Below the pieces are notes generated by a model. That model was given only the letters and a program-made list of their open reading frames with translations. It had not been told where the DNA came from and made no database searches. From NCBI GenBank assembly GCA_017520185.1, contig JAFXGO010000026.1:14729-78728 (forward strand): DNA of 64,000 nt. The letters run 5' to 3'. The stretch comes from Elusimicrobiaceae bacterium (lineage in GTDB: Bacteria; Elusimicrobiota; Elusimicrobia; Elusimicrobiales; Elusimicrobiaceae). Below are positions 1 to 64,000 of this stretch, one piece after another (within the stretch, counting starts at the first letter, position 1; every line of letters starts with the position of its first letter). A program made the translations under genes and the position numbers.

Positions 1-1010
1 ACCACCATCAAAAAATCATCGTACCGACGAAAATAATCTATAAGACAATTTGGCCTGGCGCCCACAGCGCGGCCGTCCATATAGCGAGAATAATTCTCAA
101 TACCGGGACAAAAGCCCGCTTGTTCCATCATTTCCAAATCATACTCGGTACGTTGTTTGAGGCGGTAGGCCTCCATTTCTTTCCCTTGCGCAATTAATTC
201 AGCATGGCGAATGGCTAAATCTGCACGTATTTGTGCCAAAGCCCTTTCTTTATCTTCATCTTTGATAACAAAATGTTTGGAAGGATATACCCATGCTTCA
301 TCAATTTCCGATACAATATTACCGGTAATGGGATGTATTTCGTAAATATTGGCAATATTTTTACCTTTTATTTCTACCCGTACGGCATTGGTACCGTACG
401 GAGGAAAAATATCCACATAAGGACCACGCATGCGAAAAGATCCGGAAAGAAATTCCATTTCATTGCGTGTATATTGAATTTTAATTAAAAGACTACCCAA
501 ATTGCCGCGTGACATTTCGGCACCCTTTTTCAAATAAACGCACAACTCACTATAACTGTCCGGAGATCCGATATTATAAATGCAAGATACCGAAGCCACC
601 ACAATGGTATCTCGCCGCGTCAGCAAGGAGGTGGTGGCTTTTAAACGCAATTTATCAATATGTTCATTAACGGCGGAATCTTTTTCTATATAAGTATCTG
701 TTTGGGGGATATAGGCTTCCGGCTGATAATAATCATAATACGAAATGAAATATTCCACCGCATTTTCAGGGAAAAATTGCTTAAACTCTGCATACAATTG
801 AGCCGCCAAAACTTTATTGGGAGATAAAATTAAAGTGGGGCGATTTATTTTTTCAATCACGTTGGCTATGGTAAACGTTTTACCAGAACCGGTGACCCCC
901 AATAAAGTTTGACGTTTTTGCCCGGCAAGCACCCCTTGCGTCAGGGCCTCGATGGCTTTGGGCTGATCGCCGGAAGGAGCAAAAGGAGCAGATAGTTTAA
1001 AACGTTGCAT
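1..1010 (-). CDS. uvrB: Excinuclease ABC subunit B, 5' part (runs off window start)
   Basis: Hand translation from ATG at 1010: MQRFKLSAPFAPSGDQPKAIEAL...LLGVTGSGKTFT...EYFISYYDYYQPEAY (UvrB Walker A and beta-hairpin motif). Absent from the ORF track because it is truncated. Confidence 0.96.
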   Translation of the reverse strand, partial: MQRFKLSAPFAPSGDQPKAIEALTQGVLAGQKRQTLLGVTGSGKTFTIANVIEKINRPTLILSPNKVLAAQLYAEFKQFFPENAVEYFISYYDYYQPEAYIPQTDTYIEKDSAVNEHIDKLRLKATTSLLTRRDTIVVASVSCIYNIGSPDSYSELCVYLKKGAEMSRGNLGSLLIKIQYTRNEMEFLSGSFRMRGPYVDIFPPYGTNAVRVEIKGKNIANIYEIHPITGNIVSEIDEAWVYPSKHFVIKDEDKERALAQIRADLAIRHAELIAQGKEMEAYRLKQRTEYDLEMMEQAGFCPGIENYSRYMDGRAVGARPNCLIDYFRRYDDFLMV

Positions 1011-1025
1011 AAAAATATTGTACAC

Positions 1026-1055
1026 AAAAAAAGAGGGGCTAGATGGCCCCTCTTA
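1026..1055 (-). terminator. Intrinsic terminator after marC
   Basis: 9-bp stem AAGAGGGGC/GCCCCTCTT followed by a U-tract on the minus strand. Confidence 0.75.
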
Positions 1056-1074
1056 ACTTGGTTTAAAATTTAGA

Positions 1075-1752
1075 TTAAACAGCTCCGTGAATAAAGTTGG
1101 CATTTAAAACACCCGGCAAAAGCTGAGCAACGCCATCAATCATAAACTGCATAGCAATAGCACACAAAATCATACCCATAAAACGAATGACAATTTGCGT
1201 CCCGTTGCTGCCTAATAAATCAAAAATAGAGCGAGAAACCGCTAAACAGGCACCCACTACCAACGTGGCCAAAAAAAGCACCAAAAGCATCATTAAAAAC
1301 ATCGGAAAAGTTTCTACTTTTTCGGCATATAAAACAACCGTAGTAATAGAACCGGGTCCCACAAACAACGGCATAGCCACCGGCACCACAATATGGCTTA
1401 AACGACTGCGAGCCTGAGAAAAGGTGCCCCCCTGAGAGGAGGAGGTTTGGATACCCCCTTCATCAAATTTACTTTTACCTTGCAACATGCGAAGACCCAC
1501 AATCAAAATAATAATAGATCCTGCTAAGCGGAAAGCCGGCAATGTAATACCGAACAAGTTGAGAATTTGCGTACCAAAAATAAAGAAAATAGCCAACATA
1601 ATAAACATGGAAACAGACATCAATACCGCTACTGCACGTTGTACTTTCGGATTATCACTTTCCACGTGTTCCAAAAATATAGGCACGTTTCCGATAGGGT
1701 TTAAAATAGCCAAAATACCAATAAATGCGTTAAACAACAGACTCCATTCCAT
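1075..1752 (-). CDS. MarC family integral membrane protein
   Basis: 225 aa, about 6 hydrophobic helices, motifs ILNPIGNVPIF and VPVAMPLFVGPGSITTV; AAGGAG RBS. Confidence 0.9.
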   Translation of the reverse strand: MEWSLLFNAFIGILAILNPIGNVPIFLEHVESDNPKVQRAVAVLMSVSMFIMLAIFFIFGTQILNLFGITLPAFRLAGSIIILIVGLRMLQGKSKFDEGGIQTSSSQGGTFSQARSRLSHIVVPVAMPLFVGPGSITTVVLYAEKVETFPMFLMMLLVLFLATLVVGACLAVSRSIFDLLGSNGTQIVIRFMGMILCAIAMQFMIDGVAQLLPGVLNANFIHGAV

Positions 1753-1843
1753 ATGTTTATTACAAACTCCTTGTTAAGGTAAAATTTACATCTACTTAAA
1801 GTATATCAAAATACATAGAAACTAAAACATATTCAGGCCATGT

Positions 1844-2509
1844 TTAAATCGTTTGCAAGGTTGACTGACACCACGCAAACAAAAGTTCAAAGCTGTCGTC
1901 AAAATCATAAGACGTTGCTTGTTGTATTTCTATAGCGCGGGTCAAAACAGCATGATTTTGGCCATCTAATCTTTTCAAAAGTTCCATCTTGGTAGCGATA
2001 AATTCTCCATGCTGTAGATGGTAGATATTTTGAAGAATAAAGAACACCCCTTTATAGGCAAAAGGCAAAGAATCTATGTTGGTTTTTCGGTCGGCATGAA
2101 TAAAGCGATGGCAAATTTCGTGATACAAGTTATTCAGACTAATCTTTACAAAATTTCGTACGTCTTCTTTTGTATAGGCAGGTATCCAATCTTTTAACGT
2201 ACCATAATAATCTTTGGTGCTGTGCAAAACATGAGATATTTCTAAAGGATTCCAACGGGAAAGGTCTTGACGAGCACAGATAAAACCACAAGATTTGTCT
2301 GCATATTCTAAAGAATGAATGATGGTTTTGTACTGTGCCAAGTCATCCACACTTAAACCGTCTACTATTACCATCACATCTATATCACTTGCAGGGGAGG
2401 CTTCCCCACGCAAATAACTTCCCTGCAAACCTACGTATAAAAGCCTTTGTCCAAAATGTTTTTTTAGCAAAGAGAGCAGTCCTTCAATATAAACATCCAC
2501 CTGAAACAT
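1844..2509 (-). CDS. Nucleotidyltransferase-domain protein (Pol-beta superfamily)
   Basis: 221 aa with GSYLRGEASPASDIDVMVIVD (GS...DxD) motif. Confidence 0.8.
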   Translation of the reverse strand: MFQVDVYIEGLLSLLKKHFGQRLLYVGLQGSYLRGEASPASDIDVMVIVDGLSVDDLAQYKTIIHSLEYADKSCGFICARQDLSRWNPLEISHVLHSTKDYYGTLKDWIPAYTKEDVRNFVKISLNNLYHEICHRFIHADRKTNIDSLPFAYKGVFFILQNIYHLQHGEFIATKMELLKRLDGQNHAVLTRAIEIQQATSYDFDDSFELLFAWCQSTLQTI

Positions 2510-2513
2510 GCTT

Positions 2514-3797
2514 TTACCTCTCGATCTTTTTCTGTAAAGTTGGCATTCTTTTTCCAGGCTCTGTTTCTAATTCCTTTACTCTTTGTTTAAACAAATGGCG
2601 CAAGAGGGCAATATCTTGACGGCTGGTTCCAATGAAACAAAATCCGGCCTGACCATCTTTCACACGAGAGGTCAACACGATTCCGCCTTTAATGTTGGCT
2701 TTTTTATTTAGTTTTTCCAATTCAGAAATAACTTGTTTTGTGTTCCAAGACGGATTAAATTGCATTTTGGTATCTAAATAAAAATGCAATTTATCACGTT
2801 TAATGTTGTAAACAGTAGAAGCCAACCGTTGGCAAATACTAAAACCATTATAACGAGGATTACATTCCAAAGCACGTAGTTTTAATTTTCCTTCTTTCCA
2901 GCGCAAGGCCCAGTCTATATTAATTTGCCCTCGCATGCCCATGCTATAATAATACCCCGCCAATAAAAGAGTTTTTTCTTTTATTTTTCTTAACATGGAT
3001 TCCGGAGCTTTAGTAAAGGGATAAAAGCATCCCTCCCAGGCTTCCTTGTGGACAATTTGGCAATCCACACCGCCATAATAAATACCGTCTTCTTTTAACA
3101 TAGCCAATGTACCAAGACTGCGGTATATATCTTTATATCTTTCCAAATAAACATCCGTTTCTTGATGGGACTGCTTAAGTAGCGGAATTAACTCCAATAG
3201 TTTTCCTTTCACTGTTCCATAGCCGCCGGCGGAAACGGGATGACGCAACAGATATGTTTCCTGAAAATCTAATGCACTTAAAATACGGGCTTTTTGTCCT
3301 TTATAGGCTTTGTATACCGGAGAAATGGGAGTAATGTTAAATTTTTTACAAACTTTTTTAAACAACATTTTATCATTGGCTTTTTCAATGGATTTGTAAT
3401 TGTTGCTTAAATTGTTTCCGCATTGCCGGCTCAATGCAGCAAATTGCTTCGTGTACATTTGCGGCACCATCACATACCCATTGCGACATAAATGACTTAA
3501 TTTATCCACCAATTGTTTGTCTTTTGAAATAGCCTTGATTAAAGATTCGGACGGATCATGTTTGGCAGGAGTAAATAAAAAGTTTTTATGTTTTAACTTT
3601 TTAATACGCGCCATGTAAGACACAAAATCCGGATCAATATCCACCAACGGAGACAAGACGCAGTAATCACCCGGTTTAAGCAATAAAATATACTTCAAGG
3701 AAGACTCTTTCATCCCCTCGATGGATACTTCTTGCGAGAACAAACAATCGTCCGCGTTGATAATCCAAATTTTGTTAGGCATAAAACTTACCGTCAC
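2514..3797 (-). CDS. ATP-grasp amide/peptide ligase, PGM1-like with pre-ATP-grasp N-terminus (alternative start 3782)
   Basis: N-terminal LLLKPGDYCVLSPLVDIDPDFVSY resembles the pre-ATP-grasp region; ATP-grasp hallmarks ANDKMLFKK, SAGGYG, YLERY, NIDW, LECNPRYNG. Confidence 0.7.
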   Translation of the reverse strand: MTVSFMPNKIWIINADDCLFSQEVSIEGMKESSLKYILLLKPGDYCVLSPLVDIDPDFVSYMARIKKLKHKNFLFTPAKHDPSESLIKAISKDKQLVDKLSHLCRNGYVMVPQMYTKQFAALSRQCGNNLSNNYKSIEKANDKMLFKKVCKKFNITPISPVYKAYKGQKARILSALDFQETYLLRHPVSAGGYGTVKGKLLELIPLLKQSHQETDVYLERYKDIYRSLGTLAMLKEDGIYYGGVDCQIVHKEAWEGCFYPFTKAPESMLRKIKEKTLLLAGYYYSMGMRGQINIDWALRWKEGKLKLRALECNPRYNGFSICQRLASTVYNIKRDKLHFYLDTKMQFNPSWNTKQVISELEKLNKKANIKGGIVLTSRVKDGQAGFCFIGTSRQDIALLRHLFKQRVKELETEPGKRMPTLQKKIER

Positions 3798-4749
3798 AAA
3801 CGTGACTGCACTCTTTTAATGCAACGATATCCTCTTTGTCTGATGCTTTTAGACCACAAACCACAAAATCAAAACCATATTCCGTCAACAATTTAGAAAT
3901 TCTTCTTACACTTTCCAACTTTACTTCGTGCTTAAGCGTATGAGAAACGGTTTCTTGTTGAGAAGGTAAAATCTGACGGTCTTCATGCAAATAATTTTCT
4001 TTCAATGAAGCAAAAAATTCTTCGCCGTATTTTTTAATAATATTTTGGGCTACTGTTTTGTCATACAGCAGATAGGAAAACATGACACGAGTTAAACCGG
4101 CTTTTTTTAATTTCTCAAAAAACGGACGCAATATTTCTTCTTTATCTTCCACCCCCGGAATCAGCGGGTCCATATGCACCGTCACCAAAGCGCCTGCTTG
4201 TTGGGCTTTACCGGCCCAATAAATACGTTCTTCGGCAGGGGGGACATCGGTTTCCATGCATACGCTGGCGGCCGGCTTAATAGCAGCACTGTAAGAAAAC
4301 TTGGCAGGATGCTGAATAATTAAATCCATAATCTTATCATTAGGAACACCCTTTGTGGTAATAATAATACGTTTGATTTGTGGGTGATCCACCAGCAACT
4401 TCAACACATCATAAGAATATCCGCTATCTACAAATTTTTTACAAAAAATATCCGTATATCGCGAAAGTTTAACGATATGAATGGAAGGGTCAGAATCTAA
4501 CTGTTCTTTCATGCGGGCCAAAGCCTCTTGTGGCAAACAACCAATTTGAGGGTCATTAAATTTTCCGCCCAAAGATTCCACTTTTTTCACCACTTCGCTT
4601 CTGCTTTTAGCATAGCAATAGACACAATCATGCTGGCAACCGGTATAAGGTTCCAAATAATGATAGTTTCCATACCAACAAGTTCCCAAACAACCGGGAA
4701 CAAAAAATAAATCTTTATCACTTTTTTCGTTTTGTTTAATTATGCTCAT
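3775..4749 (-). CDS. Radical SAM protein, spore-photoproduct-lyase-like (SPL/Rv2578c-type) family
   Basis: EPYTGCQHDCVYCYA (CxxxCxxC), ITTKG, PPAEERI, DPLIPG motifs; overlaps the next gene. Confidence 0.85.
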   Translation of the reverse strand: MSIIKQNEKSDKDLFFVPGCLGTCWYGNYHYLEPYTGCQHDCVYCYAKSRSEVVKKVESLGGKFNDPQIGCLPQEALARMKEQLDSDPSIHIVKLSRYTDIFCKKFVDSGYSYDVLKLLVDHPQIKRIIITTKGVPNDKIMDLIIQHPAKFSYSAAIKPAASVCMETDVPPAEERIYWAGKAQQAGALVTVHMDPLIPGVEDKEEILRPFFEKLKKAGLTRVMFSYLLYDKTVAQNIIKKYGEEFFASLKENYLHEDRQILPSQQETVSHTLKHEVKLESVRRISKLLTEYGFDFVVCGLKASDKEDIVALKECSHVCDGKFYA

Positions 4750-4825
4750 ATATAAATTGTATAAAATATGAGGGACAAGAATAAAAAATGCTATACTATA
4801 ACCACTTTAAAAACAGGATTTTTCT

Positions 4826-5485
4826 ATGACGGACGGAACCAGCACCGATTGGAAAGAGTCTTCTTTGGCTCATTGGTATAATCAAAACATGCGCGGAGAC
4901 ATTGGCGGATATGCTGCCCTGTTTCGGTTTCACGCAAAAGACCGCGTTTTGGATTTAGGCTGTGGAGATGGCACTTTGTTGTCTATTGCCGCCGAGCAAG
5001 GGGCAGCCGTCACAGGTGTAGATATTTCCGATACACAATTATCCCTTACCCAAAAAGCCTTGTCCGGAAAAGAAAACGTCCTATTGATTAAAAAAACGCT
5101 ACAGGAAATTGATTTCCCGGAAAACTGTTTTACCAAAATTTCCATTCGTAAGGCTATTCATCATTTAACCAATGACGAAAAAGGCAAATTGATTGACAAG
5201 ATGCATCACTGGCTAGCACCCGGCGGAATAGTTATTATTGAAGATATGATTTTTTCTTTTGCTTTACATCGGGTGGAAGAAAATTTGCCTCTTATCGAAA
5301 AAGATGCCTCTTTGTACTACGGCGAAAAATGGCCTTCCTTTAAAAAAGCGTTCTTTACCACCGTGTACCAAGAACTTCCTTGTGATTTGGCACAAATGAC
5401 ACATCACTTGTTATTTACGGGATTTCATATAAAACAAATTATCCAACCCGTCTGTTTTACATCAACCATTATTGCTGAAAAATAA
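4826..5485 (+). CDS. Class I SAM-dependent methyltransferase
   Basis: VLDLGCGDG motif I, VTGVDIS, AIHHL, LAPGG. Confidence 0.9.
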   Translation: MTDGTSTDWKESSLAHWYNQNMRGDIGGYAALFRFHAKDRVLDLGCGDGTLLSIAAEQGAAVTGVDISDTQLSLTQKALSGKENVLLIKKTLQEIDFPENCFTKISIRKAIHHLTNDEKGKLIDKMHHWLAPGGIVIIEDMIFSFALHRVEENLPLIEKDASLYYGEKWPSFKKAFFTTVYQELPCDLAQMTHHLLFTGFHIKQIIQPVCFTSTIIAEK

Positions 5486-5486
5486 T

Positions 5487-6701
5487 ATGAAAAAATTTTT
5501 GACTCAAAGTAAAGGATGGGCATTAGTTATTGCCACTTTTGTTGTTGTTTTCTCTTTTAGCACCGTAGATCATGCCATCTCTCCTTTGGTGGAATGGTTA
5601 AGTTTTTTCTTTCACACCGGTGCAGAAAGAACTTTGTGGCTTATTTCTTCCTGTACTGCAGGTATTGTGCTCGGTTTATTTTTAGGACCGCAACTTTTAA
5701 AAACCTTTCGCATTTCTCAAGTTCTTTGGGCCAGCTTGTTGATGATGGTGGGAGGAATATGGGCTTTTGTCAGCATTCCCTTTTTTCCTGTTTCTTTACT
5801 AATTCGTCTTGTTTTCGGATTGGGAGCAGGTTTATTTAGCACCGTTTTATGGTGGCTGACATATGAAGCGATAGACAAACGTTTTTACCTTCCTATGATT
5901 ATCGTTTTGACGGCCGCACGTCCAATGGCGGTGGCGGCAGGGGTTCCGTTGGTTTTGTACTCAAGTACTTTGCTTAATTGGCGGGTATCGTTTGCTATTA
6001 CAGGTGTTTTAATTGCTCTGTTTTGCACCGCTTTTATTTTTACCGCTCCCCCTGATAATAAAGAAAAATCAAAATTCACCCTTATGGCTTTGTTCAAAAC
6101 GTATCAAACGGCATGGAAAACACCTCATTTAAAAGATTTTTTTACCGCCATGTTGATTAACCGTTTGTGTTATTTTGGATTTTATTCCATGCTGGGATTA
6201 TGGTTTATCGGTCATTATCAACTTTCAACACCTCAATTAGCACGCCCTTTGATGGCCATCGGCCTCTGCGAAACCATCATCAATTTTGTGGTGCCTGTAT
6301 TGATGAAAATAGGACAAAAAAAATTATTTTATTTATCCCTTCTTTTTAATATTGTGTTTTTTGGTTTATTTGCATGGGGAGCCTTGCCGTTATGGGTCAC
6401 TATTTTGTTCATCGGATTGTTTGCTATGACAGATCGCATTTATGGCATGTTGCTGCTTATTTTTATCCCTTCTATTTTCAAAGACTCCAAAGACCGCACC
6501 ACCATCGGCAGTTTGGTGACTTTGGTTTCTTGGATGTCTTTGATGTTAATTTCATGGATAGAGGGAAGTTTTTTAGAAAGCATAGGACTAAAAAACATGG
6601 CGGTCCTTTTGTTAGTATTTTTGGCTATCAGCTTTGCGCTATATATCAAAATGCTACGTAAAACTATTTTTTCTTCGAACAGCATTTCCAACAACACATA
6701 A
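5487..6701 (+). CDS. MFS transporter (probable exporter)
   Basis: About 12 hydrophobic segments; ATG 1 nt after the methyltransferase stop. Confidence 0.85.
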   Translation: MKKFLTQSKGWALVIATFVVVFSFSTVDHAISPLVEWLSFFFHTGAERTLWLISSCTAGIVLGLFLGPQLLKTFRISQVLWASLLMMVGGIWAFVSIPFFPVSLLIRLVFGLGAGLFSTVLWWLTYEAIDKRFYLPMIIVLTAARPMAVAAGVPLVLYSSTLLNWRVSFAITGVLIALFCTAFIFTAPPDNKEKSKFTLMALFKTYQTAWKTPHLKDFFTAMLINRLCYFGFYSMLGLWFIGHYQLSTPQLARPLMAIGLCETIINFVVPVLMKIGQKKLFYLSLLFNIVFFGLFAWGALPLWVTILFIGLFAMTDRIYGMLLLIFIPSIFKDSKDRTTIGSLVTLVSWMSLMLISWIEGSFLESIGLKNMAVLLLVFLAISFALYIKMLRKTIFSSNSISNNT

Positions 6702-6737
6702 TCTCTTGCCAACAAACCCCCGTAGATTAACGAATAT

Positions 6738-6774
6738 AAAAACGCCCTTTGAGCAAACTGCAAAGGGCGTTTTT
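6738..6774. terminator. Bidirectional intrinsic terminator after the MFS gene
   Basis: AAAAACGCCCTTTG-N9-CAAAGGGCGTTTTT perfect inverted repeat. Confidence 0.8.
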
Positions 6775-6857
6775 ACATCTTATTATACAAGCAAACTTGT
6801 AGCACATTATACCTTTCAAATCCTAATCAAGGTCAAGCGGTTTGCCTATGCTCTTAT

Positions 6858-6883
6858 AAAAAAACCCACACTAGGTGGGTTTT
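6858..6883 (-). terminator. Terminator after tRNA-Val
   Basis: AAAACCCAC-ACTAG-GTGGGTTTT hairpin with U-tract on the minus strand. Confidence 0.7.
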
Positions 6884-6887
6884 CAAA

Positions 6888-6962
6888 TGGTGGGCAGTAC
6901 AGGATTTGAACCTGTGACCTTCCGCGTGTGAGGCGGACGCGCTACCACTGCGCCAACTGCCC
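6888..6962 (-). tRNA. tRNA-Val, anticodon CAC, encoded CCA
   Basis: Cloverleaf: acceptor GGGCAGT/ACTGCCC, D-stem GCGC/GCGC, anticodon arm TCCGC-CTCACAC-GCGGA, T-loop TTCAAAT. Confidence 0.96.
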
Positions 6963-7075
6963 GTCTGTAAATATTATAGCAAAAATTATAGTTTTATTTC
7001 TTTTTTTCTTTGAATCTTGTGCGTATCTCCGTCAATTTTATGATAAGATAAAACTATACTTTTCTGGAGAATATT

Positions 7076-8092
7076 ATGTTTAAAAAAATTACAGCGCAAG
7101 ACTACGCCCCTATCAACAATGCCTGTCTGCTTATTCTGGCAGGTACTGCGCTTACTTGGATTTTGATTTATGCCAAAACGGTACTGATGCCTTTTGTGAT
7201 TGCCGTTTTCTTCTACATTGTACTTAACACTATTGCAGCATGGATACAAAAAAAATGGCAAATTCCTCATTTGCTGGGTGTTGTTTTAGGAGTATGTCTG
7301 TTCTTAGGAGTGGCAGGATTGTCTATTGCCTTTGTATCCAACTCCATCTCCTCCTTTGTGGACGGAGCCAATTCTTACGCAGGCAAATTAAATGACACCA
7401 TCTCTTGGTTCTTGTATAACGCAAGCAAACTTGGTGTTAAAATCAATTCCGAATTTATTTCTGACACCATCAACAAACTTCCTTTGCTGAATATGGCCAA
7501 AAGCATGGGAGGAGGCGTGATGTCCTTTGTCTCTAATACAATGTTGGTTTGTTTGTTCTTAATTTTCTTATTTATGGGCAGGTCCAATGATGAAAAAAAT
7601 TCTTTGGCTTCCTCCATCGAACAACAAATCTCCTATTATTTAATTATCAAAATTCTGGTTTCTTTATTAGCCGCCGCAGTCACGTGGGTTATTTTAACCA
7701 TCATTGGTACGGAGTTGGCGTTCATGTTTGCAGTGCTGACTTTTGTACTTAATTTTATCCCCAATATCGGGCCTTTTTTCGCCACCGCCTTACCGGCCCC
7801 TGTTTTATTTTTACAGTATGGAATAGATTGGCATTTGATCGTAGGAATCAGTTTGCTGATTGCGGCACATTTTGTGATTGGAAATATTCTGGAAACCAAA
7901 TGGCTGGGTAAAGGCATGGATTTAAATCCGGTCGTAGTAATTGCTTCCTTAATCTTTTGGGCCTTGGTTTGGGGGGCAGTGGGAGCACTGCTTGCCGTTC
8001 CTTTAACCTCTATTACCAAAATGATTTTGGAACGCAGCGAACCGACTAAACCCTTTGCCGATTTATTAGCCGGTCGTTTGCCGTTTAAATAA
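7076..8092 (+). CDS. AI-2E family transporter
   Basis: 338 aa membrane protein with LNFIPNIGP, GNILETKWLG, LLAVPLT motifs. Confidence 0.9.
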   Translation: MFKKITAQDYAPINNACLLILAGTALTWILIYAKTVLMPFVIAVFFYIVLNTIAAWIQKKWQIPHLLGVVLGVCLFLGVAGLSIAFVSNSISSFVDGANSYAGKLNDTISWFLYNASKLGVKINSEFISDTINKLPLLNMAKSMGGGVMSFVSNTMLVCLFLIFLFMGRSNDEKNSLASSIEQQISYYLIIKILVSLLAAAVTWVILTIIGTELAFMFAVLTFVLNFIPNIGPFFATALPAPVLFLQYGIDWHLIVGISLLIAAHFVIGNILETKWLGKGMDLNPVVVIASLIFWALVWGAVGALLAVPLTSITKMILERSEPTKPFADLLAGRLPFK

Positions 8093-8094
8093 CT

Positions 8095-9393
8095 ATGAAA
8101 AAATTGTCTCCCTGGTTTTTTATTCCTTCTCTTTATTTTTTAGAGGGATTACCTTACGTGCTTATAAACGTTGTATCGGGTGCGCTTTATACCAAGATGG
8201 GCATACCCAATGACGTCTTTGTTTTTTGGACCGGTTTTTTGTACCTTCCTTGGACTTTAAAAATGTTTTGGAGTCCTTTAATAGACGGCTATAGCACCAA
8301 ACGTCGTTGGCTTTTGTGGGGCCAATTTTTGGCGGCTGTCATTTTCTCTTTTGTAGCCTTTTCTTTGAGTTGGAATTGTTTTTTTACCGCTTCGTTATTA
8401 GGTTTTGCCGTAGGAGCCTTTGTTTCTGCCACGTGTGATATCGCTACCGACGGCTACTATATGCTTTCTCTTTCTGCTAATCAACAGGGATATTTCGTTG
8501 GCATTCGCACCATTTTTTACCGCTTGGCTATGATTTTTGGCGGTGGCACACTGCTGATGATTATCGGTTCTTGGGAAAAACAAACCGCTAATATTGTGCT
8601 TGCATGGAAATGGGGTTTGCTGTTAATAGCAGGCCTTTTTGTTGTATTGGGCTTATATCATGTATGGCTTTTGCCTCGTCCCGATTCTGACCGTCCGGCC
8701 ATGGCTTCTTCTCAAGGGAAAATGGCTTTTACAGAGGCATTCAAAACTTATTTTTCTCAAAAAAATATCGGATACATCCTTCTCTTTATTTTATTTTACC
8801 GATTAGGAGATGCTTTCCTGGAAAAAATTATCACCCCCTTTTTGATTGGCCCTGTAGACAGCGGTGCTTTGGGGTTGTCTACCGCGCAACTTGGTTTTAT
8901 TAAGGGCACGTTGGGTTTGGGTGCCATTATTGCAGGCAATTTGGCAGGAGGGTGGCTATTGGGAAAATACGGATTTAAAAAATGCATTTGGCCTTTTGCT
9001 TTCATCTTAATTTTGCCTAATTTCTTTTACGCTTATATGGCTTGGGCCAAACCCGGTATTGCTGTTATATCAGGATTAATTGCTTTGGAACATTTAGGCA
9101 ATGGGCTTGCCATGATGGCTTTTTCTATTTTTATTATGTACGTTTCTCAAGGGCCGTACAAAACTTCCCATTATGCTATTTCCACCGGCATTATGGCTTT
9201 GGGAATGATGCTTCCCTCTATGCTTTCAGGCAAAATGCAAGTAGCGCTGGGATATGAGGCTTTTTTTGCGCTTTGTGCTATTTTCAGTTTAATTACTCTG
9301 GCCATTGTACCGCTTACCTTTAAAATTAAATCCATCGAAGAAACTGAAAAACTTTTTCGAGAAAACAAAGCATCTATAGGAGAGATGGACTAA
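8095..9393 (+). CDS. ampG: AmpG-like muropeptide MFS transporter
   Basis: YFLEGLPY, PWTLKMFWSPLID, DIATDGYY motifs; context with murQ/anmK/nagZ. Confidence 0.85.
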   Translation: MKKLSPWFFIPSLYFLEGLPYVLINVVSGALYTKMGIPNDVFVFWTGFLYLPWTLKMFWSPLIDGYSTKRRWLLWGQFLAAVIFSFVAFSLSWNCFFTASLLGFAVGAFVSATCDIATDGYYMLSLSANQQGYFVGIRTIFYRLAMIFGGGTLLMIIGSWEKQTANIVLAWKWGLLLIAGLFVVLGLYHVWLLPRPDSDRPAMASSQGKMAFTEAFKTYFSQKNIGYILLFILFYRLGDAFLEKIITPFLIGPVDSGALGLSTAQLGFIKGTLGLGAIIAGNLAGGWLLGKYGFKKCIWPFAFILILPNFFYAYMAWAKPGIAVISGLIALEHLGNGLAMMAFSIFIMYVSQGPYKTSHYAISTGIMALGMMLPSMLSGKMQVALGYEAFFALCAIFSLITLAIVPLTFKIKSIEETEKLFRENKASIGEMD

Positions 9394-10286
9394 TGTCTAA
9401 AATCCGCTTAATTCCCACCGAAACAGTAAATATGCATACGCAGAAATTAGGCCAATCTTCAGTCAAGCAAATCGCACACCTGATTAATGCAGAAGATTTT
9501 AATGCTGCACGCGCTGTAAAAAAAGCGGCTGATTCTATCAGCCAAACTATTCAGTTGGCAGCGGAAACTTTTTTAAACGGCGGAAAAATTATTTTCATCG
9601 GAGCCGGGACCAGCGGTAGGTTAGGAGTATTGGAAGCGGCAGAATGTGTGCCTACTTTCGGCACCAAACCCTCACAAATTATAGGCATTATCGCCGGCGG
9701 GAAAAAAGCCATGTTTCGCTCTCAAGAAGGGGCTGAAGACGACACCATGCAAGGGTGTAAAGATATTTTAAAAGTTGCCAAAGAGAAAGATTTGGTTATC
9801 GGGTTAACTGCCAGCGGTATTACTCCCTACGTATTAGCCGCTTTAAAACAAGCCAAATCTATCGGAGCACAAACAGTTCTGCTGGCTTGTAATCAACAGG
9901 CAGATATATCCTTTGCCGATATTTTTATTTTCTTAGATACAGGAGCAGAAGCACTAAACGGATCCACCCGTATGAAGGCCGGCACCGCCACCAAAATGGC
10001 TTTAAATGCCATTTCCACCGGAGCGATGGCACGCGCCGGAAAAGTATACGGCAATCTAATGATAGATGTGCAACCCACCAATCAAAAACTCATTGGGCGG
10101 GCCATACGCCTTATTTGTACTATTGCTCAAACAGACGAAAAAACGGCTGAAAAGTTGCTTTATTCTTCCGGCAAAAGCGTTAAAACGGCCATTGTCATGC
10201 ATTTAAAAAAACTCAACAAAAAACAAGCAGAAAAACTTATCAAGAAACATCATGGTTTTTTGGAAGGAGCCTTACGTGAGTCATAA
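9393..10286 (+). CDS. murQ: N-acetylmuramic acid 6-phosphate etherase
   Basis: GAGTSGRLGVLEAAECVPTFG, GAED, GSTRMKAGTATK, GKVYGNLMIDV motifs. Confidence 0.95.
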   Translation: MSKIRLIPTETVNMHTQKLGQSSVKQIAHLINAEDFNAARAVKKAADSISQTIQLAAETFLNGGKIIFIGAGTSGRLGVLEAAECVPTFGTKPSQIIGIIAGGKKAMFRSQEGAEDDTMQGCKDILKVAKEKDLVIGLTASGITPYVLAALKQAKSIGAQTVLLACNQQADISFADIFIFLDTGAEALNGSTRMKAGTATKMALNAISTGAMARAGKVYGNLMIDVQPTNQKLIGRAIRLICTIAQTDEKTAEKLLYSSGKSVKTAIVMHLKKLNKKQAEKLIKKHHGFLEGALRES

Positions 10287-11367
10287 AAAAATCATATTAG
10301 GGCTTATGAGTGGCACCAGTTGCGACGGTTTAACCGTTTGCGCTGTTCTTCCTCACCCGTTTAAAATTCTCGGTTTTAAAAACTATCCTTATACTACAGC
10401 TTTACAAAAAAGATTGCTTCTCGCGTCGCAATGCCAAGCGGCAGAACTTTCTTCTTTGCACTTTGAACTTGGCAAATTGTATGCGCAAAAAACGCTTTTA
10501 TTTTTAAAACAATTTCGCTTTAAAAAAGAAGATATTTTTGCCGTCGGCATGCATGGACAAACCGTTTATCATGGTCCAAACGATGCACAACCAAACACGT
10601 TGCAAATTGCAGAGCCTTCTTTTTTGGCCGAAGCATTAGGACGGCCTGTAGTGAGTAATTTTAGAGAAAGAGATATTGTGTCGGGTGGAGAAGGAGCCCC
10701 TTTGATTCCTTTTTTTGATGAGTATTTATTTGGGAAATCAGCACCCAAAATATTACTCAATTTAGGCGGCATCTCTAATATTTCTGTTGTGGGAAAAGGC
10801 GTAAAAACACAAGGGTTTGATTGTGGTCCGGCTAATACGCTGATGGACTTGGCCTGCGAAAAATTTTTAAACATTCCCTTTGATAAAAATGGTGCTTTAG
10901 CCATGCAAGGCAAACCCAATTTCTCCCTTATCAAAAAACTTTTAAAGCAATCCTATTTCTCTGCAAAACCACCCAAAAGTTTAGATAAGAATCAATTTGG
11001 CAAAGCCTATTTAGAAAAATATTTTTCTGCTTATTCTGCTAAAAATATATATGATTTATTGGCCACTTTAAACCTTTTTACGGCAGCCGCCGTAGCAGAT
11101 GCCATTGAGCGTTTTGTTCCTAAAAAACTGCAAAAAGAAATTATTGTTTCCGGCGGAGGAACTTACAATAAAACATTGCTGTTAAATTTGCAAAAACAAA
11201 CAGGAATCCCTGTTAAAACATCGTCTCAAATCGGCATCGACCCTCAAGCCAAAGAAGCAGCTGCTTTTGCCGTAATGGCTTGGCTTACCTTGCAACGCAA
11301 AAGCAACCATTGTCCGCAAGCAACGGGAGCGAAGAAAAAAGTTATCTTGGGAAGGATTACTTTATGA
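10276..11367 (+). CDS. anmK: Anhydro-N-acetylmuramic acid kinase (GTG start)
   Basis: GLMSGTSCDG, HGQT, GGEGAPL, NLGGISN, FDCGPAN, SGGG, KEA motifs. Confidence 0.95.
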   Translation: MSHKKIILGLMSGTSCDGLTVCAVLPHPFKILGFKNYPYTTALQKRLLLASQCQAAELSSLHFELGKLYAQKTLLFLKQFRFKKEDIFAVGMHGQTVYHGPNDAQPNTLQIAEPSFLAEALGRPVVSNFRERDIVSGGEGAPLIPFFDEYLFGKSAPKILLNLGGISNISVVGKGVKTQGFDCGPANTLMDLACEKFLNIPFDKNGALAMQGKPNFSLIKKLLKQSYFSAKPPKSLDKNQFGKAYLEKYFSAYSAKNIYDLLATLNLFTAAAVADAIERFVPKKLQKEIIVSGGGTYNKTLLLNLQKQTGIPVKTSSQIGIDPQAKEAAAFAVMAWLTLQRKSNHCPQATGAKKKVILGRITL

Positions 11368-12770
11368 ATGTTAACCGTTTGATTTATCCTGGTTTCTGGT
11401 TTGGAAAAACAAAAAAAGAAGAAGCCTTAGAACTGGCCAAACGCGGAGTAGGTGGCTTTTGTATTTATGGCGGCACACGCCAAAGCGTACAGGATTTAGT
11501 TAAGCAACTGAAAGAAGCCTCCCCTTTAAAACATCTATTTTTTTGCGCCGATTATGAAGACGGATTAGGCAAATGGATAGAAGGAGAAGATTGGGTTTTA
11601 TCCAATATGGCAATAGGCGCTTGCCGGAACCAAGAAATCGCTTATCAAAAAGGCCTTACTTTGGCACGAGAAGCGCGAGAAATAGGTATAGATTGGGTGT
11701 TTGCTCCGGTTCTGGATTTATGCGATGAGCCAACAAACCCCATTGTAAACACACGCTCTTTTGGTAGTGTTGCTCAACACGTAGCCTCCTTAGGTAAGGC
11801 TTTATGTCAGGGGCTTTCTGACGGTGGGGTGTTAAATAGCATCAAGCATTTTCCCGGTCATGGAAGAACGACGCAAGACTCACATTTGGTATTGCCCGTT
11901 TTAGAACGAACCCTCCAAGAATTGGAAGAAAACGAATTGATCCCTTTTCAATCTTGTCTTGAACAGGCCGATAGTGTAATGGTGGGGCATTTGTTGCTGC
12001 CGACATTAGACAGACAAAATCCGGCTTCTTTATCTAAAAAAATTATTTCTGGTTTGTTAAAAGAAAAAATGGGTTTTGAAAAACTCATTTTTACCGATGC
12101 CCTATGCATGAAAGCCATCGGAGAAGAAAAGCAAGCCGCATTGCAAGCCTTACACGCAGGAGCGCATATTTTGCTCAGCGCAGAAGACTCATTGTCTTTG
12201 TCTGACTTTTTACAACAACAAAGCGGATTGTCGGAAATTATCACCCAATCTGTTTATCTTCAAGAAAAAGCTTCTCAACAGTTAACCCCCGTCAAAACCG
12301 GTCTTCATCCGCGTCACTTCAACCGCTCTTATGCCGCCTCATGCGCCGTATATCAAGGGGAACCCGTCGCTCTTTCCGCAGGAGATACAGTGGCTTATTT
12401 AGAATTGGGAAACGAAGAAAACCTAGCCGCTAAGGCCTTTACAGAAACTTTGCTAAAACAAGGAATACTGCTCAAAAAAGCAGGAGAAAAGGCCGATTAT
12501 TTAATGGTTGTATCTTTTTCTAATTACAAAGCCTTCAAAGGACATATTAATTTGTCTGATAAAGAAAAAGAAATATTGCAATATTGGAGTCAGAAATATT
12601 CTTCTTGTTTTGTGAGTTTCGGCAGCCCTTTCGGCACAGAAAACATTGATGCGTTAAAAGCACGATTGTTCCTTTTCTCTCCAGCTCAAGAAGCACAAAT
12701 TTGCGCGGCAGAAATATTGTTGGGAAAACAAAAACCCAAAGGGATTTGCCCCTTTGGGTCTTCGCAATAA
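11364..12770 (+). CDS. nagZ: GH3 beta-N-acetylhexosaminidase
   Basis: FAPVLD, RSFG, KHFPGHG..DSH, FTDALCM; ATGA overlap with anmK. Confidence 0.88.
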   Translation: MNVNRLIYPGFWFGKTKKEEALELAKRGVGGFCIYGGTRQSVQDLVKQLKEASPLKHLFFCADYEDGLGKWIEGEDWVLSNMAIGACRNQEIAYQKGLTLAREAREIGIDWVFAPVLDLCDEPTNPIVNTRSFGSVAQHVASLGKALCQGLSDGGVLNSIKHFPGHGRTTQDSHLVLPVLERTLQELEENELIPFQSCLEQADSVMVGHLLLPTLDRQNPASLSKKIISGLLKEKMGFEKLIFTDALCMKAIGEEKQAALQALHAGAHILLSAEDSLSLSDFLQQQSGLSEIITQSVYLQEKASQQLTPVKTGLHPRHFNRSYAASCAVYQGEPVALSAGDTVAYLELGNEENLAAKAFTETLLKQGILLKKAGEKADYLMVVSFSNYKAFKGHINLSDKEKEILQYWSQKYSSCFVSFGSPFGTENIDALKARLFLFSPAQEAQICAAEILLGKQKPKGICPFGSSQ

Positions 12771-12777
12771 GATTTCA

Positions 12778-13266
12778 TTAATATTGTGTTTTATCTTCTT
12801 TAGCCGTCCACTCTTTAAACGGTTCTTCTTGTGTATCTAGCACAATGCGCAGCGTTTTTATTTGACGTTGTTCTTTAGGAACAGCGATCTCATCGTAGAT
12901 AAATTTATCATCAAACCCATGCTTGGCAGCGGTATGCTGGTCTGCTGCAAAATATAAGGCTTTGGGTCTGGCCCAATATATAGCCCCCAAACACATAGGA
13001 CAAGGCTCACAAGAAGAATAAATAATACAATCTTTCAACTCAAAAGAACTCAACTTCGCACAGGCCTGACGAATGGCAGAAACTTCCGCATGCATGGTAG
13101 GGTCATTGGTTGCTAATACTTGGTTGCTGGCGCGGGCAATAATTTCTCCGTCCTTTACAATAACGGCACCAAACGGCCCTCCGCGACCGGTGCCCACATT
13201 TTCCTGTGCTAACCTAACCGCTTCGGCTAAAAACTTTTTATGTTGTTGCATTTCTTTTTCTTCCAT
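12778..13266 (-). CDS. Zn-dependent nucleoside/guanine deaminase
   Basis: GGPFGAVI, HAE, CEPCPMC motifs; GuaD-like. Confidence 0.88.
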   Translation of the reverse strand: MEEKEMQQHKKFLAEAVRLAQENVGTGRGGPFGAVIVKDGEIIARASNQVLATNDPTMHAEVSAIRQACAKLSSFELKDCIIYSSCEPCPMCLGAIYWARPKALYFAADQHTAAKHGFDDKFIYDEIAVPKEQRQIKTLRIVLDTQEEPFKEWTAKEDKTQY

Positions 13267-13308
13267 AAAATCTCCTTGTTTATGCCCCTATATTATACAC
13301 TTTTCGCC

Positions 13309-15177
13309 TTAAAAAACCATTTTTTTCGTGCCGTTTCTGATATTGTCTATCCGTTTGTCTTCTTTTAATATAAAGCGGTTGTTCCCTGCGGTAATAAAAG
13401 AAAAATCTTTTCCCCTGATTTGATAAGACAAACAGTCTCTGTCACCTGTATAACCGCGATTTTGCCATAATTTCTTTTCTCTGTTTAAAAGCAAACCCCA
13501 TTGGGCCTTCACCGTTATATCCCCCAGCACCTGTTCTTCTTGTGGCCAAATGTTCGAAAAAGCAATTATTACTTCTTGCACATCAATATACTTTTTTAGT
13601 TTTTCCACTTCTTGCATCTGAGCAGAAATATTTTGATTTATCAACACAGCATCTAACTTTTTACTTCCGGCTTTTAGTAGGGCTTTTGCCAGTTTTTCTC
13701 CGTCTATTTCTGCACCGATTAATATGTATTTGCCAGTGGAAGAAGACAGCAAAATACTGTTTTTATTCCAATCATTCAAAAGCCATAATTTGTTGTGAGA
13801 GAAACAACTTTCTTGCAATATAAAAATCAAAAAGATACCAAACAAAACAGGTTTATAAATTCTTTTGACAAACTCCCTCTGCGGTAAATGAAAAAGCAAA
13901 AAAAGCCCTGCATAATAAATAACAATGCTTCCCATTCTCCATGCGGGGACCACCATCGAAGAAAAAGAACCCTGCCCGAAAAACAAAACCAAACTTTTAA
14001 ACAACCACAAAGAAAATCCCATCAAAGGTTTTAATAACCAACCAAGATGCAAACACGAAAACGCATAAAACAAAAAACTAACTGCCATCAAAAAAGAGGC
14101 AAAAGGCACCAAAAGCATATTAGCAAAGAGGCTCATCCAAGAAACTTTATAAAACACATTGGTAAAAATAGGAAAAAGAGCCAACTGCGCGCTTAAAGTG
14201 GCCAAAAAGATTTGAGAAAAAAAGCGCAACCAACGAGGACATTGATAAGAAATATCATAATTATTTAAACAAACCACAATACCCAATGTGGCCAAAAAAG
14301 ACATTTGAAAACCCGTTTCAAACAAAGAGCAAGGATTAAAAATCAAAATCACCAAACAAGACAGAATTAAACCCTGAAAAACACCACTGTTTCTGTGCAA
14401 AATATATCCTAACACCGTACAGACAGACATAAAATAAGCCCTCGTCAGCGGAGCATCAGCACCGGCAATCATGGTATAGATGCCCGCTATAAACAAAGCA
14501 ATAAAGGCAGTTTTTCGTCTGCTTAAAGAAAACAAACCGCAAAAGGCAAAAACCATCCACGTGACAAAAGCCACATTTCCTCCTGAAGCCACCAACAAAT
14601 GAATAGCTCCGCTATCTTGAAAAGCCATATATAAGACAGGGTCTATTTGCGTTTTCTCTCCCAGCAAAACTCCGCTGGCGATAGCAGCTAAATCAGCAGG
14701 AAAATTCTGCTCAAAAACATTTAAAATATCTTGTCGAAAATTATAAATCCACTGATACAAAAGAGGCGTTTTTTGCAATACATGATATTGAGATACTTTG
14801 ATTTCAGCAAAAATATTTTTATGGGCTAAGTATTGCCCCCAATCAAAATTACCAAGCAAAGAAACAGTATACGGTTTTTGAAGTTTCCCCGTTAATTGTA
14901 ATGTCTGTTTCCAAGCGGGAAAATCTTGAGGAAAACGAGCATAAACATATCCTTGCGTTTTCTGGCCATTAGCGGAATATACTTTTAAGATAGCGGTGGC
15001 AGAGTGAGATTTAACAGTCGGAAAACTGTCTACTTGCGCCGTCAAGGTAATGTCTGGTGAAGGTATAAAGGCAGAAATATCTTTCTTTGAGGGGTGCGGT
15101 TGATAGAAAAAAGACAAACAACAAATATAAAATATCAGCACCCACAAAAGAGGTCTTTTGTAGTGAGTATAGTGCAT
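13309..15177 (-). CDS. comEC: ComEC/Rec2 competence channel protein
   Basis: GAIHLLVASGGNV, GFQMSFLATLG, ANMLLVP core motifs; degenerate C-terminal domain. Confidence 0.88.
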   Translation of the reverse strand: MHYTHYKRPLLWVLIFYICCLSFFYQPHPSKKDISAFIPSPDITLTAQVDSFPTVKSHSATAILKVYSANGQKTQGYVYARFPQDFPAWKQTLQLTGKLQKPYTVSLLGNFDWGQYLAHKNIFAEIKVSQYHVLQKTPLLYQWIYNFRQDILNVFEQNFPADLAAIASGVLLGEKTQIDPVLYMAFQDSGAIHLLVASGGNVAFVTWMVFAFCGLFSLSRRKTAFIALFIAGIYTMIAGADAPLTRAYFMSVCTVLGYILHRNSGVFQGLILSCLVILIFNPCSLFETGFQMSFLATLGIVVCLNNYDISYQCPRWLRFFSQIFLATLSAQLALFPIFTNVFYKVSWMSLFANMLLVPFASFLMAVSFLFYAFSCLHLGWLLKPLMGFSLWLFKSLVLFFGQGSFSSMVVPAWRMGSIVIYYAGLFLLFHLPQREFVKRIYKPVLFGIFLIFILQESCFSHNKLWLLNDWNKNSILLSSSTGKYILIGAEIDGEKLAKALLKAGSKKLDAVLINQNISAQMQEVEKLKKYIDVQEVIIAFSNIWPQEEQVLGDITVKAQWGLLLNREKKLWQNRGYTGDRDCLSYQIRGKDFSFITAGNNRFILKEDKRIDNIRNGTKKMVF

Positions 15178-15770
15178 TAAATTTTAGTCCGGCCTTTTAA
15201 AGAATAGAGCAAAGTCATTTCATCTAAATAATCTAAATCTCCGCCTAAAGGAACCCCATATCCTATGCGGCTTACGCGCGGCACCATATCGCGCAACAAA
15301 TCCGCCAGATACAAGGCGGTGGTTTCCCCTTCGGTGTCCGGATCAGTGGCAATAATAACCTCTTGGACGGGCACTTTGCTCTCTTGCAGACGGGTTAAAA
15401 GTTCCTTTATTTTCACATGCTCGGCCCCTTTTCCTTCCATCGGAGAAATAGCCCCATGCAATACATGATAAAGTCCTTTAAAAATACCTGTTTTTTCAAT
15501 AATTTCAATATTCTGCGGGTCTTCTACTACACAAATAGAACTTGGGTCTCTGTCCGGATCGGAGCAAACTTCACAAAGATCCTTCTCGCTATAAGCATAA
15601 CAAACAGAACATAACTTTACATCTTGTTTCATTGAAATTACCGCAGAAACAAATTCTTCCACCTCTCCCTGAGGAGCGCGTAAAAAATAGGCGGCAAACC
15701 GCTCAGCCTGTCTGGGGCCTACACCCGGCATTCTGCGCAACGCACGAACTAAGCGGTCCAAACTTTGCAT
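15177..15770 (-). CDS. recR: Recombination mediator RecR
   Basis: MPGVGPRQAER, C4 zinc finger, YHVLHGAISP, ATDPDTEGETT TOPRIM. Confidence 0.96.
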   Translation of the reverse strand: MQSLDRLVRALRRMPGVGPRQAERFAAYFLRAPQGEVEEFVSAVISMKQDVKLCSVCYAYSEKDLCEVCSDPDRDPSSICVVEDPQNIEIIEKTGIFKGLYHVLHGAISPMEGKGAEHVKIKELLTRLQESKVPVQEVIIATDPDTEGETTALYLADLLRDMVPRVSRIGYGVPLGGDLDYLDEMTLLYSLKGRTKI

Positions 15771-15771
15771 A

Positions 15772-17568
15772 CTAGCCCAGCACCTCTCCACCTATTACAT
15801 CTAAAATACCCTTTAATTCTTCCGGCACTTCCGTTAAAGTTGTTTCTGCTTCGGCTAAATCAGAAAAATCCGCTTTTACAAAAGGCTCCTCTTGGCTGAT
15901 AAGTTCTTTGTTTACAGAACTTTCCTCCCTCGTCTGAGTAGCTACAGGTTTAGGAGTTTGTTTTGTTTGCATGATCGCAGGCTTTGCCTCAGCAGTAGAA
16001 GCTGTTTGAGCAATTTCAAAACGAATTTTCCGCCCGCTTAATGCAAAAGCCTTTTTTTCCAATTCCGGCAATTTGGTTTGCGCCGGTACTTTATAAAATT
16101 CCTTCCCTGCACCAAAACTAATGGTCCATTGGTCTTGCTCAAAACGAACGGAGCAATTGGTCATTACATCATAAACAAAAGGACTCTTTTCAAATTCCTT
16201 AAGCAGGGCTTTCCACAAAGCATTGTTATCGGTAATTTTAGCGGCTGGTTTTTCTGGCAAAGGGGTTGTTGCTTGTTTTTGCAGCGCAGGAGAAACTGCC
16301 GCTGAAAAAGAGGTTTTGGCTTCTTTTGGTTCCGAAAAAGTTGTCTTTCTGACGGCAGAGACTTTCTGTGCCTGTTTTTCAAAATTGGAAATACCACCGG
16401 CAGGAGGTGTTTTATTGCCGCAGTCCTTTTCTCCACGTTCCAATGCTTCCAAACGACGGATAAAACCTTCTATATCAAAACAACTTTCCATAATAGTAAA
16501 CAGCCCTACTTCAGCGCTGATTAACGCATTATCAGAAAATTTTACTTCCTCCGCCAGCTTGTTTATTTTGCGAGACAAAGAGGCTAACAATCCGGCCGAA
16601 GTGATTTTGTTAATCTGTTCAGCCCCTTCAAAAGGCACTCCTCCTTGCCCTAAAGAAAAATAAAATAATTCGCCCAAAGCATTTTTTAAATCTTTCAAAA
16701 AAGAATTTGCATCAAAACCTTCTGCGCGTAAAGTCTCAAATGCCGCATGCAAAGAGGTATTGTCTTTTTTGATCAAAGCGGTAATCGTTTGATTGAGCAA
16801 ATCTTGCGGGGTAAGGCCTAACATTTCCCCCACCAATTTATCATCTATTTTTCCGTCAGAATAGGCAATGGCTCTGTCCAATAAAGTCAACCCGTCACGC
16901 AAAGCACCGCCTGCATTTTTGGCAATAATGCGGGCTGCTTTTTCCGTTAAATCCAGCCCTTCTGCTTCTGCCAAATCCAATAAATGATTGGTTATCTCTT
17001 CCACCGTAATGGGGCGAAAACGAAACGTTTGGCAGCGGCTGGTAATCGTGGCCGGCACTTTATGTTTTTCTGTAGTTGCTAAAATGAAAACAACGTGGGC
17101 AGGCGGTTCTTCAATCGTCTTGAGCAACGCATTAAAAGAACTAGCGGAAAGCATATGTACTTCATCTAAAATAAAAACTTTAAAACGATCTCTGGAGGCC
17201 GCCAACGCCACCGTATCAATGATAGCCTCGCGTACTTTTTCCACTTGAGTATTAGAGGCGGCGTCCAATTCCAGCACGTCCATATCGGCGCTTTGAGAAA
17301 TCTCTCTACATTGAGGACACTCCCCACAAGGTTCATCGGTAGGCTTACCGTTTCCGTTGCCGGTGCAGTTTAAGGCTTTTGCCAAGATACGGGCCGTCGT
17401 GGTTTTACCACAACCGCGTGGCCCATAAAACAAATAAGCATGGGCAATACGCCCCGATTTCAAGGCATTTTTTAATGTTTTGGAAATGCTTTCTTGTCCC
17501 ACCATGTCTTCAAACTTTTGGGGACGATATTTATTGGCTAAACTGACATAAGACGTGTTTTCACTCAT
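15772..17568 (-). CDS. dnaX: DNA polymerase III gamma/tau
   Basis: KYRPQKF, GPRGCGKTT, DEVHML, LLKTIEEPP, SRCQ. Confidence 0.97.
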   Translation of the reverse strand: MSENTSYVSLANKYRPQKFEDMVGQESISKTLKNALKSGRIAHAYLFYGPRGCGKTTTARILAKALNCTGNGNGKPTDEPCGECPQCREISQSADMDVLELDAASNTQVEKVREAIIDTVALAASRDRFKVFILDEVHMLSASSFNALLKTIEEPPAHVVFILATTEKHKVPATITSRCQTFRFRPITVEEITNHLLDLAEAEGLDLTEKAARIIAKNAGGALRDGLTLLDRAIAYSDGKIDDKLVGEMLGLTPQDLLNQTITALIKKDNTSLHAAFETLRAEGFDANSFLKDLKNALGELFYFSLGQGGVPFEGAEQINKITSAGLLASLSRKINKLAEEVKFSDNALISAEVGLFTIMESCFDIEGFIRRLEALERGEKDCGNKTPPAGGISNFEKQAQKVSAVRKTTFSEPKEAKTSFSAAVSPALQKQATTPLPEKPAAKITDNNALWKALLKEFEKSPFVYDVMTNCSVRFEQDQWTISFGAGKEFYKVPAQTKLPELEKKAFALSGRKIRFEIAQTASTAEAKPAIMQTKQTPKPVATQTREESSVNKELISQEEPFVKADFSDLAEAETTLTEVPEELKGILDVIGGEVLG

Positions 17569-17571
17569 AAA

Positions 17572-18024
17572 CTAACCTCTAAAAAAACGACGGGCTTGAC
17601 GTTGGCTTCTTTTAAAATCCAAACTAATAGAGCCGGGCCCCAACAAACACAACGGGCAAAGTGCCGCTACTTGCAACATACATAAAACTACAAAAATTTT
17701 ATTAGAGGCACCCACAAAAAACACCACACTGCATATCAGCCCAATCAGCAACGACAACATGGCATTCACGCGTGTGTACCAACCCAATAAAAGAAACAAC
17801 CCTAAAAACAATTCAATAACCACTAAAGCAAAAGATAAAGGTACCACAAAAGGAAAACCCAATGCATTGGCATTTACCAAAAATTCACGCCAATAGAGCA
17901 AACTGCCTAAAGCTAAATAAATCATAGATACCCCTGTAAAAAAACGACAAAAAAACATCGCTTTGGAGAAAGCCCTTTCATCAATATTACAATGCAATTT
18001 CACATCTGGCATTAGTTTAGACAT
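17572..18024 (-). CDS. DoxX family membrane protein
   Basis: 150 aa with ELFLGLFLLLGWYTR and GPGSISLD motifs. Confidence 0.75.
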   Translation of the reverse strand: MSKLMPDVKLHCNIDERAFSKAMFFCRFFTGVSMIYLALGSLLYWREFLVNANALGFPFVVPLSFALVVIELFLGLFLLLGWYTRVNAMLSLLIGLICSVVFFVGASNKIFVVLCMLQVAALCPLCLLGPGSISLDFKRSQRQARRFFRG

Positions 18025-18036
18025 ATTTTATCTTCC

Positions 18037-18888
18037 TTAAAATTTGGTACTAGCCGATAACGAGAAATAAGTTTTTCTTTGGTCTTTATGGTTTTGTTCA
18101 AAAATTTCAACGCCGCCTGTTAATGTCGTATCCTTTATTGTTAATGCCAGCCCTCCCGCTACGGAAACTGTATAATCGCTGCCCAACAAATATTTATAAC
18201 GCGAATAGACAAGATACGGCGTAATCCACTTGGTCCGATAGGCCACACGCGCAGCGGCAATATCACGCACAAACCCTTGTACCACTGCCGTCATGAACGG
18301 AATTTCCGTCCAGTTAGAAGCCACTTCTTCTCTAGGCTTATCACTATATTTTATCACTTTATCATAGCGTGCTTGCACAAAAAATCGTTCCAACTCAGCC
18401 CCTGCTTCCAATGCAGCGGCATTTGCGACGGTTCTAAATATATACCCCAAAGGTTCCCCTGTGGCATAGGAATCAATTCTATAACGGGCTTGCCCCACAT
18501 TTAATTTAACATAAGGGTTTTGAAAAATACCGCAATGATAGCACAAGGTATATTTGGCTCCTGCTCCATAGGCTACCTCCTGAAAACCTAACCGTTCAGG
18601 GATATATTCCGCTCCGACGGCTATCAACAGATTATCGCTCCATTCATATTGTAAATTTAAGGCAAATTTAGTGGTTGCACCGGATTGATCTTCTTCGCGG
18701 TCGCTCATGCGGTAATAACCGACGGTAGGACGTAAAATAACCCCATTATCCAAATCTAATTTATAATCTCCGCGCATGGCGGCATAGCCGTTATCTCCGT
18801 TTACTGCAGCAAAATGGAGCTGCCCGTAGCAACAAGCTAACGGGCAGACCATTAAAACCAAGAGTAATACAACTTTGAAGCGAAACAT
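18037..18888 (-). CDS. Hypothetical outer-membrane beta-barrel protein
   Basis: Signal-peptide-like N-terminus, alternating aromatic/Gly strands, C-terminal YFSLSASTKF. Confidence 0.55.
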   Translation of the reverse strand: MFRFKVVLLLVLMVCPLACCYGQLHFAAVNGDNGYAAMRGDYKLDLDNGVILRPTVGYYRMSDREEDQSGATTKFALNLQYEWSDNLLIAVGAEYIPERLGFQEVAYGAGAKYTLCYHCGIFQNPYVKLNVGQARYRIDSYATGEPLGYIFRTVANAAALEAGAELERFFVQARYDKVIKYSDKPREEVASNWTEIPFMTAVVQGFVRDIAAARVAYRTKWITPYLVYSRYKYLLGSDYTVSVAGGLALTIKDTTLTGGVEIFEQNHKDQRKTYFSLSASTKF

Positions 18889-19970
18889 TATTTTTTAGCT
18901 TTAGCTTCTTTGGCTTTCAAAGCAGCAATCTTTTTGTCTTCATCTTGTAAGAATTTGACATAGTTGGTTGCTTTGCGTTTTTTCCACGCACCTTTGTGAT
19001 AACCGTAACCGATGATCAACGGAATCAAGGTCGTGCATTCGCCATAAACCATTTGTTCCAAGGCGGTGGAAACTTTACCCCAAGAAGAAGCTTCTTTCAA
19101 GGTAGAACCGGACAAGGCACCATCGCGTTCATCGGCTACGGTGATTTGTACGGCATATTTGTGCATCGGACAATCGGCTCCCAAAATTTCGGCAGCTACT
19201 ACGGTATCTTGAGCAAAGTTCTTCGGCACGCCGCCAGAGAACATCATCAAGCCGGTTTCTTTGGCTTTCATTTTGATTTTGGTGAGTTCCAAGAAATCTT
19301 TAGCACTATCGATAGATACGTGAGCGGTCGGGTGTTCGGTTTGGTGAGCTACAAAACCGAAACCGGCAGAACAGTCGGAGAAAGCCGGTACAAATACGGG
19401 TACACCATATTTGTAAGCATTATAGACCACACTGTCTTTGCCTTTTTTGTTTTGTTCCAACCATTTACCCATTTCCCAGATAAATTCGCGGGAAGAGTAC
19501 GGGCGGGGTTCTAATTCTTCACAGATTTGGTGAATGGTTTCATCGCAGACTTTCAATTCATCTTCGTTGATGTAGGTATCGTAGATGCGGTCAATGTGTA
19601 AGTCGCGCAAAAGGTTGTCATCAGCGTTGTGAGGGGTGCCCAAATAGTGTTTATAACCTAAAGCTTCAAAGAAGTCTTGGTCTACAATGTTGGCGCCGTT
19701 AGAAACGATAGCATCCACCATTTTGTTTTGGATCATGTCTACAATAATTTTTTTCAAACCAGCAGAAATCAAAGAACCGGCGATACATAAAATAACGGAG
19801 CAGTTCTTATCAGAGAGCATCTGATGATAAATTTTGCTGGCGCGAGCCAAGTCGCGGGAAGAATACGCCATAGATTCAAAGGCCTCTACCATAGGAACAA
19901 CATTATATTTTTTCATATCAATGTGTTTAATGGTGGCTTTGAGGAAGTCTTTTTGCGTGAGTTTTGCCAT
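18888..19970 (-). CDS. Deoxyhypusine synthase-like protein
   Basis: GANIVDQDFFE, RIYD, PAFSDCSAG, GGVPKNF, GALSGSTLKEASSWGKV motifs. Confidence 0.9.
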   Translation of the reverse strand: MAKLTQKDFLKATIKHIDMKKYNVVPMVEAFESMAYSSRDLARASKIYHQMLSDKNCSVILCIAGSLISAGLKKIIVDMIQNKMVDAIVSNGANIVDQDFFEALGYKHYLGTPHNADDNLLRDLHIDRIYDTYINEDELKVCDETIHQICEELEPRPYSSREFIWEMGKWLEQNKKGKDSVVYNAYKYGVPVFVPAFSDCSAGFGFVAHQTEHPTAHVSIDSAKDFLELTKIKMKAKETGLMMFSGGVPKNFAQDTVVAAEILGADCPMHKYAVQITVADERDGALSGSTLKEASSWGKVSTALEQMVYGECTTLIPLIIGYGYHKGAWKKRKATNYVKFLQDEDKKIAALKAKEAKAKK

Positions 19971-20144
19971 TTTTTTCTTACACCTCGTATGGTTGATTTT
20001 TTGCGCCCAAAAAGACGCGTTTTTTCTTTCCGATTTCTCGTAATATAAATTATATGAAAAATAAATCTTTTTTCATAGTAAAATATAAGAAATTAAGGAT
20101 AAAAATTTTTCATCAAAAATTAAGCACGCAAAAAAGGAGATTTT

Positions 20145-21392
20145 ATGTATCCCGAAATTCAAAAACAAGACCCCGAAGTTTTTGCCGCTATTTCTTCTGA
20201 ATTAAACCGTCAACGTCATAAATTAGAACTGATCGCTTCTGAAAATTTTACTTCTTTGGCTGTTATGCAGGCGCAAGGCTCTGTGCTTACCAATAAATAC
20301 GCCGAAGGGTATCCTGCCAAACGTTATTATGGCGGTTGCGAACATGTAGACACGGTGGAAAATTTGGCCATTGAACGCGCCAAAAAGATTTTCGGCGCGG
20401 AGCATGCCAATGTACAACCTCACTCCGGTGCACAAGCCAATATGGCGGTGTACTTTGCTTTGCTTCAACCGGGAGATACCGTCTTAGGCTTGAACCTTTC
20501 TCACGGGGGTCACTTAACGCACGGACACCCGATGAACTTTTCGGGCAAACTTTACAATATTGTAGCCATGAATGTGCGCCAAGATACCGAAGAAATAGAT
20601 TATGAAGAAGCCGCCCGACTGGCTCAAGAACACAAACCCAAACTGATTTTTGCCGGAGCGTCCAACTATTCCCGCGTGTTTGATTGGAAAAAATTGCGTG
20701 AAATTGCTGACTCTTGCGGTGCTTATTTAGCCTGTGATGTGGCTCATTATGCAGGGCTTATCGCTGCCGGAGAATATCCCAACCCCGTACCATTTGCAGA
20801 TGTTGTGACAACCACTACCCATAAAACATTGCGTGGTCCGCGCGGTGGGTTGATTTTGTGCAAAGAAAGTTTAGCCAAAGCTATCAACTCTTCTGTATTT
20901 CCGGGAGTGCAAGGCGGGCCTTTGATGCATGTTATAGCGGCTAAAGCCGTCTGCTTTGGGGAAGCCTTAACTCCGCAGTTTAAAGCATATCAACATCAAG
21001 TAATGCTCAATGCAAAAACATTGGCAAAGGCTTTGCAAGAAAAGGGATACCGCTTAGTGGCCGGTGGCACAGATAGTCATGTAATGTGCTTAGATCTACG
21101 TGCCAAAGGGATTACCGGAAAAGTGGCAGAAGCGGCTTTGGACAAAGCAGGCATTACCGCTAATAAAAATACGATTCCCTTTGACCCTGAAAAACCCTTT
21201 GTCACCAGTGGTCTGCGCATCGGTACGCCTGCCATTACCTCGCGCGGTATGAAAGAAGAAGATATGGCATACGTAGCAGACTTTATCGACCGAGCTATTG
21301 CTCATCACGACGATGATGCTTATCTGGCAGGCGTGGCCCAAGAAGTGGAAAATTTCTTAGAAAAATTTCCGCTTTATCCAAGTTTAGGATAA
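20145..21392 (+). CDS. glyA: Serine hydroxymethyltransferase
   Basis: [32 protein letters not shown]-lysine motif. Confidence 0.98.
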
Positions 21393-21397
21393 AAACT

Positions 21398-21427
21398 AAA
21401 ATCCCGCTCAAAAGAGCGGGATTTTTT
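21398..21427. terminator. Bidirectional terminator between glyA and the convergent gene
   Basis: AAAATCCCGCTC-AAAA-GAGCGGGATTTT. Confidence 0.85.
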
Positions 21428-21800
21428 ATTGTTCTACAGGTACAAGATCTATTGCCACATTTTGTCTATCAAGTGTTTTTGCTCCCGGGAAAAATAGACC
21501 AATAACAGGAAATATAAACAAAATAGTACCTACAATATCAAGGATTCCTGTAGTACTAATTTCATTGTCAATAGAACTATATCCCGGATAATATCCTTTT
21601 GCCTTTACCATAATTTGAACATCTCTATTTCTTTTAGCACTAAATTCTGCATGATTTCCGCGACCGATTAATTCTCCGTTTGCATAAATTTCCGCTGTAG
21701 GAGTAGCCGTCATTACCGTCACTCTTTGACGGGAACCTACAAACGCAGAGCAACCTGTTAGGTAACTAATCATTAAAAAAATTGCTACTAATTTCTTCAT
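21426..21800 (-). CDS. Putative lipoprotein with PEGA-like domain
   Basis: Lipobox LTGC; PTAEIYANGELIG; RBS AAGGAG. Confidence 0.65.
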   Translation of the reverse strand: MKKLVAIFLMISYLTGCSAFVGSRQRVTVMTATPTAEIYANGELIGRGNHAEFSAKRNRDVQIMVKAKGYYPGYSSIDNEISTTGILDIVGTILFIFPVIGLFFPGAKTLDRQNVAIDLVPVEQ

Positions 21801-21953
21801 TTTTTTCTCCTTTTAAAGTTTTCTAGTAATAATTATACCAAAACTCATTTGGGTAAAGGCTGAGCGTAAAAGCAACATAGGAGAAAACTTTATGTTTTCT
21901 CCTATGTGCGAAATCTAAACAACTGTAAAAGCCGTTAATAAAACAAGCCGTTA

Positions 21954-22763
21954 TTACTTCACCATCACAAACGGCATATCTCCGCTGCCCATATAATGCG
22001 GCATTCTGCCGTCCCATTTTTCAATGGCTTTGAGTTGCGCTTCCACTTGGCGGAGTTTAATCAAATTGTCGGATACTACTTCCCTTTGCAAGCGCAAAGA
22101 TTTGGCTTCCGCTTCGGCCTGCAAAATTTTTTGTTCTGCTTCTTTTTTCACTTTTTCCACTAAATTGGTGGCGCGTTTGGCTTCTTGCTCGGCAATTTGT
22201 TTTTCTTCTACTGCTTTTAAAAACTGCGGAGAAAACTCAAAATTGGTAATAGCAATATCGGACACGATAACTTGTTTTTCTTTCATCTTTTCTTTCAAGA
22301 TTTGGTCCAATTCTTTGGCCACTTGTACGCGGTTAGAAATCAAACTATCGGCAGAATATTTGGCAATAACGGCTTTGGTCCATTCTTCCACCATTGGGCG
22401 CAAAATGGTGTTGGTATAGTCCGGCCCCAAGTTGCGATAAATGGAAATGATGGTTTCGGGCATAATGCGGTGATTAATAGCCAAGCGAAGACCTACCGTC
22501 TGCAAATCTTTTGAAAAGGCTTCCGTATCAAAAGAATCTTTTTTAATACGTACGGAAAATTTTTCCACCTTATCAATCAAAGGCAGTTTCAGATGAAGTC
22601 CTTCGGTATAAGATCCCACCAACTTACCAAAGCGAAGTTTCACTGCTACGCTACCGGCCGGCACCGTAAAATACGAGCCTAAAGCCACCACTATTAAAGC
22701 CAAAATAATAATGGGGGCAATATACTTCTTTACTTCTATTTTTTTTATCGTCACATTTTTCAT
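21954..22763 (-). CDS. Prohibitin/SPFH family protein
   Basis: N-terminal TM helix, GLHLKLP, DLQTV, AVEEKQIAEQ; start at ATG 22763 after AAGGA. Confidence 0.88.
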   Translation of the reverse strand: MKNVTIKKIEVKKYIAPIIILALIVVALGSYFTVPAGSVAVKLRFGKLVGSYTEGLHLKLPLIDKVEKFSVRIKKDSFDTEAFSKDLQTVGLRLAINHRIMPETIISIYRNLGPDYTNTILRPMVEEWTKAVIAKYSADSLISNRVQVAKELDQILKEKMKEKQVIVSDIAITNFEFSPQFLKAVEEKQIAEQEAKRATNLVEKVKKEAEQKILQAEAEAKSLRLQREVVSDNLIKLRQVEAQLKAIEKWDGRMPHYMGSGDMPFVMVK

Positions 22764-22794
22764 AAATATTTCCTTGTTAGAATATATATAAAGA

Positions 22795-24261
22795 TTAGAT
22801 GTCGTAAGAGAAAATCTTACTTTCAAACGGTTTTAACTCTATGCTAAAACCTTGCTGTTGCATTTGTGCAGTAAAAGGCACTTCCGCTTTGGAGAATTCT
22901 TCTATCAAGGCTTTCCCTTCCCCACCGGCGGCTTTCAGTTTCAGATAGCATTTTACGGGCTTATCGCTATAATTAATCAGCACCGTAGAGGCTGTGTTCA
23001 TTTGTTTCCATGTCCAACACAAAATATTACGGTAGCTTTCATCTTCTTCCGCCACCGGCCCAACGGAAGTTAAAGACCATTGACCGCCATGAAAAGCAGG
23101 TTTGGAAGCAATTTGTAAAAGTTTTTCGTAATAAGAACGAATTTGTTCATCCGGTTCAAATGTGGGATATATGTACTGAACGGGTACACGCGAAGGACGA
23201 CCCAACATTTGATATAAATAAACCATGCGAGCACCGGGCAACGTGGCGATAATTGTGCTGGCCGCTAAGGATTTTTCCCGCCCAAAGGCCTTGATGGCAT
23301 CTTCTTCATCATGGTTGGAAGTAAAGCGAATAGAACGCATTTGGAACAAATGCTCTGCACCTAAATGCCCTTTAATATTTTCGGGATTGGAAAAGCGAAG
23401 ACGGTCGTAAAGCACTTTGTCATAGGTATAGTCAAAGCCCAATTCTTGGATTTCCCATTCCAAACCCCAATATACTTCTGCTATAAACGTAAACTGCGGA
23501 TATAGGGCACGCACACTCTGCAAAGCCTCTGCCCAAAATTCAGTACGGGGCAACTCTCCTCCGATAAATTCCCACCAAGTATCCCGATGTACCTTGTTTA
23601 AGGAAAGCATGGCCATATCACACCGCACACCGTCGCACATATCTGCTACTTTGAGCAGATTTTTAATCATAAAATCACGCGTTTTAGGATTAAAATAGTT
23701 AAGTTGTGCCGTATCCGTCCATGGGGCGAAATAAGGATCTCTTCCATGTGCAATCCATTTGCCGTTTTCGGTTTTAAAAAACCAATCTCTATGCATATGC
23801 GGCTCATGGTCTGCCGTATTAATATATAAATCAGGATCGGAAGATACGAAAGGACAATCGATAGCGGTATGATTGGAAACAAAATCTAAAAATAAAGAAA
23901 TGCCCATTTCGTTTAATTTTTGACGCAAAGCCTTTAAACTTTCGTTTCCGCCCAAATCTTCTGCTACTTCATAATCGTAAATAGCATAAGGAGAGGCAAT
24001 AATATCTTCCGTTTTAAATTCTGGATTAACTTGACGGACTTGTTCTTTAATATCCGGATGAGAACGGGCAATTTCACCTGCTTGGGGACTTTGTTTCCAC
24101 ACACCCATCAACCAAATGGCATCAAACCCGCTCTTTTTAAAGGAAAGCCAATAATGTTCGGGGATTTCATGTAAAGCAAAATGCCGCCCATGATTGGCCT
24201 GTAAACGGGTCAACCATGCACGAGTATTAATTTCTAAAATATGCGGATTTGTCCTCATCAT
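22795..24261 (-). CDS. GH13 alpha-amylase family protein (no signal peptide)
   Basis: DFVSNH, DGVRCDMA, FIAEVYW, NHDE catalytic regions. Confidence 0.88.
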   Translation of the reverse strand: MMRTNPHILEINTRAWLTRLQANHGRHFALHEIPEHYWLSFKKSGFDAIWLMGVWKQSPQAGEIARSHPDIKEQVRQVNPEFKTEDIIASPYAIYDYEVAEDLGGNESLKALRQKLNEMGISLFLDFVSNHTAIDCPFVSSDPDLYINTADHEPHMHRDWFFKTENGKWIAHGRDPYFAPWTDTAQLNYFNPKTRDFMIKNLLKVADMCDGVRCDMAMLSLNKVHRDTWWEFIGGELPRTEFWAEALQSVRALYPQFTFIAEVYWGLEWEIQELGFDYTYDKVLYDRLRFSNPENIKGHLGAEHLFQMRSIRFTSNHDEEDAIKAFGREKSLAASTIIATLPGARMVYLYQMLGRPSRVPVQYIYPTFEPDEQIRSYYEKLLQIASKPAFHGGQWSLTSVGPVAEEDESYRNILCWTWKQMNTASTVLINYSDKPVKCYLKLKAAGGEGKALIEEFSKAEVPFTAQMQQQGFSIELKPFESKIFSYDI

Positions 24262-24331
24262 ATATTCCCCAAATATTTTATAGCACTTTATAAGTAGATT
24301 GTAAAGTTTTTCATTGATTAAATCTACTTCT

Positions 24332-24360
24332 AAAAAACCCCGAGAAAACTCGGGGTTTTT
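24332..24360. terminator. Terminator after gyrA
   Basis: AAAAAACCCCGAG-AAAA-CTCGGGGTTTTT. Confidence 0.85.
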
Positions 24361-24368
24361 GAAAGATT

Positions 24369-26885
24369 TTATTTATCTTCTTCGGCTTCTTCTTCGTCTT
24401 TGACCACCGGAGCGATACGAGCTATTTTGTCTCCTTCCTCCAGTTTCACCAGACGTACGCCCTGAGCATTGCGCCCGACAGAACGAATTTCTTCACAGCG
24501 GATACGAATCGTCATACCCTTTTCTGTGACGACCATTAAGTCTTTGGTTTCGTCTACCAGTTTAATACCCACTACTTCACCGTTGCGTTCGCTGGTTTTG
24601 ATAGTAATCACACCCATACCGCCACGATGTTGGCGTCTATATTCACCAAAGCCGGTGCGTTTGCCGTATCCGTTTTCACAGACGGATAGCACATCCGGTT
24701 CTTGGCCTTGAGGTACTTGTTCCATCCCTACCACCAAGTCATCGGCTTGCAAGAAGATAGAGCGCACACCTTTGGCCGGACGGCCCATCGCACGCACTTG
24801 GTTTTCGTCAAAACGGATTGATTTGCCGTTCTTGGTGGCTACGATGATATCAGAGTTTCCATACGTCATTTGCACACTGATTAACACATCTCCTTCTTCC
24901 AATCCAATAGCAATAATACCCGTTTTGCGAATATTGGCAAATTCACCCAATTCCACGCGTTTAATCGTGCCCATGCGTGTACACATGGTTAAATAAGATT
25001 TTTCACCTTCGTTCTTTTTCGGATTAAAGTCCTCAATAGATACGGCAGAGGTCACTTTTTCTTCTCCGTTTAGTTGCAACAAGTTGACTAAGGCTTTACC
25101 CTTAGACATACGGTTGCCTTCCGGAATTTCAAAAGCACGCAAAGCAAATACGCGTCCGCGATTGGTAAACATCAAGATAGTGGCATGAGAAGAAGTAATA
25201 AACAAATGTTCCATAAAATCTTCTTCTTTGGTTTTTCCGCCGATAATTCCTTTTCCGCCTCTGTTTTGGCTCTTATAAGTGGAAAGAGGAATACGTTTGG
25301 CATAACCATCGTTAGAGATAGTGATCACCACATCTTCTTTTTCAATCAAATCTTCCATAGAGAATTCTGTCATATCCGGACCAATTTCCGTACGACGTTC
25401 ATCTCCATAGTTCTTTTTGAGTTCTGCCAATTCCGAAACAATAATGTCCAAGATTTTTTGCGGATCAGCCAAAATACCTTGCAATTCGGCAATCAGTTTT
25501 AAAAGTTCCTTTTGTTCTTGCTCAATAGCCGCGCTGGACAATTGCGTAAGTTGATGCAAACGCATATCTAAAATGGCTTGAGCTTGAACTTCGGAAAGAT
25601 TAAATTTGTTCATCAAAGCCAATTTTGCCGTTGGAACGTCTTGGGAGGAGCGGATAATGGCCACCACTTCGTCCATATTGGCAATGGCAATGAGTAAGCC
25701 AGACAAAATGTGTTCGCGGCGGATGGCTTTGTTCAAGTCAAATTTCGTGCGGTTGGTGACGATTTCTTGACGGTGTTTTACATAGGCTTTCATCACGTCT
25801 TTTAAAGACAAGATACGCGGACGACCATCTACAATGGCCAACATATTTACTGCAAAAGAAGTTTGAAGTTGCGTATGTTTGAATAAGTGATTAAGCACCA
25901 CTTGGGCATTTCCGTCACGCTTTACTTCTATCACCAAGCGCATACCTCGACGGTCCGACTCATCGCGAATATCGGAAATATCAGTAATCTTTTTATCGCG
26001 AACCAAACCCACAATACTCTCAATCAAAGAAGTTTTATTCACCATGTAGGGGATTTCCGTCACTACAATGGCTTCACGTCCGCCTTTTCTTTCTTCAATT
26101 TCCGTTTTGGCTTGTACTTTTACACTACCGCGACCGGTTTCAAAATATTCGTAAATACCTCTGGTACCGCGAATAATAGCACCTGTAGGGAAGTCCGGTC
26201 CTTTAATGATTTTCATCATTTCTTTGGTGGTAATGGCCGGATTTTTGATATATTCAATAATGCCGTCACATACTTCGCCTAAATTGTGAGTAGGAATATT
26301 GGTAGCCATACCTACGGCAATACCGGAGGAACCGTTCACAAGCAAAGCAGGCACTTTGGCCGGCAAGACGGAAGGTTCTTCCAAAGATCCGTCATAGTTA
26401 GGAATCATTTTGACGGTATCTTTATCCAAATCGTTTAACATTTCATCAGAAATTTTTTGTAAACGACACTCTGTATAACGCATGGCGGCGGCGGAGTCAC
26501 CATCGATAGAGCCGAAGTTTCCCTGTCCGTCTACTAACGGTTGACGAATAGAGAAATCCTGTGCCATACGTACTAAGGTATCATATACGGCTGTATCGCC
26601 GTGCGGGTGATATTTACCGAGTACGTCACCTACGACACGGGCGGATTTTTTATAGGGTTTATTATATTTTAAACCCATTTCATTCATAGAATAAAGCACA
26701 CGGCGGTGTACCGGTTTCAAACCGTCACGTACATCCGGCAAAGCACGCCCCACAATTACGCTCATAGCATAATCAATGTAATAAGAACGCATCTCATGTG
26801 CAATATCGCGTTGTTGAATATTACCAAACAAATCTACATTTGTTTCTTGCGGCTCTTGCACCGCACCCGTCAATTCTTCGCTCAT
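24369..26885 (-). CDS. gyrA: DNA gyrase subunit A
   Basis: [16 protein letters not shown], GyrA-box QNRGGKG. Confidence 0.98.
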
Positions 26886-26948
26886 TGTTTATAAGCTCCT
26901 GTAAAACGTTTAAAATCTTCCCCCGCTCGATGAGAGAGCGGGGTTTTA

Positions 26949-29727
<2,779 letters not shown>

Positions 29728-30837
29728 TTATATCCTCACCGGCATAATGACGTATTTTAATTCTTCATTTTCCACCGGTTCAATAAGTACCGGTTGAGAA
29801 GCATTAACAAAAGAGAAATTTACTTTCTCACTACCTACATTTTTTAGTACATCAATAATATATTGAGGATTAAAAGCGCAATCAAAAGCTTCTTGCGTAT
29901 ATTCAATAGGTAATTCGTCGGTAAATTCCATATTTTGAGATGTAGAAGAAATAGTCATAGTATTATTTTCTATATGAAATTTGACAGTTTTTCCAAACTC
30001 ACCCGAACATAAAGCCGCGCGACGAGTAGAAGCTAATAACTCTTTGGTAAAAACATCAAAAGATATGTTTTTCTTATTAGGAATTACTTGTTTGTAGTTT
30101 GGAAAATTCCCTTCAATCAAACGAGAAATAAAGGTAGTTTCATTCATTTGAAAACTAACTTGATTAGAAGCTACATTCACATGAATTTGAGTATCTTTAT
30201 CCGGTTTAGCTAAAGAGATAAAACGAACTACTTCATTTAAAATTTTAGTAGGAATAATAATTTTAAATTCACCGGAATCCGGTAAAGCAGCATGAGAAGC
30301 TACTGCCAAACGTCCACCATCGGTAGCAACTACTTCAAATTTTTCAGCGGTATTACTCCATAAAAGGCCGTTTAAAATATAACGAGTTTCCTGTGTAGAA
30401 GCAGAAAAGGCCGTTTTATCTATCATATTTTGTAATGCTAAAGGACTTAATACCATGCTGCCTGTTTTTTCAATTTCGGGAATGGCCGGATATTCTGATT
30501 TAGGAGTACCTATAACCCAAAATTTACTTTTACCAGATTTAATATGAAATTTATTATTTTCACCGGTATAGAGATTAATTTCTTTACCGTCAGGAAGATT
30601 TTTAATAATATCAGAAAAATCCTTCATCGGTACAGTTATACTTCCTTCTTCTTCAATCTCAGCAGAAATATAATGTACAGTGGCCATTTCCATATCAGTA
30701 CGAACTAATTTTAATTTGTTTTCCTGAGTTTCAATTAAAAAGTTATGCAAAATGGGCAACGTAGTACGGGAAGATGAACCCGTAGAAATAACCTGAATAC
30801 CTTCCAAAAGAGTTTCTTTAGTAATATTTATTTTCAT
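29728..30837 (-). CDS. dnaN: DNA polymerase III beta sliding clamp
   Basis: LPIL, TDME, RYILNG, ATDGGRL, RLIEGNFP, C-terminal VIMPVR. Confidence 0.96.
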   Translation of the reverse strand: MKINITKETLLEGIQVISTGSSSRTTLPILHNFLIETQENKLKLVRTDMEMATVHYISAEIEEEGSITVPMKDFSDIIKNLPDGKEINLYTGENNKFHIKSGKSKFWVIGTPKSEYPAIPEIEKTGSMVLSPLALQNMIDKTAFSASTQETRYILNGLLWSNTAEKFEVVATDGGRLAVASHAALPDSGEFKIIIPTKILNEVVRFISLAKPDKDTQIHVNVASNQVSFQMNETTFISRLIEGNFPNYKQVIPNKKNISFDVFTKELLASTRRAALCSGEFGKTVKFHIENNTMTISSTSQNMEFTDELPIEYTQEAFDCAFNPQYIIDVLKNVGSEKVNFSFVNASQPVLIEPVENEELKYVIMPVRI

Positions 30838-31024
30838 ATTCTTATTATTCCTATTATATGTCCTGTTGATGGTGTGGATTTTGTTAATTTATCTATATAA
30901 ATCTGTTATCTTACTTGTTAATAAGTCTGTTAATTTATAAACATCATAAACATAACTTTTGTTTATAGACTGTTTGTTTTTGGTTTTTCCCCAAATTATC
31001 CACTTTTTCTATTTGTTATCCACA
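30838..31024. other. Probable oriC component: AT-rich dnaA-dnaN intergenic region with DnaA boxes
   Basis: TTATCCACA 31016-31024, TTATCCACT 30996-31004, TGTTAATAA 30917-30925, TGTGGATTT 30873-30881; gene orientation switches nearby. Confidence 0.7.
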
Positions 31025-32397
31025 GCTTTAATATCACTTAAAATTCGGTTAATTTCAGCTGCGAAAAAGGGATCGTTTTTTATTTTATCTTTTACCAAAT
31101 CACGGGCATGAACTACAGTACTGTGATCTCTGTTAAATTCTCTGCCTATTTCCGATAAAGACATATCCGTCAGAGACGTCGTTAAATAAATAGCTATTTG
31201 TCTGGGCCATGCAATAGATTGCATTTTACGTTTAGAACTAAAATCTTCTATTTCTATTTTGAAATATTTACCCACTACTTTTTTAATAGTGTGTACGTTT
31301 ACGGCTAAACGTTTTTCTTCTAAAGTTAAGATATCTGCTAATAATTCTTTTGCAATAGCAATGGTAGGTATTACTCCATGCATATCACAATAAGACATAA
31401 GTCTAAATAAAGCCCCTTCTAATTCACGTATATTGGTTTGTATGCCTTCAGCAATAAAAGCCAAAACATCATCTCCAATATCAAAATTAATAGATTCTCT
31501 TTTTTGTCTTAAAATGGCGATACGTGCTTCAAAATAAGGTTTTTTAATCTCACAGGTAGGTCCGGACAATAAACGAGATGAAAGACGTTCGTCTAAATCT
31601 AATTGTTGAGGGGTTCTGTCAGAAGATAAAACAATCTGTTTACTGCTTTCAAATAAAGCATTAAATGTATGGAAAAATTCTTGAACACTTACTTTGTCGG
31701 ATTTTCCGGCGACGAATTGAATATCGTCCATTAATAAACAATCTAAAGATCTATATTTTTTGCGGAAATTTTCCGTTGCACTGTATTGGATAGCTTCTAC
31801 ATATTCTGCCACAAATTCTTCCGCAGACATATATAATACTTTAGCACTCGGATTATTTTTTAAAATTTGGTTTCCGATAGCATGTAATAAGTGGGTTTTT
31901 CCTAATCCCGGAGTGGAATAAATAAATAAAGGATTATGAGATCTATCTCCTAATTTATTAGCCGCTGCCTGAGAAATTTTATAAGCAAAGCGGTTAGACG
32001 GAGATTCAATAAAATTATCAAATTGATATAAAGAGTTTAAACGGGAAGGAAAAAGATTTTTTTTGATAACCGGCGCAACAGAAACCGCCTGAGGGGCAGA
32101 TACAGGGCTTTGATTTTCTTCTCCAACAGATTGAATAGTTTCTTTAATTTCTTTAATAATATAGGTAATAGAAATCTCTAAACCGGTATGTTTTAAAAAA
32201 GCATCTTTAATTATATTTTCGTAGCGGTTTTGTATTGTTTTTTGCCAAAAAGTGTTAGGCAATTGTATAGATAAATTAGTATTATCCAACTCAAATACGG
32301 CAGGTCTAATCCACATATCATAGGTATCTTTGCCTAAAATTGTTTCTAATTCTTTAAAAATAGGAGATAATTGTTCATTAGATTGTAGATTGTCCAC
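31009..32397 (-). CDS. dnaA: Chromosomal replication initiator DnaA (GTG start)
   Basis: [39 protein letters not shown]. Confidence 0.97.
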
Positions 32398-32429
32398 TTC
32401 GAGTTCCGCCTAAAAATAATATATATTAA

Positions 32430-32458
32430 ATCTTATCAATTATAAAATCCAACGTCAA
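32430..32458 (-). promoter_or_regulatory. Sigma70-type promoter of dnaA
   Basis: TTGACG-N17-TAAGAT with extended TG on the minus strand. Confidence 0.7.
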
Positions 32459-32600
32459 CTATAAAAAATACAGTTTTACGGTTTAAATCACAAAAAACCC
32501 CTAAAATTCTTGTTTTTTAAAAAAATGGCTATTTACCCCTTTAAAAATAATAAAAACTTTTAATTTTTTAATTTAAACGATAAAACGTAAAAAAATATAT

Positions 32601-32609
32601 TTATCCACA
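32601..32609 (+). promoter_or_regulatory. Perfect DnaA box upstream of dnaA
   Basis: TTATCCACA inside a very AT-rich intergenic region. Confidence 0.65.
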
Positions 32610-32742
32610 AGATATTATCAATTTTTTCTAATACTTTTTTGTTGCTTGTTTATTTTAAAAATAAAATTTATACTAAAAATCATATAAATATGATATAATT
32701 TAATAAGAAAAATTCTTATTAATAATAAAAAGGGGGAAGAAT

Positions 32743-33126
32743 ATGCCGAAACTTTATGAAATTTATAAATGTGATGTTTGTGGAAATATAACAGAAGTAG
32801 TGCATGGTGGAAAAGCAGAAATGTTTTGTTGTGGTAAACCTATGACACTTCAAGTGGCGGGTACAGTAGAAGCCTCTACGGAAAAACATATTCCGGTGAT
32901 AGAAAAAATAGAAGGCGGTTTTAAAGTAAAGGTAGGAGAAGTAGAACATCCGATGATTGACTTACATTATATAGAATGGATAGAATTAATAACAGAAGAT
33001 GGTCTTGTATTACGTAAACATTTAAAACCGGGTGATAAGCCGGAGGCTGTATTTATGTGTGATGCTACAAGAGTGACAGCCAGAGAATATTGTAATCTTC
33101 ACGGATTATGGAATAAAGAGATTTAA
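32743..33126 (+). CDS. dfx: Desulfoferrodoxin (class I superoxide reductase)
   Basis: CxxCG...CC centre I; EKHIP, HPM...HYIEW, CNLHGLW. Confidence 0.95.
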
Positions 33127-33175
33127 TCATATCCTTATCAAAAATAGGAAATCAATAAGATAGTAAGGAGAAACT

Positions 33176-34369
33176 ATGAAGGCAGTTAAAATTACAGATA
33201 AAGTATATTGGGTAGGGGCTATTGATTGGAATATTCGTGATTTTCATGGATATTCGACAAAACAAGGAACTACATATAATGCTTTTTTGATTTTAAGCGA
33301 AAAACCTACCTTAATAGATACCGTTAAAAAAGAATTTTATCCGGAAATGATGGCACGTATTCAAAGTGTAATTGATCCGAAAAAAATCAAGATTATTATT
33401 TCTAACCATTCTGAAATGGATCATTCCGGTGCTTTACCTGAAACAGTAGCCGCTATAGAGCCGGAAGAAGTGTATTGTTCGGATATGGGTCATGTGGATT
33501 TAACGGAACAACTTTATCCTAATTTTGAAATGAAAGTTGTAAAAACGGGTGATAGAATTGATGTGGGAGGAGATACTATTTCCTTTGTAGAAGCCCGCAT
33601 GTTGCACTGGCCTGATAGTATGTTTTCTTACTTAGAAAAAGAAAATATTTTATTTACCAATGATGTATTTGGTATGCATTATGCTACCGGTAAATTATTT
33701 GACGATGAAAACAATGAGATAGATTGGCTCTACGAAGCAGAAAAATATTATGCCAATATTGTATTGCCTTATTCTGATATTGTATTACGCTTTTTAGACA
33801 ATGTAAAAAAAATGGGTCTTGCTCCCAAAGTCATTGCTCCGGATCATGGTTTTATCTGGAGAAAAGATCCTGCCAAAATTATCAGTTTATATGAAAAATG
33901 GGCTACACAGGCACCGAATAATAAAGCTGTCGTCGTCTATGATACAATGTGGGGAAGTACTCAAAAGATGGCCGAATATGTGGCAGATGGTCTTAGGGAA
34001 GGCGGCACAGAAGTAAAATTAATGTCTATGCATTCCTGCCATAGAAGTGATGTTGTGACGGAATTGTTAGACAGTAGTGCTTTAGTTATTGGAAGTCCTG
34101 TATTAAATTCAGAAATTTTTCCGGCGATGGCAGATGTTTTGTGTTATTTAAAAGGTCTTAAAAAGAAAAATTTAGTAGGTGCGGCTTTTGGCTCTTATGG
34201 TTGGAATCCTGCTCCTATTAAATCATTGGAAGAAACATTAAAGGCCATGAAAGTGGAGCAAGTTTATCCGACGGTCACTTCCAAATTCGTACCCAATGCC
34301 GATACATTACAGGCATGCCGTCAAATGGGATTAACGATTAGTCAGAAAATTGCCGAAAAATTGAAATAA
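33176..34369 (+). CDS. fprA: Flavodiiron protein (O2/NO reductase)
   Basis: GTTYNAFLI, HSEMDH, HWPDSM, YDTMWGST, FGSYGW. Confidence 0.93.
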   Translation: MKAVKITDKVYWVGAIDWNIRDFHGYSTKQGTTYNAFLILSEKPTLIDTVKKEFYPEMMARIQSVIDPKKIKIIISNHSEMDHSGALPETVAAIEPEEVYCSDMGHVDLTEQLYPNFEMKVVKTGDRIDVGGDTISFVEARMLHWPDSMFSYLEKENILFTNDVFGMHYATGKLFDDENNEIDWLYEAEKYYANIVLPYSDIVLRFLDNVKKMGLAPKVIAPDHGFIWRKDPAKIISLYEKWATQAPNNKAVVVYDTMWGSTQKMAEYVADGLREGGTEVKLMSMHSCHRSDVVTELLDSSALVIGSPVLNSEIFPAMADVLCYLKGLKKKNLVGAAFGSYGWNPAPIKSLEETLKAMKVEQVYPTVTSKFVPNADTLQACRQMGLTISQKIAEKLK

Positions 34370-34378
34370 GGGTTTTTT

Positions 34379-34888
34379 ATGAATCAAAATTTTATTGACG
34401 GATTAAATTGTATTACTTATGGTTTATATATAGTGTCATCGTCTTTTGAAGGTAAAGACAGTGCTATGATTGTAAATACGGTTTTTCAAGTCAGTGCAGA
34501 ACCACCAAAAGTTGCTATATCTGTTAATAAAGAATGTTTGACTCATGAAATTATCCAAAAAAGCCATGTTTTTGCCGCTATGCCTTTGGAACAAAAAACA
34601 GATCTTCCTTTTATAGGTAGATTTGGTTTTCGTACAGGACGTAATTTTGATAAATTTGCCGGTATTGACATAAAACGTTCCTCTTCAGGGATGCCTATTG
34701 TGCAAGAACATACACTTAGTTTTATAGAAGTAAAAGTAGAACAAGAAGTAGATGTGGGGACTCATACCATGTTTATAGGTACGGTGCAAGAGGCAAGATG
34801 TTCCTCTTTACATCAAGAACCCTTAACATATGAGTATTATCATAAAGTTATTAAAGGGAAAGCACCTAAAGGTGCCACCCATCTTTAA
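34379..34888 (+). CDS. Flavin reductase-like protein (resembles Hrb N-terminal domain)
   Basis: TYGLYIV, NTVFQV, RFGFRTGR..DKF, GTHTMFIG, PLTYEYY. Confidence 0.85.
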   Translation: MNQNFIDGLNCITYGLYIVSSSFEGKDSAMIVNTVFQVSAEPPKVAISVNKECLTHEIIQKSHVFAAMPLEQKTDLPFIGRFGFRTGRNFDKFAGIDIKRSSSGMPIVQEHTLSFIEVKVEQEVDVGTHTMFIGTVQEARCSSLHQEPLTYEYYHKVIKGKAPKGATHL

Positions 34889-34905
34889 AATAATTGGAGG
34901 AAGTT

Positions 34906-35064
34906 ATGAAATATATTTGTGAAATTTGTGGTTATACCTATGATCCCGCCGAAGGAGATGCTACCAAAGGTATTGCTGCTGGTACGAAATTCGAAGATCT
35001 GCCGGCCGATTGGGTTTGCCCCGTCTGTGGAGTAGGTAAAGATCAATTTAAACCGGCAGAATAA
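34906..35064 (+). CDS. rub: Rubredoxin (52 aa, below ORF-track cutoff)
   Basis: [14 protein letters not shown]...[20 protein letters not shown]; GGAGG RBS. Confidence 0.96.
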
Positions 35065-35084
35065 GTACTTCGGTTTTAATGATT

Positions 35085-35121
35085 TAAAAAGCACAAAACA
35101 AAAAATGTTTTGTGCTTTTTA
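35085..35121. terminator. Terminator after rubredoxin
   Basis: AAAAAGCACAAAACA-N5-TGTTTTGTGCTTTTT. Confidence 0.8.
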
Positions 35122-35449
35122 TTATTTAATATTCATAGAAATTATGGTAAAAATTATAACTATAATCGGTAATTTATACTTTGTATGCCAGCTTGTTTGA
35201 TAATCTTTATTTCATAAAGGACAAAGGGATAAGATCCAATATCAAAAAAAATACTTAATTGCTTTTTTATGTTCTCAAATTCAGAAAATTCAAAAGAAAA
35301 TAAATCCATTAAATTTTAATATCTGTTTGTAGAAAAACACAACCGGAAATTAGAAAATATATGCAAAATATATATATTATTTTTTTATATAAATCTCCTT
35401 TTTTATACTATATGAAAGAATATAAATATAACTTTGCTATAATAAATAC

Positions 35450-36553
35450 ATGAAAATTCTCTATGTTTCCACTTCTACGGATATGGGTGGAGCCGAAACG
35501 TCTTTGCGTTCTTTGGCTCTAACCGCTAAAAATGCCGGACATACTGTTAAAATTATTTCTTTAAAACCGTTAGGATCCGTCGGAAAAGATATTATTTCTC
35601 AAGGGATAGAAGTTATTTCTTTGAATTTAAAATCTAAAGCCAATATGCTGGAAAATGCAGGAGTTTTTGCAAGACTTTTGCAGGAAATAGAAATTTTTAA
35701 TCCGGATATTGTGCATGCTCTTTTATTTAGAGCCATACAGTTTTGTCGTTCTGCAAAGAAAAAATTATCTTTTAAGTTAATAACTACCCCCCATTATGAT
35801 TTATCCAAAAAAAATTATTTTTTACGTCTGTGGGATCGTTCTTTAAAAGATATGGATGATATAAGTTGTGCAGAATCTCAGTCTACGGCTGATTTCTTAA
35901 CACATAAACAGAAATATAAAGAAGATAAAGTTTTTTTAATCCAAAATAGTGTGGATACACATTATTTTACCCCCAATGAAAGTTTGGGAAAAAAAACTCG
36001 TGAAAAATTGGGTTTTCATGCCAAAGATACGGTATTTATTTGTGTGGCGCGTTTGTCTGCAGAAAAAAATCATCAACTTTTGTTTGAAAGTTTTGCGTCC
36101 GTAAAGGCCAAAAATCCGAAAATTGGGTTGATAGTAGTAGGGGACGGCCCAGAAAACGCGAAATTGAAGGAATTTGCTTATCAACGAAATTTAGAAAACA
36201 ATATTTGTTTTGTAGGAGAAGTAAGTAATGTTTATCCTTATTTGTTAGCATCTGATGTTTTTATTCTTACTTCTTTCGTTGAAAGTCTACCTATTTCTTT
36301 ATTAGAGGCTTGTTCGTGTCAATTACCTGCTATTGTTAGTAAAGTGGGTGATATGCCTTTGGTTGTACAACATGGCAAAACCGGATTTGTTTTTAATGGC
36401 ACAGACCCTGTGCTTTTAAATGTATTAATGGCAGAAATATGTCAAAATGAAAATTTAAGAAAAGAAATGGGAATATCTGCCAGAAAAAGAATAAAGAAAA
36501 ACTATTCTTGTTCTGAAGAAAAATACATTCAATTATATGAAAAAATAAAATAG
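35450..36553 (+). CDS. Glycosyltransferase family 4
   Basis: GGAE, VARLSAEKN, VGDGP, E...LLEA, SKVGD (GT-B fold). Confidence 0.9.
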   Translation: MKILYVSTSTDMGGAETSLRSLALTAKNAGHTVKIISLKPLGSVGKDIISQGIEVISLNLKSKANMLENAGVFARLLQEIEIFNPDIVHALLFRAIQFCRSAKKKLSFKLITTPHYDLSKKNYFLRLWDRSLKDMDDISCAESQSTADFLTHKQKYKEDKVFLIQNSVDTHYFTPNESLGKKTREKLGFHAKDTVFICVARLSAEKNHQLLFESFASVKAKNPKIGLIVVGDGPENAKLKEFAYQRNLENNICFVGEVSNVYPYLLASDVFILTSFVESLPISLLEACSCQLPAIVSKVGDMPLVVQHGKTGFVFNGTDPVLLNVLMAEICQNENLRKEMGISARKRIKKNYSCSEEKYIQLYEKIK

Positions 36554-36570
36554 TTTTCACGTGAAAACTA
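36551..36570. other. parS-like palindrome 1
   Basis: TAGTTTTCACGTGAAAACTA, perfect 20-bp palindrome. Confidence 0.8.
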
Positions 36571-36579
36571 GGAGCTTTT

Positions 36580-37560
36580 ATGGAATCGAAACTTTTTGTT
36601 GTTGCTTGTATTATGTATATTTTTTCTTGGATTAGTAAAAAACTATTTAAGAAGAATAAAATTGCTGATGGAAAAAAATTTGGTTTTTGGCATGCAATTT
36701 TTTTGTTGTTGATTTTGTCTTGTGCTTATAATATTATTAATTTTGTCATAAATAGTGGAGTAGAAAATCCTTTTTTGGATAAAGGATTTTCTTTGAAAAA
36801 AATAGTTATTCCTTTTATTATTCTTTTTATTTCCATATATGGCTTTTTTTCTGCTAAGAATAAAAAAGGAGAATCAAAAAATATTTTAATAAAAAGTGAT
36901 TTGGAGTGGGCAAATACGGTCTATTTCGCTGGATTTGTTGCCTCTATTGTTATGTTTTTCTTTGTGCAGGCTTTTAAGATTCCGTCTGCATCTATGCAAA
37001 ACACCTTGTTAATAGGAGACCATTTGTTTGTTAATAAAGCCGCTTATGGTTTTAGAATTCCGCTGACTCAAATTAGATTCTTAGAATTTAATGAGATAAA
37101 AAAAGGAGATATTATTGTTTTTTCTTTTCCGGCAGAAAGTAAGGAACAAATTAATTGTGGTGGTTATCAATATGGAAAAGACTATGTTAAAAGAGTAATT
37201 GCTTTAGGCGGAGATAAAGTTGAAGTAAAAAATGCCAAACTTTATGTTAATGATCAAGAGGTAGAAAAACAAGGGTATGAAATTTATGAACCGGTTTCTC
37301 GTTTGCAGGCAGAACATAAATTAGATGGAACAACCTATCAATTATTATGGGAAAATAGAATTTTGGAACATGAGTTAGGAATGTCATTAAGAGATAATTT
37401 TGGCCCTGTTATTGTTCCGGAAGGGCAATATTTTGCTATGGGAGATAATAGAGATAATTCTTGTGATTCCCGTTTTTGGGGGCCTGTTCCTAGAAAAAAT
37501 ATCAAGGGGACTGTTTGGTTTATCCACTGGCCGATAAGCAGAATAGGTATTGTAAAATAA
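36580..37560 (+). CDS. lepB: Signal peptidase I with extra N-terminal TM segments
   Basis: PSASM catalytic Ser, IGDHLFVNK, DYVKRV catalytic Lys, GDNRDNSCDSRFWG. Confidence 0.93.
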   Translation: MESKLFVVACIMYIFSWISKKLFKKNKIADGKKFGFWHAIFLLLILSCAYNIINFVINSGVENPFLDKGFSLKKIVIPFIILFISIYGFFSAKNKKGESKNILIKSDLEWANTVYFAGFVASIVMFFFVQAFKIPSASMQNTLLIGDHLFVNKAAYGFRIPLTQIRFLEFNEIKKGDIIVFSFPAESKEQINCGGYQYGKDYVKRVIALGGDKVEVKNAKLYVNDQEVEKQGYEIYEPVSRLQAEHKLDGTTYQLLWENRILEHELGMSLRDNFGPVIVPEGQYFAMGDNRDNSCDSRFWGPVPRKNIKGTVWFIHWPISRIGIVK

Positions 37561-37585
37561 TAAATTGTATAGGAAAACTTTTATT

Positions 37586-37628
37586 TGTGGATAATTTATC
37601 CACACAAATTAACAGGTTTTGTGAAAAA
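37586..37628. promoter_or_regulatory. DnaA-box cluster upstream of parA
   Basis: TGTGGATAA-T-TTATCCACA inverted pair (37586-37604) plus TGTGAAAAA (37620-37628). Confidence 0.7.
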
Positions 37629-37641
37629 CAAAACCTGTTTT

Positions 37642-37657
37642 GTTTTCACGTGAAAAC
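37642..37657. other. parS-like palindrome 2
   Basis: GTTTTCACGTGAAAAC, perfect 16-bp palindrome about 50 nt before parA. Confidence 0.8.
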
Positions 37658-37708
37658 TGACTTGCTTTTTGTTCCCTTTATATGATTTAATATGTTTATG
37701 GAGGATTT

Positions 37709-38542
37709 ATGGGAGAGATAATTGCTATTGCAAATCAAAAAGGTGGTGTTGGTAAAACAACCACTTCTATTAATTTGGCGTATGCCCTAGCACATTTAGA
37801 TCAAGAAGTTTTGTTGATTGATTTTGACCCTCAAGGAAATGCCGGTTCAGGATTAGGTATTACTGTGGAAGAAGGAGAAAAATCGGTCTATCACTTATTG
37901 ACAAAAAATGCTACTTTTGAAGAAGTTATTAGACAAACTTCTAATGAAATGTTAGATGTTATCCCCACATGCAAACATTTAGCCGGTGCAGAAGTTGAAC
38001 TGGTTAATGTGCGTGGTCGTGAGAATATGCTTAAAGAAGCCTTGTCTCCTTTGCGCAAAATGTATAAATACATTATTATAGATTGTCCTCCTTCTTTGGG
38101 TCTTCTTACCTTAAATGCTCTAATGGCGGCAGACAGTGTAATTACTCCGGTACAATGTGAATTTTATGCTATGGAAGGATTGGCTCATTTTATGGGAACT
38201 ATCCAAAAAATTAGACAATTCTTAAATAGCAACTTAAAATTAGATGGCGGTGTATTAACAATGTACGATAATCGTATGAATCTATCTCGCCAAGTATTTG
38301 CAGAAGTCAGTCGTTTCTTTGGGGAAAAAATTTATAAAACTCCGATTCCCCGTAATATCCGCTTAGCCGAAGCTCCCAGCTTTGGGCAATCTATTTTTGA
38401 TTATGAGCCTGCCTGTCGCGGTGCGAATGCTTATATTCAGTTAGCTATTGAATTTATGGCCAGACGCGGTGCTGATATGGAAGAATATGCAGGCTATAAT
38501 ATGCAAAACGCAGAAACTTATAACTATGATTTTGGAGGATAA
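37709..38542 (+). CDS. parA: Chromosome partitioning ATPase ParA/Soj
   Basis: NQKGGVGKTT deviant Walker A, DPQGNA, DCPPSLG, IPRNIRLAEAPSFG. Confidence 0.96.
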   Translation: MGEIIAIANQKGGVGKTTTSINLAYALAHLDQEVLLIDFDPQGNAGSGLGITVEEGEKSVYHLLTKNATFEEVIRQTSNEMLDVIPTCKHLAGAEVELVNVRGRENMLKEALSPLRKMYKYIIIDCPPSLGLLTLNALMAADSVITPVQCEFYAMEGLAHFMGTIQKIRQFLNSNLKLDGGVLTMYDNRMNLSRQVFAEVSRFFGEKIYKTPIPRNIRLAEAPSFGQSIFDYEPACRGANAYIQLAIEFMARRGADMEEYAGYNMQNAETYNYDFGG

Positions 38543-38546
38543 TTAA

Positions 38547-39437
38547 ATGTCAAGACAAGCATTAGGAAAAGGCCTCGATGCCTTGCTTAAACAAACACAG
38601 GAAGTTTTAAATAATCCTACGGCTGTTCGTCCGGAAAATCCGTCCGGTCCCTCTGTACAAAAAATATCTTTAGAGAAAATTATCCCCAACCGCTATCAAC
38701 CGCGTCGTATTTTTGATGAAAGCAAACTGCAAGAATTGGCCCAATCTATACAAGAACATGGCCTTACTCAACCTATTGTTGTAGTTTACGATGTTGGATT
38801 GGATAAATATGAAATTGTAGTGGGTGAGCGCCGTTTCCGCGCCAGTCAGTTGGCCGGACTTACGGAAATAGATGCTATTGTGCATAAGGCTTTGACAGAT
38901 AAAGAGATGTGTGCTTTGGCTTTGATTGAAAATATTCAGCGCGAAGATTTAAACCCGATAGAAACGGCTTTGGGATATAGAAATTTAATGAGTAAATTTG
39001 AAATTTCTCAAACAGATTTAGCCGGATATTGTGGCAAATCTAAAGCAGCTGTTTCAAACTCATTGCGTTTGTTGGAACTTCCCGAACATATGCAAGAGGC
39101 TTTGCAAGACGGTACTATTTCTGAAGGGCATGGACGGGCTTTATTGATGTTATTGGATCCTATTAAAAAAGAATCTCTTTTTCAAAGATTGAAAAAAAAT
39201 AAAATGTCTGTCCGACAAGCAGAAGAAGCCGCCAGAGCATTATTGCAGCCGTCACCTATTAAGTTGCCAAAACCGCCTGAGGTTGCTTCTTTTGAAAATG
39301 ACTTACAAGCCTCTTTGGGAACAAAAGTAGAAGTGCGTTATGGTAAAAAAATGTCAAAAGGTGTTTTGATTATCCAATATAATTCTTTGGAAGAATTGGA
39401 TAATATTGCTAATCGTTTGAAAACAAAATTATTATAA
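38547..39437 (+). CDS. parB: Chromosome partitioning CTPase ParB
   Basis: PNRYQPR, GERRFRA, ENIQREDLNP, HTH domain. Confidence 0.96.
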   Translation: MSRQALGKGLDALLKQTQEVLNNPTAVRPENPSGPSVQKISLEKIIPNRYQPRRIFDESKLQELAQSIQEHGLTQPIVVVYDVGLDKYEIVVGERRFRASQLAGLTEIDAIVHKALTDKEMCALALIENIQREDLNPIETALGYRNLMSKFEISQTDLAGYCGKSKAAVSNSLRLLELPEHMQEALQDGTISEGHGRALLMLLDPIKKESLFQRLKKNKMSVRQAEEAARALLQPSPIKLPKPPEVASFENDLQASLGTKVEVRYGKKMSKGVLIIQYNSLEELDNIANRLKTKLL

Positions 39438-39456
39438 GTTTATTTCAAACAAAATT

Positions 39457-39487
39457 ACCCGAGTTCTTTAAAAAGACTCGGGTTTTT
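39457..39487 (+). terminator. Terminator after parB
   Basis: ACCCGAGT-N11-ACTCGGGT followed by TTTT. Confidence 0.7.
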
Positions 39488-39532
39488 GTTTATTGATTGA
39501 AAAAAAGAAAAGGTATAAAGAAAAATTAAAAA

Positions 39533-39548
39533 GTTTTCATGTGAAAAC
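39533..39548. other. parS-like palindrome 3 (one mismatch)
   Basis: GTTTTCATGTGAAAAC. Confidence 0.72.
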
Positions 39549-39958
39549 TATGTTTGTTTTGACAAAAACAGCCCAAAACTCGTGTTCGCAAGCAAAACAA
39601 CTTCTATTTTCGATTTTCTTCTTTTTTGCTTACATTTGTATTGTTTTTATAAAAAAACACAAAATAGGAGTATTTTTGTAAAAAATGAATTTTTGTCGAC
39701 GGAACAAAATATAAAATAAAAAAACATACTCTTAAAAAAGGAATTTTTGGAACATAAGTTAGGAAAACTAATTTTCAAATATGAAACTTTATTTTTTAAA
39801 ATTATGAAATAAAAAATTAAAATAGAATTTTTGCTATAAAAAAACGTGAATTATTCGTATGGATTTACTACAATGTTATGAGAGAAACAACTTCTCTTTG
39901 ATGTAGAATTTTTATAATATAGTTGTATATTTACTGCTTGGTAAAAGATAGAGAGTTT

Positions 39959-40192
39959 ATGGCATTGGGTCCCTTTTCAAAACAAGACCATGTGACGATT
40001 ACTACTTTAGGACTTGAGTTTGCCGTAGCGGTAGCTTTAGGCGTAGGGGTTGGCTTGTGGATAGACAAAAAAATGTCTTCCGCCCCTTGTGCGACGATAG
40101 TTGGAATGTTATTTGGATTTGCTTTAGGAATATATATTATTGTAAAAGAAGCAAACCGATTTAAAGAAGAACCAAAGAAGGATAAAAAATAA
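39959..40192 (+). CDS. AtpZ/AtpI family protein
   Basis: GLEFAVAV...GLWIDKK...GMLFGFALG; first gene of the atp operon. Confidence 0.85.
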   Translation: MALGPFSKQDHVTITTLGLEFAVAVALGVGVGLWIDKKMSSAPCATIVGMLFGFALGIYIIVKEANRFKEEPKKDKK

Positions 40193-40193
40193 A

Positions 40194-40955
40194 ATGGACG
40201 TATCTAAAATTATAGAACATCATATTTTAGATCATGACTTAGGGGTCATGTTCGGTTCCTTTCATTTACCGATTACGGCACATACCTTAACCATGTTCGG
40301 TGTTAGTGTTGTTTTGCTGATAGTGGCGTTGCTTTTGTCTGTAAAAGGAAAAAATATTTTTGCTCGCTTATTAAATACGCTTGGCGAAGAATATGTATCT
40401 TTTATGCGTGACGGCATCGTGGTGCCTAGTATTGGAAAAGAAGGCCTTGCTTTTCTTCCTTATTTCTGCACTTTGTTTCTATTTATTCTTTTTTCTAATT
40501 TGGCTGGCCTTATTCCTCAAATGAAGACCATTACTTCCAATATTTCCGTCACGGGTGCTTTGGCTTTGTGTTCCGGCGGATTGATTGTATATGCCGGTAT
40601 AAAATCACATGGCTTATGGGGTTTTATCAAAAGTTTTGTACCCGGCGGAACACCTTGGTGGTTGATTCCTTTGATGTTTCCGCTGGAAGTAATCAGCCTG
40701 CTCATTCGTGTATGTGTATTGGCTATCCGTTTGTTTGCCAATATGCTTTCCGGTCATATGGTGTTGTTAAGTTTATTGTTGATTATTTTTATCATTGGAC
40801 AGATGAGTAAAATAGCCGGTGTAGGGGCTGCTTTTCCTGCAATGGGACTTGAAATTTTTATGACATTTTTAGAGTTGTTGGTAGCGTTTTTGCAGGCATA
40901 TGTTTTTACCTTGCTGACGTCTATTTATGTAGGACTTGTTGTACATTCACATTAA
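40194..40955 (+). CDS. atpB: ATP synthase Fo subunit a
   Basis: FSNLAGLIP, IRLFANMLSGH, LQAYVF. Confidence 0.96.
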   Translation: MDVSKIIEHHILDHDLGVMFGSFHLPITAHTLTMFGVSVVLLIVALLLSVKGKNIFARLLNTLGEEYVSFMRDGIVVPSIGKEGLAFLPYFCTLFLFILFSNLAGLIPQMKTITSNISVTGALALCSGGLIVYAGIKSHGLWGFIKSFVPGGTPWWLIPLMFPLEVISLLIRVCVLAIRLFANMLSGHMVLLSLLLIIFIIGQMSKIAGVGAAFPAMGLEIFMTFLELLVAFLQAYVFTLLTSIYVGLVVHSH

Positions 40956-40998
40956 TTTTTAAATCAGCGGGTATATGACCCGCAAAAGGAGAGAAAAA

Positions 40999-41226
40999 AT
41001 GGAACTCGCCGCACTTAAATTCGTAGCTGCCGGTATTGGTGCCGGTCTTACCGTAATCGGAGCCGCTTTGGGCTTAGGAAAAATTGGTAATGCCGCTTTG
41101 GAAGGAACGGCCCGCCAACCGGAAGCCGCCAATGCTATCCGCACGACCATGATCATCATTGCCGCCTTGTTAGAAGGTGCCGCCATGTTGGGTTTGGTGA
41201 TTTGTTTGTTAACGATGGTCTTATAA
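40999..41226 (+). CDS. atpE: ATP synthase Fo subunit c
   Basis: RQPE loop, carboxylate in LLEG; lacks the Q...ES/T Na+ signature, so probably H+-coupled. Confidence 0.95.
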   Translation: MELAALKFVAAGIGAGLTVIGAALGLGKIGNAALEGTARQPEAANAIRTTMIIIAALLEGAAMLGLVICLLTMVL

Positions 41227-41251
41227 TTTTTATTTTCCGACAAGAGGAAAT

Positions 41252-41758
41252 ATGGAAAATTTATTGAATCCCGATTTCGGGGTTATGGCGTTGACAATTG
41301 TCAACTTCTTGCTTTTGGTTTGGCTTTTGCACAAATTTGCATGGAAAGGCATTATTGGTGCGCTTGAAAAACGTGAGAAACAAATTGCTCAAGACAAAGC
41401 AGCCGCTGCCGAAGCCCGACAAGAAGCGCAAAACATCAAAGCAGAATTAGATGCCAAATTAAAAGAAATCTCCGTCGAAGCCGCTGCCAAAATGCAAGAA
41501 GCGGTGGCGGTGGGTAATGCCCAAAAAGAACAAATCTTGGCCGAAACTCAACGCCAAGCAGAACAGTTGTTGACCCAAGCAAAAGCACAAATAGCTGCTG
41601 AAAAAGAAAAAGCCTTGCAAGAAGTGCGTGATCAAGTGGTCAGCACCGCGTTGGCTGCTGCTATTAAAATTACACAACAACAAGTAAACGAGCAAACGGC
41701 CGCTGTGGTGGTAGATGAAGTATTGCAAGAGATAAAAAATACAGGGAAAGGGCGTTAG
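41252..41758 (+). CDS. atpF: ATP synthase Fo subunit b
   Basis: N-terminal TM, FAWK, long coiled coil. Confidence 0.93.
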   Translation: MENLLNPDFGVMALTIVNFLLLVWLLHKFAWKGIIGALEKREKQIAQDKAAAAEARQEAQNIKAELDAKLKEISVEAAAKMQEAVAVGNAQKEQILAETQRQAEQLLTQAKAQIAAEKEKALQEVRDQVVSTALAAAIKITQQQVNEQTAAVVVDEVLQEIKNTGKGR

Positions 41759-41761
41759 TTT

Positions 41762-42289
41762 ATGAAAAGTACAGACCGGATTTTATCTCAAAGATATGCT
41801 CACGCTTTTGACGGGCTTAGTACAAGCACCGAGCAGGCCTCCCAGCGATTTGAGGCATTATGTTTGGCGGCAGAATTATTAAAAAAAGCAGAATCTTTTA
41901 TGAAAGATCCGGCCGTTTCTTCTTGTGAAAAAATAGTTTTTATACAAGAAGTGTTGCAACATGAAAAAACAATTGCACATTTTATCAGCGTATTACTAGA
42001 GGCCAAGAGATATTATTTGTTGGAAGAATGTATCCGGCAAATATCTGATTTGTTGGACCAAAGGTTAGGCATTGTGCGCGCAAAGGTAAAAACGGCTTTT
42101 GCATTAACGGACGAGCAAAAGAAAAAAGTAGAAGAATCCTTAAGTTCTTTTACGGGTAAAAAAGCCCTTGCGCAGTATAATACAGACCCTTCTTTGTTAG
42201 GAGGAATCTGCGCGCAAGTGGGGGATGTGTTGATAGACGGCACATTAAAGAGAAGATTTGAAAAATTACGGGAAGAATTAACCAAATAA
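41762..42289 (+). CDS. atpH: ATP synthase F1 subunit delta
   Basis: [16 protein letters not shown]. Confidence 0.9.
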
Positions 42290-42300
42290 ACGGTGTAAAT

Positions 42301-43827
42301 ATGGCAATAAGACCCGAAGAAATAACCAATATTATCAAAGATAAAATTGAAAAGTTTGAGACAAAGGCAGACTTAAATGAAGTGGGTACTGTCATCCAAG
42401 TGGGTGACGGTATTGCCCGCGTTTACGGTTTAAACCAAGTAAAAGCCTCTGAGTTGGTGGACTTTGGCAATGGTGTCAAAGGCATGGCCATGAACTTAGA
42501 ATATGACAACGTAGGCTGCGTATTAATGGGTGCAGATGAGTTGGTCAATGAAGGGACAACCGTCAAACGTACCGGTGAAGTAATCAGCATTCCGGTAGGG
42601 GAAGATATTATCGGACGTGTAGTAGATCCGTTAGGCCGCCCCTTAGATGGCAAAGGCGAAATCAAAGCCGATAAAGAAATGCCGATGGATATTGTTGCTC
42701 CCGGTATTGTGGAAAGACAACCCGTTAAACAACCTTTACAAACAGGTTTAAAAGCTATTGATGCTTTGGTCCCTATCGGCAAAGGACAGCGTGAGTTGAT
42801 CATCGGGGACCGTCAAACCGGAAAAACCGCTATCGCGATTGATGCCATTATCAATCAAAAGAATTTGCCGGAAGATCAACGTTGTCTTTGTATTTATGTA
42901 GCCATTGGACAGAAAAACAGCACCGTTGCTCAAGTGGTACAAACTTTAACTGATTTCGGGGCCATGGAATATACAACCGTTATAGCTGCTACGGCGGCCG
43001 ATCCTGCCTCTATGCTCTATATTGCTCCGTATGCCGGTTGTGCTATTGGGGAATATTTTATGTGGAAAGGCAAAGACGTTTTGATTGTATATGACGATTT
43101 GTCTAAACATGCACAGGCCTATCGCCAAATGTCTTTGTTATTGCGCCGTCCCCCCGGCCGCGAGGCATATCCCGGTGACGTGTTTTATTTGCATTCCCGT
43201 TTATTAGAGCGTGCCTGTAAACTTTCTAAAGAAAACGGTGGCGGCTCTTTGACCGCGTTGCCGATTATTGAAACACAAGCCAACGACGTTTCTGCTTATA
43301 TTCCTACGAACGTCATTTCTATTACGGACGGCCAAATTTATTTGGAAAGCAGTTTGTTTTTGAGCGGTGTCAAACCTGCCATTAACGTAGGTTTATCCGT
43401 TTCTCGTGTAGGCGGATCGGCTCAACGCAAAACCATGCGCAAAGTGGCAGGAACCTTGCGTGTGGATATGTCACAATATCAAGAGTTGGAAGGTTTTGCT
43501 CAGTTTGGCTCTGAATTGGATAAAGAATCTCAACGCCAAATTGCACGCGGCAAGCGTATGAGCGAATTGCTAAAACAAGACCAATATCAACCGATGCGCT
43601 TGTGGCAAGAAGTGTTAGTGTTGTATGCAGGCACAAACGGCTATACCGATGAAGTAGAGGTTAGCCAAGTGCGTGAGTATGAAAAACAACTTTTGTCTTG
43701 GGCGGCTGCGGCACAAAAAGAACTGGTGGAAGAATTGGACAGTGCGGCAGAATTGACAGACGAATTAAAGCAAAAAATAGAAGTTGCTTTGAATGAATTT
43801 AAGAATATTTTTGAGAGTGAAAAATAG
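42301..43827 (+). CDS. atpA: ATP synthase F1 subunit alpha
   Basis: [23 protein letters not shown]. Confidence 0.98.
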
Positions 43828-43836
43828 GAGACTTTT

Positions 43837-44766
43837 ATGGAAAGCAAGAAAAAATATTTAGTGACCGGCGGTGCAGGATTTATCGGAAGCAATATTGCTA
43901 AAACTTTGGAAGCACAAGGTCATGAAGTGACGGTAATTGATGATTTTACTAAAAACGGTCATTTCAAAAATTTAATCGGTTTTAAAGGGGATGTTATTGC
44001 AGCCGATTTGTTTGAATATTTGCCGGAAAACGACTATTTTGATGCTATTTTTCACGAAGCCGCTATTACTGACACCACTGTCATGGACCAAAAGCACATG
44101 ATGGAACAAAATGTGGAAGCTTTCCGTAATTTGCTTAACTATGCTGCTGAAAACGAAATTCCGAAAGTAATTTACGCTTCTTCTGCCGCTACTTACGGAA
44201 ACGGTGCCGTACCGATGAAAGAAAGCCAGCCTACTCATCCGGAAAATGTTTACGGTTTTTCTAAAGTAATTGATGATAATTTGGCTTATAAATTTTCTCG
44301 CGAGCATCAGGATATGAAAATTATCGGTTTACGCTATTTTAACGTTTTTGGTCCCGGCGAAGAATATAAAGGCAAAATGGCCAGCATGATTTATCAGTTG
44401 TATAAACAAATGAAAGCCGGTCAACGCCCGCGTGTATTTAAACACGGGGAACAATTGCGTGATTTTGTATATGTAAAAGACATTGTAAAGGCCAATTTGT
44501 GTGCTTTGCATAATGGTAAAGAAACCTGTGTGTTGAATGCCGCCACCGGCATTGCTCGCAGTTATAATGACATTATCAAATGCTTAAACCATGAATTAGG
44601 TACTAATTTAGAACCGGAATATATAGACAATCCGTATCCGTTCTTCCAAAACAAGACCGAAGCCGACATGAGTCTTGCCAAAGAAAAAACGGGTTATACG
44701 CCGGACTTTACCTTAGAGACCGCCATTGCCGATTACGTAAGCATTTTAGAAGGCAAAAACAAATAA
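43837..44766 (+). CDS. hldD: ADP-L-glycero-D-manno-heptose 6-epimerase (extended SDR)
   Basis: TGGAGFIGSN, AAITDTT, YASSAATYG, YGFSK, LRYFNVFGP.E..KGKMAS, RDFVYVKD. Confidence 0.85.
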   Translation: MESKKKYLVTGGAGFIGSNIAKTLEAQGHEVTVIDDFTKNGHFKNLIGFKGDVIAADLFEYLPENDYFDAIFHEAAITDTTVMDQKHMMEQNVEAFRNLLNYAAENEIPKVIYASSAATYGNGAVPMKESQPTHPENVYGFSKVIDDNLAYKFSREHQDMKIIGLRYFNVFGPGEEYKGKMASMIYQLYKQMKAGQRPRVFKHGEQLRDFVYVKDIVKANLCALHNGKETCVLNAATGIARSYNDIIKCLNHELGTNLEPEYIDNPYPFFQNKTEADMSLAKEKTGYTPDFTLETAIADYVSILEGKNK

Positions 44767-44775
44767 GGAACTTTT

Positions 44776-47125
<2,350 letters not shown>

Positions 47126-47127
47126 TT

Positions 47128-47541
47128 ATGCCTAAAACGCTTAAACTAAACTTAATTACTCCGCAAAAGCAACTGCTCAAAGAATTGGAAGTGCAGAGTG
47201 TTGTGCTGCCTGCTTTTTTAGGAGAATTGGGTGTCATGCCGGGCCATATCCCGATGATGGTGCAGTTGGGGTTTGGCTCATTGCGCTATAAGCAGGACGG
47301 CAAGGAAGAAGAATTTGCCGTATTGGGCGGCTTTGCGGAAATTTTGCAGGATAGCGTGAACGTGTTTGCCGAGAGTGCAGGTCTTGCCGGAGAAATAGAC
47401 GAAGAAGAAGAAAAGCAAAAAATTAAACGTGCCAAAGAATCTTTATCTAAAAAAGATGCCGACATTGATTTTGAACTAGCGGAAATAGAAATTAAACAAG
47501 CGCTTACGCGTATGAAAGTCAAGAAGCATCGTTTAGGATAA
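47128..47541 (+). CDS. atpC: ATP synthase F1 subunit epsilon
   Basis: GELGVMPGH, GGFAEI. Confidence 0.93.
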   Translation: MPKTLKLNLITPQKQLLKELEVQSVVLPAFLGELGVMPGHIPMMVQLGFGSLRYKQDGKEEEFAVLGGFAEILQDSVNVFAESAGLAGEIDEEEEKQKIKRAKESLSKKDADIDFELAEIEIKQALTRMKVKKHRLG

Positions 47542-47546
47542 TTTTC

Positions 47547-47578
47547 AAAAAACACCCCGCTAAAACGGGGTGTTTTTT
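47547..47578. terminator. Bidirectional terminator after the atp operon
   Basis: AAAAAACACCCCG-N6-CGGGGTGTTTTTT. Confidence 0.85.
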
Positions 47579-48695
47579 ATTGGTAAAAACTTCGTATACA
47601 ATCACAAACATAAGACACTTCTTGTTCGGTTAATTCCGGAAACATCGGCAAAGAAAGGACTTCTTGACAGGCTTTTTCCGTAGAAGGGAAATCGGTCTTT
47701 TGATAGTGGAAATGTTTGTAGGCCGGTTGACGATAAAGAGCAACAGGGTAATAAATCCTTGTAGAAACACCTTTTTCTTTTAGAAACAATTGCAAAGAGT
47801 CCCGCCGTTCGGTGGCAATCGTATAAACGCAATATGTATGCGTATCTTCCGGGTAAACCGTAGTGGGCAAAGTAAGCGGTAATCCTTGCAAACCTTGCTC
47901 ATACCAAGAGGCTATTTTTTGCCGAGAGGCTGTCCATTGCGGCAGATGTTTTAATTTTACCCGTAAAATGGCGGCTTGCACTTCGTCCATGCGCAAAGTA
48001 GAACCCTCTAAGTCATGCTCATATTCTTTGTCTTTATTGCGGCCGGAGTGCCTTAAACTGCGGCAACGGTTGGCAATATCATCGTCATTAGTGATAATGG
48101 CTCCGGCATCTCCGCATGCACCCAAATTTTTGCTGGGATAAAAACTAAAGGCACCCGCATGACCGAATGTCCCTGTTTTGCATCCTTGAGAAGTTGCCAA
48201 AAGAGACTGCGCGCAATCTTCTATCACTTTTAAACCATGTTCTTTGGCCAATGCCATAATACCCCTCATATCGGCAGGAGCACCGTATAAATGAACGGGT
48301 AAAATGGCTTTTGTTTTGGAAGTAATTTTTCGCGCAATATCGTGTGGACAGAGATTATATGTTTTCGGGTCAATATCGGCAAATACGAATTTGGCCCCCG
48401 TTAAAGAAATAGAGGACGTGGTGGCAATAAAAGTAAAAGGCGTGGTGATGACTTCGTCTGTTTCTTGTATACCGGCGGCTAATAAGGACAGTTGAATGGC
48501 GCCGGCTCCCGATGAGCAAGAAATGCAATGTTTTACTCCCAGCAAATCGGCCATTTCCTTTTCAAAATTTTCTGTTTGCGGGCCCAATAACCACTTCATG
48601 GAATTCAGCGCATCTAAGGCAGCGGCGTTGAGTTCCGTACGCAAAGAGTCATGTTGACGTTGAAGGTCAAAAAAGGGAACAGTGAGTATTGACAT
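47577..48695 (-). CDS. DegT/DnrJ/EryC1/StrS sugar aminotransferase
   Basis: PVHLYG, EDCAQ, FSFYPSKNLGACGDAG. Confidence 0.92.
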   Translation of the reverse strand: MSILTVPFFDLQRQHDSLRTELNAAALDALNSMKWLLGPQTENFEKEMADLLGVKHCISCSSGAGAIQLSLLAAGIQETDEVITTPFTFIATTSSISLTGAKFVFADIDPKTYNLCPHDIARKITSKTKAILPVHLYGAPADMRGIMALAKEHGLKVIEDCAQSLLATSQGCKTGTFGHAGAFSFYPSKNLGACGDAGAIITNDDDIANRCRSLRHSGRNKDKEYEHDLEGSTLRMDEVQAAILRVKLKHLPQWTASRQKIASWYEQGLQGLPLTLPTTVYPEDTHTYCVYTIATERRDSLQLFLKEKGVSTRIYYPVALYRQPAYKHFHYQKTDFPSTEKACQEVLSLPMFPELTEQEVSYVCDCIRSFYQ

Positions 48696-48696
48696 A

Positions 48697-49326
48697 TTAT
48701 TTATACAGGCTATACACTTCGGGCATTTCTAAGAGTTCTTTGGTTAATTTTTGAAACTCATGTCCGGTAAAAGTACCCACGATAGTGACGTGGAAATGCC
48801 CTTCGTGTTTGGATACTTCTTGCTTTAAAATTTTTACGTTTTGAGATTCAATGGTTTGGCGGATTTTATCGATTACGGTCCACTGAGGCTGACAGGTAAG
48901 AAAAAAAGTATCATAGCGGCGCAATTTTTCCACAAGCCCTAATGTTCGGCGCACACCCAATTGCATCAGCAGAATCAGCGCACACGCACCGGAAGCCAAC
49001 ACATATTGCCCATAACCTACCGCCATGCCGATAGCGGCCACCAACCACACAGCGGCAGCAGTCGTTAAGCCGGAAACTTTATTTCCTTCGCGCAAAATAG
49101 CCCCTGCCCCTAAAAAGCCTACACCGGATACAATTTGTGCTGCGATACGTCCGGGATCTCCACCCATTTCTCCCATTTTTAATGACAGAATGGTAAATAA
49201 TGCCGCCCCTACGCAGATAATAGCGTTGGTGGCATATCCGGCGGGTTTGTCATTATATTGGCGTTCCAAACCCATCACACCGCCCAAAACTAAAGCAAGC
49301 AAAACTTTCACGATGATTTCTTCCAT
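48697..49326 (-). CDS. MgtC/SapB family protein
   Basis: GLERQ...PAG, RIAAQIVSGVGFLGAG, GLTTAAAVW. Confidence 0.92.
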   Translation of the reverse strand: MEEIIVKVLLALVLGGVMGLERQYNDKPAGYATNAIICVGAALFTILSLKMGEMGGDPGRIAAQIVSGVGFLGAGAILREGNKVSGLTTAAAVWLVAAIGMAVGYGQYVLASGACALILLMQLGVRRTLGLVEKLRRYDTFFLTCQPQWTVIDKIRQTIESQNVKILKQEVSKHEGHFHVTIVGTFTGHEFQKLTKELLEMPEVYSLYK

Positions 49327-49438
49327 AAGAGCACCCGATCCTTTTGCTGAAAATTTTGATGAAGTCTATATATATTCTAATGATTCTTTGTGTTTTTTTC
49401 CAGCAGAAAATAAGATTAGTTTAAAAAAGTGAAAATCC

Positions 49439-49466
49439 TTGACTTATTTTTTTTTTTTGTTAAATT
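49439..49466 (+). promoter_or_regulatory. Sigma70-type promoter of the pilin-like gene with a T12 homopolymer in the spacer
   Basis: TTGACT (49439-44), 16-nt spacer containing T12 (49447-58), TG-T-TAAATT (49458-66). Confidence 0.6.
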
Positions 49467-49503
49467 GTTTTTATAAGAAAAATTAACAAGAAGGAGATTT
49501 TAG

Positions 49504-50022
49504 ATGAAAAATTTATCTAAAAGAAATACAAGCGGTTTTACGCTGATAGAACTGCTGGTGGTAGTGTTGATTATCGGCATTTTGGCGGCGGTGGCATTGC
49601 CTCAGTATCAAAAAGCAGTCACTAAAAGCCACTTTACAGAGGCTTTTATCGGTTTGAAAGCCATTGCAGATGCCGAAAAAGTATGTATGCTTAGCACAGG
49701 AGAAAGTGTGGATGATTTATGTTGTACTGGACAAATCTGCAATGTAGCGGAAAATTTAGACATAGCAATTGGAAAACCGGTGGAAGATCAGCCTCATCGT
49801 AGAGAAACAAAATGGTTTTCTTTTGATCTTGGAAACGGTACTTCTCTTGACTCGGGAAAAATAATGGCACAAGCCCTTTACAAAAAATATGATGCTTGTG
49901 TTTGCATCCATGAAGACGGGCATTTTTCTGGGGGATATAGTGGTTGTGGATCGCCGGAAGCCCCTTTTGATATTTGGAAACTGTTGAATATTGAAGATGA
50001 AGGTACTTGTGGTTGTTGTTAA
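49504..50022 (+). CDS. Type IV pilin-like protein (PilE-like), Cys-rich
   Basis: Basic leader then G|FTLIELLVVVLIIGILAAVALPQYQKAV. Confidence 0.9.
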   Translation: MKNLSKRNTSGFTLIELLVVVLIIGILAAVALPQYQKAVTKSHFTEAFIGLKAIADAEKVCMLSTGESVDDLCCTGQICNVAENLDIAIGKPVEDQPHRRETKWFSFDLGNGTSLDSGKIMAQALYKKYDACVCIHEDGHFSGGYSGCGSPEAPFDIWKLLNIEDEGTCGCC

Positions 50023-50186
50023 GAAGTGCACTGCGTTTTTTGCTTCAAAATTGCTATGATATAAGTAATGCTTGGGCCTAGAGCAGGCGTTATGCCAATC
50101 CTAGCGCACAGCGCTTATTTTTGGTATAATATTTATAATAATTTGTTTGAGACAAATTAGATCTTTTTAGGCAAGAGTTAAACAAA

Positions 50187-51590
50187 ATGGTAGCCCAAAA
50201 AAATCTTTGTGTACTCATTTTGGCCGCCGGCAAAGGCACCAGAATGAAGTCTTCCCTTCCTAAACCCCTGCACCGCGTGTGTGGGATTCCTATGATTGCG
50301 CACAGTTTGCGTGCAGCCCAGAGTTTAAATCCGGGCGCGATTTGCGTTATTGTCGGACACGAAGCGCAACTGTTGATGCAAACTATTACCGAAAATTTAC
50401 AAACGTGGGGAATAAAGGCTCCTGTTGTATTTGCTGAGCAAAAAGAACTTAACGGTTCTGCCGGTGCCGTACGCGCTGCTTTGCCTTTGATTGAAAAATT
50501 TGAAAGCGTAATGGTATTAAACGGTGATGCACCGATGATACGCCCCGAAACTTTGCAACAAATGTTCAGCATTTGCGAAACGGAAAAAGCCGCCGCTATG
50601 GTATTGGGAGTGACTGTGCCTAACCCGAAGGGGTATGGCCGTATCTTACGTCAAAAAAGCGGAGCCTTTGACTGTATTGTGGAAGAAAGCGAAACGGACA
50701 ACAAAACGCGCCAAATAACCGAAGTAAACGGCGGCATGTATGTTTTTAATGCCAAAGATTTGATATCGGCTTTGGCTCTTTTGAAACCGCAAGGCCCGAA
50801 ACAAGAGTTTTATTTAACAGATACTTTGGCCATTATCAAAGATTTTCAGGAAAACGTCTTAGTTTTCAATACGGCAGATTATCAGCAGGCCTTAGGTGTT
50901 AATAGTCGCCAAGAATTGGCATTGGCTGAAGATTTAATGAGAGCCCGTATTGCCGATAAATTGATGGATAACGGAGTTCGTTTAGTCCGCCCGAAAGAAG
51001 TATATATTGATGAAGAAGTGCAAGTAGGCGAAGATACGATTATTTGCCCCGGTTGTTATTTAAAAGGCAAAACCGTTATCGGTAAAAATTGCCGTTTGGA
51101 CGGCAGTGTCTTTATTACAGACTCTGTGATCGGAGATAATGTTTTTATCAAAATGGGCAGTTATATCGAAAACAGTGTGATTGAGGATCATTGCGAAGTG
51201 GGTCCTTATGCTCATTTGCGTCCAAAATCTACTCTGAAAAAGAAAGCCAAAGTGGGGAACTTTTGCGAGATTAAAAATTCCGTCATCGGAGAAGGATCTA
51301 AAGTAAATCACCTGACCTATATCGGTGATACGGATATGGGGGCCGGAGTTAACATTGGCGCCGGTACCATTACTTGCAATTATGACGGTGAAAAGAAACA
51401 TCGCACCGTTATCGGAGACCACAGTTTTGTGGGCTCTAACGTAAATTTTGTAGCGCCTGTAGAGGTAAAAGCCTACAGTAAAATAGGCGCGGGCTCCACA
51501 ATCACCAAAGAAGTGCCGGAAGGCTCTTTGGCCATTGCGCGTGCACGTCAGGTTGTATTAGAAAATAAAGGTATAAAAAAACATGACTAA
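50187..51590 (+). CDS. glmU: Bifunctional UDP-GlcNAc pyrophosphorylase / GlcN-1-P acetyltransferase
   Basis: LAAGKGTRMKS, hexapeptide repeats, NHLTYIGD, GTITCNYDG. Confidence 0.97.
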   Translation: MVAQKNLCVLILAAGKGTRMKSSLPKPLHRVCGIPMIAHSLRAAQSLNPGAICVIVGHEAQLLMQTITENLQTWGIKAPVVFAEQKELNGSAGAVRAALPLIEKFESVMVLNGDAPMIRPETLQQMFSICETEKAAAMVLGVTVPNPKGYGRILRQKSGAFDCIVEESETDNKTRQITEVNGGMYVFNAKDLISALALLKPQGPKQEFYLTDTLAIIKDFQENVLVFNTADYQQALGVNSRQELALAEDLMRARIADKLMDNGVRLVRPKEVYIDEEVQVGEDTIICPGCYLKGKTVIGKNCRLDGSVFITDSVIGDNVFIKMGSYIENSVIEDHCEVGPYAHLRPKSTLKKKAKVGNFCEIKNSVIGEGSKVNHLTYIGDTDMGAGVNIGAGTITCNYDGEKKHRTVIGDHSFVGSNVNFVAPVEVKAYSKIGAGSTITKEVPEGSLAIARARQVVLENKGIKKHD

Positions 51591-52527
51591 AACCGTAAAC
51601 GGAGATTTACGTATTTTTTCCGGCAATGCCAATCCGGCTTTAGCCCAAAAAATTGCCGCCCACTTGGGTATGGATTTGGGCAAAATCCGTGTAGAACGTT
51701 TTGCTGACGGCGAAATTGACGTACAGATTTTAGAGTCTGTGCGCGCCCATGATTGTTATTTGATTCAAAGCACCTGCCCTCCTGTTAATGAAAATTTGAT
51801 GGAACTTTTGATTATGGTAGATGCCTTTAAGCGTGCCAGTGCTGGCAAAATTACGGTGGTGATTCCTTATTTTGGTTATGCTCGTGCCGACCGTAAAGCC
51901 GCCGCTCGTGTGCCTATTACAGCCAAACTGGCCAGCAACTTGATTACCAAAGCCGGAGCCGACCGCATTATGACGTTGGATTTGCATGCCGGCCAAATTC
52001 AGGGCTTCTTTGATATTCCGGTGGATCATTTGCGCGCCAGAAGCGTATTTTTAGATTATTTTAAAGATTTTGACCGTAAAGATTTAGTGGTCATTTCTCC
52101 CGACGTGGGTGGCGTGGAACGCGCCCGCAAATTTGCCGCGCGTATGGATGCGGGGTTGGTTATCATCGATAAACGCCGCCCAAAAGCCAATGAGGCAGTG
52201 GTATATAACGTAATCGGTGATGTAAAAGATAAAGTGGCTATCATTTTTGATGACATTGTAGATACGGCTGGCACATTAACTACGGTTGCCGCCAAAATCA
52301 AAGAGCAAGGTGCGCGGGAAGTATATGCGGCTTGTTCTCATGGGTTATTGTCTCGCAATGCCATCGACAAAATTAATAAATCAGCTATTAAAAAACTAAT
52401 CATTACGGATTCTCTGCCTGAAAGAGATTTAGGACCAAAAGTGGATATGCTTTCGGTATCCTATATTTTGGCAGATGCTATCAGACGTAATCACGACGGT
52501 CGCTCTATCAGCGATATGTTTAATTAG
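51583..52527 (+). CDS. prs: Ribose-phosphate pyrophosphokinase
   Basis: FADGE, YARADRK, DLHAGQIQGFF, DDIVDTAGT. Confidence 0.97.
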   Translation: MTKTVNGDLRIFSGNANPALAQKIAAHLGMDLGKIRVERFADGEIDVQILESVRAHDCYLIQSTCPPVNENLMELLIMVDAFKRASAGKITVVIPYFGYARADRKAAARVPITAKLASNLITKAGADRIMTLDLHAGQIQGFFDIPVDHLRARSVFLDYFKDFDRKDLVVISPDVGGVERARKFAARMDAGLVIIDKRRPKANEAVVYNVIGDVKDKVAIIFDDIVDTAGTLTTVAAKIKEQGAREVYAACSHGLLSRNAIDKINKSAIKKLIITDSLPERDLGPKVDMLSVSYILADAIRRNHDGRSISDMFN

Positions 52528-52557
52528 TTTTTCAATACATTAAGGAGTGTAAGTACA

Positions 52558-53208
52558 ATGGAAGAACTCAACATTACCGCCACCCTTAGAACCGGTGAAG
52601 GTGTAAAAGGCGAACTCAGCAAAATTCGTGCTGAAAAGAAAGTACCGGCCGTTCTCTATGGCGGACATAAAGATCCCGTAAGCATCACGATTACCATGAA
52701 AGATTTGGACAAAATCGTAAAAGCGGGCAAAAACAATATCGTGGAAATCAACCTCCCCGAAGGCAAAGAACAAGCTTTAGTCAAAGAAATCCAATACCAT
52801 GTGGTGACGGACTTGCCGATTCACGTTGACTTTCAACGCGTGTCTTTGAAAGATACGATGGACGTAGTAGTCCCCGTTAAATTGGTGGGCGAATCTGCCG
52901 ACGTTAAAACCCATGGTGCTATGGTGGAACACATCTTGCGCGAAATCGAAGTGCGCGCTTTGGTGAGCAACATCCCGCACGAAATTGAAGTCGATATTAC
53001 CGGCGTCACTATCACCAGCGGTATTTCCGCCGGCGATATCAAATTGCCCAAAGGTGTAGAACTTATTACCGATGCACAAGCTCCGGTGGTACACTTGGCC
53101 TTGCCGAAAGAAGAAGCTGCTTCCGCCACTGATGCCGCTGCTCAGCCGGAAAGCTCCTCCACCAAAGGCAAAAAAGATGCCGATGGCAATTTAACCAAAG
53201 GCAAATAA
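52558..53208 (+). CDS. rplY: 50S ribosomal protein L25 (CTC-type)
   Basis: VPAVLYG, KEIQYH, HVDF; prs-rplY-pth synteny. Confidence 0.95.
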   Translation: MEELNITATLRTGEGVKGELSKIRAEKKVPAVLYGGHKDPVSITITMKDLDKIVKAGKNNIVEINLPEGKEQALVKEIQYHVVTDLPIHVDFQRVSLKDTMDVVVPVKLVGESADVKTHGAMVEHILREIEVRALVSNIPHEIEVDITGVTITSGISAGDIKLPKGVELITDAQAPVVHLALPKEEAASATDAAAQPESSSTKGKKDADGNLTKGK

Positions 53209-53209
53209 A

Positions 53210-53773
53210 TTGGATCGCTTTCTCATTGCCGGGCTGGGTAATCCGGGCGCACAGTATGAAAAAACCCGTCATAATGCCGGGTTTATGGTGGCAGATGCTT
53301 TTGTCAACACGTATGGTGCTTCCTTCCAGCCCTGGCAAAAATTGGGAGAGTATGTCAAATTATCGGTAAACGGCAAAGAAGTGTTTGTCGTAAAGCCGAT
53401 GACTTATATGAATTTATCGGGTCAGATGGTGTCTAGTCTGGCCCGATTCTACAAAATTCCTACCGTTAATATCCTTGTTTGTTTTGACGATATGTCTTTA
53501 AAATTGGGAGACTTGCGCTTAAGACCCTCCGGTTCTGCCGGCGGTCAAAAAGGCATGAAAAATATCATTGAACTTTTAGGTAGTGACAAAATAGCCCGCT
53601 TGCGCGTAGGTATTGGCCCTAAGCCCGAAAAGTTTGACGCAGCCAACTTTGTACTTGCTAAATTTACCAGAGAAGAAACACCCGTTTTAGAACGTGCGGT
53701 AGCACGTGCAGCAGAAGCCTTAGAGGTTTATTTAAAGGAAGGGCTGGAGCGAGCAATGAATAAGTTCAATTAA
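53210..53773 (+). CDS. pth: Peptidyl-tRNA hydrolase (TTG start)
   Basis: GLGNPG, TRHNAG, KPMTYMNLSG, RLRVGIG. Confidence 0.96.
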   Translation: MDRFLIAGLGNPGAQYEKTRHNAGFMVADAFVNTYGASFQPWQKLGEYVKLSVNGKEVFVVKPMTYMNLSGQMVSSLARFYKIPTVNILVCFDDMSLKLGDLRLRPSGSAGGQKGMKNIIELLGSDKIARLRVGIGPKPEKFDAANFVLAKFTREETPVLERAVARAAEALEVYLKEGLERAMNKFN

Positions 53774-53806
53774 AAGAATTTTTGTTTGAGCAAACTCTTT
53801 TTATCA

Positions 53807-53837
53807 AAATAAACCCGCTTTTTAAGCGGGTTTATTT
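53807..53837. terminator. Bidirectional terminator between pth and tlyA
   Basis: AAATAAACCCGCTT-TTT-AAGCGGGTTTATTT. Confidence 0.85.
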
Positions 53838-54583
53838 ATTTTTACGTGCCACAAATATTCTATATTCCCATGAGTTCCTTTGATAGGGCTTTCTATCAAA
53901 GATCCACTGCTAGCACCGTATTTTTCTTGTAAGTTTTCTTCAAAGAATTTTTGTACGCGTTCAATGGCAAGTTGGCGGTTTTCCTCCGTTTTTACAATGC
54001 CGTGCGGTACTTGTTTAGGGGTTAATTCAAACTGAGGTTTAATTAAAAAAACAACTTCCGCTCTTGGAGCCATTACTTTAAATAAAGGTTCCATAATCAT
54101 GGTCAACGAAATGAAAGAGACATCTACGGCAGCAAATTCCGGAGCGTTTTCAAATAAATCCGGCGTCATGTAGCGTGCATTGGTTTCGGGGCGAAAATAG
54201 AAGTTTTTATATCGGCGCATTTCATCGGCCAATTGGCCTTTGCCTACGTCTACCCCATACACTTCTTTGGCTCCGGCCTGAATCATACAATCGCTAAATC
54301 CGCCCGTTGCAACTCCGATATCTACGCAGACTTTATCTTTAATATCAATATTCCACTCTTTTAAGGCTCCCGCCAGTTTTAACCCTCCGCGAGACACATA
54401 GGGACAGGATTTTTCTTTTAAGGAAATAATGTCTTCCGGCATAATAGTGCGGTCGGCGCGGGTGTCTTCTTGCCCGTTAACCAATACTTCACCGGCCATA
54501 ATGGAGGCTTGTGCACGTGTGCGACTGGGGAAAAACCCCTGCTCTACCAAAGCCATATCTAAACGTAATTTTTTATTCGCCAT
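53822..54583 (-). CDS. tlyA: TlyA family rRNA 2'-O-methyltransferase
   Basis: RLD S4 domain, YVSRGGLKL, DVSFISL, IKPQFE, GNIEYL. Confidence 0.93.
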   Translation of the reverse strand: MANKKLRLDMALVEQGFFPSRTRAQASIMAGEVLVNGQEDTRADRTIMPEDIISLKEKSCPYVSRGGLKLAGALKEWNIDIKDKVCVDIGVATGGFSDCMIQAGAKEVYGVDVGKGQLADEMRRYKNFYFRPETNARYMTPDLFENAPEFAAVDVSFISLTMIMEPLFKVMAPRAEVVFLIKPQFELTPKQVPHGIVKTEENRQLAIERVQKFFEENLQEKYGASSGSLIESPIKGTHGNIEYLWHVKINKPA

Positions 54584-54809
54584 CGTTTTCTTCCTTTTCT
54601 TCAAAAGGTTCGGTCAAAAGTTCGGCCCCTTTCTTTTTAAGAGCGTTCACCTTAAATTTTACTTCTTGCAGTTTGGCACTCATTTCTTTAGAAAGAGCAA
54701 TCCCTTCTTCAAAGAGTTTAACGGAAGCATCCAAATCGGTTTGTTCTTCTTCCAGTAGAGCCACAATTTCTTCTAATCTGTTTAATTTGTCTTCAAAACT
54801 GTTTTTCAT
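54573..54809 (-). CDS. xseB: Exodeoxyribonuclease VII small subunit
   Basis: SFEDKLNRLEEIV...LFEEG. Confidence 0.92.
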   Translation of the reverse strand: MKNSFEDKLNRLEEIVALLEEEQTDLDASVKLFEEGIALSKEMSAKLQEVKFKVNALKKKGAELLTEPFEEKEENDGE

Positions 54810-56011
54810 TTTACCTCCGCACGAATCATGCCGTCTTTTACTTGCACAAAAATCAGTTCTTGTTCTTGGATCTGGTTTACATGGGAAATAATTTTTCCCT
54901 CAGAATTTCTGGTAATGCTATATCCTCTGCCTAATACGGAAAAGGGACTTAAAGCCTGTAGTTTTTGGCTCAAAAGTTCTAATCGGCTTTCTGTTTGCGC
55001 CAACTGTTTTTCTAAAGCATTTTCCAAAGAAAGAGTTAAATCATCTAGTCTTTGTTCTTTTTCTTGGGTTAAAAGAGTGGGATCTTTAAAAACGCGGCTA
55101 TTAATGGCCAGCTCCACCCGCGCTTTGGCTCTTTCATAAAATAAACTGACGGACTGCAGCAACCTTTTTTGCAGTTGAGAAATATGAGCAGATACCCCTT
55201 CGGCATTTTGCACTACCAATTCTGCTGCTGCCGAAGGAGTGGGGGCTCTTAAGTCTGCCACAAAATCCGCAATGGTGAAATCAATTTCATGCCCGACACA
55301 AGAAATAACGGGTATTTTGCTTGCGAAAATAGCGCGTGCTACGGGTTCTTCATTAAAAGCCCACAAATCCTCCATACTGCCGCCACCGCGCCCAACCAAA
55401 AGCACATCCGGTTTAGGGGTTAGTTGGTTTAAGTCTGCAATGGCTTGGGCAATTTGTTCGGCGGCGCCTTCTCCCTGTACCAAAGCGGGTGCCAAAATCA
55501 CTTCTACATTGGGGCTTCGGCGTCTTAAAACAGATAAAATATCCCGAATAGCGGCTCCCGTTGCAGAAGTGACTACCCCAATTCTACGCGGAAAAGAAGG
55601 TATCGGCTTTTTATTTCTTTCGTCAAAGAGCCCTTCTTTTTCCAATTTCTTTTTTAATTTTTCAAATTCTAAAAATAAATTTCCTTTGTGTAAGGTTTCC
55701 ACACTTTTGCAGACGATTTGATATTTGCCTTGTTTGGCATAACAAGATAAATCCCCAAATACACGCACTTGTAAACCGTCTTGCAACTCTGCCAAACTTT
55801 TGCGTGCGTCCCATTTAAACATTACCGCTGCCAACAAAGCATCGCGGTCTTTTAAATCAAAATAAATGTGTCCGCTGGAGGCTTGGCGCAATCCACTGAT
55901 TTCTCCTTCCACAAAAACACCTCGAAAAACACCTTCCATCATTTGCTTAATGGCAAGGGTGATCGCGGTGACAGAGAAAACTTGTCCTCTGAAAGGAGAT
56001 TCTGCGTGCAT
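54806..56011 (-). CDS. xseA: Exodeoxyribonuclease VII large subunit
   Basis: SGHIYFDLKD, RGGGSMEDLW, VGHEIDFT, PTPSAAAE. Confidence 0.96.
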   Translation of the reverse strand: MHAESPFRGQVFSVTAITLAIKQMMEGVFRGVFVEGEISGLRQASSGHIYFDLKDRDALLAAVMFKWDARKSLAELQDGLQVRVFGDLSCYAKQGKYQIVCKSVETLHKGNLFLEFEKLKKKLEKEGLFDERNKKPIPSFPRRIGVVTSATGAAIRDILSVLRRRSPNVEVILAPALVQGEGAAEQIAQAIADLNQLTPKPDVLLVGRGGGSMEDLWAFNEEPVARAIFASKIPVISCVGHEIDFTIADFVADLRAPTPSAAAELVVQNAEGVSAHISQLQKRLLQSVSLFYERAKARVELAINSRVFKDPTLLTQEKEQRLDDLTLSLENALEKQLAQTESRLELLSQKLQALSPFSVLGRGYSITRNSEGKIISHVNQIQEQELIFVQVKDGMIRAEVK

Positions 56012-57261
56012 TATTTCTCCCCTTTGATTTTTTTCAATCTCTCCGCCAAAGAGGACTCTTTCCCTTGAGTGGTGGGGTGAAAGAATTGTATGGGGTCAGG
56101 CATATAGGATTGCTTCACATAATGGTTGGGATAATCGTGAGCGTATTTATAACCCATATTTTTCATGCCGGAGCGCAGATGGTCCGGCACGCGACGTAGT
56201 TTGCCTTCTCTTACTTCCTGCAAAGCGGCATTGATGGCCAAATATGCAGAATTGCTTTTAGGCGCACAAGCCACATAAATAGCCGCATGTGCCAAAGGAA
56301 TGCGGACCTCCGGCATACCCAATACTTCGGCGGATTTAAAAGCCGCTTGGGCAATCATTAATGCTGCCGGTTCTGCCAGCCCTACATCTTCGCTGGCACA
56401 AATCAAAATGCGACGCGCAATAAAGCGTGGGTCTTCTCCACTTTCCAGCATACGCGCCAACCAATAAACGGTGGCGTCCGGGTCCGAACCGCGCATAGAT
56501 TTGATAAAGGCGGAGATAACGTCGTAATGTTCGTCTCCTTTTTTATCATAGTTTAAATGCCGTTTTTGGATACATTCTTTGGCAGTATCCAAATCAATTT
56601 GTTTAACACCGGTTGGGTCGGGGTCAGTCGTTAAAGAAGCGATTTCTAAAGCATTTAATATTTTTCTTCCGTCCCCGTTAGCCTGTGTAATAAAATAATC
56701 GGCCGCATCTTGAGTTAAATGCAGTTTTTCTTTTTCTGCGGCGCGGTCTAAAATTTTTTGTAAATCCTTGTCTGCCAACGGTTTAAATTCAAATACGGAA
56801 AAACGGGAGAGCAAGGCATTATTGATGTAAAAATAAGGGTTTTCGGTAGTGATGCCGATTAAGATGATATCTCCGCGTTCTACACTAGGCAAAAGTACGT
56901 CTTGCTGAGTTTTGTTAAAATGATGAATTTCATCTAAAATAAGCAAAGTTCGGCGTTCCTCAAAGGTAGGAGTACGGGCACGTTCTTTGGCTTCTGCCAA
57001 TACTTTTTTTAAATCTGCCACACCGGCAGCGGCGGCATTTAATTCCACCGTATGAGCCTGTGTGCGGCTGGCTACAAAACGCGCAGTGGCGGTTTTGCCA
57101 CAACCCGGAGGACCAAAGAAAACGGCAGACTTTAACGTGTCCGTTTCCAAAAGACGGCGCAGCATTTTCCCCTCACCCAACAAATGAGGCTGTCCGGCAA
57201 AGTCCTCTATCTTTTTAGGGGCCTGTCTGGCGGCCAAAGGCATAAATTCATCTTGCGTCAT
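56011..57261 (-). CDS. rarA: Replication-associated recombination protein A
   Basis: GPPGCGKT, DEIHHFNK, ISAFIKSMRGSDPD, SEDVGLA. Confidence 0.95.
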   Translation of the reverse strand: MTQDEFMPLAARQAPKKIEDFAGQPHLLGEGKMLRRLLETDTLKSAVFFGPPGCGKTATARFVASRTQAHTVELNAAAAGVADLKKVLAEAKERARTPTFEERRTLLILDEIHHFNKTQQDVLLPSVERGDIILIGITTENPYFYINNALLSRFSVFEFKPLADKDLQKILDRAAEKEKLHLTQDAADYFITQANGDGRKILNALEIASLTTDPDPTGVKQIDLDTAKECIQKRHLNYDKKGDEHYDVISAFIKSMRGSDPDATVYWLARMLESGEDPRFIARRILICASEDVGLAEPAALMIAQAAFKSAEVLGMPEVRIPLAHAAIYVACAPKSNSAYLAINAALQEVREGKLRRVPDHLRSGMKNMGYKYAHDYPNHYVKQSYMPDPIQFFHPTTQGKESSLAERLKKIKGEK

Positions 57262-57263
57262 AT

Positions 57264-57560
57264 TTATTTATCAGCCTGCAAAGTATTTTGAAGTTTTGTA
57301 ATCAGTTGGTCTAATCTGCTGGCGTCTTCTTTTATTTTTCCGCCGTCTTTTAAATCTTTCAAATAGGATTTTGCGGCAAAATGCAGAGCCGCTGCCAGTG
57401 CTTGTTTAAGTGTGTCAATGACTTCTTCATCTTCTTGCACTCGGAGCATCTCTTTTTCCACTTGGGCGGCTAAATCTGCAATTTCCACATAGCCAAGCTC
57501 CTCAATTTCCACATCAACGGGTATTTTTTTGATTTCTACGGTGACGGTATTTTTGGCCAT
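57264..57560 (-). CDS. zapA: Cell division protein ZapA
   Basis: 98 aa, N-terminal beta-strands then coiled coil; position downstream of pheT. Confidence 0.7.
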   Translation of the reverse strand: MAKNTVTVEIKKIPVDVEIEELGYVEIADLAAQVEKEMLRVQEDEEVIDTLKQALAAALHFAAKSYLKDLKDGGKIKEDASRLDQLITKLQNTLQADK

Positions 57561-57568
57561 AGTTTATC

Positions 57569-57829
57569 CTATAACAGATTTTTTTCATCTTCTTGCGCGC
57601 GGGCAATTTCTTTGTCAATGCGCGTTTCTAGTTTTCTAAGCGCGCTGACGGTATTTTTTTTCCATTCACGCAAAAACTTGAGTTCCGCCTCGCTTTCTTT
57701 TAAGCGGGCAATCGTATCCTCTTGCAATCTCACTTTTTGTCGCAAGGATGCCGCTTCGCTCTGCAAGTTTTGCAGGCGGGAAGCGGCTTGCGATACCAAA
57801 AGTTCCAACTGCTTGAGTTTTTCTTGCAT
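57569..57829 (-). CDS. Small coiled-coil protein (ZapB-like)
   Basis: 86 aa with continuous heptad pattern, directly upstream of zapA. Confidence 0.5.
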   Translation of the reverse strand: MQEKLKQLELLVSQAASRLQNLQSEAASLRQKVRLQEDTIARLKESEAELKFLREWKKNTVSALRKLETRIDKEIARAQEDEKNLL

Positions 57830-57831
57830 AT

Positions 57832-60216
57832 TTATCTGAGTTCTGCTCCCAAGTTATTACGCAAGGCTTCTACCAAAGTCTGAAAGGCTTGGTCTGTTTC
57901 TTGATCTTTTAATGTACGGTCCGGTGCAGAAAAAGACAAGGTAAAGGTGACACTCTTTTTGCCTTGAGGAACGTGTTCCCCTTCATAAAGGTCAATTAAA
58001 TCAAAGTGTAAACTTACCGGCAACTGTACTTTTTGCAGGACTTCTTTGATTTGAGCATAGCAAACCGTTTTATCCAATACGACAGATAAATCGCGCAAAG
58101 ACGGCGGGAAAGGAGCAATTTCTTTAACCGGTTGGAAGTTTTGAGCAGAGAAGGATTTCTCTAATTGTTTGATTGCAAACTCAAAAGCCCATACTTCGCT
58201 AGATTTAATGCCGCTTTCTTTTAAAGTGAGCGGATGGATAGCACCGAAAGAACCTATTTTTTTACCGTTAGCCATTATGTCCATGCAAATTTTAGGATGC
58301 ATGTAGACAGGGGCTTTGGTTGCCGGTACAAAAGAAACATTTTCAAAACCATTTAGTAAATGGCTCAAGACCCCTTTCAGAAAGAAGAAATCCGGTTTTG
58401 TCTCTTTTCCCTGAAAGAACGGTTGGGCTGTTAATTGCCCACATAATACACCGGCTACGGTATAGGTTTCTGTAGGGAAACCTTTGGTTAAGGTGAAAGT
58501 GCGGGTAGCCTCAAACAAAGCCAAATCATGATTGCCGCGTCGTTCATTAAACTCTACATTTTTAAGCAAAGCCGGCAATAAAGTCGGACGTAAGAAATCC
58601 CACCCTTTGGCCATAGCATTTTTGATTTTTACGGCAGTTTTGGTTTCAAATCCGAAGGTGTGCAATTCCTTTTCACCCAAGAAATCAATATTTTTACATT
58701 CAAAAAATCCCAAAGAGGCTAATTTGTCGGAGAAAAGTTCTAATAAATCTACCCCTTTTGGATTGTCGGTAAAACTGACAAAAGCGCGAGAAGCCCCCGT
58801 AGGGATACAATCAAAACCGGCAAAACGGGCCGCTTCTTCAGCCAAATCCCAACGATGGTTTAAATCACGACGATGAGTGGGTGCTTGGAAAGACCATTCT
58901 TCTGCCGAAGCATCAAAATGCAAGGCCAAACGTGAAAAGATGTCTTTCAATTTTTCTTCTTCAATATCGGTGCCCAAAATGCCATTGATTTGTGCCGGCG
59001 TAAATTTAACAACAGGATTGGCATAGGTTTGCGGATAGACATCACAAATCTGGCTAGCGGTGCCACCACAGGCTTGTAAGAATAAATCTGTCGCACGTTG
59101 CAAAGCAAGAACCGTCATGCCAATATCGGCTCCGCGTTCAAAACGTTGGGAAGAATCGCTGGAAACACCGTATTTTTTAGAGGTTTTGTTGGTAATCGGA
59201 GCATCAAAATAAGCTGATTCGATAAAAATATCAGTCGTGTTTTCTTGAATGCCGGAGTTTTTTCCTCCCATGATACCGGCTAAGGCCGTAGCCTTTTTCT
59301 CATCACCGATCATAAGGGCATTTTCGTCTAATACCAATTCCCGTTCATCTAACAAAGTAAATTTTTCATCTTTTTCAGCGCGTCTGACAACAATGGTGTC
59401 TCCTTCAATTTCATTTCTGTCAAAAGCATGCATGGGTTGGCCCAATTCAAACATGACATAATTGGTAATGTCTACCAAAGCATTTTTGGGGTTTAAACCC
59501 ATCGCACTTAAACGTTCTTTGATAAATTCCGGAGATTCTGCATTTTTAACGCCACGTATTAAACGGCCGCTATAGCGCGGGCAGGCGGCGTTATCGCGCA
59601 CGTCTACTTTTAGGCTTTCTCCTTCGCCCACTATCCCTGAAACGGCAGGCATTTTTACAGGCAAGTTAAGCAGAGCGGAAAGTTCGCGCGCCACCCCTAG
59701 ATGGGATAATAAATCCGGACGGTTGGAAGTGATTTCCAAATCAAATAAAGCATCGGCTTTTCCGTACAGAGAGCGAACATCGGTGCCTAAAGCAATATTT
59801 TCGTCTAATACCAAAATGCCACGCGCCCGAGTATTGGTCAGCCCGAGTTCGTCGGAGGAGCAAATCATGCCCTCACTGGCTACACCGCGAATTTTGGCCG
59901 GAGTCAAAACAAATTTGCCCAATCTGGCGCCTACGCGGGCCAAAGGTACTTTTTGCCCGACGGCCACATTCGGTGCACCGCACACGACGCGTTGGGTTTT
60001 TCCTTCGCCGAGGTCCAAGTCTACCAAATGCAAGTGGTCGGAATTGGGGTGATCTTCGATGTGGGTGATTTGTGCCACATTTACCCCTTCAAAATCGGCT
60101 CCTTTTTTCTCTACAGAGGCCACTTCAATGCCCAATTCTGTAAACTTTTGGGCCAGTTCTTCGGCAGAGAGGTCTAAATCGATAAAATCCTTTAACCAAC
60201 TGTATAATATCTTCAT
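57832..60216 (-). CDS. pheT: Phenylalanine-tRNA ligase beta subunit
   Basis: VVCGAPNV, ITSNRPD, SSQRFERG, LRPTLLP, RDLSVV. Confidence 0.97.
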   Translation of the reverse strand: MKILYSWLKDFIDLDLSAEELAQKFTELGIEVASVEKKGADFEGVNVAQITHIEDHPNSDHLHLVDLDLGEGKTQRVVCGAPNVAVGQKVPLARVGARLGKFVLTPAKIRGVASEGMICSSDELGLTNTRARGILVLDENIALGTDVRSLYGKADALFDLEITSNRPDLLSHLGVARELSALLNLPVKMPAVSGIVGEGESLKVDVRDNAACPRYSGRLIRGVKNAESPEFIKERLSAMGLNPKNALVDITNYVMFELGQPMHAFDRNEIEGDTIVVRRAEKDEKFTLLDERELVLDENALMIGDEKKATALAGIMGGKNSGIQENTTDIFIESAYFDAPITNKTSKKYGVSSDSSQRFERGADIGMTVLALQRATDLFLQACGGTASQICDVYPQTYANPVVKFTPAQINGILGTDIEEEKLKDIFSRLALHFDASAEEWSFQAPTHRRDLNHRWDLAEEAARFAGFDCIPTGASRAFVSFTDNPKGVDLLELFSDKLASLGFFECKNIDFLGEKELHTFGFETKTAVKIKNAMAKGWDFLRPTLLPALLKNVEFNERRGNHDLALFEATRTFTLTKGFPTETYTVAGVLCGQLTAQPFFQGKETKPDFFFLKGVLSHLLNGFENVSFVPATKAPVYMHPKICMDIMANGKKIGSFGAIHPLTLKESGIKSSEVWAFEFAIKQLEKSFSAQNFQPVKEIAPFPPSLRDLSVVLDKTVCYAQIKEVLQKVQLPVSLHFDLIDLYEGEHVPQGKKSVTFTLSFSAPDRTLKDQETDQAFQTLVEALRNNLGAELR

Positions 60217-60225
60217 AATTCTTCC

Positions 60226-61272
60226 TTAAAATTGATTTAAAATGCGCAAGTCATTTTCGTAGAAGGTACGGATGTCGTTGATGTTCATCATCATCATGGC
60301 CAACCGTTCCACACCCATACCGAAGGCATAACCGCTGTATACTTCGGGGTCGATGCCGCAGTTTTTAAGTACTTGCGGATTGACTACGCCGGAGCCTAAC
60401 ATTTCTATCCAGCCCGTGCCTTTGCAGATATTGCAGCCTTTACCGCCACAGAATACACATTTTACATCTACTTCGGCGCTGGGCTCGGTAAACGGGAAGA
60501 AGGACGGGCGGAAACGGATTTCCGTTTTGTCTCCTAACAGGCCTTTCATAAAGGCGGTCAAATCTCTTTTCAAATCAGCCATGCTGACATTTTTGTCCAC
60601 GTATAATCCCTCAATTTGATGAAAGACAGGGCTGTGGGTGGCATCTAAACTGTCATTGCGGAACACGCGGCCCGGTGCCATAATGCGAATGGGGGGGTGG
60701 TGTTTCTCCATAAAGCGGCTTTGCACATTGGAGGTGTGTGTGCGTAAAACTAAAGAAAGGGGAGAGCCTGTTTCGGCAAAGAAGGTGTCTTGTGCGTCAC
60801 GCGCAGGGTGATGTTTGGGAATGTTAAGCATATCAAAATTATGCTTTTCATCTTCTACCCAAGGCCCCTCTGCCCATGTGAAACCTAATTTGGATAAAAT
60901 ATCCGTCATGCGTTTCTGAGCGATGGAAAGAGGGTGTCTGCTTCCGCACGCCACAGGACGTGCCGGTAAAGTGAGGTCCAATTCTACGCGGTTGAGTTCT
61001 TCATTTAGGGCTTTGGCAGCCAAGTCAGACGTTTTGTTTTCCAGAGCCTGCGTGAGGGTGGCTTTTAAGGCGTTTCCTAAAGGGCCGGCGGTCTTTTTTT
61101 CTTCGATGGAAAAATCTTTTAGATTTTTTAACAGTTCGGTCAAAGCGCCTTTGCGCCCGAGTGCCGCAACGCGTAGTTCTTCTACGGTGGCTAAATCCGC
61201 CGCAGCGGAAATTTTAGCAATATATTCCTGCTCTAAAGCAGAGCACATGTTTTGAAATTCTTGTAAGGTCAT
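60226..61272 (-). CDS. pheS: Phenylalanine-tRNA ligase alpha subunit
   Basis: HHPARD, LRTHTS, FPFTEPS, GMGVERL. Confidence 0.98.
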   Translation of the reverse strand: MTLQEFQNMCSALEQEYIAKISAAADLATVEELRVAALGRKGALTELLKNLKDFSIEEKKTAGPLGNALKATLTQALENKTSDLAAKALNEELNRVELDLTLPARPVACGSRHPLSIAQKRMTDILSKLGFTWAEGPWVEDEKHNFDMLNIPKHHPARDAQDTFFAETGSPLSLVLRTHTSNVQSRFMEKHHPPIRIMAPGRVFRNDSLDATHSPVFHQIEGLYVDKNVSMADLKRDLTAFMKGLLGDKTEIRFRPSFFPFTEPSAEVDVKCVFCGGKGCNICKGTGWIEMLGSGVVNPQVLKNCGIDPEVYSGYAFGMGVERLAMMMMNINDIRTFYENDLRILNQF

Positions 61273-61422
61273 AAGTATTTATATTTTACTTTATTATTAG
61301 GGGATTGGTGGTGAAAAGTTAAGGAAATATATTAGATTTTTGAGATAACGGTTTTTAGTGGAGGTTCTGTTTTGGGACAAACAATTTTTCCGCATATCTT
61401 GTCAATTTGATAAGATATATCT

Positions 61423-62874
61423 ATGATTTCCAAAGTACTTCTTTTTGCGCGTGAAAAAGGCCTCTGCTTATCGGGGCTGACATACAATTCTGCCGAAGTA
61501 AAAGCAGGATTTGTTTTTTTTGCGTTAAAAGGGGTTCATCACGACGGAAATGCCTATATTGAAGATGCTATTAAAAAAGGCGCGGTTTTGATTGTTTCGG
61601 CGCAACCTGCCACCCAAGATTACCAAGTGCCGTTTTTTCTTTCTCAAAACATTGATCAGGATATGGCCGATGCTGCTTATGAATTTTACGGCAAACCCTC
61701 TGATCTTTTGCGCATTACCGGCATTACGGGTACCAAAGGAAAAACCAGTATTTCTTATTTGGCCGAAGCGGCTTTGGCACATGGTCGGAAGAAGGTGTCT
61801 GTGCTGGGGACTGTCAACTATCGCATTAATGGGCAAGTAATGGCTCAAGCCCCCAACACCACCCCGTTGGCTTTGCCTCTTTTTAAACTTTTACATCAAA
61901 TGAAAAACGCACAAACAGATGTGCTGGTGATGGAAGTGTCTTCTCATTCTTTAGAGCAAGAGCGCGTGCGGCACATTCATTTTGATAATGCCGTCTTTAC
62001 CAATTTACAGCGAGACCATTTAGACTTTCATCTTACGTTTGAAAACTATTTTTCGGCGAAGAAAAAATTGTTTGAGGAACTTCTTTCCTCCGAAAACCAA
62101 AAAAATCCGAAAACGGCTATTATTAATACAGACGATCCTTACGGACGTCAACTTTGTGATTTGTTGAGAGGTAAAGTACGCATCATTTCTTATGCTTTGG
62201 ATAACCAAGCCGATTATCAAGCCACAAATATAGAAGAAAGTCTTTCTTGTACGAAATTTAAAGTAAAAGGTTTAAATGGAAAAATCAATTTGTTGGGTAA
62301 ACATAATGTGTACAATGCTTTAGCCGCTTTATGTATTTGTGTGGCTAATGGAATTGATGAAAAAACCGCTTTGGAAGGACTATCTTTATTAAAGGGGATT
62401 CCGGGCAGAATGGAACGTATAGACGAAGGACAAAACTATTTTGTGTTTGTAGATTTTGCTTATACGGATGAATCTTTGCAACGGGCCTACAAGACAGTGG
62501 AAAATTTTAAAAAGGGCCGCATTATTACGGTGTTTGGTTGCGGTGGTGACAGAGACCGCAGCAAACGCCCTCTTATGGGGCGGACCGCGTGTACAAATAG
62601 CGATTTTGTCTTTTTAACCAACGACAATCCTCGCACCGAAGATCCTCAACAAATTTTTGCCGATATCAAAAAAGGCATGAATGGCTTTGATAATTTCGAA
62701 ATAGAGCCGGACCGCCGAAAAGCCATTTTTAAAGCCATTTCGATGGCCCAAGAAAATGATATTGTTATTATCGCTGGGAAAGGACACGAACAAACCCAAA
62801 AAATAGGCCATACGGTCTTGCCGTTTTCTGATCAAGAAACGGTGAGAGAGGCGATCAGAGGAAGACATGTTTAA
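61423..62874 (+). CDS. murE: UDP-MurNAc-L-Ala-D-Glu:meso-DAP ligase
   Basis: TGTKGKT, MEVSSH, DNPR (meso-DAP specificity motif), AGKGHE. Confidence 0.96.
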   Translation: MISKVLLFAREKGLCLSGLTYNSAEVKAGFVFFALKGVHHDGNAYIEDAIKKGAVLIVSAQPATQDYQVPFFLSQNIDQDMADAAYEFYGKPSDLLRITGITGTKGKTSISYLAEAALAHGRKKVSVLGTVNYRINGQVMAQAPNTTPLALPLFKLLHQMKNAQTDVLVMEVSSHSLEQERVRHIHFDNAVFTNLQRDHLDFHLTFENYFSAKKKLFEELLSSENQKNPKTAIINTDDPYGRQLCDLLRGKVRIISYALDNQADYQATNIEESLSCTKFKVKGLNGKINLLGKHNVYNALAALCICVANGIDEKTALEGLSLLKGIPGRMERIDEGQNYFVFVDFAYTDESLQRAYKTVENFKKGRIITVFGCGGDRDRSKRPLMGRTACTNSDFVFLTNDNPRTEDPQQIFADIKKGMNGFDNFEIEPDRRKAIFKAISMAQENDIVIIAGKGHEQTQKIGHTVLPFSDQETVREAIRGRHV

Positions 62875-64000
62875 ACCGGAAAATTTTAAAGGAAAAAAAG
62901 CCTGTGTGTTAGGGTTAGGGCGCAGTGGTAAGGCGGCGGCAGAACTGTTGGCGCGAAAAGGATTTTCCGTACTCTTAAGCGAAGGAAAAACCCCTTCCCA
63001 TGTGCCTTCTTTTCCTAAAGCCGTAGAAGTGGAAACAGGTGGCCATAGTGAAAAAGTTTTTCAGTGTGGTTTTATCGTAAAAAGTCCCGGCATTTTGCCA
63101 CAGAGCAAAGTGCTTCAAGAAGCCAAGAAACGCAAAATCCCTATATTTTCCGAGTTAGAGGTGGCTTTGGCTTTTGCGCCTAAAAATATTTGTGTATTGG
63201 CGGTAAGCGGAACAAACGGAAAAACGACCACTACCAGTTTGTTGGGGGAAATATTAAAAGAATATGGGGATCAACTTTTCCCTAAAAGAAATGTTTTTGT
63301 AGCAGGAAACATTGGCTCCCCCGTTTCCGCCATAGTAGAGAAACTTTATCCGTATGATTTTTTGGTATTGGAAGTATCTAGTTATCAATTGGAAGACAGT
63401 CGTTTTTTCCGCCCGAAAGTGGCCTGCTTGTTAAATATTACGCCGGATCATTTAGATCATCATGGCGGAATGGAGAAGTATGTCAAAGCCAAAGCCCGAT
63501 TGTTTAAAAACCAACGAAGCAATGATTTTGTGGTATTAAACGGAGGGGATAAAGGTTGTGACGGTTTGGTAGGAAAAATAAAAGGAACATTGTTTGCTTT
63601 TTCTGCTTTTCCCAATCATCCGTTAAAAACAGATGTGTTTTTTGACGGAGACGAAATTATTTTTAGCGCAGGGCATCGTTTGCTCCCTCCCAAACTTCAA
63701 GGGATTCATAATATTGAAAATGCTATGGCGGCGGCACTAGCTGCATTGGCGGTGGGTGTGCCGGCGGAAATTATACAAAGGGTCTTTGACCGGTTTGAAG
63801 CGATAGAACACCGTATTGAGTTGGTGGCCAAACATAAAGGGGTTTCTTATATTAATGATTCTAAAGCAACAAATTTAGATTCTACAATTATTGCGCTTCA
63901 ATCCTTTGACAAGGCCAAGAATATTTGGTTGATTCTGGGAGGACAAGATAAAGGATCTTCCTATCAAATATTGCTTCCGTATTTGCAAGACTATTGCCGT
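62867..64000 (+). CDS. murD: UDP-MurNAc-L-Ala:D-Glu ligase, 5' part (runs off window end)
   Basis: Hand translation: VLGLGRSG, KSPGI, SGTNGKTTT, LEVSSYQL, PDHLDHH, EHRIE, NDSKATN. Confidence 0.95.
   Translation, partial: MFKPENFKGKKACVLGLGRSGKAAAELLARKGFSVLLSEGKTPSHVPSFPKAVEVETGGHSEKVFQCGFIVKSPGILPQSKVLQEAKKRKIPIFSELEVALAFAPKNICVLAVSGTNGKTTTTSLLGEILKEYGDQLFPKRNVFVAGNIGSPVSAIVEKLYPYDFLVLEVSSYQLEDSRFFRPKVACLLNITPDHLDHHGGMEKYVKAKARLFKNQRSNDFVVLNGGDKGCDGLVGKIKGTLFAFSAFPNHPLKTDVFFDGDEIIFSAGHRLLPPKLQGIHNIENAMAAALAALAVGVPAEIIQRVFDRFEAIEHRIELVAKHKGVSYINDSKATNLDSTIIALQSFDKAKNIWLILGGQDKGSSYQILLPYLQDYCR

What the first reader, a model, noticed from the sequence alone, without database searches (positions are those of the whole stretch)
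1844..6701. Compact orphan biosynthetic cluster: radical SAM + PGM1-like ATP-grasp ligase + nucleotidyltransferase // methyltransferase + MFS exporter
Seen: two back-to-back operons share a 76-bp divergent promoter. Leftward are rSAM, ATP-grasp (overlapping rSAM) and NTase (4-nt gap); rightward are the methyltransferase and MFS (1-nt gap), closed by a terminator next to tRNA-Val. Known: ATP-grasp ligases of the pheganomycin/ketomemicin PGM1 type join non-proteinogenic amino acids to peptides, and such clusters usually carry tailoring enzymes and an exporter. Inference: this is a minimal small-molecule pathway (rSAM-built unusual building block, ligated, methylated, exported). I cannot match this five-gene combination to a described pathway.
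Basis: partly seen in the sequence, partly recalled or inferred. Interest (0 to 1): 0.78.

Follow-up and report, generated by a model that had tools for sequence, protein, structure and literature searches.

The report
Conserved four-gene orphan peptide-ligase module
Four of the five flagged genes (methyltransferase, radical SAM enzyme, PGM1/BesA-type ATP-grasp ligase, MFS transporter) form a rare, undescribed module kept together across several bacterial phyla, most likely making and exporting a small modified peptide-like compound; the fifth gene, the nucleotidyltransferase, is an unrelated neighbour.

Summary
The radical SAM gene falls into 56 distinct types (90% identity). Where the contig allows a check, it has the ATP-grasp gene directly downstream in 40/41, the methyltransferase upstream in 46/47 and the MFS transporter adjacent in 31/32. 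Host loci range from 37 to 69% GC and include Elusimicrobiota, Ozemobacteraceae/Riflebacteria, Xenobia and Oligoflexia. Outside the window's family the usual form is one operon, MTase→rSAM→ligase→MFS; the window carries a divergent rearrangement of it. The test fails for the nucleotidyltransferase, which belongs to a very large family found alone in unrelated contexts. By profile and fold the ligase is homologous to PGM1, BesA and PDB 8ynd. The radical SAM enzyme is closest in fold to spore photoproduct lyase and has three extra invariant cysteines. In about 90% of junctions its stop codon overlaps the ligase start by 8 nt. I found no precursor peptide, no riboswitch and no published description. 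Best reading (about 0.5): a self-contained pathway for a radical-modified, methylated, dipeptide-like molecule with its own transporter. The chemistry and the direction of transport are unknown.

The parts
4826..5485 (+). Class I SAM-dependent methyltransferase (219 aa); conserved module member, first gene of the operon in most other lineages
   Evidence: Methyltransf_25 at 1.7e-18. The best solved relatives are phosphoethanolamine N-methyltransferases, matching over the SAM-binding part only (2e-12). A homologue lies next to the rSAM gene in 46 of 47 assessable rSAM types.
5487..6701 (+). MFS transporter (404 aa from the ATG at 5487; the mechanical ORF starts at the TTG at 5472); conserved module member, direction of transport unknown
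   Evidence: MFS_1 at 4.3e-15. No NCBIfam or PDB sequence match. A homologue is present in 31 of 32 assessable rSAM types. The start is taken as in L128.
3775..4749 (-). Radical SAM enzyme with a spore-photoproduct-lyase-like fold (324 aa): CX3CX2C at C38/C42/C45, extra invariant C24, C298 and C318, and a conserved C-terminal CDGxFYA
   Evidence: The AF2 model has pLDDT 89.6. Best PDB matches are SPL entries 4rh0/4fhc (E 1e-7, TM 0.62-0.65). Homologues at 38-48% identity occur in several phyla.
2514..3782 (-). PGM1/BesA-type ATP-grasp amide ligase (422 aa from the ATG at 3782), overlapping the rSAM stop by 8 nt
   Evidence: The AF2 model has pLDDT 83.7. The SAGGYG loop and E311-x-N313 motif are conserved. 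The overlap is conserved across phyla.
4750..4825 (.). 76-bp AT-rich divergent intergenic region; presumed promoter region for both units
   Evidence: Sequence. The scan found no consensus sigma-70 site here, so promoter function is inferred from geometry only.
6743..6774 (+). Intrinsic terminator after the MFS gene (9-bp GC-rich stem plus T-run; an A-run upstream makes it potentially bidirectional)
   Evidence: dG -21.8 kcal/mol, z -7.1.
1844..2509 (-). 221-aa nucleotidyltransferase, 4 nt downstream of the ligase and probably co-transcribed here, but NOT a conserved member of the module (a passenger gene)
   Evidence: NTP_transf_2 at 28.6 bits. Absent next to the module in all other loci except the near-identical L128; in L019 a homologue lies about 2 kb away on the other strand. 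The family is very large and highly conserved, and occurs alone in unrelated contexts.

Best explanation
Window 2514-6701 carries a self-contained four-gene module: a class I methyltransferase, an SPL-like radical SAM enzyme, a PGM1/BesA-type ATP-grasp ligase and an MFS transporter. I propose it makes a small peptide-like metabolite from ordinary cellular precursors and moves it across the membrane. Proposed mechanism (inferred, not shown): the ligase activates a carboxylate as an acyl phosphate and joins it to the amine of an amino acid, giving a dipeptide or pseudodipeptide. The radical SAM enzyme is translationally coupled to the ligase and probably works in complex with it. It would carry out a hydrogen-abstraction-initiated change on the acid substrate or on the ligated product, possibly using a second metal site built from C24, C298 and C318. 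The methyltransferase adds a methyl group, and the MFS protein exports the product. What is shown: gene presence, the homologies, intact catalytic motifs, and tight conservation of the four genes as a unit across phyla. What is inferred: the substrate class, the order of steps, the direction of transport and the role of the product. The nucleotidyltransferase next door is not part of the module.
For: (1) Co-occurrence. Among 56 distinct rSAM types, the ligase lies directly downstream in 40/41 assessable, the MTase upstream in 46/47 and the MFS gene adjacent in 31/32. All four are together in at least 28 types, in loci of 37-69% GC. Pfam-annotated examples are L064-L066, L131 and L133. Flanking genes differ from locus to locus, so only these four travel together.
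(2) Coupling. The rSAM stop and ligase start share the 8-nt overlap TATGCCTAR in about 38 of 42 unique junctions.
(3) Ligase family. The broadened profile hits 8ynd (2.4e-44), PGM1 (5.5e-30) and the L-propargylglycine--L-glutamate ligase BesA (1.6e-27) over the full length. Foldseek gives TM 0.65-0.72. PreAtp-grasp is found in 31/39 family members. The glycine loop and ExN motif are invariant.
(4) rSAM. CX3CX2C is present, the fold is SPL-like, and three further cysteines are invariant.
(5) No conserved small ORF flanks the module and there is no riboswitch. This fits a small-molecule pathway fed from primary metabolism.
(6) Peptidases recur nearby. An M20 peptidase lies directly upstream of the MTase in 12 high-GC loci. 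Remote ligase relatives sit beside M20 or isoaspartyl-peptidase (Asparaginase_2) genes. This fits a dipeptide-type product.
(7) From general knowledge, not tested here: an ATP-grasp ligase paired with an MFS exporter is the pattern of dipeptide antibiotics such as bacilysin (BacD/BacE).
Against: No product is known and no enzyme of this module has been assayed. The direction of MFS transport cannot be read from the sequence. Within Elusimicrobiales one clade keeps only rSAM and ligase (L004-L012), and another keeps the ligase alone (E. minutum L001, L013, L014, L019, L020), with catalytic residues intact. This shows the ligase can work without export or radical chemistry and hints at an intracellular role. 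The only characterised enzyme with this rSAM fold acts on DNA. The window's own rSAM and ligase score just below Pfam's cut-offs. Expression evidence is one 165-nt metatranscriptome contig.
Confidence: 0.5

Rival explanations
1. The module makes an intracellular metabolite such as a cofactor, protective solute or storage dipeptide, or it salvages an imported compound. The MFS protein would then take up a precursor or recapture the product rather than export it.
For: Some Elusimicrobiales keep rSAM and ligase, or the ligase alone, without the MFS and MTase genes. That is easier to explain if the ligase product is used inside the cell. Peptidases are often adjacent (M20; Asparaginase_2 next to remote relatives), suggesting synthesis and breakdown cycles. 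No resistance or regulator gene accompanies the module.
Against: The module is rare and patchy: the ligase family has only 166 clusters at E<=1e-3 among 1.84 billion representatives. That is unlike a core cofactor. An ATP-consuming ligase is an odd member of a catabolic route. The MFS gene is retained in 31/32 assessable types.
Confidence: 0.22
2. The ligase attaches an rSAM- and MTase-modified acid to a ribosomally made peptide or a protein encoded elsewhere, as PGM1 does with its peptide substrate. The module would then be a peptide or protein modification system.
For: PGM1, one of the three closest characterised homologues, uses ribosomal peptides as the nucleophile (general knowledge; homology). 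Tight rSAM-ligase coupling would also suit a modification complex.
Against: No conserved small ORF lies within 700 nt of the module in any lineage. The genes are packed with no room for one. BesA, an equally close homologue, joins two free amino acids. A dedicated MFS transporter fits a small molecule better.
Confidence: 0.13
3. One reading: a five-gene pathway in which the nucleotidyltransferase is a tailoring or self-resistance enzyme of the same pathway.
For: In the window, and in the 99%-identical L128, the NTase starts 4 nt after the ligase stop with no terminator between them, so it is probably co-transcribed. In E. simillimum (L019) a 38%-identical homologue lies about 2 kb from the lone ligase gene.
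Against: No NTase gene was found in the flanks held for any other module-bearing locus (more than 60). The NTase family has more than 3,580 clusters; the top 120 are 59-71% identical (plus the window's own protein at 100%) and nearly all 220-224 aa long. The two Clostridiales homologues I looked up each stand beside unrelated genes. The ligase family, by contrast, has about 80-170 clusters.
Confidence: 0.05
4. The genes are unrelated neighbours: a DNA-repair-type rSAM enzyme, a housekeeping ligase and an unrelated methyltransferase and pump.
For: The rSAM enzyme is labelled 'DNA repair photolyase' by one source and its best fold match is SPL.
Against: Adjacency is conserved across phyla while the flanks vary, and the start/stop overlap is conserved too. 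The rSAM enzyme scores far below the cut-offs of the Rv2578c and PA0069 families (39.7 vs 430 bits; 36.8 vs 360).
Confidence: 0.03

Closest known systems
PGM1 (pheganomycin), BesA (L-propargylglycine--L-glutamate ligase) and the Streptomyces ATP-grasp peptide ligase PDB 8ynd
   Same: Same ligase superfamily: an N-terminal pre-ATP-grasp domain followed by the ATP-grasp core. Full-length profile matches (2.4e-44, 5.5e-30, 1.6e-27) and fold matches (TM 0.65-0.72). The expected chemistry, an acyl phosphate attacked by an amine, is the same.
   Different: Only 12-15% identity to these three. PGM1_C is not detected in the window protein and is found in only 2/39 family members. The partners differ: no amidinotransferase, halogenase, oxygenase or PLP enzyme as in those actinobacterial pathways. 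Instead the ligase is translationally coupled to an SPL-like rSAM enzyme. The hosts are uncultivated anaerobes, not actinomycetes.
Dipeptide antibiotic clusters with an ATP-grasp ligase and an MFS exporter, e.g. bacilysin bacABCDEF with BacD and BacE (from general knowledge, not tested here)
   Same: Same logic: a few enzymes build an unusual amino acid, an ATP-grasp ligase joins it to a second amino acid, and an MFS pump exports the product.
   Different: BacD belongs to another ATP-grasp family. Those warheads are built by prephenate-derived or other non-radical chemistry. No bioactivity or product is known for the present module.
Spore photoproduct lyase (SplB; PDB 4fhc, 4rh0)
   Same: Best structural match to the rSAM enzyme (E about 1e-7, TM 0.62-0.65). 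Shares the CxxxCxYCY motif form.
   Different: 15-16% identity and no sequence-level PDB hit. The rSAM enzyme lacks about 50 residues that SPL has before the cluster motif. It has three other invariant cysteines and a conserved C-terminal CDGxFYA. Its gene context is biosynthetic and transport-related, not spore or DNA repair.
Arsinothricin cluster arsQML (radical SAM ArsL, methyltransferase ArsM, permease ArsQ; PMC8552651)
   Same: A compact set of a radical SAM enzyme, a SAM-dependent methyltransferase and a permease that makes and exports a non-proteinogenic amino acid antibiotic.
   Different: ArsL has 428 residues with CX3CX2C at 194-201. ArsM has 378 residues with four catalytic cysteines. 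ArsQ is gluconate-permease-like. Here the rSAM enzyme has 324 residues with the motif at 38-45, and the 219-aa MTase shows no four-cysteine pattern like ArsM's in the three sequences I read by eye (window, L093, L101). The transporter is an MFS protein and a ligase is added. NCBIfam hits to ArsM-type models are far below their cut-offs.

Membership tests
PGM1/BesA-type (pre-ATP-grasp) ATP-grasp amide ligases | N-terminal pre-ATP-grasp domain (Pfam PF18604) | tested here: met
   The window protein scores 26.4 bits (E 1.1e-5), just under the 27.5 cut-off. 31 of 39 family members match, the best at 5.2e-16. The operon ligases in L064-L066, L131 and L133 carry the precomputed hit.
PGM1/BesA-type (pre-ATP-grasp) ATP-grasp amide ligases | Full-length sequence and fold homology to characterised members | tested here: met
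   Profile A3 against the PDB: 8ynd 2.4e-44, PGM1 5.5e-30, BesA 1.6e-27. Foldseek E 1e-15 to 1e-20, TM 0.65-0.72. The narrow Elusimicrobia-only profile found nothing, so the link depends on intermediate sequences.
PGM1/BesA-type (pre-ATP-grasp) ATP-grasp amide ligases | ATP-grasp catalytic motifs: conserved lysine, glycine-rich loop, ExN | tested here: met
   K143 is invariant, S189-A-G-G-Y-G194 and E311-C-N313 are conserved in A1, and K143, N313 and R315 remain invariant in the broad alignment A3. Motif definitions are from PMC4431377.
PGM1/BesA-type (pre-ATP-grasp) ATP-grasp amide ligases | PGM1 C-terminal domain (PF18105) | tested here: not met
   Not detected in the window protein; found in only 2 of 39 family members.
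PGM1/BesA-type (pre-ATP-grasp) ATP-grasp amide ligases | ATP-dependent amide bond formation between a carboxylate and an amino acid or peptide amine | not testable with these tools
   Needs an enzyme assay.
Radical SAM superfamily, SPL-like branch (COG1533: SplB, PA0069, Rv2578c) | CX3CX2C cluster motif and radical SAM core | tested here: met
   C38/C42/C45 are invariant in 32/32 sequences. Pfam Radical_SAM scores 23.3 bits, below the 29.5 cut-off, for the window protein, but PF04055 is precomputed for most homologues.
Radical SAM superfamily, SPL-like branch (COG1533: SplB, PA0069, Rv2578c) | Fold closest to spore photoproduct lyase | tested here: met
   The top six PDB matches are all SPL entries (E 9e-8 to 2e-6, TM 0.59-0.65). 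The next family, NifB, scores 4e-5 with TM 0.41.
Radical SAM superfamily, SPL-like branch (COG1533: SplB, PA0069, Rv2578c) | Membership of the curated Rv2578c or PA0069 families | tested here: not met
   39.7 bits against a cut-off of 430, and 36.8 against 360. It is a separate family within the branch.
Radical SAM superfamily, SPL-like branch (COG1533: SplB, PA0069, Rv2578c) | DNA spore-photoproduct repair function | not testable with these tools
   The context argues against it: the gene is fixed between a methyltransferase and a ligase and sits with a transporter. Activity was not assayed.
RiPP-like or PGM1-type pathway with a genetically encoded peptide substrate | A conserved short precursor ORF in or next to the cluster | tested here: not met
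   No small-ORF family (18-110 aa) within 700 nt of the module is shared beyond closely related loci. The genes abut or overlap.
Arsinothricin-type arsQML cluster | ArsL-type rSAM enzyme, ArsM with four catalytic cysteines, GntP-like ArsQ permease | tested here: not met
   Sizes, motif positions and transporter family all differ (paper read; sequences). The cysteine comparison rests on three MTase sequences read by eye. There was no NCBIfam ArsL hit, and ArsM-type hits are far below their cut-offs.
Aminoglycoside nucleotidyltransferases (ANT), considered for the neighbouring NTase | Score above the curated family cut-offs | tested here: not met
   The best hit is PRK13746 at 22.8 bits against a cut-off of 193, covering only the N-terminal roughly 60 residues. 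The only PDB match is marginal (E 0.046).

The most novel reading that the evidence does not exclude
An SPL-like radical SAM enzyme and a PGM1/BesA-type ligase form an obligate complex that defines a new class of radical-modified, methylated dipeptide metabolites. These would be made by uncultivated gut, rumen and digester anaerobes (Elusimicrobiota, Riflebacteria, Xenobia). The enzyme would be the first from the photoproduct-lyase branch shown to act in small-molecule biosynthesis, and its three invariant extra cysteines would form a second metal site with new chemistry.
Probability: 0.3. Interest if true: 0.78.

Novelty: new variant of a known kind. Interest (0 to 1): 0.6.

Why it matters
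If the reading is right, this is a compact and portable pathway: four genes, about 4.2 kb, with no dedicated regulator or precursor gene among its conserved members. It would make an unknown metabolite in several poorly studied, mostly uncultivated phyla from animal guts, rumen and anaerobic digesters.

It would give a first function to a branch of the radical SAM superfamily whose only characterised relative repairs DNA. It would also take PGM1/BesA-type ligases, which are useful biocatalysts for amide bonds, beyond actinomycetes.

The small size and the conserved rSAM-ligase coupling make the module easy to test by heterologous expression.

For annotation, the result separates a real four-gene unit from a passenger nucleotidyltransferase. 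It also corrects two start codons.

Tried and rejected
- **Riboswitch or leader RNA:** Rfam at gathering threshold on 11 module loci and on the whole window gave nothing relevant. The only hits were tRNA-Val and a SAM riboswitch in L069 that belongs to another gene.
- **Precursor peptide:** no small ORF is conserved across lineages.
- **NTase as a member:** rejected on distribution.
- **MarC, AI-2E, AmpG and MurQ as members:** they do not travel with the module. MarC recurs only in one other organism, about 2 kb from the module.
- **Anti-phage defence reading:** PADLOC gave only weak generic hits, to NTase-type PDC-S09 models and to the MTase-like part of mad2.
- **Arsinothricin-like reading:** rejected after reading PMC8552651.
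- **Sinefungin-like adenosylation:** that pathway uses a B12-dependent rSAM enzyme, so it is unrelated.
- **Direct PDB sequence searches:** the narrow ligase profile, the rSAM profile and the MFS protein found nothing useful. Only the broadened ligase profile worked.
- **Literature:** seven searches bearing on this gene set found no description of it. Iyer et al. 2009 (PMC3268129) is not held.
- **Expression:** only one RNA run holds any of the region, as a single 165-nt contig. This is too little to define transcripts.
- **Transport direction of the MFS protein:** no family-level match was available to decide it.

Full report
**What is in the sequence**

All five ORFs are present at the stated coordinates:
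- nucleotidyltransferase (NTase) 1844-2509(-)
- ATP-grasp ligase 2514-3797(-)
- radical SAM (rSAM) enzyme 3775-4749(-)
- methyltransferase (MTase) 4826-5485(+)
- MFS transporter 5472-6701(+)

tRNA-Val(CAC) lies at 6888-6962(-). The divergent gap is 76 bp.

Two starts should be moved. All ligase homologues begin at MPNKIW, and the gene call in the 99%-identical contig L128 (GCA_045633545.1) starts there too. The ligase therefore starts at the ATG at 3782 and overlaps the rSAM stop by 8 nt, not 23. The MFS gene starts at the ATG at 5487, 1 nt after the MTase stop.

A strong hairpin with a T-run at 6743-6774 follows the MFS gene (dG -21.8 kcal/mol, z -7.1). The consensus scan found no sigma-70-like promoter in the 76-bp gap, so the shared promoter is an inference. 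Base composition across the cluster (36-40% GC) does not stand out from the flanks.

**Domains**

Pfam gives NTP_transf_2, PreAtp-grasp, Radical_SAM, Methyltransf_25 and MFS_1. The ligase and rSAM hits fall just below Pfam's cut-offs for the window proteins.

NCBIfam places the rSAM enzyme weakly near the Rv2578c and PA0069 families, at 39.7 and 36.8 bits against cut-offs of 430 and 360. It gives only generic hits for the MTase and nothing for the ligase or the MFS protein. PADLOC gave nothing convincing.

**Co-occurrence, the decisive test**

Close ligase homologues form only 31 clusters at 47% identity or more. Every one that carries a source name is from Elusimicrobia, and all close matches in the genome scan are Elusimicrobiales.

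The rSAM enzyme, however, has homologues at 38-48% identity in Ozemobacteraceae/Riflebacteria, Candidatus Bruticola (Vulcanimicrobiota, class Xenobia), other Elusimicrobia, Oligoflexia and a gammaproteobacterial MAG.

Looking up their contigs showed a tightly packed, co-directional operon: MTase→rSAM→PreAtp-grasp ligase→MFS (L064, L065, L066, L131, L133). The Oligoflexia copy has the first three genes.

A metagenome scan with the rSAM profile added 61 loci. After merging rSAM sequences at 90% identity there are 56 types (L066 corrected):
- ligase directly downstream in 40 of 41 assessable types
- MTase upstream in 46 of 47
- MFS gene adjacent in 31 of 32
- all four together in at least 28 types, in loci of 37-69% GC

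Thirty-four types are co-directional. Eleven have the divergent layout of the window, and these are the closest relatives of the window's rSAM (58% identity or more, plus one at 51%). The named ones are Elusimicrobia.

Flanking genes differ between loci. Homologues of the window's other neighbours (MarC, AI-2E, AmpG, MurQ) do not accompany the module elsewhere. The four genes are therefore a unit, and the window carries a rearranged copy.

**The nucleotidyltransferase is a passenger**

It is next to the module only in the window and in L128. In E. simillimum (L019) a 38%-identical gene lies about 2 kb away on the other strand, beyond a 482-aa gene.

Its family is very large, with more than 3,580 clusters. 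The best 120 are 59-71% identical (plus the window's own protein at 100%), and nearly all are 220-224 aa long. Only two of these carry a source name, one Elusimicrobiaceae and one Clostridiales. The two Clostridiales homologues I looked up each stand next to unrelated genes.

It scores far below every curated aminoglycoside-NTase cut-off. Here it is probably co-transcribed with the ligase, but it is not part of the conserved system.

**The ligase**

The AF2 model (pLDDT 83.7) matches 8ynd (a Streptomyces ATP-grasp peptide ligase), BesA and PGM1 best, at E 1e-15 to 1e-20 and TM 0.65-0.72. Carboxylases and PurK-type enzymes follow well behind.

A profile search of 1.84 billion representatives found only 166 clusters at E<=1e-3 and 82 at E<=1e-10, so the family is rare. 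A broadened alignment of those hits then matched three PDB entries over the full length:
- 8ynd at 2.4e-44
- PGM1 at 5.5e-30
- BesA (L-propargylglycine--L-glutamate ligase) at 1.6e-27

PreAtp-grasp is found in 31 of 39 members and PGM1_C in only 2.

The catalytic lysine, the SAGGYG loop and E311-x-N313 are conserved (motif definitions from PMC4431377). 'PGM1-like' is therefore correct at superfamily level.

**The radical SAM enzyme**

The model (pLDDT 89.6) is closest to spore photoproduct lyase (E about 1e-7, TM 0.62-0.65, 15-16% identity). No solved structure is related by sequence.

Besides C38/C42/C45, three cysteines are invariant: C24 (32/32), C298 (31/31) and C318 (31/31). A cysteine at position 20 (20/32) and another at 314 or 315 (24/32) are partly conserved. 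The protein ends in a near-invariant CDGxFYA. This suggests a second metal site, either an auxiliary Fe-S cluster or zinc, but that is an inference.

The last codons, TAT GCC TAR, contain the ligase start ATG. This 8-nt overlap is present in about 38 of 42 unique junctions from different phyla. It argues for translational coupling and probably a physical complex.

**The other two genes**

The MTase is a small class I enzyme. Its best solved relatives are phosphoethanolamine N-methyltransferases, but only over the SAM-binding core, so the atom it methylates is unknown.

The MFS protein has no informative relative, so the direction of transport is unknown.

**Further context**

- No riboswitch or leader RNA precedes the module.
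- No conserved small ORF flanks it.
- In 12 high-GC loci an M20 peptidase lies 0-145 nt upstream of the MTase gene.
- In Ozemobacteraceae a pyruvate-kinase-barrel protein overlaps the MFS stop.
- Remote ligase relatives (22-28% identity) sit next to M20 peptidases in candidate-phyla-radiation bacteria. In Leptolyngbyaceae and Thiodiazotropha they sit next to isoaspartyl-peptidase-type (Asparaginase_2) genes.
- Within Elusimicrobiales there is a reduction series: four genes; then rSAM and ligase only (L004-L012); then the ligase alone (E. minutum Emin_0095, E. simillimum, L013, L014, L020). Catalytic residues stay intact throughout.
- The ligase is therefore the core gene and can function without the others.

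**Interpretation**

The best-supported reading (about 0.5) is a self-contained small-molecule pathway. A PGM1/BesA-type ligase makes an amide, most simply a dipeptide or pseudodipeptide, from common metabolites. A coupled SPL-like rSAM enzyme and a methyltransferase tailor the substrate or the product. The MFS protein moves it, most likely outward.

The closest analogies by logic are ATP-grasp/MFS dipeptide antibiotic clusters such as bacilysin (from general knowledge) and the Bes pathway, where BesA's dipeptide is the substrate for later tailoring.

The rivals are:
- an intracellular or salvage role with the MFS protein importing (0.22), favoured by the ligase-only lineages and the nearby peptidases
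- ligation to a ribosomal peptide or a protein encoded elsewhere (0.13), weakened by the absence of any precursor ORF
- the five-gene version including the NTase (0.05)
- unrelated neighbours (0.03)

**Novelty**

Seven full-text searches bearing on this gene set found no description of it. The arsinothricin arsQML cluster and the sinefungin pathway were examined and do not match.

I rate the module a new variant of a known kind: an ATP-grasp-ligase small-peptide pathway with a new partner enzyme and new hosts. It is a good, easily tested lead rather than a demonstrated new system. Expression evidence is minimal, a single 165-nt metatranscriptome contig at 3615-3779.

Noticed in passing
window 7076-12770: Just beyond tRNA-Val lies a run of genes: an AI-2E family transporter, an AmpG-type muropeptide MFS permease and a MurQ-like SIS-domain protein. 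In the near-identical L128 these are followed by AnmK and a GH3 (NagZ-like) enzyme. Together they look like a peptidoglycan-recycling gene set. Homologues of the AI-2E, AmpG and MurQ-like proteins do not accompany the module in other genera.
   Followed up: partly
window 1844-2509: The 221-aa nucleotidyltransferase belongs to a strikingly uniform family: more than 3,580 clusters, of which the best 120 are 59-71% identical (plus the window's own protein at 100%) and nearly all 220-224 aa long. The only named homologues are from Elusimicrobiaceae and Clostridiales, and the gene contexts are unrelated. That degree of conservation suggests a widely shared or horizontally spread gene of unknown substrate. 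Only the N-terminal roughly 60 residues match known NTase models.
   Followed up: partly
window 1031-1054 and 6858-6885: A 10-bp GC-rich bidirectional terminator follows MarC. No terminator was detected between the ligase, NTase and MarC genes, so the leftward transcript may run from the rSAM gene through MarC. A second hairpin with a T-run directly follows tRNA-Val on the minus strand (read).
   Followed up: no
L093 929-2167; also L077, L082/L083, L091, L101, L107, L111, L113, L116, L125: An M20-family peptidase lies directly upstream of the module's methyltransferase gene (gap 0-145 nt, same strand) in 12 high-GC loci. It could be a lineage-specific fifth component, such as a dipeptidase, or simply conserved synteny.
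   Followed up: partly
L065 10476-11483: A 335-aa protein with only a pyruvate-kinase barrel domain (PF00224) overlaps the stop of the module's MFS gene in the Ozemobacteraceae locus L065. The blastp cluster holding it spans 13 loci, but that grouping is contaminated by shadow ORFs. Its role is unknown.
   Followed up: no
L027 7364-8293, L039 10719-11750, L025 10862-11971: Remote relatives of the ligase (22-28% identity) sit beside peptidase genes. In a Leptolyngbya genome (L027) and a Thiodiazotropha MAG (L039) the neighbour is an Asparaginase_2 (isoaspartyl-peptidase-type) gene. In a Falkowbacteria MAG (L025), and by M20 homology also in L024 and the Nomurabacteria L036, it is an M20 peptidase. 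This points to a wider ligase-plus-dipeptidase theme.
   Followed up: partly
L069 2937-3049(-): A SAM riboswitch (51.3 bits) lies downstream of the module's MFS gene and an epimerase-like ORF. It sits upstream of a 312-aa protein with no Pfam match and a cysteine-rich C-terminus. It does not regulate the module.
   Followed up: partly
L004 6355-6993 (also L005-L012, L013): In the Elusimicrobiales clade that has lost the MTase and MFS genes, a VanX-like M15 D-Ala-D-Ala dipeptidase gene lies 44 nt upstream of the rSAM gene. It is also present in L013, where the rSAM gene is gone, so it is probably just a syntenic neighbour.
   Followed up: partly
L119 355-843: The rSAM homologue here appears truncated, at about 160 aa on a contig that continues beyond it, and no ligase gene follows. 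It may be a decayed copy of the module.
   Followed up: no
window 3615-3779: One gut metatranscriptome run holds a single 165-nt contig identical to the 5' end of the ligase gene, up to its overlap with the rSAM stop. This is the only RNA evidence found, and DNA carry-over cannot be excluded.
   Followed up: yes

Follow-up and report, generated by a model that had tools for sequence, protein, structure and literature searches.

An origin-proximal 18-bp putative parS with one extra T per arm in Elusimicrobiota

The parA and parB genes near dnaA in a gut Elusimicrobiaceae MAG are accompanied by three palindromes that are very probably parS sites, of a phylum-wide variant in which each arm carries an extra T (TGTTTTCACGTGAAAACA, 18 bp). 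Such origin-proximal 18-bp sites probably occur throughout the Elusimicrobiota, and the lengthening of the arms was probably independent of, and probably earlier than, the replacement of arginine 173 of ParB by lysine (R173K, in Caulobacter numbering), since ParB orthologues with either residue share one form of site. The variant is apparently an undescribed, lineage-wide arm-length form of a known system. ParB and parS are regarded as one of the most conserved bacterial protein-DNA pairs, with R173 described as an invariant residue.

A motif scan of the window, the whole 64-kb stretch of DNA analysed, gave two exact matches to GTTTTCACGTGAAAAC, at 36553-36568 and 37642-37657. The sequence-only reading of this DNA had counted three identical copies, which holds for these two; the third, at 39533-39548, reads GTTTTCATGTGAAAAC, with one central mismatch (C to T). 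Three matches to GTTTTCACGTGAAAAC at up to two mismatches were observed against 0.04 expected, and none of 100 shuffles reached three. All three palindromes are intergenic, placed around lepB-parA-parB. Canonical TGTTTCACGTGAAACA was absent at up to two mismatches throughout the 64 kb, its sole three-mismatch match being unrelated and at chance level; the reading was right that the three sites are not canonical parS and that a standard 16-mer search overlooks them. Nor did they fall within two mismatches of the parS consensus TGTTNCACGTGAAACA, which has one T fewer in each arm. Apart from the palindromes, the window contains three isolated GTTTTCAC half-sites, as many as chance predicts and no enrichment, and an Rfam search returned no match near the locus.

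Table 1 Features of the parAB and origin region in the window
Feature	Coordinates	Strand	Description
parS-1	36551..36570	.	TAGTTTTCACGTGAAAACTA, 20-bp perfect palindrome, core GTTTTCACGTGAAAAC at 36553-68
parS-2	37641..37658	.	TGTTTTCACGTGAAAACT, between lepB terminator hairpin and -35 of inferred parAB promoter
parS-3	39532..39549	.	AGTTTTCATGTGAAAACT, central CATGTG not CACGTG
parB	38547..39437	+	296 aa; ParB_N with GERRFRA, HTH_ParB, ParB_C
ParB Lys166 codon AAA	39042..39044	+	Corresponds to Caulobacter ParB R173
parA	37709..38542	+	277 aa; deviant Walker A ATPase NQKGGVGKTT
Inferred parAB promoter	37661..37693	+	-35 TTGCTT, extended -10 TGATTTAAT, directly downstream of parS-2; from conservation
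Two perfect convergent DnaA boxes	37586..37604	.	TGTGGATAA / TTATCCACA, upstream of parS-2
dnaA	31009..32397	-	ORF translation; then dnaN 29728-30837, gyrB, gyrA

Each site has a distinct setting. parS-1 overlaps the stop codon of a gene for a GT4 glycosyltransferase and extends up to the ribosome-binding site of lepB; its counterpart lies ~2.0-2.2 kb upstream of parB in gut-clade loci. In an alignment of 17 relatives, parS-2, a TTGC -35, a TGnTTTAAT extended -10 and a GGAGG ribosome-binding site form conserved blocks and the rest of the intergenic DNA has diverged; a promoter consensus scan gave only a weaker, overlapping match. parS-3 follows a terminator-like hairpin ~95 bp downstream of parB, and 12 relatives have its one-base variant in the corresponding position (L001, L002, L004, L006-L009, L011-L014 and L018). 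The three sites cluster 4-7 kb from dnaA and from the cumulative GC-skew minimum. Since that minimum falls at ~30-32 kb, oriC is likely to lie in or next to the intergenic region 32398-32742; a DnaA box is found at 32601. Of the two convergent DnaA boxes upstream of parS-2, TTATCCACA is conserved at the same place in several relatives.

The protein encoded beside these sites is a complete ParB. Its N-terminal domain scores 109.5 bits with Pfam ParB_N and contains VGERRFRAS, a form of the GERRxRA motif; the helix-turn-helix and dimerisation domains follow (HTH_ParB 112.2 bits, ParB_C 49.9 bits), and TIGR00180 gives 171.5 bits against a cut-off of 58.45. It aligns to Spo0J, ParB and Noc structures, and parA lies immediately upstream. 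The recognition region reads GKSKAAVSNSLRLLEL...SEGHGR, and the stretch GKSKAAVSNSLRLLELPEHMQEALQDGTISEGHGR reported by the sequence-only reading is present in the 38547-39437 ORF. Its assignment of a lysine to the R173 position also stands: in a gap-free alignment the lysine falls opposite the R of GKSR in B. subtilis Spo0J and the Q of GKGQ in Noc, and K occupies the position in 120 of the 120 closest ParB clusters as well. By the Caulobacter numbering (G170 K171 S172 R173 ... N178 ... G201 ... R204; Jalal et al. 2020), the specificity code is K-S-E-G with R204 kept, as claimed.

The difference from canonical parS is one of arm length. The 18-bp form has the arms (T/A)GTTTTCAC and GTGAAAAC(A/T), compared with TGTTTCAC and GTGAAACA in the 16-bp canonical site, and its inner 12 bp, with the TTTCACGTGAAA core, are the same. 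In a register fixed at the centre, G1 does become T, as the earlier reading stated; the G itself, however, is still there one base further from the dyad, at -8, in 171 of 182 half-sites (94%) from K173 gut genomes, 14 of 16 from K173 environmental loci and 19 of 22 from R173 environmental loci. Because the outer G is displaced by one base and still 94% conserved, the change is best described as an extra T per arm and not as a substitution of the contacted base. Outside the G, at -9, T is found in 19 of the 22 R173 half-sites; the 182 K173 gut half-sites have 81 A and 84 T.

Among gut relatives (74-94% ParB identity), 18-bp-type sites are present in 24 of 25 Elusimicrobiaceae loci; for the exception, L015, only ~0.8 kb upstream of parB was available. 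Searches covered ~20 kb per relative, as against 64 kb here. All 83 full sites group at three positions between -2.2 and +1.2 kb relative to the start of parB, with none elsewhere in these ~20-kb loci, and each stands out as a conserved block where the surrounding intergenic DNA has diverged. Canonical parS at up to one mismatch was absent from the 25 loci.

In environmental Elusimicrobiota the same sites accompany either residue at 173. Three R173 loci have 18-bp sites only (three in L137, three in L139, one in L145), and a fourth, L138, has one full 18-bp site and three hybrids with one canonical and one long arm; the case for R173 with 18-bp sites consists of these four loci, of which L137-L139 are close relatives. 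Two 18-bp sites each were found in the K173 loci L135, L136 and L144, and a hybrid site in the K173 locus L140. GTTTTCACGTGAAAAC sites lie just upstream of parA in R173 and K173 loci alike, L135-L139 have a similar gene neighbourhood, and the recognition helices of the environmental ParBs are near-identical except at residue 173 (GKSRAAVSNTLRLLEL vs GKSKAAVSNTLRLLEL). Across the 29 K173 loci with full sites, arms are long in every one (28 with 18-bp sites only, plus the hybrid of L140), and purely canonical sites were never seen. A plain neighbour-joining tree, built without support values, interleaves the two states: P0334 (R) sits within a K group, P0123 (R) beside the gut K clade, and P0128 (K) beside P0129 (R). 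Of the R173 relatives, P0123 comes closest to the gut clade; its contig and that of P0121, 1.5 kb each, contained no site. The comparative evidence argues that ParB lysine 173 is not what sets the variant, since R173 relatives carry the same sites; across the sampled loci this conservative replacement has recurred, always on a long-arm background.

Another residue follows the site more closely. Our background set was a broad sample of 35-44%-identical ParBs, among the matches listed by a metagenome scan with an Elusimicrobiota ParB alignment. Outside the phylum, 34 R173 loci had sites, of which 33 had canonical sites only, one had a hybrid (L089) and none had 18-bp sites only. Serine 177 occurs in 34 of 34 long-arm loci vs 3 of 36 canonical loci. 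Within the phylum, A177/R173 proteins (L141/L142) go with canonical sites and their S177/K173 sister (L140) with long arms. Among 50%-identity representatives, S177 is present in 7/7 K173, 1/1 V173 and 1/1 A173 proteins vs 27/138 R173 proteins. Two lineage-specific residues, S177 beside the base-contacting N178 and E200 beside G201, follow the long-arm site more closely than residue 173. V173 belongs to an Armatimonadota lineage. Separately, P0175 has K173 in a different lineage.

By analogy with canonical systems, ParB dimers would nucleate on the palindromes through the helix-turn-helix domain, close as CTP-dependent clamps and spread across the ~3-kb lepB-parAB region, after which ParA would segregate the ParB-parS complex. 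parS-2, which abuts the parAB -35, would probably serve in autoregulation too. In our preferred reading, in which the arm-length variant probably came first and R173K arose independently of it, K173 would most likely still contact the displaced G, given the 94% G at -8 and the general ability of lysine to hydrogen-bond guanine, and may be tolerated only where the canonical R173-G1 geometry ceases to apply. As R173 is invariable among strong canonical-parS binders (Jalal et al.), K173 is unlikely to be neutral toward canonical parS, and there may be some K-specific tuning. More tentatively, the Elusimicrobiota, possibly with the V173 Armatimonadota, might form a distinct class of ParB/parS geometry, defined by an 18-bp centromere, a recognition helix with S177 (with E200) and an R173 that can be replaced by K or V, and at least partly orthogonal to canonical pairs; we regard this as a possibility short of an expectation.

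The sequence-only reading had proposed that the change in ParB fell on the very residue that reads the altered base, so that G was lost at the R173-contacted position together with R173K and residue 173 defines a specificity class. The alignment of K173 with R173 suits this proposal, as do the hydrogen bond from R173 to G1 and the reported invariance of that arginine among ParB orthologues and variants selected for parS specificity. So do the long arms of all 29 K173 loci, the contrast at -9 (T with R173, A or T with K173) and the covariation of residue 173 and outer base in two other loci, L126 (Q173 with TATTTCACGTGAAATA) and L030 (I173 with A/T-only outer bases). We nevertheless judge it unlikely. 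The covariation of motif and residue 173 that it requires fails across relatives, because four R173 Elusimicrobiota loci have the GTTTTCACGTGAAAAC sites of their K173 relatives (L137, L139 and L145, with L138 mixed); the outer G is displaced and not replaced; hybrid sites occur with both R173 (L138) and K173 (L140); and S177 is the better predictor of site type.

Drift is an explanation we likewise find improbable: ParB might read essentially only the inner TTTCACGTGAAA, with the extra T and R173K accumulating partly through AT bias and specificity unchanged. The canonical inner 12 bp fit such tolerance, and so do the hybrids, which indicate one protein accepting both arm lengths (L138 and L140; L089 outside the phylum), and the unusual lability of residue 173 here (K or R; V in the Armatimonadota lineage). 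GC content also tends to be lower in environmental K173 loci, at 0.49-0.50 compared with 0.60-0.62 in their R173 relatives. However, conservation of G at -8 in 86-94% of half-sites in every group implies that the outer position is still selected, and in most sites the lengthening is fixed on both sides, where drift would predict scatter. The GC trend is broken by L145 (R173, GC 0.37) and L140 (K173, GC 0.61), and CGC to AAG takes three nucleotide changes; base composition as the sole cause of the R-to-K change is ruled out by these two loci and by codons differing at up to three positions. That the palindromes are no centromeres at all, and instead serve some other CACGTG-binding regulator as operators or act in the lepB-parAB region purely in transcription, we consider very improbable. 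Their intergenic positions (one abutting a promoter, one overlapping a ribosome-binding-site region, one after a terminator) would suit such a role, but the association with parAB is phylum-wide despite differing neighbours (DUF2089 genes in the environmental clades, lepB in that of the gut), the palindromes are near-identical to parS save for one T per arm, parS clusters typically comprise several tandem copies upstream of parA, and the region would otherwise lack parS while encoding a complete ParA/ParB beside oriC.

Compared with the canonical ParABS of B. subtilis (Spo0J/Soj) and Caulobacter (co-crystal structure of ParB-parS in PMC7383237), the system shares a three-domain ParB containing GERRxRA, a Walker-type ParA encoded next to it, and palindromes clustered near the origin with the identical TTTCACGTGAAA core, and the contact residues Q162, G170, K171, S172, N178, G201 and R204 are conserved. 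It differs in that the palindrome measures 18 bp instead of 16, its extra T per arm setting the G one bp further out, in that K stands in place of R173, and in that all sites are intergenic. Noc, a Firmicutes ParB paralogue, is the top PDB and NCBIfam match by sequence. Its specificity for NBS was switched by R173Q and G201R with permissive K179/K184, a precedent for residue 173 and the outer base changing together. Noc carries Q173, K179, K184 and R201 (Q-K-K-R), whereas the present protein has K-S-E-G and keeps G201; it reaches 233.7 bits with TIGR04285 against a trusted cut-off of 315; and NBS (TATTTCCCGGGAAATA) has a single three-mismatch match in the window, at chance level. These residues, the cut-off, the lack of NBS sites and the pairing with parA at the origin rule out a Noc identity. 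In Noc the base identity changes; here the arm length does, and no residue change is required.

Pseudomonas aeruginosa ParB binds half-parS heptamers, that is, single parS arms (PMC10419367; PMC5961200), a precedent that lends plausibility to hybrid sites and to a changed arm geometry here. Its isolated canonical half-sites are scattered over the genome, in contrast to the full palindromes here, which are lengthened on both arms and are the only sites near the origin. The Bsr systems of Burkholderiales, with distinct centromere families and cognate ParBs (PMC5450999), likewise involve lineage- or replicon-specific parS variants read by related ParBs; those variants, however, differ in base identity and discriminate replicons in one cell, whereas we describe a phylum-level change in a single chromosomal system.

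A whole phylum would accordingly have a putative 18-bp parS that consensus searches overlook, and genome annotation and prediction of origins or centromeres would wrongly return 'no parS' for Elusimicrobiota. Near-identical recognition helices with R or K at the same site, together with the hybrids, amount to a natural experiment on the weight of arm spacing and of the R173-G contact in centromere recognition. Should the pair prove orthogonal to canonical ParB/parS, it would offer a new module for DNA-labelling systems, which have already been built from orthogonal pairs (PMC11109969, PMC11798528). This significance is independent of the K173 mechanism, which finds no support in the comparative data. 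Literature searches for the exact strings GTTTTCACGTGAAAAC and TTTTCACGTGAAAA found neither in the literature covered, an absence that is no proof of novelty, and yielded nothing relevant on parS/ParB in Elusimicrobia.

The ParA of this locus matches AAA_31 (223 bits), CbiA and MipZ, and attains no NCBIfam equivalog cut-off. The unusual aromatic and acidic C-terminal tail noticed in the sequence-only reading is present as an extension of ~25 aa ending in YNYDFGG, and the tail motif is conserved.

The dnaA-proximal lepB-parA-parB setting of the window is that expected for a chromosomal parABS system. A motif scan of the 64-kb window recovered GTTTTCACGTGAAAAC exactly at two of the three putative centromere palindromes, parS-1 and parS-2, and with a single central mismatch (GTTTTCATGTGAAAAC) at parS-3. 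By chance, 0.04 such matches would be expected rather than three, and the canonical 16-mer TGTTTCACGTGAAACA had no match in the same 64 kb at up to two mismatches. With dnaA alongside dnaN, gyrB and gyrA and a turn of the cumulative GC skew at ~30–32 kb, we place the par locus 4–7 kb from the probable origin.

Features of the origin-proximal par region (window coordinates)
Feature	Position	Strand	Description
dnaA	31009-32397	minus	just upstream of the locus, alongside dnaN, gyrB and gyrA
parS-1	36553-36568		TAGTTTTCACGTGAAAACTA with flanks; intergenic; overlaps GT4 glycosyltransferase stop codon, ends at lepB ribosome-binding site
lepB	36580-37560		among the three palindromes
DnaA boxes	37586-37604		two perfect convergent boxes, TGTGGATAA, one base, TTATCCACA; just 5' of the lepB terminator, parS-2 and the parA promoter
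parS-2	37642-37657		TGTTTTCACGTGAAAACT with flanks; intergenic; between lepB terminator hairpin and parA promoter
parA	37709-38542		among the three palindromes
ParA C-terminus	38464-38539		variable linker of ~20 aa, then conserved terminal motif
parB	38547-39437		among the three palindromes
parS-3	39533-39548		AGTTTTCATGTGAAAACT with flanks; intergenic; ~95 bp 3' of parB
AT-rich stretch	39550-39920		~370 bp between parS-3 and the atp operon

The AT-rich stretch contains no ORF of at least 60 aa other than a 62-aa TTG ORF (39493-39681), and no Rfam match. All five perfect DnaA boxes of the window fall within 29.2–37.6 kb, and TTATCCACA is kept at the same place in several relatives; the pair near parS-2 suggests that DnaA acts on parAB expression or that an element linked to the origin lies here.

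The recognition region of the window ParB, GKSKAAVSNSLRLLELPEHMQEALQDGTISEGHGR, aligned without gaps (HMMER) to B. subtilis Spo0J (GKSRPHIANHLRLLTLP) and Noc (GKGQSTIANKLRLLKLP). With the Caulobacter ParB numbering of Jalal et al. 2020 (PMC7383237; G170, K171, S172, R173, N178, G201, R204), this alignment bears out the K-S-E-G code given by the sequence-only reading, whose background statements on ParB are also correct. Arginine at 173 was invariable in the strong parS-specific variants of the Jalal et al. selection (PMC7383237), and K173 (Lys166 of the window ParB) is a genuine exception. The specificity residues, the family cut-off, the lack of NBS sites and the gene context all reject a Noc identity. 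By architecture and context the system is a chromosomal ParABS. Two features usually regarded as defining, the 16-mer consensus and R173, are missing from it.

The closest ParBs are annotated as belonging to gut Elusimicrobiaceae MAGs, and K173 was present in 120/120 clusters among the matches listed (72–100% identity). Scanning the GTDB species representatives identified 25 Elusimicrobiaceae/Elusimicrobiales loci (ParB identity 74–94%). K173 occurs in all 25 and a canonical site in none; 24 carry sites of the 18-bp type described below, the exception being L015, which has only ~0.8 kb 5' of parB. The 83 full sites all group around three positions relative to the parB start (roughly −2.1, −1 and +0.9 kb), with none elsewhere in these ~20-kb loci. 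Aligned sequences 5' of parA have diverged except at the palindrome, a −35 element (TTGC), an extended −10 (TGnTTTAAT) and the RBS. This positional clustering and conservation amid diverged DNA argue that the palindromes are under selection and linked to parAB.

The sequence-only reading had the outer G of parS changed to T. That holds only in a register fixed at the centre of the palindrome; the G itself is retained one base further out. Counting outward from the dyad, the −8 position is G in 171/182 half-sites from gut genomes with K173, in 14/16 from environmental genomes with K173 and in 19/22 from genomes with R173. Canonical parS with an extra T in each arm is the best description of this 18-bp site, TGTTTTCACGTGAAAACA; the G that R173 reads in canonical parS is displaced, not lost. 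Its conservation suggests that it is still read in K173 genomes, plausibly by the lysine. A residual difference linked to residue 173 does exist at −9: this base is T in 19/22 half-sites of R173 genomes, recreating the canonical TG, and A or T about equally in K173 genomes (81 A and 84 T of 182).

Does the residue at 173 then follow the site, as the proposed covariation of K173 with the outer base would have it? Of the 149 best-scoring alignable 50%-identity representatives, 138 have R at position 173, seven have K, two have Q, and V and A occur once each. A profile search of environmental Elusimicrobiota ParBs gave 101 R173 and 15 K173 clusters among 116 newly listed proteins, with otherwise nearly identical recognition helices (GKSRAAVSNTLRLLEL vs GKSKAAVSNTLRLLEL). 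We compared the DNA around ten of these environmental relatives. The K173 loci L135, L136 and L144 each have two (A/T)GTTTTCACGTGAAAAC sites 5' of parA; the R173 loci L137 and L139 each have three (T/A)GTTTTCACGTGAAAACA sites in the same place, and L135–L139 share a similar gene neighbourhood. R173 is also found with TGTTTTCATGTGAAAACA in L145 and, in L138, with a single full 18-bp site plus three hybrids of a long and a canonical arm (e.g. TGTTTCAC-GTGAAAACA). The K173 locus L140 has the hybrid cTGTTTCAC-GTGAAAACc, and its R173 sisters L141 and L142 have canonical TGTTCCACGTGGAACA. Outside the phylum, 33 of 34 R173 loci with sites had canonical sites only, one (L089) had a hybrid and none had 18-bp sites only. 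The long-arm site is thus an Elusimicrobiota lineage trait, found with both R173 and K173. L137, L139, L145 and, in part, L138 refute one-to-one covariation, and a mechanism specific to K173 is unsupported, since relatives with either residue carry the same site type.

In neighbour-joining trees, crude and without support values, R and K states are interleaved within Elusimicrobiota, which implies that several R/K transitions took place on a background already long-arm. Other residues track the site more closely. All 34 long-arm loci have S177 (L055, with V173, among them) and all 34 have E200, vs 3/36 and 5/36 canonical loci, respectively. Residue 177 lies in the recognition helix, adjoining the base-contacting N178; it is absent from the listed DNA contacts of the Caulobacter ParB structure (PMC7383237). 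Within the phylum, the difference between L141/L142 (A177, R173, canonical) and L140 (S177, K173, long arms) agrees with the S177 counts. Among diverse representatives, S177 accompanies 7/7 K173, 1/1 V173 and 1/1 A173 vs 27/138 R173. As these counts are phylogenetically non-independent, S177 and E200 are candidate correlates only.

The locus holds a complete ParA/ParB pair and origin-proximal, positionally conserved palindromes under selection. By analogy with established ParABS biology, ParB would nucleate on the long-arm sites, clamp with CTP and spread, and ParA would move the ParB-parS complex; parS-2, which adjoins the −35, would confer parAB autoregulation. Published binding of ParB to single half-sites (PMC10419367, PMC5961200) and the natural hybrids suggest that arm geometry is tolerated, which lowers the odds of strict orthogonality. 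Our literature search found no paper with the long-arm sequence or on parS in Elusimicrobia. A phylum-wide arm-length variant in which an 'invariant' contact residue is naturally either R or K offers a useful, testable exception.

Several further variants were seen. The central CpG-to-TpG change of parS-3 (CATGTG) is kept at the syntenic site in 12 relatives, occurs in L145 and L055, and recurs in unrelated lineages and canonical sites (L045, L084); a weaker site may be deliberately retained 3' of parB, or the change may be no more than a frequent product of deamination. A gut subclade (L002, L003, L005, L007, L008, L010, L011, L013, L021, L025) carries K in place of another conserved DNA-contacting residue, R204 (R204K, GHGK), and C at −4 (GTTTCCAC) occurs in 35/83 half-sites of R204K genomes vs 1/88 of R204 genomes, a difference that GC content does not explain. 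This may be real protein-DNA covariation, but probably represents one phylogenetic event.

In L055, an Armatimonadota ParB cluster of 289 members with V173, S177 and E200, the one site seen is long-arm, GGTTTTCACATGAAAACA (6749-6766 of that locus), adjoining the parB stop codon; the long-arm site may have arisen here independently, together with loss of R173. The metagenomic ParB of L126 has Q173 with G201 (GKSQ...GHAR) and, inside its own parB gene (6339-6356), TATTTCACGTGAAATA, an outer A with a parS core. Since Q173 reads adenine 1 under the rule of Jalal et al. (PMC7383237), L126 looks like a natural parS/NBS intermediate. The I173 (GKNI) ParB of a Clostridiaceae MAG (L030, GC 0.26) has palindromes of the TATTTCACGTGAAAAAT and ATTTTCACGTGAAAAAT types nearby (7887-7904 and 8388-8405), without the outer G.

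The ParA tail is shared by the window, L001–L025, L135–L139 and L143, and its terminal motif is absent from L140–L142 and the Armatimonadota locus. In the gut clade it reads [NS]YDFGG in 26/26 loci, in most of them with a Y in front (Y[NS]YDFGG); environmental Elusimicrobiales have EYD[LM]GG or DYDFGG, and L143 has DFDFGG. It resembles a short linear interaction motif.

What the first reader, a model, noticed from the sequence alone, without database searches (positions are those of the whole stretch)
49439..49466. Putative phase-variable pilin promoter: T12 tract sets the -35/-10 spacing
Seen: TTGACT-[TA T12 GT]-TAAATT gives a 16-nt spacer. T12 is the longest homopolymer I noticed in the window, and one extra T gives the optimal 17. 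Known: slipped-strand changes in promoter-spacer tracts tune surface proteins (Neisseria porA, Haemophilus hifA/B, Mycoplasma vlp). Elusimicrobium is reported to carry many PilE-like paralogues. Inference: stochastic switching among pilin paralogues (antigenic or phage-receptor variation), which I do not know to be described for this lineage.
Basis: partly seen in the sequence, partly recalled or inferred. Interest (0 to 1): 0.65.

Follow-up and report, generated by a model that had tools for sequence, protein, structure and literature searches.

The report
Conserved poly-T pilin promoter cassette
A run of twelve T's sits between the two recognition boxes of a pilin gene promoter in a gut Elusimicrobiaceae bacterium; the same T-run promoter recurs in front of many pilin genes in this family and changes length between close strains, so it probably tunes or switches pilus expression, but no expression data exist.

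Summary
TTGACT (49439-44), TA, T12 (49447-58), GT, TAAATT (49461-66) gives a 16-nt spacer. T12 is the longest homopolymer in the window; the next longest is 8. It lies 37 nt upstream of a 172-aa prepilin gene (49504-50022).

Related sequences support the hexamers. At least 13 pilin promoters, from several loci and several Elusimicrobiaceae species, share TTGACN, 1-5 nt, T11-13, G-N, TAnAAT, while the flanks diverge. In about 150 kb of non-redundant sequence, every A/T run of 10 or more is one of these tracts.

Length is strongly modal at 12 but not invariant:
- T12 versus T13 in contigs 99.95% identical.
- T12 versus T13 at an Avelusimicrobium alvi locus.
- T11 in one related strain.
- T10, T11 and T12 together in one gut metagenome whose flanks are uniform.

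Two other assemblies of the same species carry a tract-less promoter (17-nt spacer), apparently swapped in by recombination.

The best reading is a slippage-prone spacer that tunes or switches pilin transcription, as in Bordetella fim, Mycoplasma vlp and Helicobacter sabA. The serious rival is a fixed structural promoter element with incidental slippage. No raw reads, RNA data or clonal data were available. I rate it a new member of a known kind, of moderate interest.

The parts
49396..49410 (+). Distal half-degenerate palindrome TTTTCCAGCAGAAAA. In relatives it reads TTTTCC-N4-GGAAAA. Candidate regulator site in the pilin promoter cassette.
   Evidence: 13 of 29 TTTTC-N4-8-GAAAA matches in 149 kb lie within 120 nt of a pilin T tract. 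One search gives the alignment of the cassettes.
49439..49444 (+). -35 hexamer TTGACT
   Evidence: TTGAC[T/C/A] is conserved in 12 of 13 tract-bearing cassettes.
49447..49458 (+). T12 homopolymer inside the promoter spacer; the slippage-prone element
   Evidence: longest run in the window; all 13 A/T runs of 10 or more in about 150 kb are pilin-promoter tracts; length polymorphism T10-T13.
49458..49466 (+). Extended -10: TG (49458-59), T, TAAATT (49461-66)
   Evidence: flags the TG. Relatives have TG-N-TACAAT or TAAAAT at the same position. TTTG-N-TAnnnT is common in other intergenic regions of the window.
49468..49482 (+). Proximal degenerate palindrome TTTTTATAAGAAAAA, overlapping the inferred transcription start (about 49473-49475). 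Relatives have TTTTCCGGACGGAAAA here.
   Evidence: The TSS position is inferred from the -10 only and has not been mapped.
49491..49496 (+). Shine-Dalgarno AAGGAG
   Evidence: read directly from the sequence; 7 nt before the ATG.
49504..50022 (+). 172-aa type IV pilin-like (prepilin) gene, N-terminus MKNLSKRNTS|GFTLIELLVVVL
   Evidence: PF07963; homologues named type IV pilin in Ca. Avelusimicrobium.
49432..49503 (+). Exchangeable promoter block. It is near-identical to the promoters of other paralogues and is replaced by a tract-less allele in other strains.
   Evidence: 18 of 73 differences from L036 fall in 49404-49503; other contigs share 49437-49520.

Best explanation
The T12 tract is the spacer core of a sigma-70-type, extended -10 promoter cassette: TTGACN, 1-5 nt, T11-13, G-N, TAnAAT. 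This cassette drives type IV pilin-like genes throughout gut Elusimicrobiaceae.

Shown:
- The cassette and its uninterrupted T tract are conserved in front of many pilin paralogues.
- The tract is the only long homopolymer in the neighbourhood.
- It gains and loses 1-2 T far more often than the flanks change.
- That moves the -35/-10 spacing between 14 and 17 bp.

Inferred:
- Slipped-strand mispairing at the tract modulates promoter strength, either as an on/low switch or as a rheostat.
- A population therefore holds cells with different levels of each pilin.
- T12 (16-bp spacer) is kept by selection as the prevalent state.
- Promoter blocks are also exchanged between paralogues or alleles by recombination, which can remove the tract.
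For: - Sequence and coordinates.
- Same locus (mgtC-pilin-glmU) in sister lineages: TTGACT-TG-T12-GC-TACAAT (L003-L013, L015) and T11 in L016, with diverged flanks.
- Other loci: the bipA-pilin locus has T12 in 10 assemblies that differ by up to 42 SNPs in 7 kb. L024 has a second pilin with T12. L017, L018 and L020 have T12 and L019 has T11.
- Every A/T run of 10 or more in about 150 kb is such a tract (13 of 13).
- L031 (T12) and L032 (T13) differ by 3 SNPs and this one indel in 8059 bp.
- L038 and L039 have T13 and L040 has T12, at 99.5% identity.
- Run X8 shows T11 at the window's locus.
- Run X7 shows three contigs carrying the locus-specific left flank: T10 (depth 5), T11 (depth 3) and T12 (depth 5.1). 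The flanks are single contigs at depth 17-18.
- Paralogue cassettes in the same species carry T7, T10, T12 and T12/T13.
- Known precedents in which promoter tracts set fimbrial or adhesin expression: PMC1891110 and PMC4081817.
Against: - No measurement links tract length to expression, and the TSS is unmapped.
- Length is tightly modal at 12 across species and paralogues, and is invariant in many assemblies. Classical systems such as Bordetella fim2 (10-15) and fim3 (13-18) vary more.
- Most paralogues sit at the same length, which is not what a one-on-many-off family would show.
- With T12 fixed, the spacer is 15, 16 or 19 nt in different cassettes, so spacing is not strictly held.
- An extended -10 usually lowers dependence on the -35.
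- The heterogeneity in X7 comes from contigs of a metagenome, so a mixture of strains cannot be excluded.
- The tract-less allele in L036 and L037 shows that the gene can do without the tract.
Confidence: 0.5

Rival explanations
1. Fixed structural promoter element. An uninterrupted T tract of about one helical turn, ending in the TTTG -16 motif, is selected because it makes a strong, constitutive pilin promoter through rigid A-tract DNA and RNA polymerase contacts upstream of the extended -10. The length changes seen are ordinary homopolymer mutational noise, neutral or mildly harmful, and are not used for switching.
For: - T12 is the mode in about 10 of 13 independent cassettes over deep divergence.
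- T12 is invariant in 10 + 10 assemblies and in 4 runs.
- Aggregated cassette k-mers in bovine gut runs are 80-98% T12.
- The tract length is conserved rather than the spacer length.
- TTTG-N-TAnnnT is the general promoter form in this window.
- The extended -10 reduces the importance of spacing.
Against: - Tract-length alleles at near-equal depth in one sample, with T10 at least as deep as T11, do not look like noise or stutter.
- Paralogues fixed at T10 or T7 in the same species.
- No other highly expressed gene in the window uses a long tract.
- The tract-less allele with a mixed T/A spacer apparently suffices.
Confidence: 0.33
2. Regulator-dependent cassette. The conserved TTTTCC-N4-GGAAAA palindromes, one upstream of the -35 and one over the transcription start, bind a dimeric regulator of the pilin regulon. 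The T tract is a spacing or bending element between the two operators, so any effect of length acts through regulator geometry rather than through sigma contacts.
For: - The palindrome is strongly enriched next to the tracts: 13 of 29 hits lie in about 2% of the sequence.
- It occurs at two positions in the cassettes.
- Bordetella fim promoters also combine a tract with an activator site.
Against: - The window's own copies of the palindrome are degenerate (49396-49410, 49468-49482).
- The L017-L020 cassettes lack the proximal copy.
- No candidate regulator was identified and no binding data exist.
- The distance between the distal palindrome and the -35 varies from 10 to 45 nt.
Confidence: 0.12
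3. Chance or assembly artefact. The T12 run would be a random AT-rich stretch or a sequencing or assembly error with no function.
For: Homopolymers are error-prone in sequencing. The simple promoter scan finds many sites in AT-rich DNA.
Against: - The same tract appears in independent assemblies from JGI, ENA, NCBI and Logan.
- There are no runs of 9-11 anywhere in the window.
- The tract is tied exclusively to pilin promoters.
Confidence: 0.02

Closest known systems
Bordetella fim2/fim3/fimX/fimN promoters (C-stretch plus fim box)
   Same: - Paralogous major fimbrial subunit genes each carry a conserved promoter element.
- That element holds a homopolymeric tract between an upstream recognition site and the -10.
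- One-base length changes alter transcription and differ among strains (PMC1891110).
   Different: - The tract here is T, not C.
- The upstream partner here looks like a sigma-70 -35 (TTGACN) rather than a BvgA activator site.
- The length range seen here is narrower (10-13, mode 12) than fim2 (10-15) or fim3 (13-18).
- The gene here is a type IV pilin-like gene, not a chaperone-usher fimbria.
- No expression data exist here.
Helicobacter pylori sabA promoter T-tract rheostat
   Same: An intergenic T tract next to the core promoter of an adhesin gene varies by slipped-strand mispairing and gives graded promoter output. Similar tracts occur at several genes (PMC4081817).
   Different: In sabA the tract lies adjacent to and upstream of the -35, and works by changing the alignment of UP-like elements. 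Here the tract lies inside the -35/-10 spacer. The sabA tracts are longer and more variable.
Mycoplasma hyorhinis vlp family (poly-A tract in the promoter spacer)
   Same: A multigene family of surface proteins in which each gene is preceded by a highly conserved promoter block with a homopolymer between the -35 and the -10. This is from my own knowledge (Yogev et al. 1991; Citti and Wise 1995) and was not checked here.
   Different: In vlp, different paralogues in one clone sit at different lengths, with one length on and the others off. Here most paralogues sit at T12. Lipoproteins there, pilins here.
Neisseria meningitidis porA (poly-G spacer) and Haemophilus influenzae hifA/hifB (TA repeats)
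   Same: A repeat between the -35 and the -10 sets the spacing and hence the level of a surface protein.
   Different: Those are single loci rather than a family-wide cassette, with different repeat types. Reversibility and expression effects are proven there and untested here.
Extended -10 promoters with a T-rich -16 region (Campylobacter/Helicobacter and Gram-positive TRTG type)
   Same: TG-N-TAnAAT preceded by T's is the general promoter form in this window and in the cassette. The comparison with those organisms is from my own knowledge.
   Different: Those T-rich regions are short and interrupted. A pure run of 11-13 T's restricted to one gene family is not part of that description.

Membership tests
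SSR-controlled (contingency) promoter | A simple-sequence repeat long enough to slip (A/T run of about 9-10 or more) | tested here: met
   T12 at 49447-49458. Homologous cassettes have T11-T13.
SSR-controlled (contingency) promoter | The repeat lies within or against the core promoter, so that its length changes promoter geometry | tested here: met
   By sequence and conservation, the tract lies between a conserved TTGACN and TG-N-TAnAAT. The TSS is not mapped.
SSR-controlled (contingency) promoter | Length polymorphism among closely related strains or within populations, in excess of the background mutation | tested here: met
   - One indel against 3 SNPs in 8 kb.
- T12 versus T13 at 99.5% identity.
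- T10, T11 and T12 in one metagenome with uniform flanks.
- Many samples are nevertheless uniformly T12.
SSR-controlled (contingency) promoter | High-frequency, reversible length change within a clonal lineage | not testable with these tools
   Only assembled contigs were served. There are no raw reads and no isolates.
SSR-controlled (contingency) promoter | Expression of the downstream gene depends on repeat length | not testable with these tools
   No RNA runs hold the gene. This needs reporters or transcriptomes.
SSR-controlled (contingency) promoter | The controlled gene encodes a surface or host/phage-interaction structure | tested here: met
   Prepilin N-methylation motif PF07963. Homologues are annotated as type IV pilin.
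Sigma-70 extended -10 promoter | TG one base upstream of a TAnnnT -10 hexamer, with a -35 about 16-18 bp away | tested here: met
   TG-T-TAAATT with TTGACT at 16 bp. The same register is kept in relatives.
Sigma-70 extended -10 promoter | Transcription starts 6-8 nt downstream of the -10 | not testable with these tools
   No RNA data.
Sigma-54 pilin promoter (as in Pseudomonas pilA) | GG-N10-GC (-24/-12) elements | tested here: not met
   Inspection of the cassettes. A GC or GA/GT follows the tract, but the GG 10 nt upstream is absent in all except L016, where the gap is 11 T's.
Intrinsic terminator T-tail | A G+C-rich hairpin directly before the T run | tested here: not met
   No terminator-like site at the tract. 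No gene ends upstream on the + strand.
Known cis-regulatory RNA (Rfam) | A match at the gathering score in the leader or intergenic region | tested here: not met
   Only a sub-threshold chance hit inside the CDS. The leader fold has z = -1.5.

The most novel reading that the evidence does not exclude
Gut Elusimicrobiaceae may run a family-wide contingency system. In it, a concertedly evolving promoter module precedes most members of a large type IV pilin repertoire. The module consists of TTGACN, a T11-13 tract, an extended -10, and flanking TTTTCC-N4-GGAAAA palindromes. Slippage in each tract, together with recombinational swapping of whole promoter blocks, would generate combinatorial pilin expression within a population for phage-receptor, adhesion or immune variation. 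This would be the first such system described for the phylum Elusimicrobiota and for a non-pathogenic gut commensal lineage.
Probability: 0.3. Interest if true: 0.7.

Novelty: new member of a known kind. Interest (0 to 1): 0.55.

Why it matters
Homopolymer-controlled promoters are known almost only from a few pathogens: Neisseria, Haemophilus, Bordetella, Helicobacter, Campylobacter and Mycoplasma.

If the tract works as proposed, an uncultivated or poorly studied commensal phylum with small genomes and many pilin paralogues would use the same bet-hedging logic. That would explain why it keeps so many pilin genes. It would also give a sequence marker, the tract length of each paralogue, that can be read straight from metagenomes to follow surface variation and phage pressure in animal guts.

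Even under the rival reading, the cassette defines the promoter architecture of this family and gives a ready-made strong promoter for genetics in Elusimicrobia.

Tried and rejected
- **Exact-protein look-up of the window's pilin.** Nothing on record.
- **Metagenome-contig scan.** It gave only 4 loci, all informative paralogue cassettes.
- **Raw reads.** Every run offered was Logan contigs, so per-read tract heterogeneity could not be measured.
- **RNA runs for TSS or expression.** None were served.
- **Logan contigs of other paralogues (L033-L035).** They break at the tract, so their lengths are unknown beyond at least 12.
- **Herlemann et al. 2009.** The paper is not held.
- **Literature on phase variation in Elusimicrobia.** Searches found nothing relevant.
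- **Sigma-54 reading.** Rejected because there is no GG-N10-GC.
- **Terminator reading.** Rejected.
- **Known RNA element.** Rejected.
- **A-tract acting on the divergent mgtC promoter.** Rejected because the cassette travels with pilin genes into unrelated contexts.
- **The G7 run at 60691-60697.** It lies in pheS and is ordinary.

Full report
**1. The observation**

Window 49439-49466 reads TTGACT-TA-T12-GT-TAAATT. The T run occupies 49447-49458. It is the longest homopolymer in the 64 kb; the next longest runs are 8 nt. T-run counts fall 494, 225, 89, 25, 4 for lengths 4-8, and there are no runs of 9-11. A T12 is therefore far outside the background.

The spacer is 16 nt. A TG one base before the -10 makes it an extended -10 promoter. 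Thirty-seven nucleotides downstream, after an AAGGAG ribosome-binding site, starts a 172-aa ORF (49504-50022). Its N-terminus is MKNLSKRNTS|GFTLIELLVVVL, and it matches the prepilin N-methylation motif PF07963. It is the only pilin-like gene in the window.

The neighbours are a divergent mgtC (48697-49326, minus strand) and glmU (50187-51590). Housekeeping proteins place the organism in the Elusimicrobiaceae, near Ca. Avelusimicrobium. Sequencing runs that hold the stretch are animal gut metagenomes.

**2. The hexamers are supported by comparison**

The same mgtC-pilin-glmU locus was found in sister lineages whose pilins are 75-85% identical. It reads TTGACT-TG-T12-GC-TACAAT in 12 assemblies: L003-L010, L012, L013 and L015, plus L011, whose contig starts inside the -35 hexamer but holds the full T12. 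It reads TTGACT-GG-T11-GC-TACAAT in L016. The sequence upstream of the -35 and downstream of the -10 has diverged. The -35, the TG and the -10 keep their register.

TTTG-N-TAnnnT is also frequent in other intergenic regions of the window, for example before glmU. The extended -10 with T's before the TG therefore looks like the general promoter form of this organism. Only the pilin promoter extends this into a long pure tract.

**3. The tract belongs to a pilin promoter cassette found at many loci**

| Locus | Loci / runs | Promoter as read |
|---|---|---|
| bipA-pilin | L021-L030 (10 assemblies, up to 42 SNPs per 7 kb) | GCTTGACT-GA-T12-GA-TACAAT |
| Second pilin in L024 | L024 | TTGACA-AACCG-T12-GC-TACAAT |
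| P0010 locus | L031 / L032 | TTGACC-G-T12 / T13-GA-TACAAT |
| Four pilin genes in two JGI metagenomes | L017, L018, L020 / L019 | CTTGACTTG-T12 / T11-GCTAAAAT |
| Ca. Avelusimicrobium alvi pilin | L038, L039 / L040 | TTGTTT-TG-T13 / T12-GT-TAAAAT |

In about 150 kb of non-redundant sequence (the window plus 11 loci), every A/T run of 10 or more is such a tract. That is 13 of 13. Each is T on the pilin sense strand and lies directly 5' of G-N-TAnAAT.

In the window's own species, Logan contigs with other upstream flanks share 49437-49520. They carry T12 (or T13 in run X8), T10, T12 and T7. Several paralogues in the same genome therefore have the cassette. Assemblies tend to break at it.

**4. 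Is the length variable?**

Evidence for stability:
- T12 is the mode in about 10 of 13 independent cassettes.
- The 10 assemblies of the sister-lineage locus are all T12, but they are practically clonal.
- The 10 assemblies of the bipA locus are all T12 although they differ by up to 0.6%.
- Runs X1, X2, X3 and X6 each have a single contig through the tract with T12 and no variant contigs.
- Pooled cassette k-mers in four bovine gut runs are mostly T12, with T11 at roughly 2-20%.

Evidence for instability:
- L031 and L032 differ by 3 SNPs and one indel in 8059 bp, and the indel is in the tract.
- L038 and L039 versus L040 show T13 versus T12 at 99.5% identity.
- Run X8 has T11 at the window's locus.
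- In run X7 the left flank is one 709-bp contig (depth 16.9) that stops at the tenth T, and the right flank is one 788-bp contig (depth 18.3).
- Between those flanks in X7 lie three short contigs that all carry the locus-specific left flank: T10 (depth 5), T11 (depth 3) and T12 (depth 5.1).
- A T10 allele at least as deep as T11 is not a stutter pattern.

The tract is therefore an indel hotspot and can be heterogeneous in a natural sample. Because these are metagenome contigs, I cannot separate in-situ slippage from a mixture of strains that differ only here.

**5. Promoter replacement**

Two other assemblies of the same species are L036 (98.9% identical over 6.5 kb) and L037. Run X12 shows the same allele. 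At this locus they have TTAACT-TCTTTTTCTTTAAAAAT-TAAATT, a 17-nt spacer with no long tract.

Of 73 differences between the window and L036, 18 lie in 49404-49503 and 16 in the variable part of the pilin (49704-49903). Elsewhere the rate is about one per 100-200 bp. The promoter block has therefore been exchanged by recombination.

L014 carries the identical pilin P0003 behind an unrelated, tract-less upstream sequence.

**6. Mechanism**

Shown: a conserved -35 / T-tract / TG / -10 arrangement in front of pilin genes, purity of the tract over deep divergence, and excess length polymorphism.

Inferred: slippage alters the -35/-10 spacing and hence pilin transcription. Spacings of 14-17 bp were observed, and 19 bp in one cassette. 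Selection would hold T12 as the common state.

The main rival is that the tract is a fixed structural element of a strong promoter and that the slippage is incidental. Three points favour the rival:
- the tight mode at 12;
- the variable distance between TTGACN and the tract;
- the extended -10.

Two points favour a functional or at least tolerated role for length variation:
- paralogues fixed at T10 or T7;
- the X7 mixture.

A third idea arises from a palindrome, TTTTCC-N4-GGAAAA. It occurs just after the -10 in several relatives (TTTTCCGGACGGAAAA) and 10-45 nt upstream of the -35 (TTTTCCGTCGGGAAAA). Thirteen of 29 matches in 149 kb lie within 120 nt of a tract. This suggests a regulator. The window's own copies are degenerate.

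Sigma-54, terminator and RNA-element readings were tested and rejected.

**7. Comparison with known systems**

The closest analogue is the Bordetella fim family. There, paralogous fimbrial subunit genes share a promoter element containing a C-stretch whose length affects transcription and varies among strains (PMC1891110).

The H. pylori sabA T-tract is a rheostat, but it lies beside the -35 rather than within the spacer (PMC4081817).

Mycoplasma vlp, Neisseria porA and Haemophilus hif are the classical spacer-repeat cases. I cite these from my own knowledge.

The present case meets the sequence-level criteria of this class. The two defining functional criteria, reversible clonal switching and length-dependent expression, could not be tested. 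I found no paper describing this for Elusimicrobia.

**8. Verdict**

If functional, this is a new member of a known kind, in a phylum where nothing of the sort is described. Interest is moderate (0.55). It would be higher if the family-wide, combinatorial reading proves true.

Noticed in passing
window 29728-39437: The window holds the chromosomal replication-origin region. It contains dnaN (29728-30837, minus strand), dnaA (31009-32397, minus strand), parA (37709-38542) and parB (38547-39437). The cumulative GC-skew minimum is at about 30-32 kb. There is a low-GC stretch (31-34% against 40-44%) from about 29 to 40 kb. The pilin locus lies about 17 kb to the right, co-oriented with replication.
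   Followed up: partly
window 36554-36567 and 37643-37656: Two copies of a perfect 14-bp palindrome, TTTTCACGTGAAAA, flank the signal peptidase I gene (36580-37560). Their function is unknown.
   Followed up: no
window 49396-49410 and 49468-49482; L003 3958-3973; L021 5875-5890: The palindrome TTTTCC-N4-GGAAAA is part of the pilin promoter cassette in relatives. It occurs upstream of the -35 and over the likely start site, and is strongly enriched near the T tracts (13 of 29 hits in 149 kb). The window's own copies are degenerate. It is a candidate operator.
   Followed up: partly
L036 2820-3000, L037 1-195 (same locus as window 49327-49503): Other assemblies of the same species carry a tract-less promoter allele, TTAACT-N17-TAAATT. 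Differences from the window cluster in the promoter (18 in 100 bp) and in the variable part of the pilin (16 in 200 bp).
   Followed up: yes
L014 1-340: An 849-bp contig encodes exactly the same pilin protein as L013 (P0003). Its upstream region is completely different and has no tract (TTGTCA-N17-TAAAAT). It may be a second promoter context or an assembly chimera.
   Followed up: no
L021 6403-6409; L031 6409-6416: A G7 run (L021) and a G8 run (L031) lie inside the coding sequence of pilin paralogues, in genomes where G/C runs of 7 or more are rare. Both genes are in frame as assembled. This may be a second slippage site.
   Followed up: no
L021-L029, about 6589-7050: An IS200/IS605-type Y1 transposase gene lies directly downstream of the bipA-locus pilin. 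The sequence beyond it differs among assemblies (GDPD, frr, or another pilin), which indicates rearrangement at this point.
   Followed up: no
window 60691-60697: This is the only G/C run of 7 in the window. It lies inside pheS (60226-61272, minus strand) and is ordinary.
   Followed up: yes
window 50103-50135: A small hairpin, AGCGCACAGCGCT, followed by TTATTTTTGGTATAAT lies between the pilin and glmU. It is a terminator-like site for the pilin that overlaps the extended -10 promoter of glmU.
   Followed up: no
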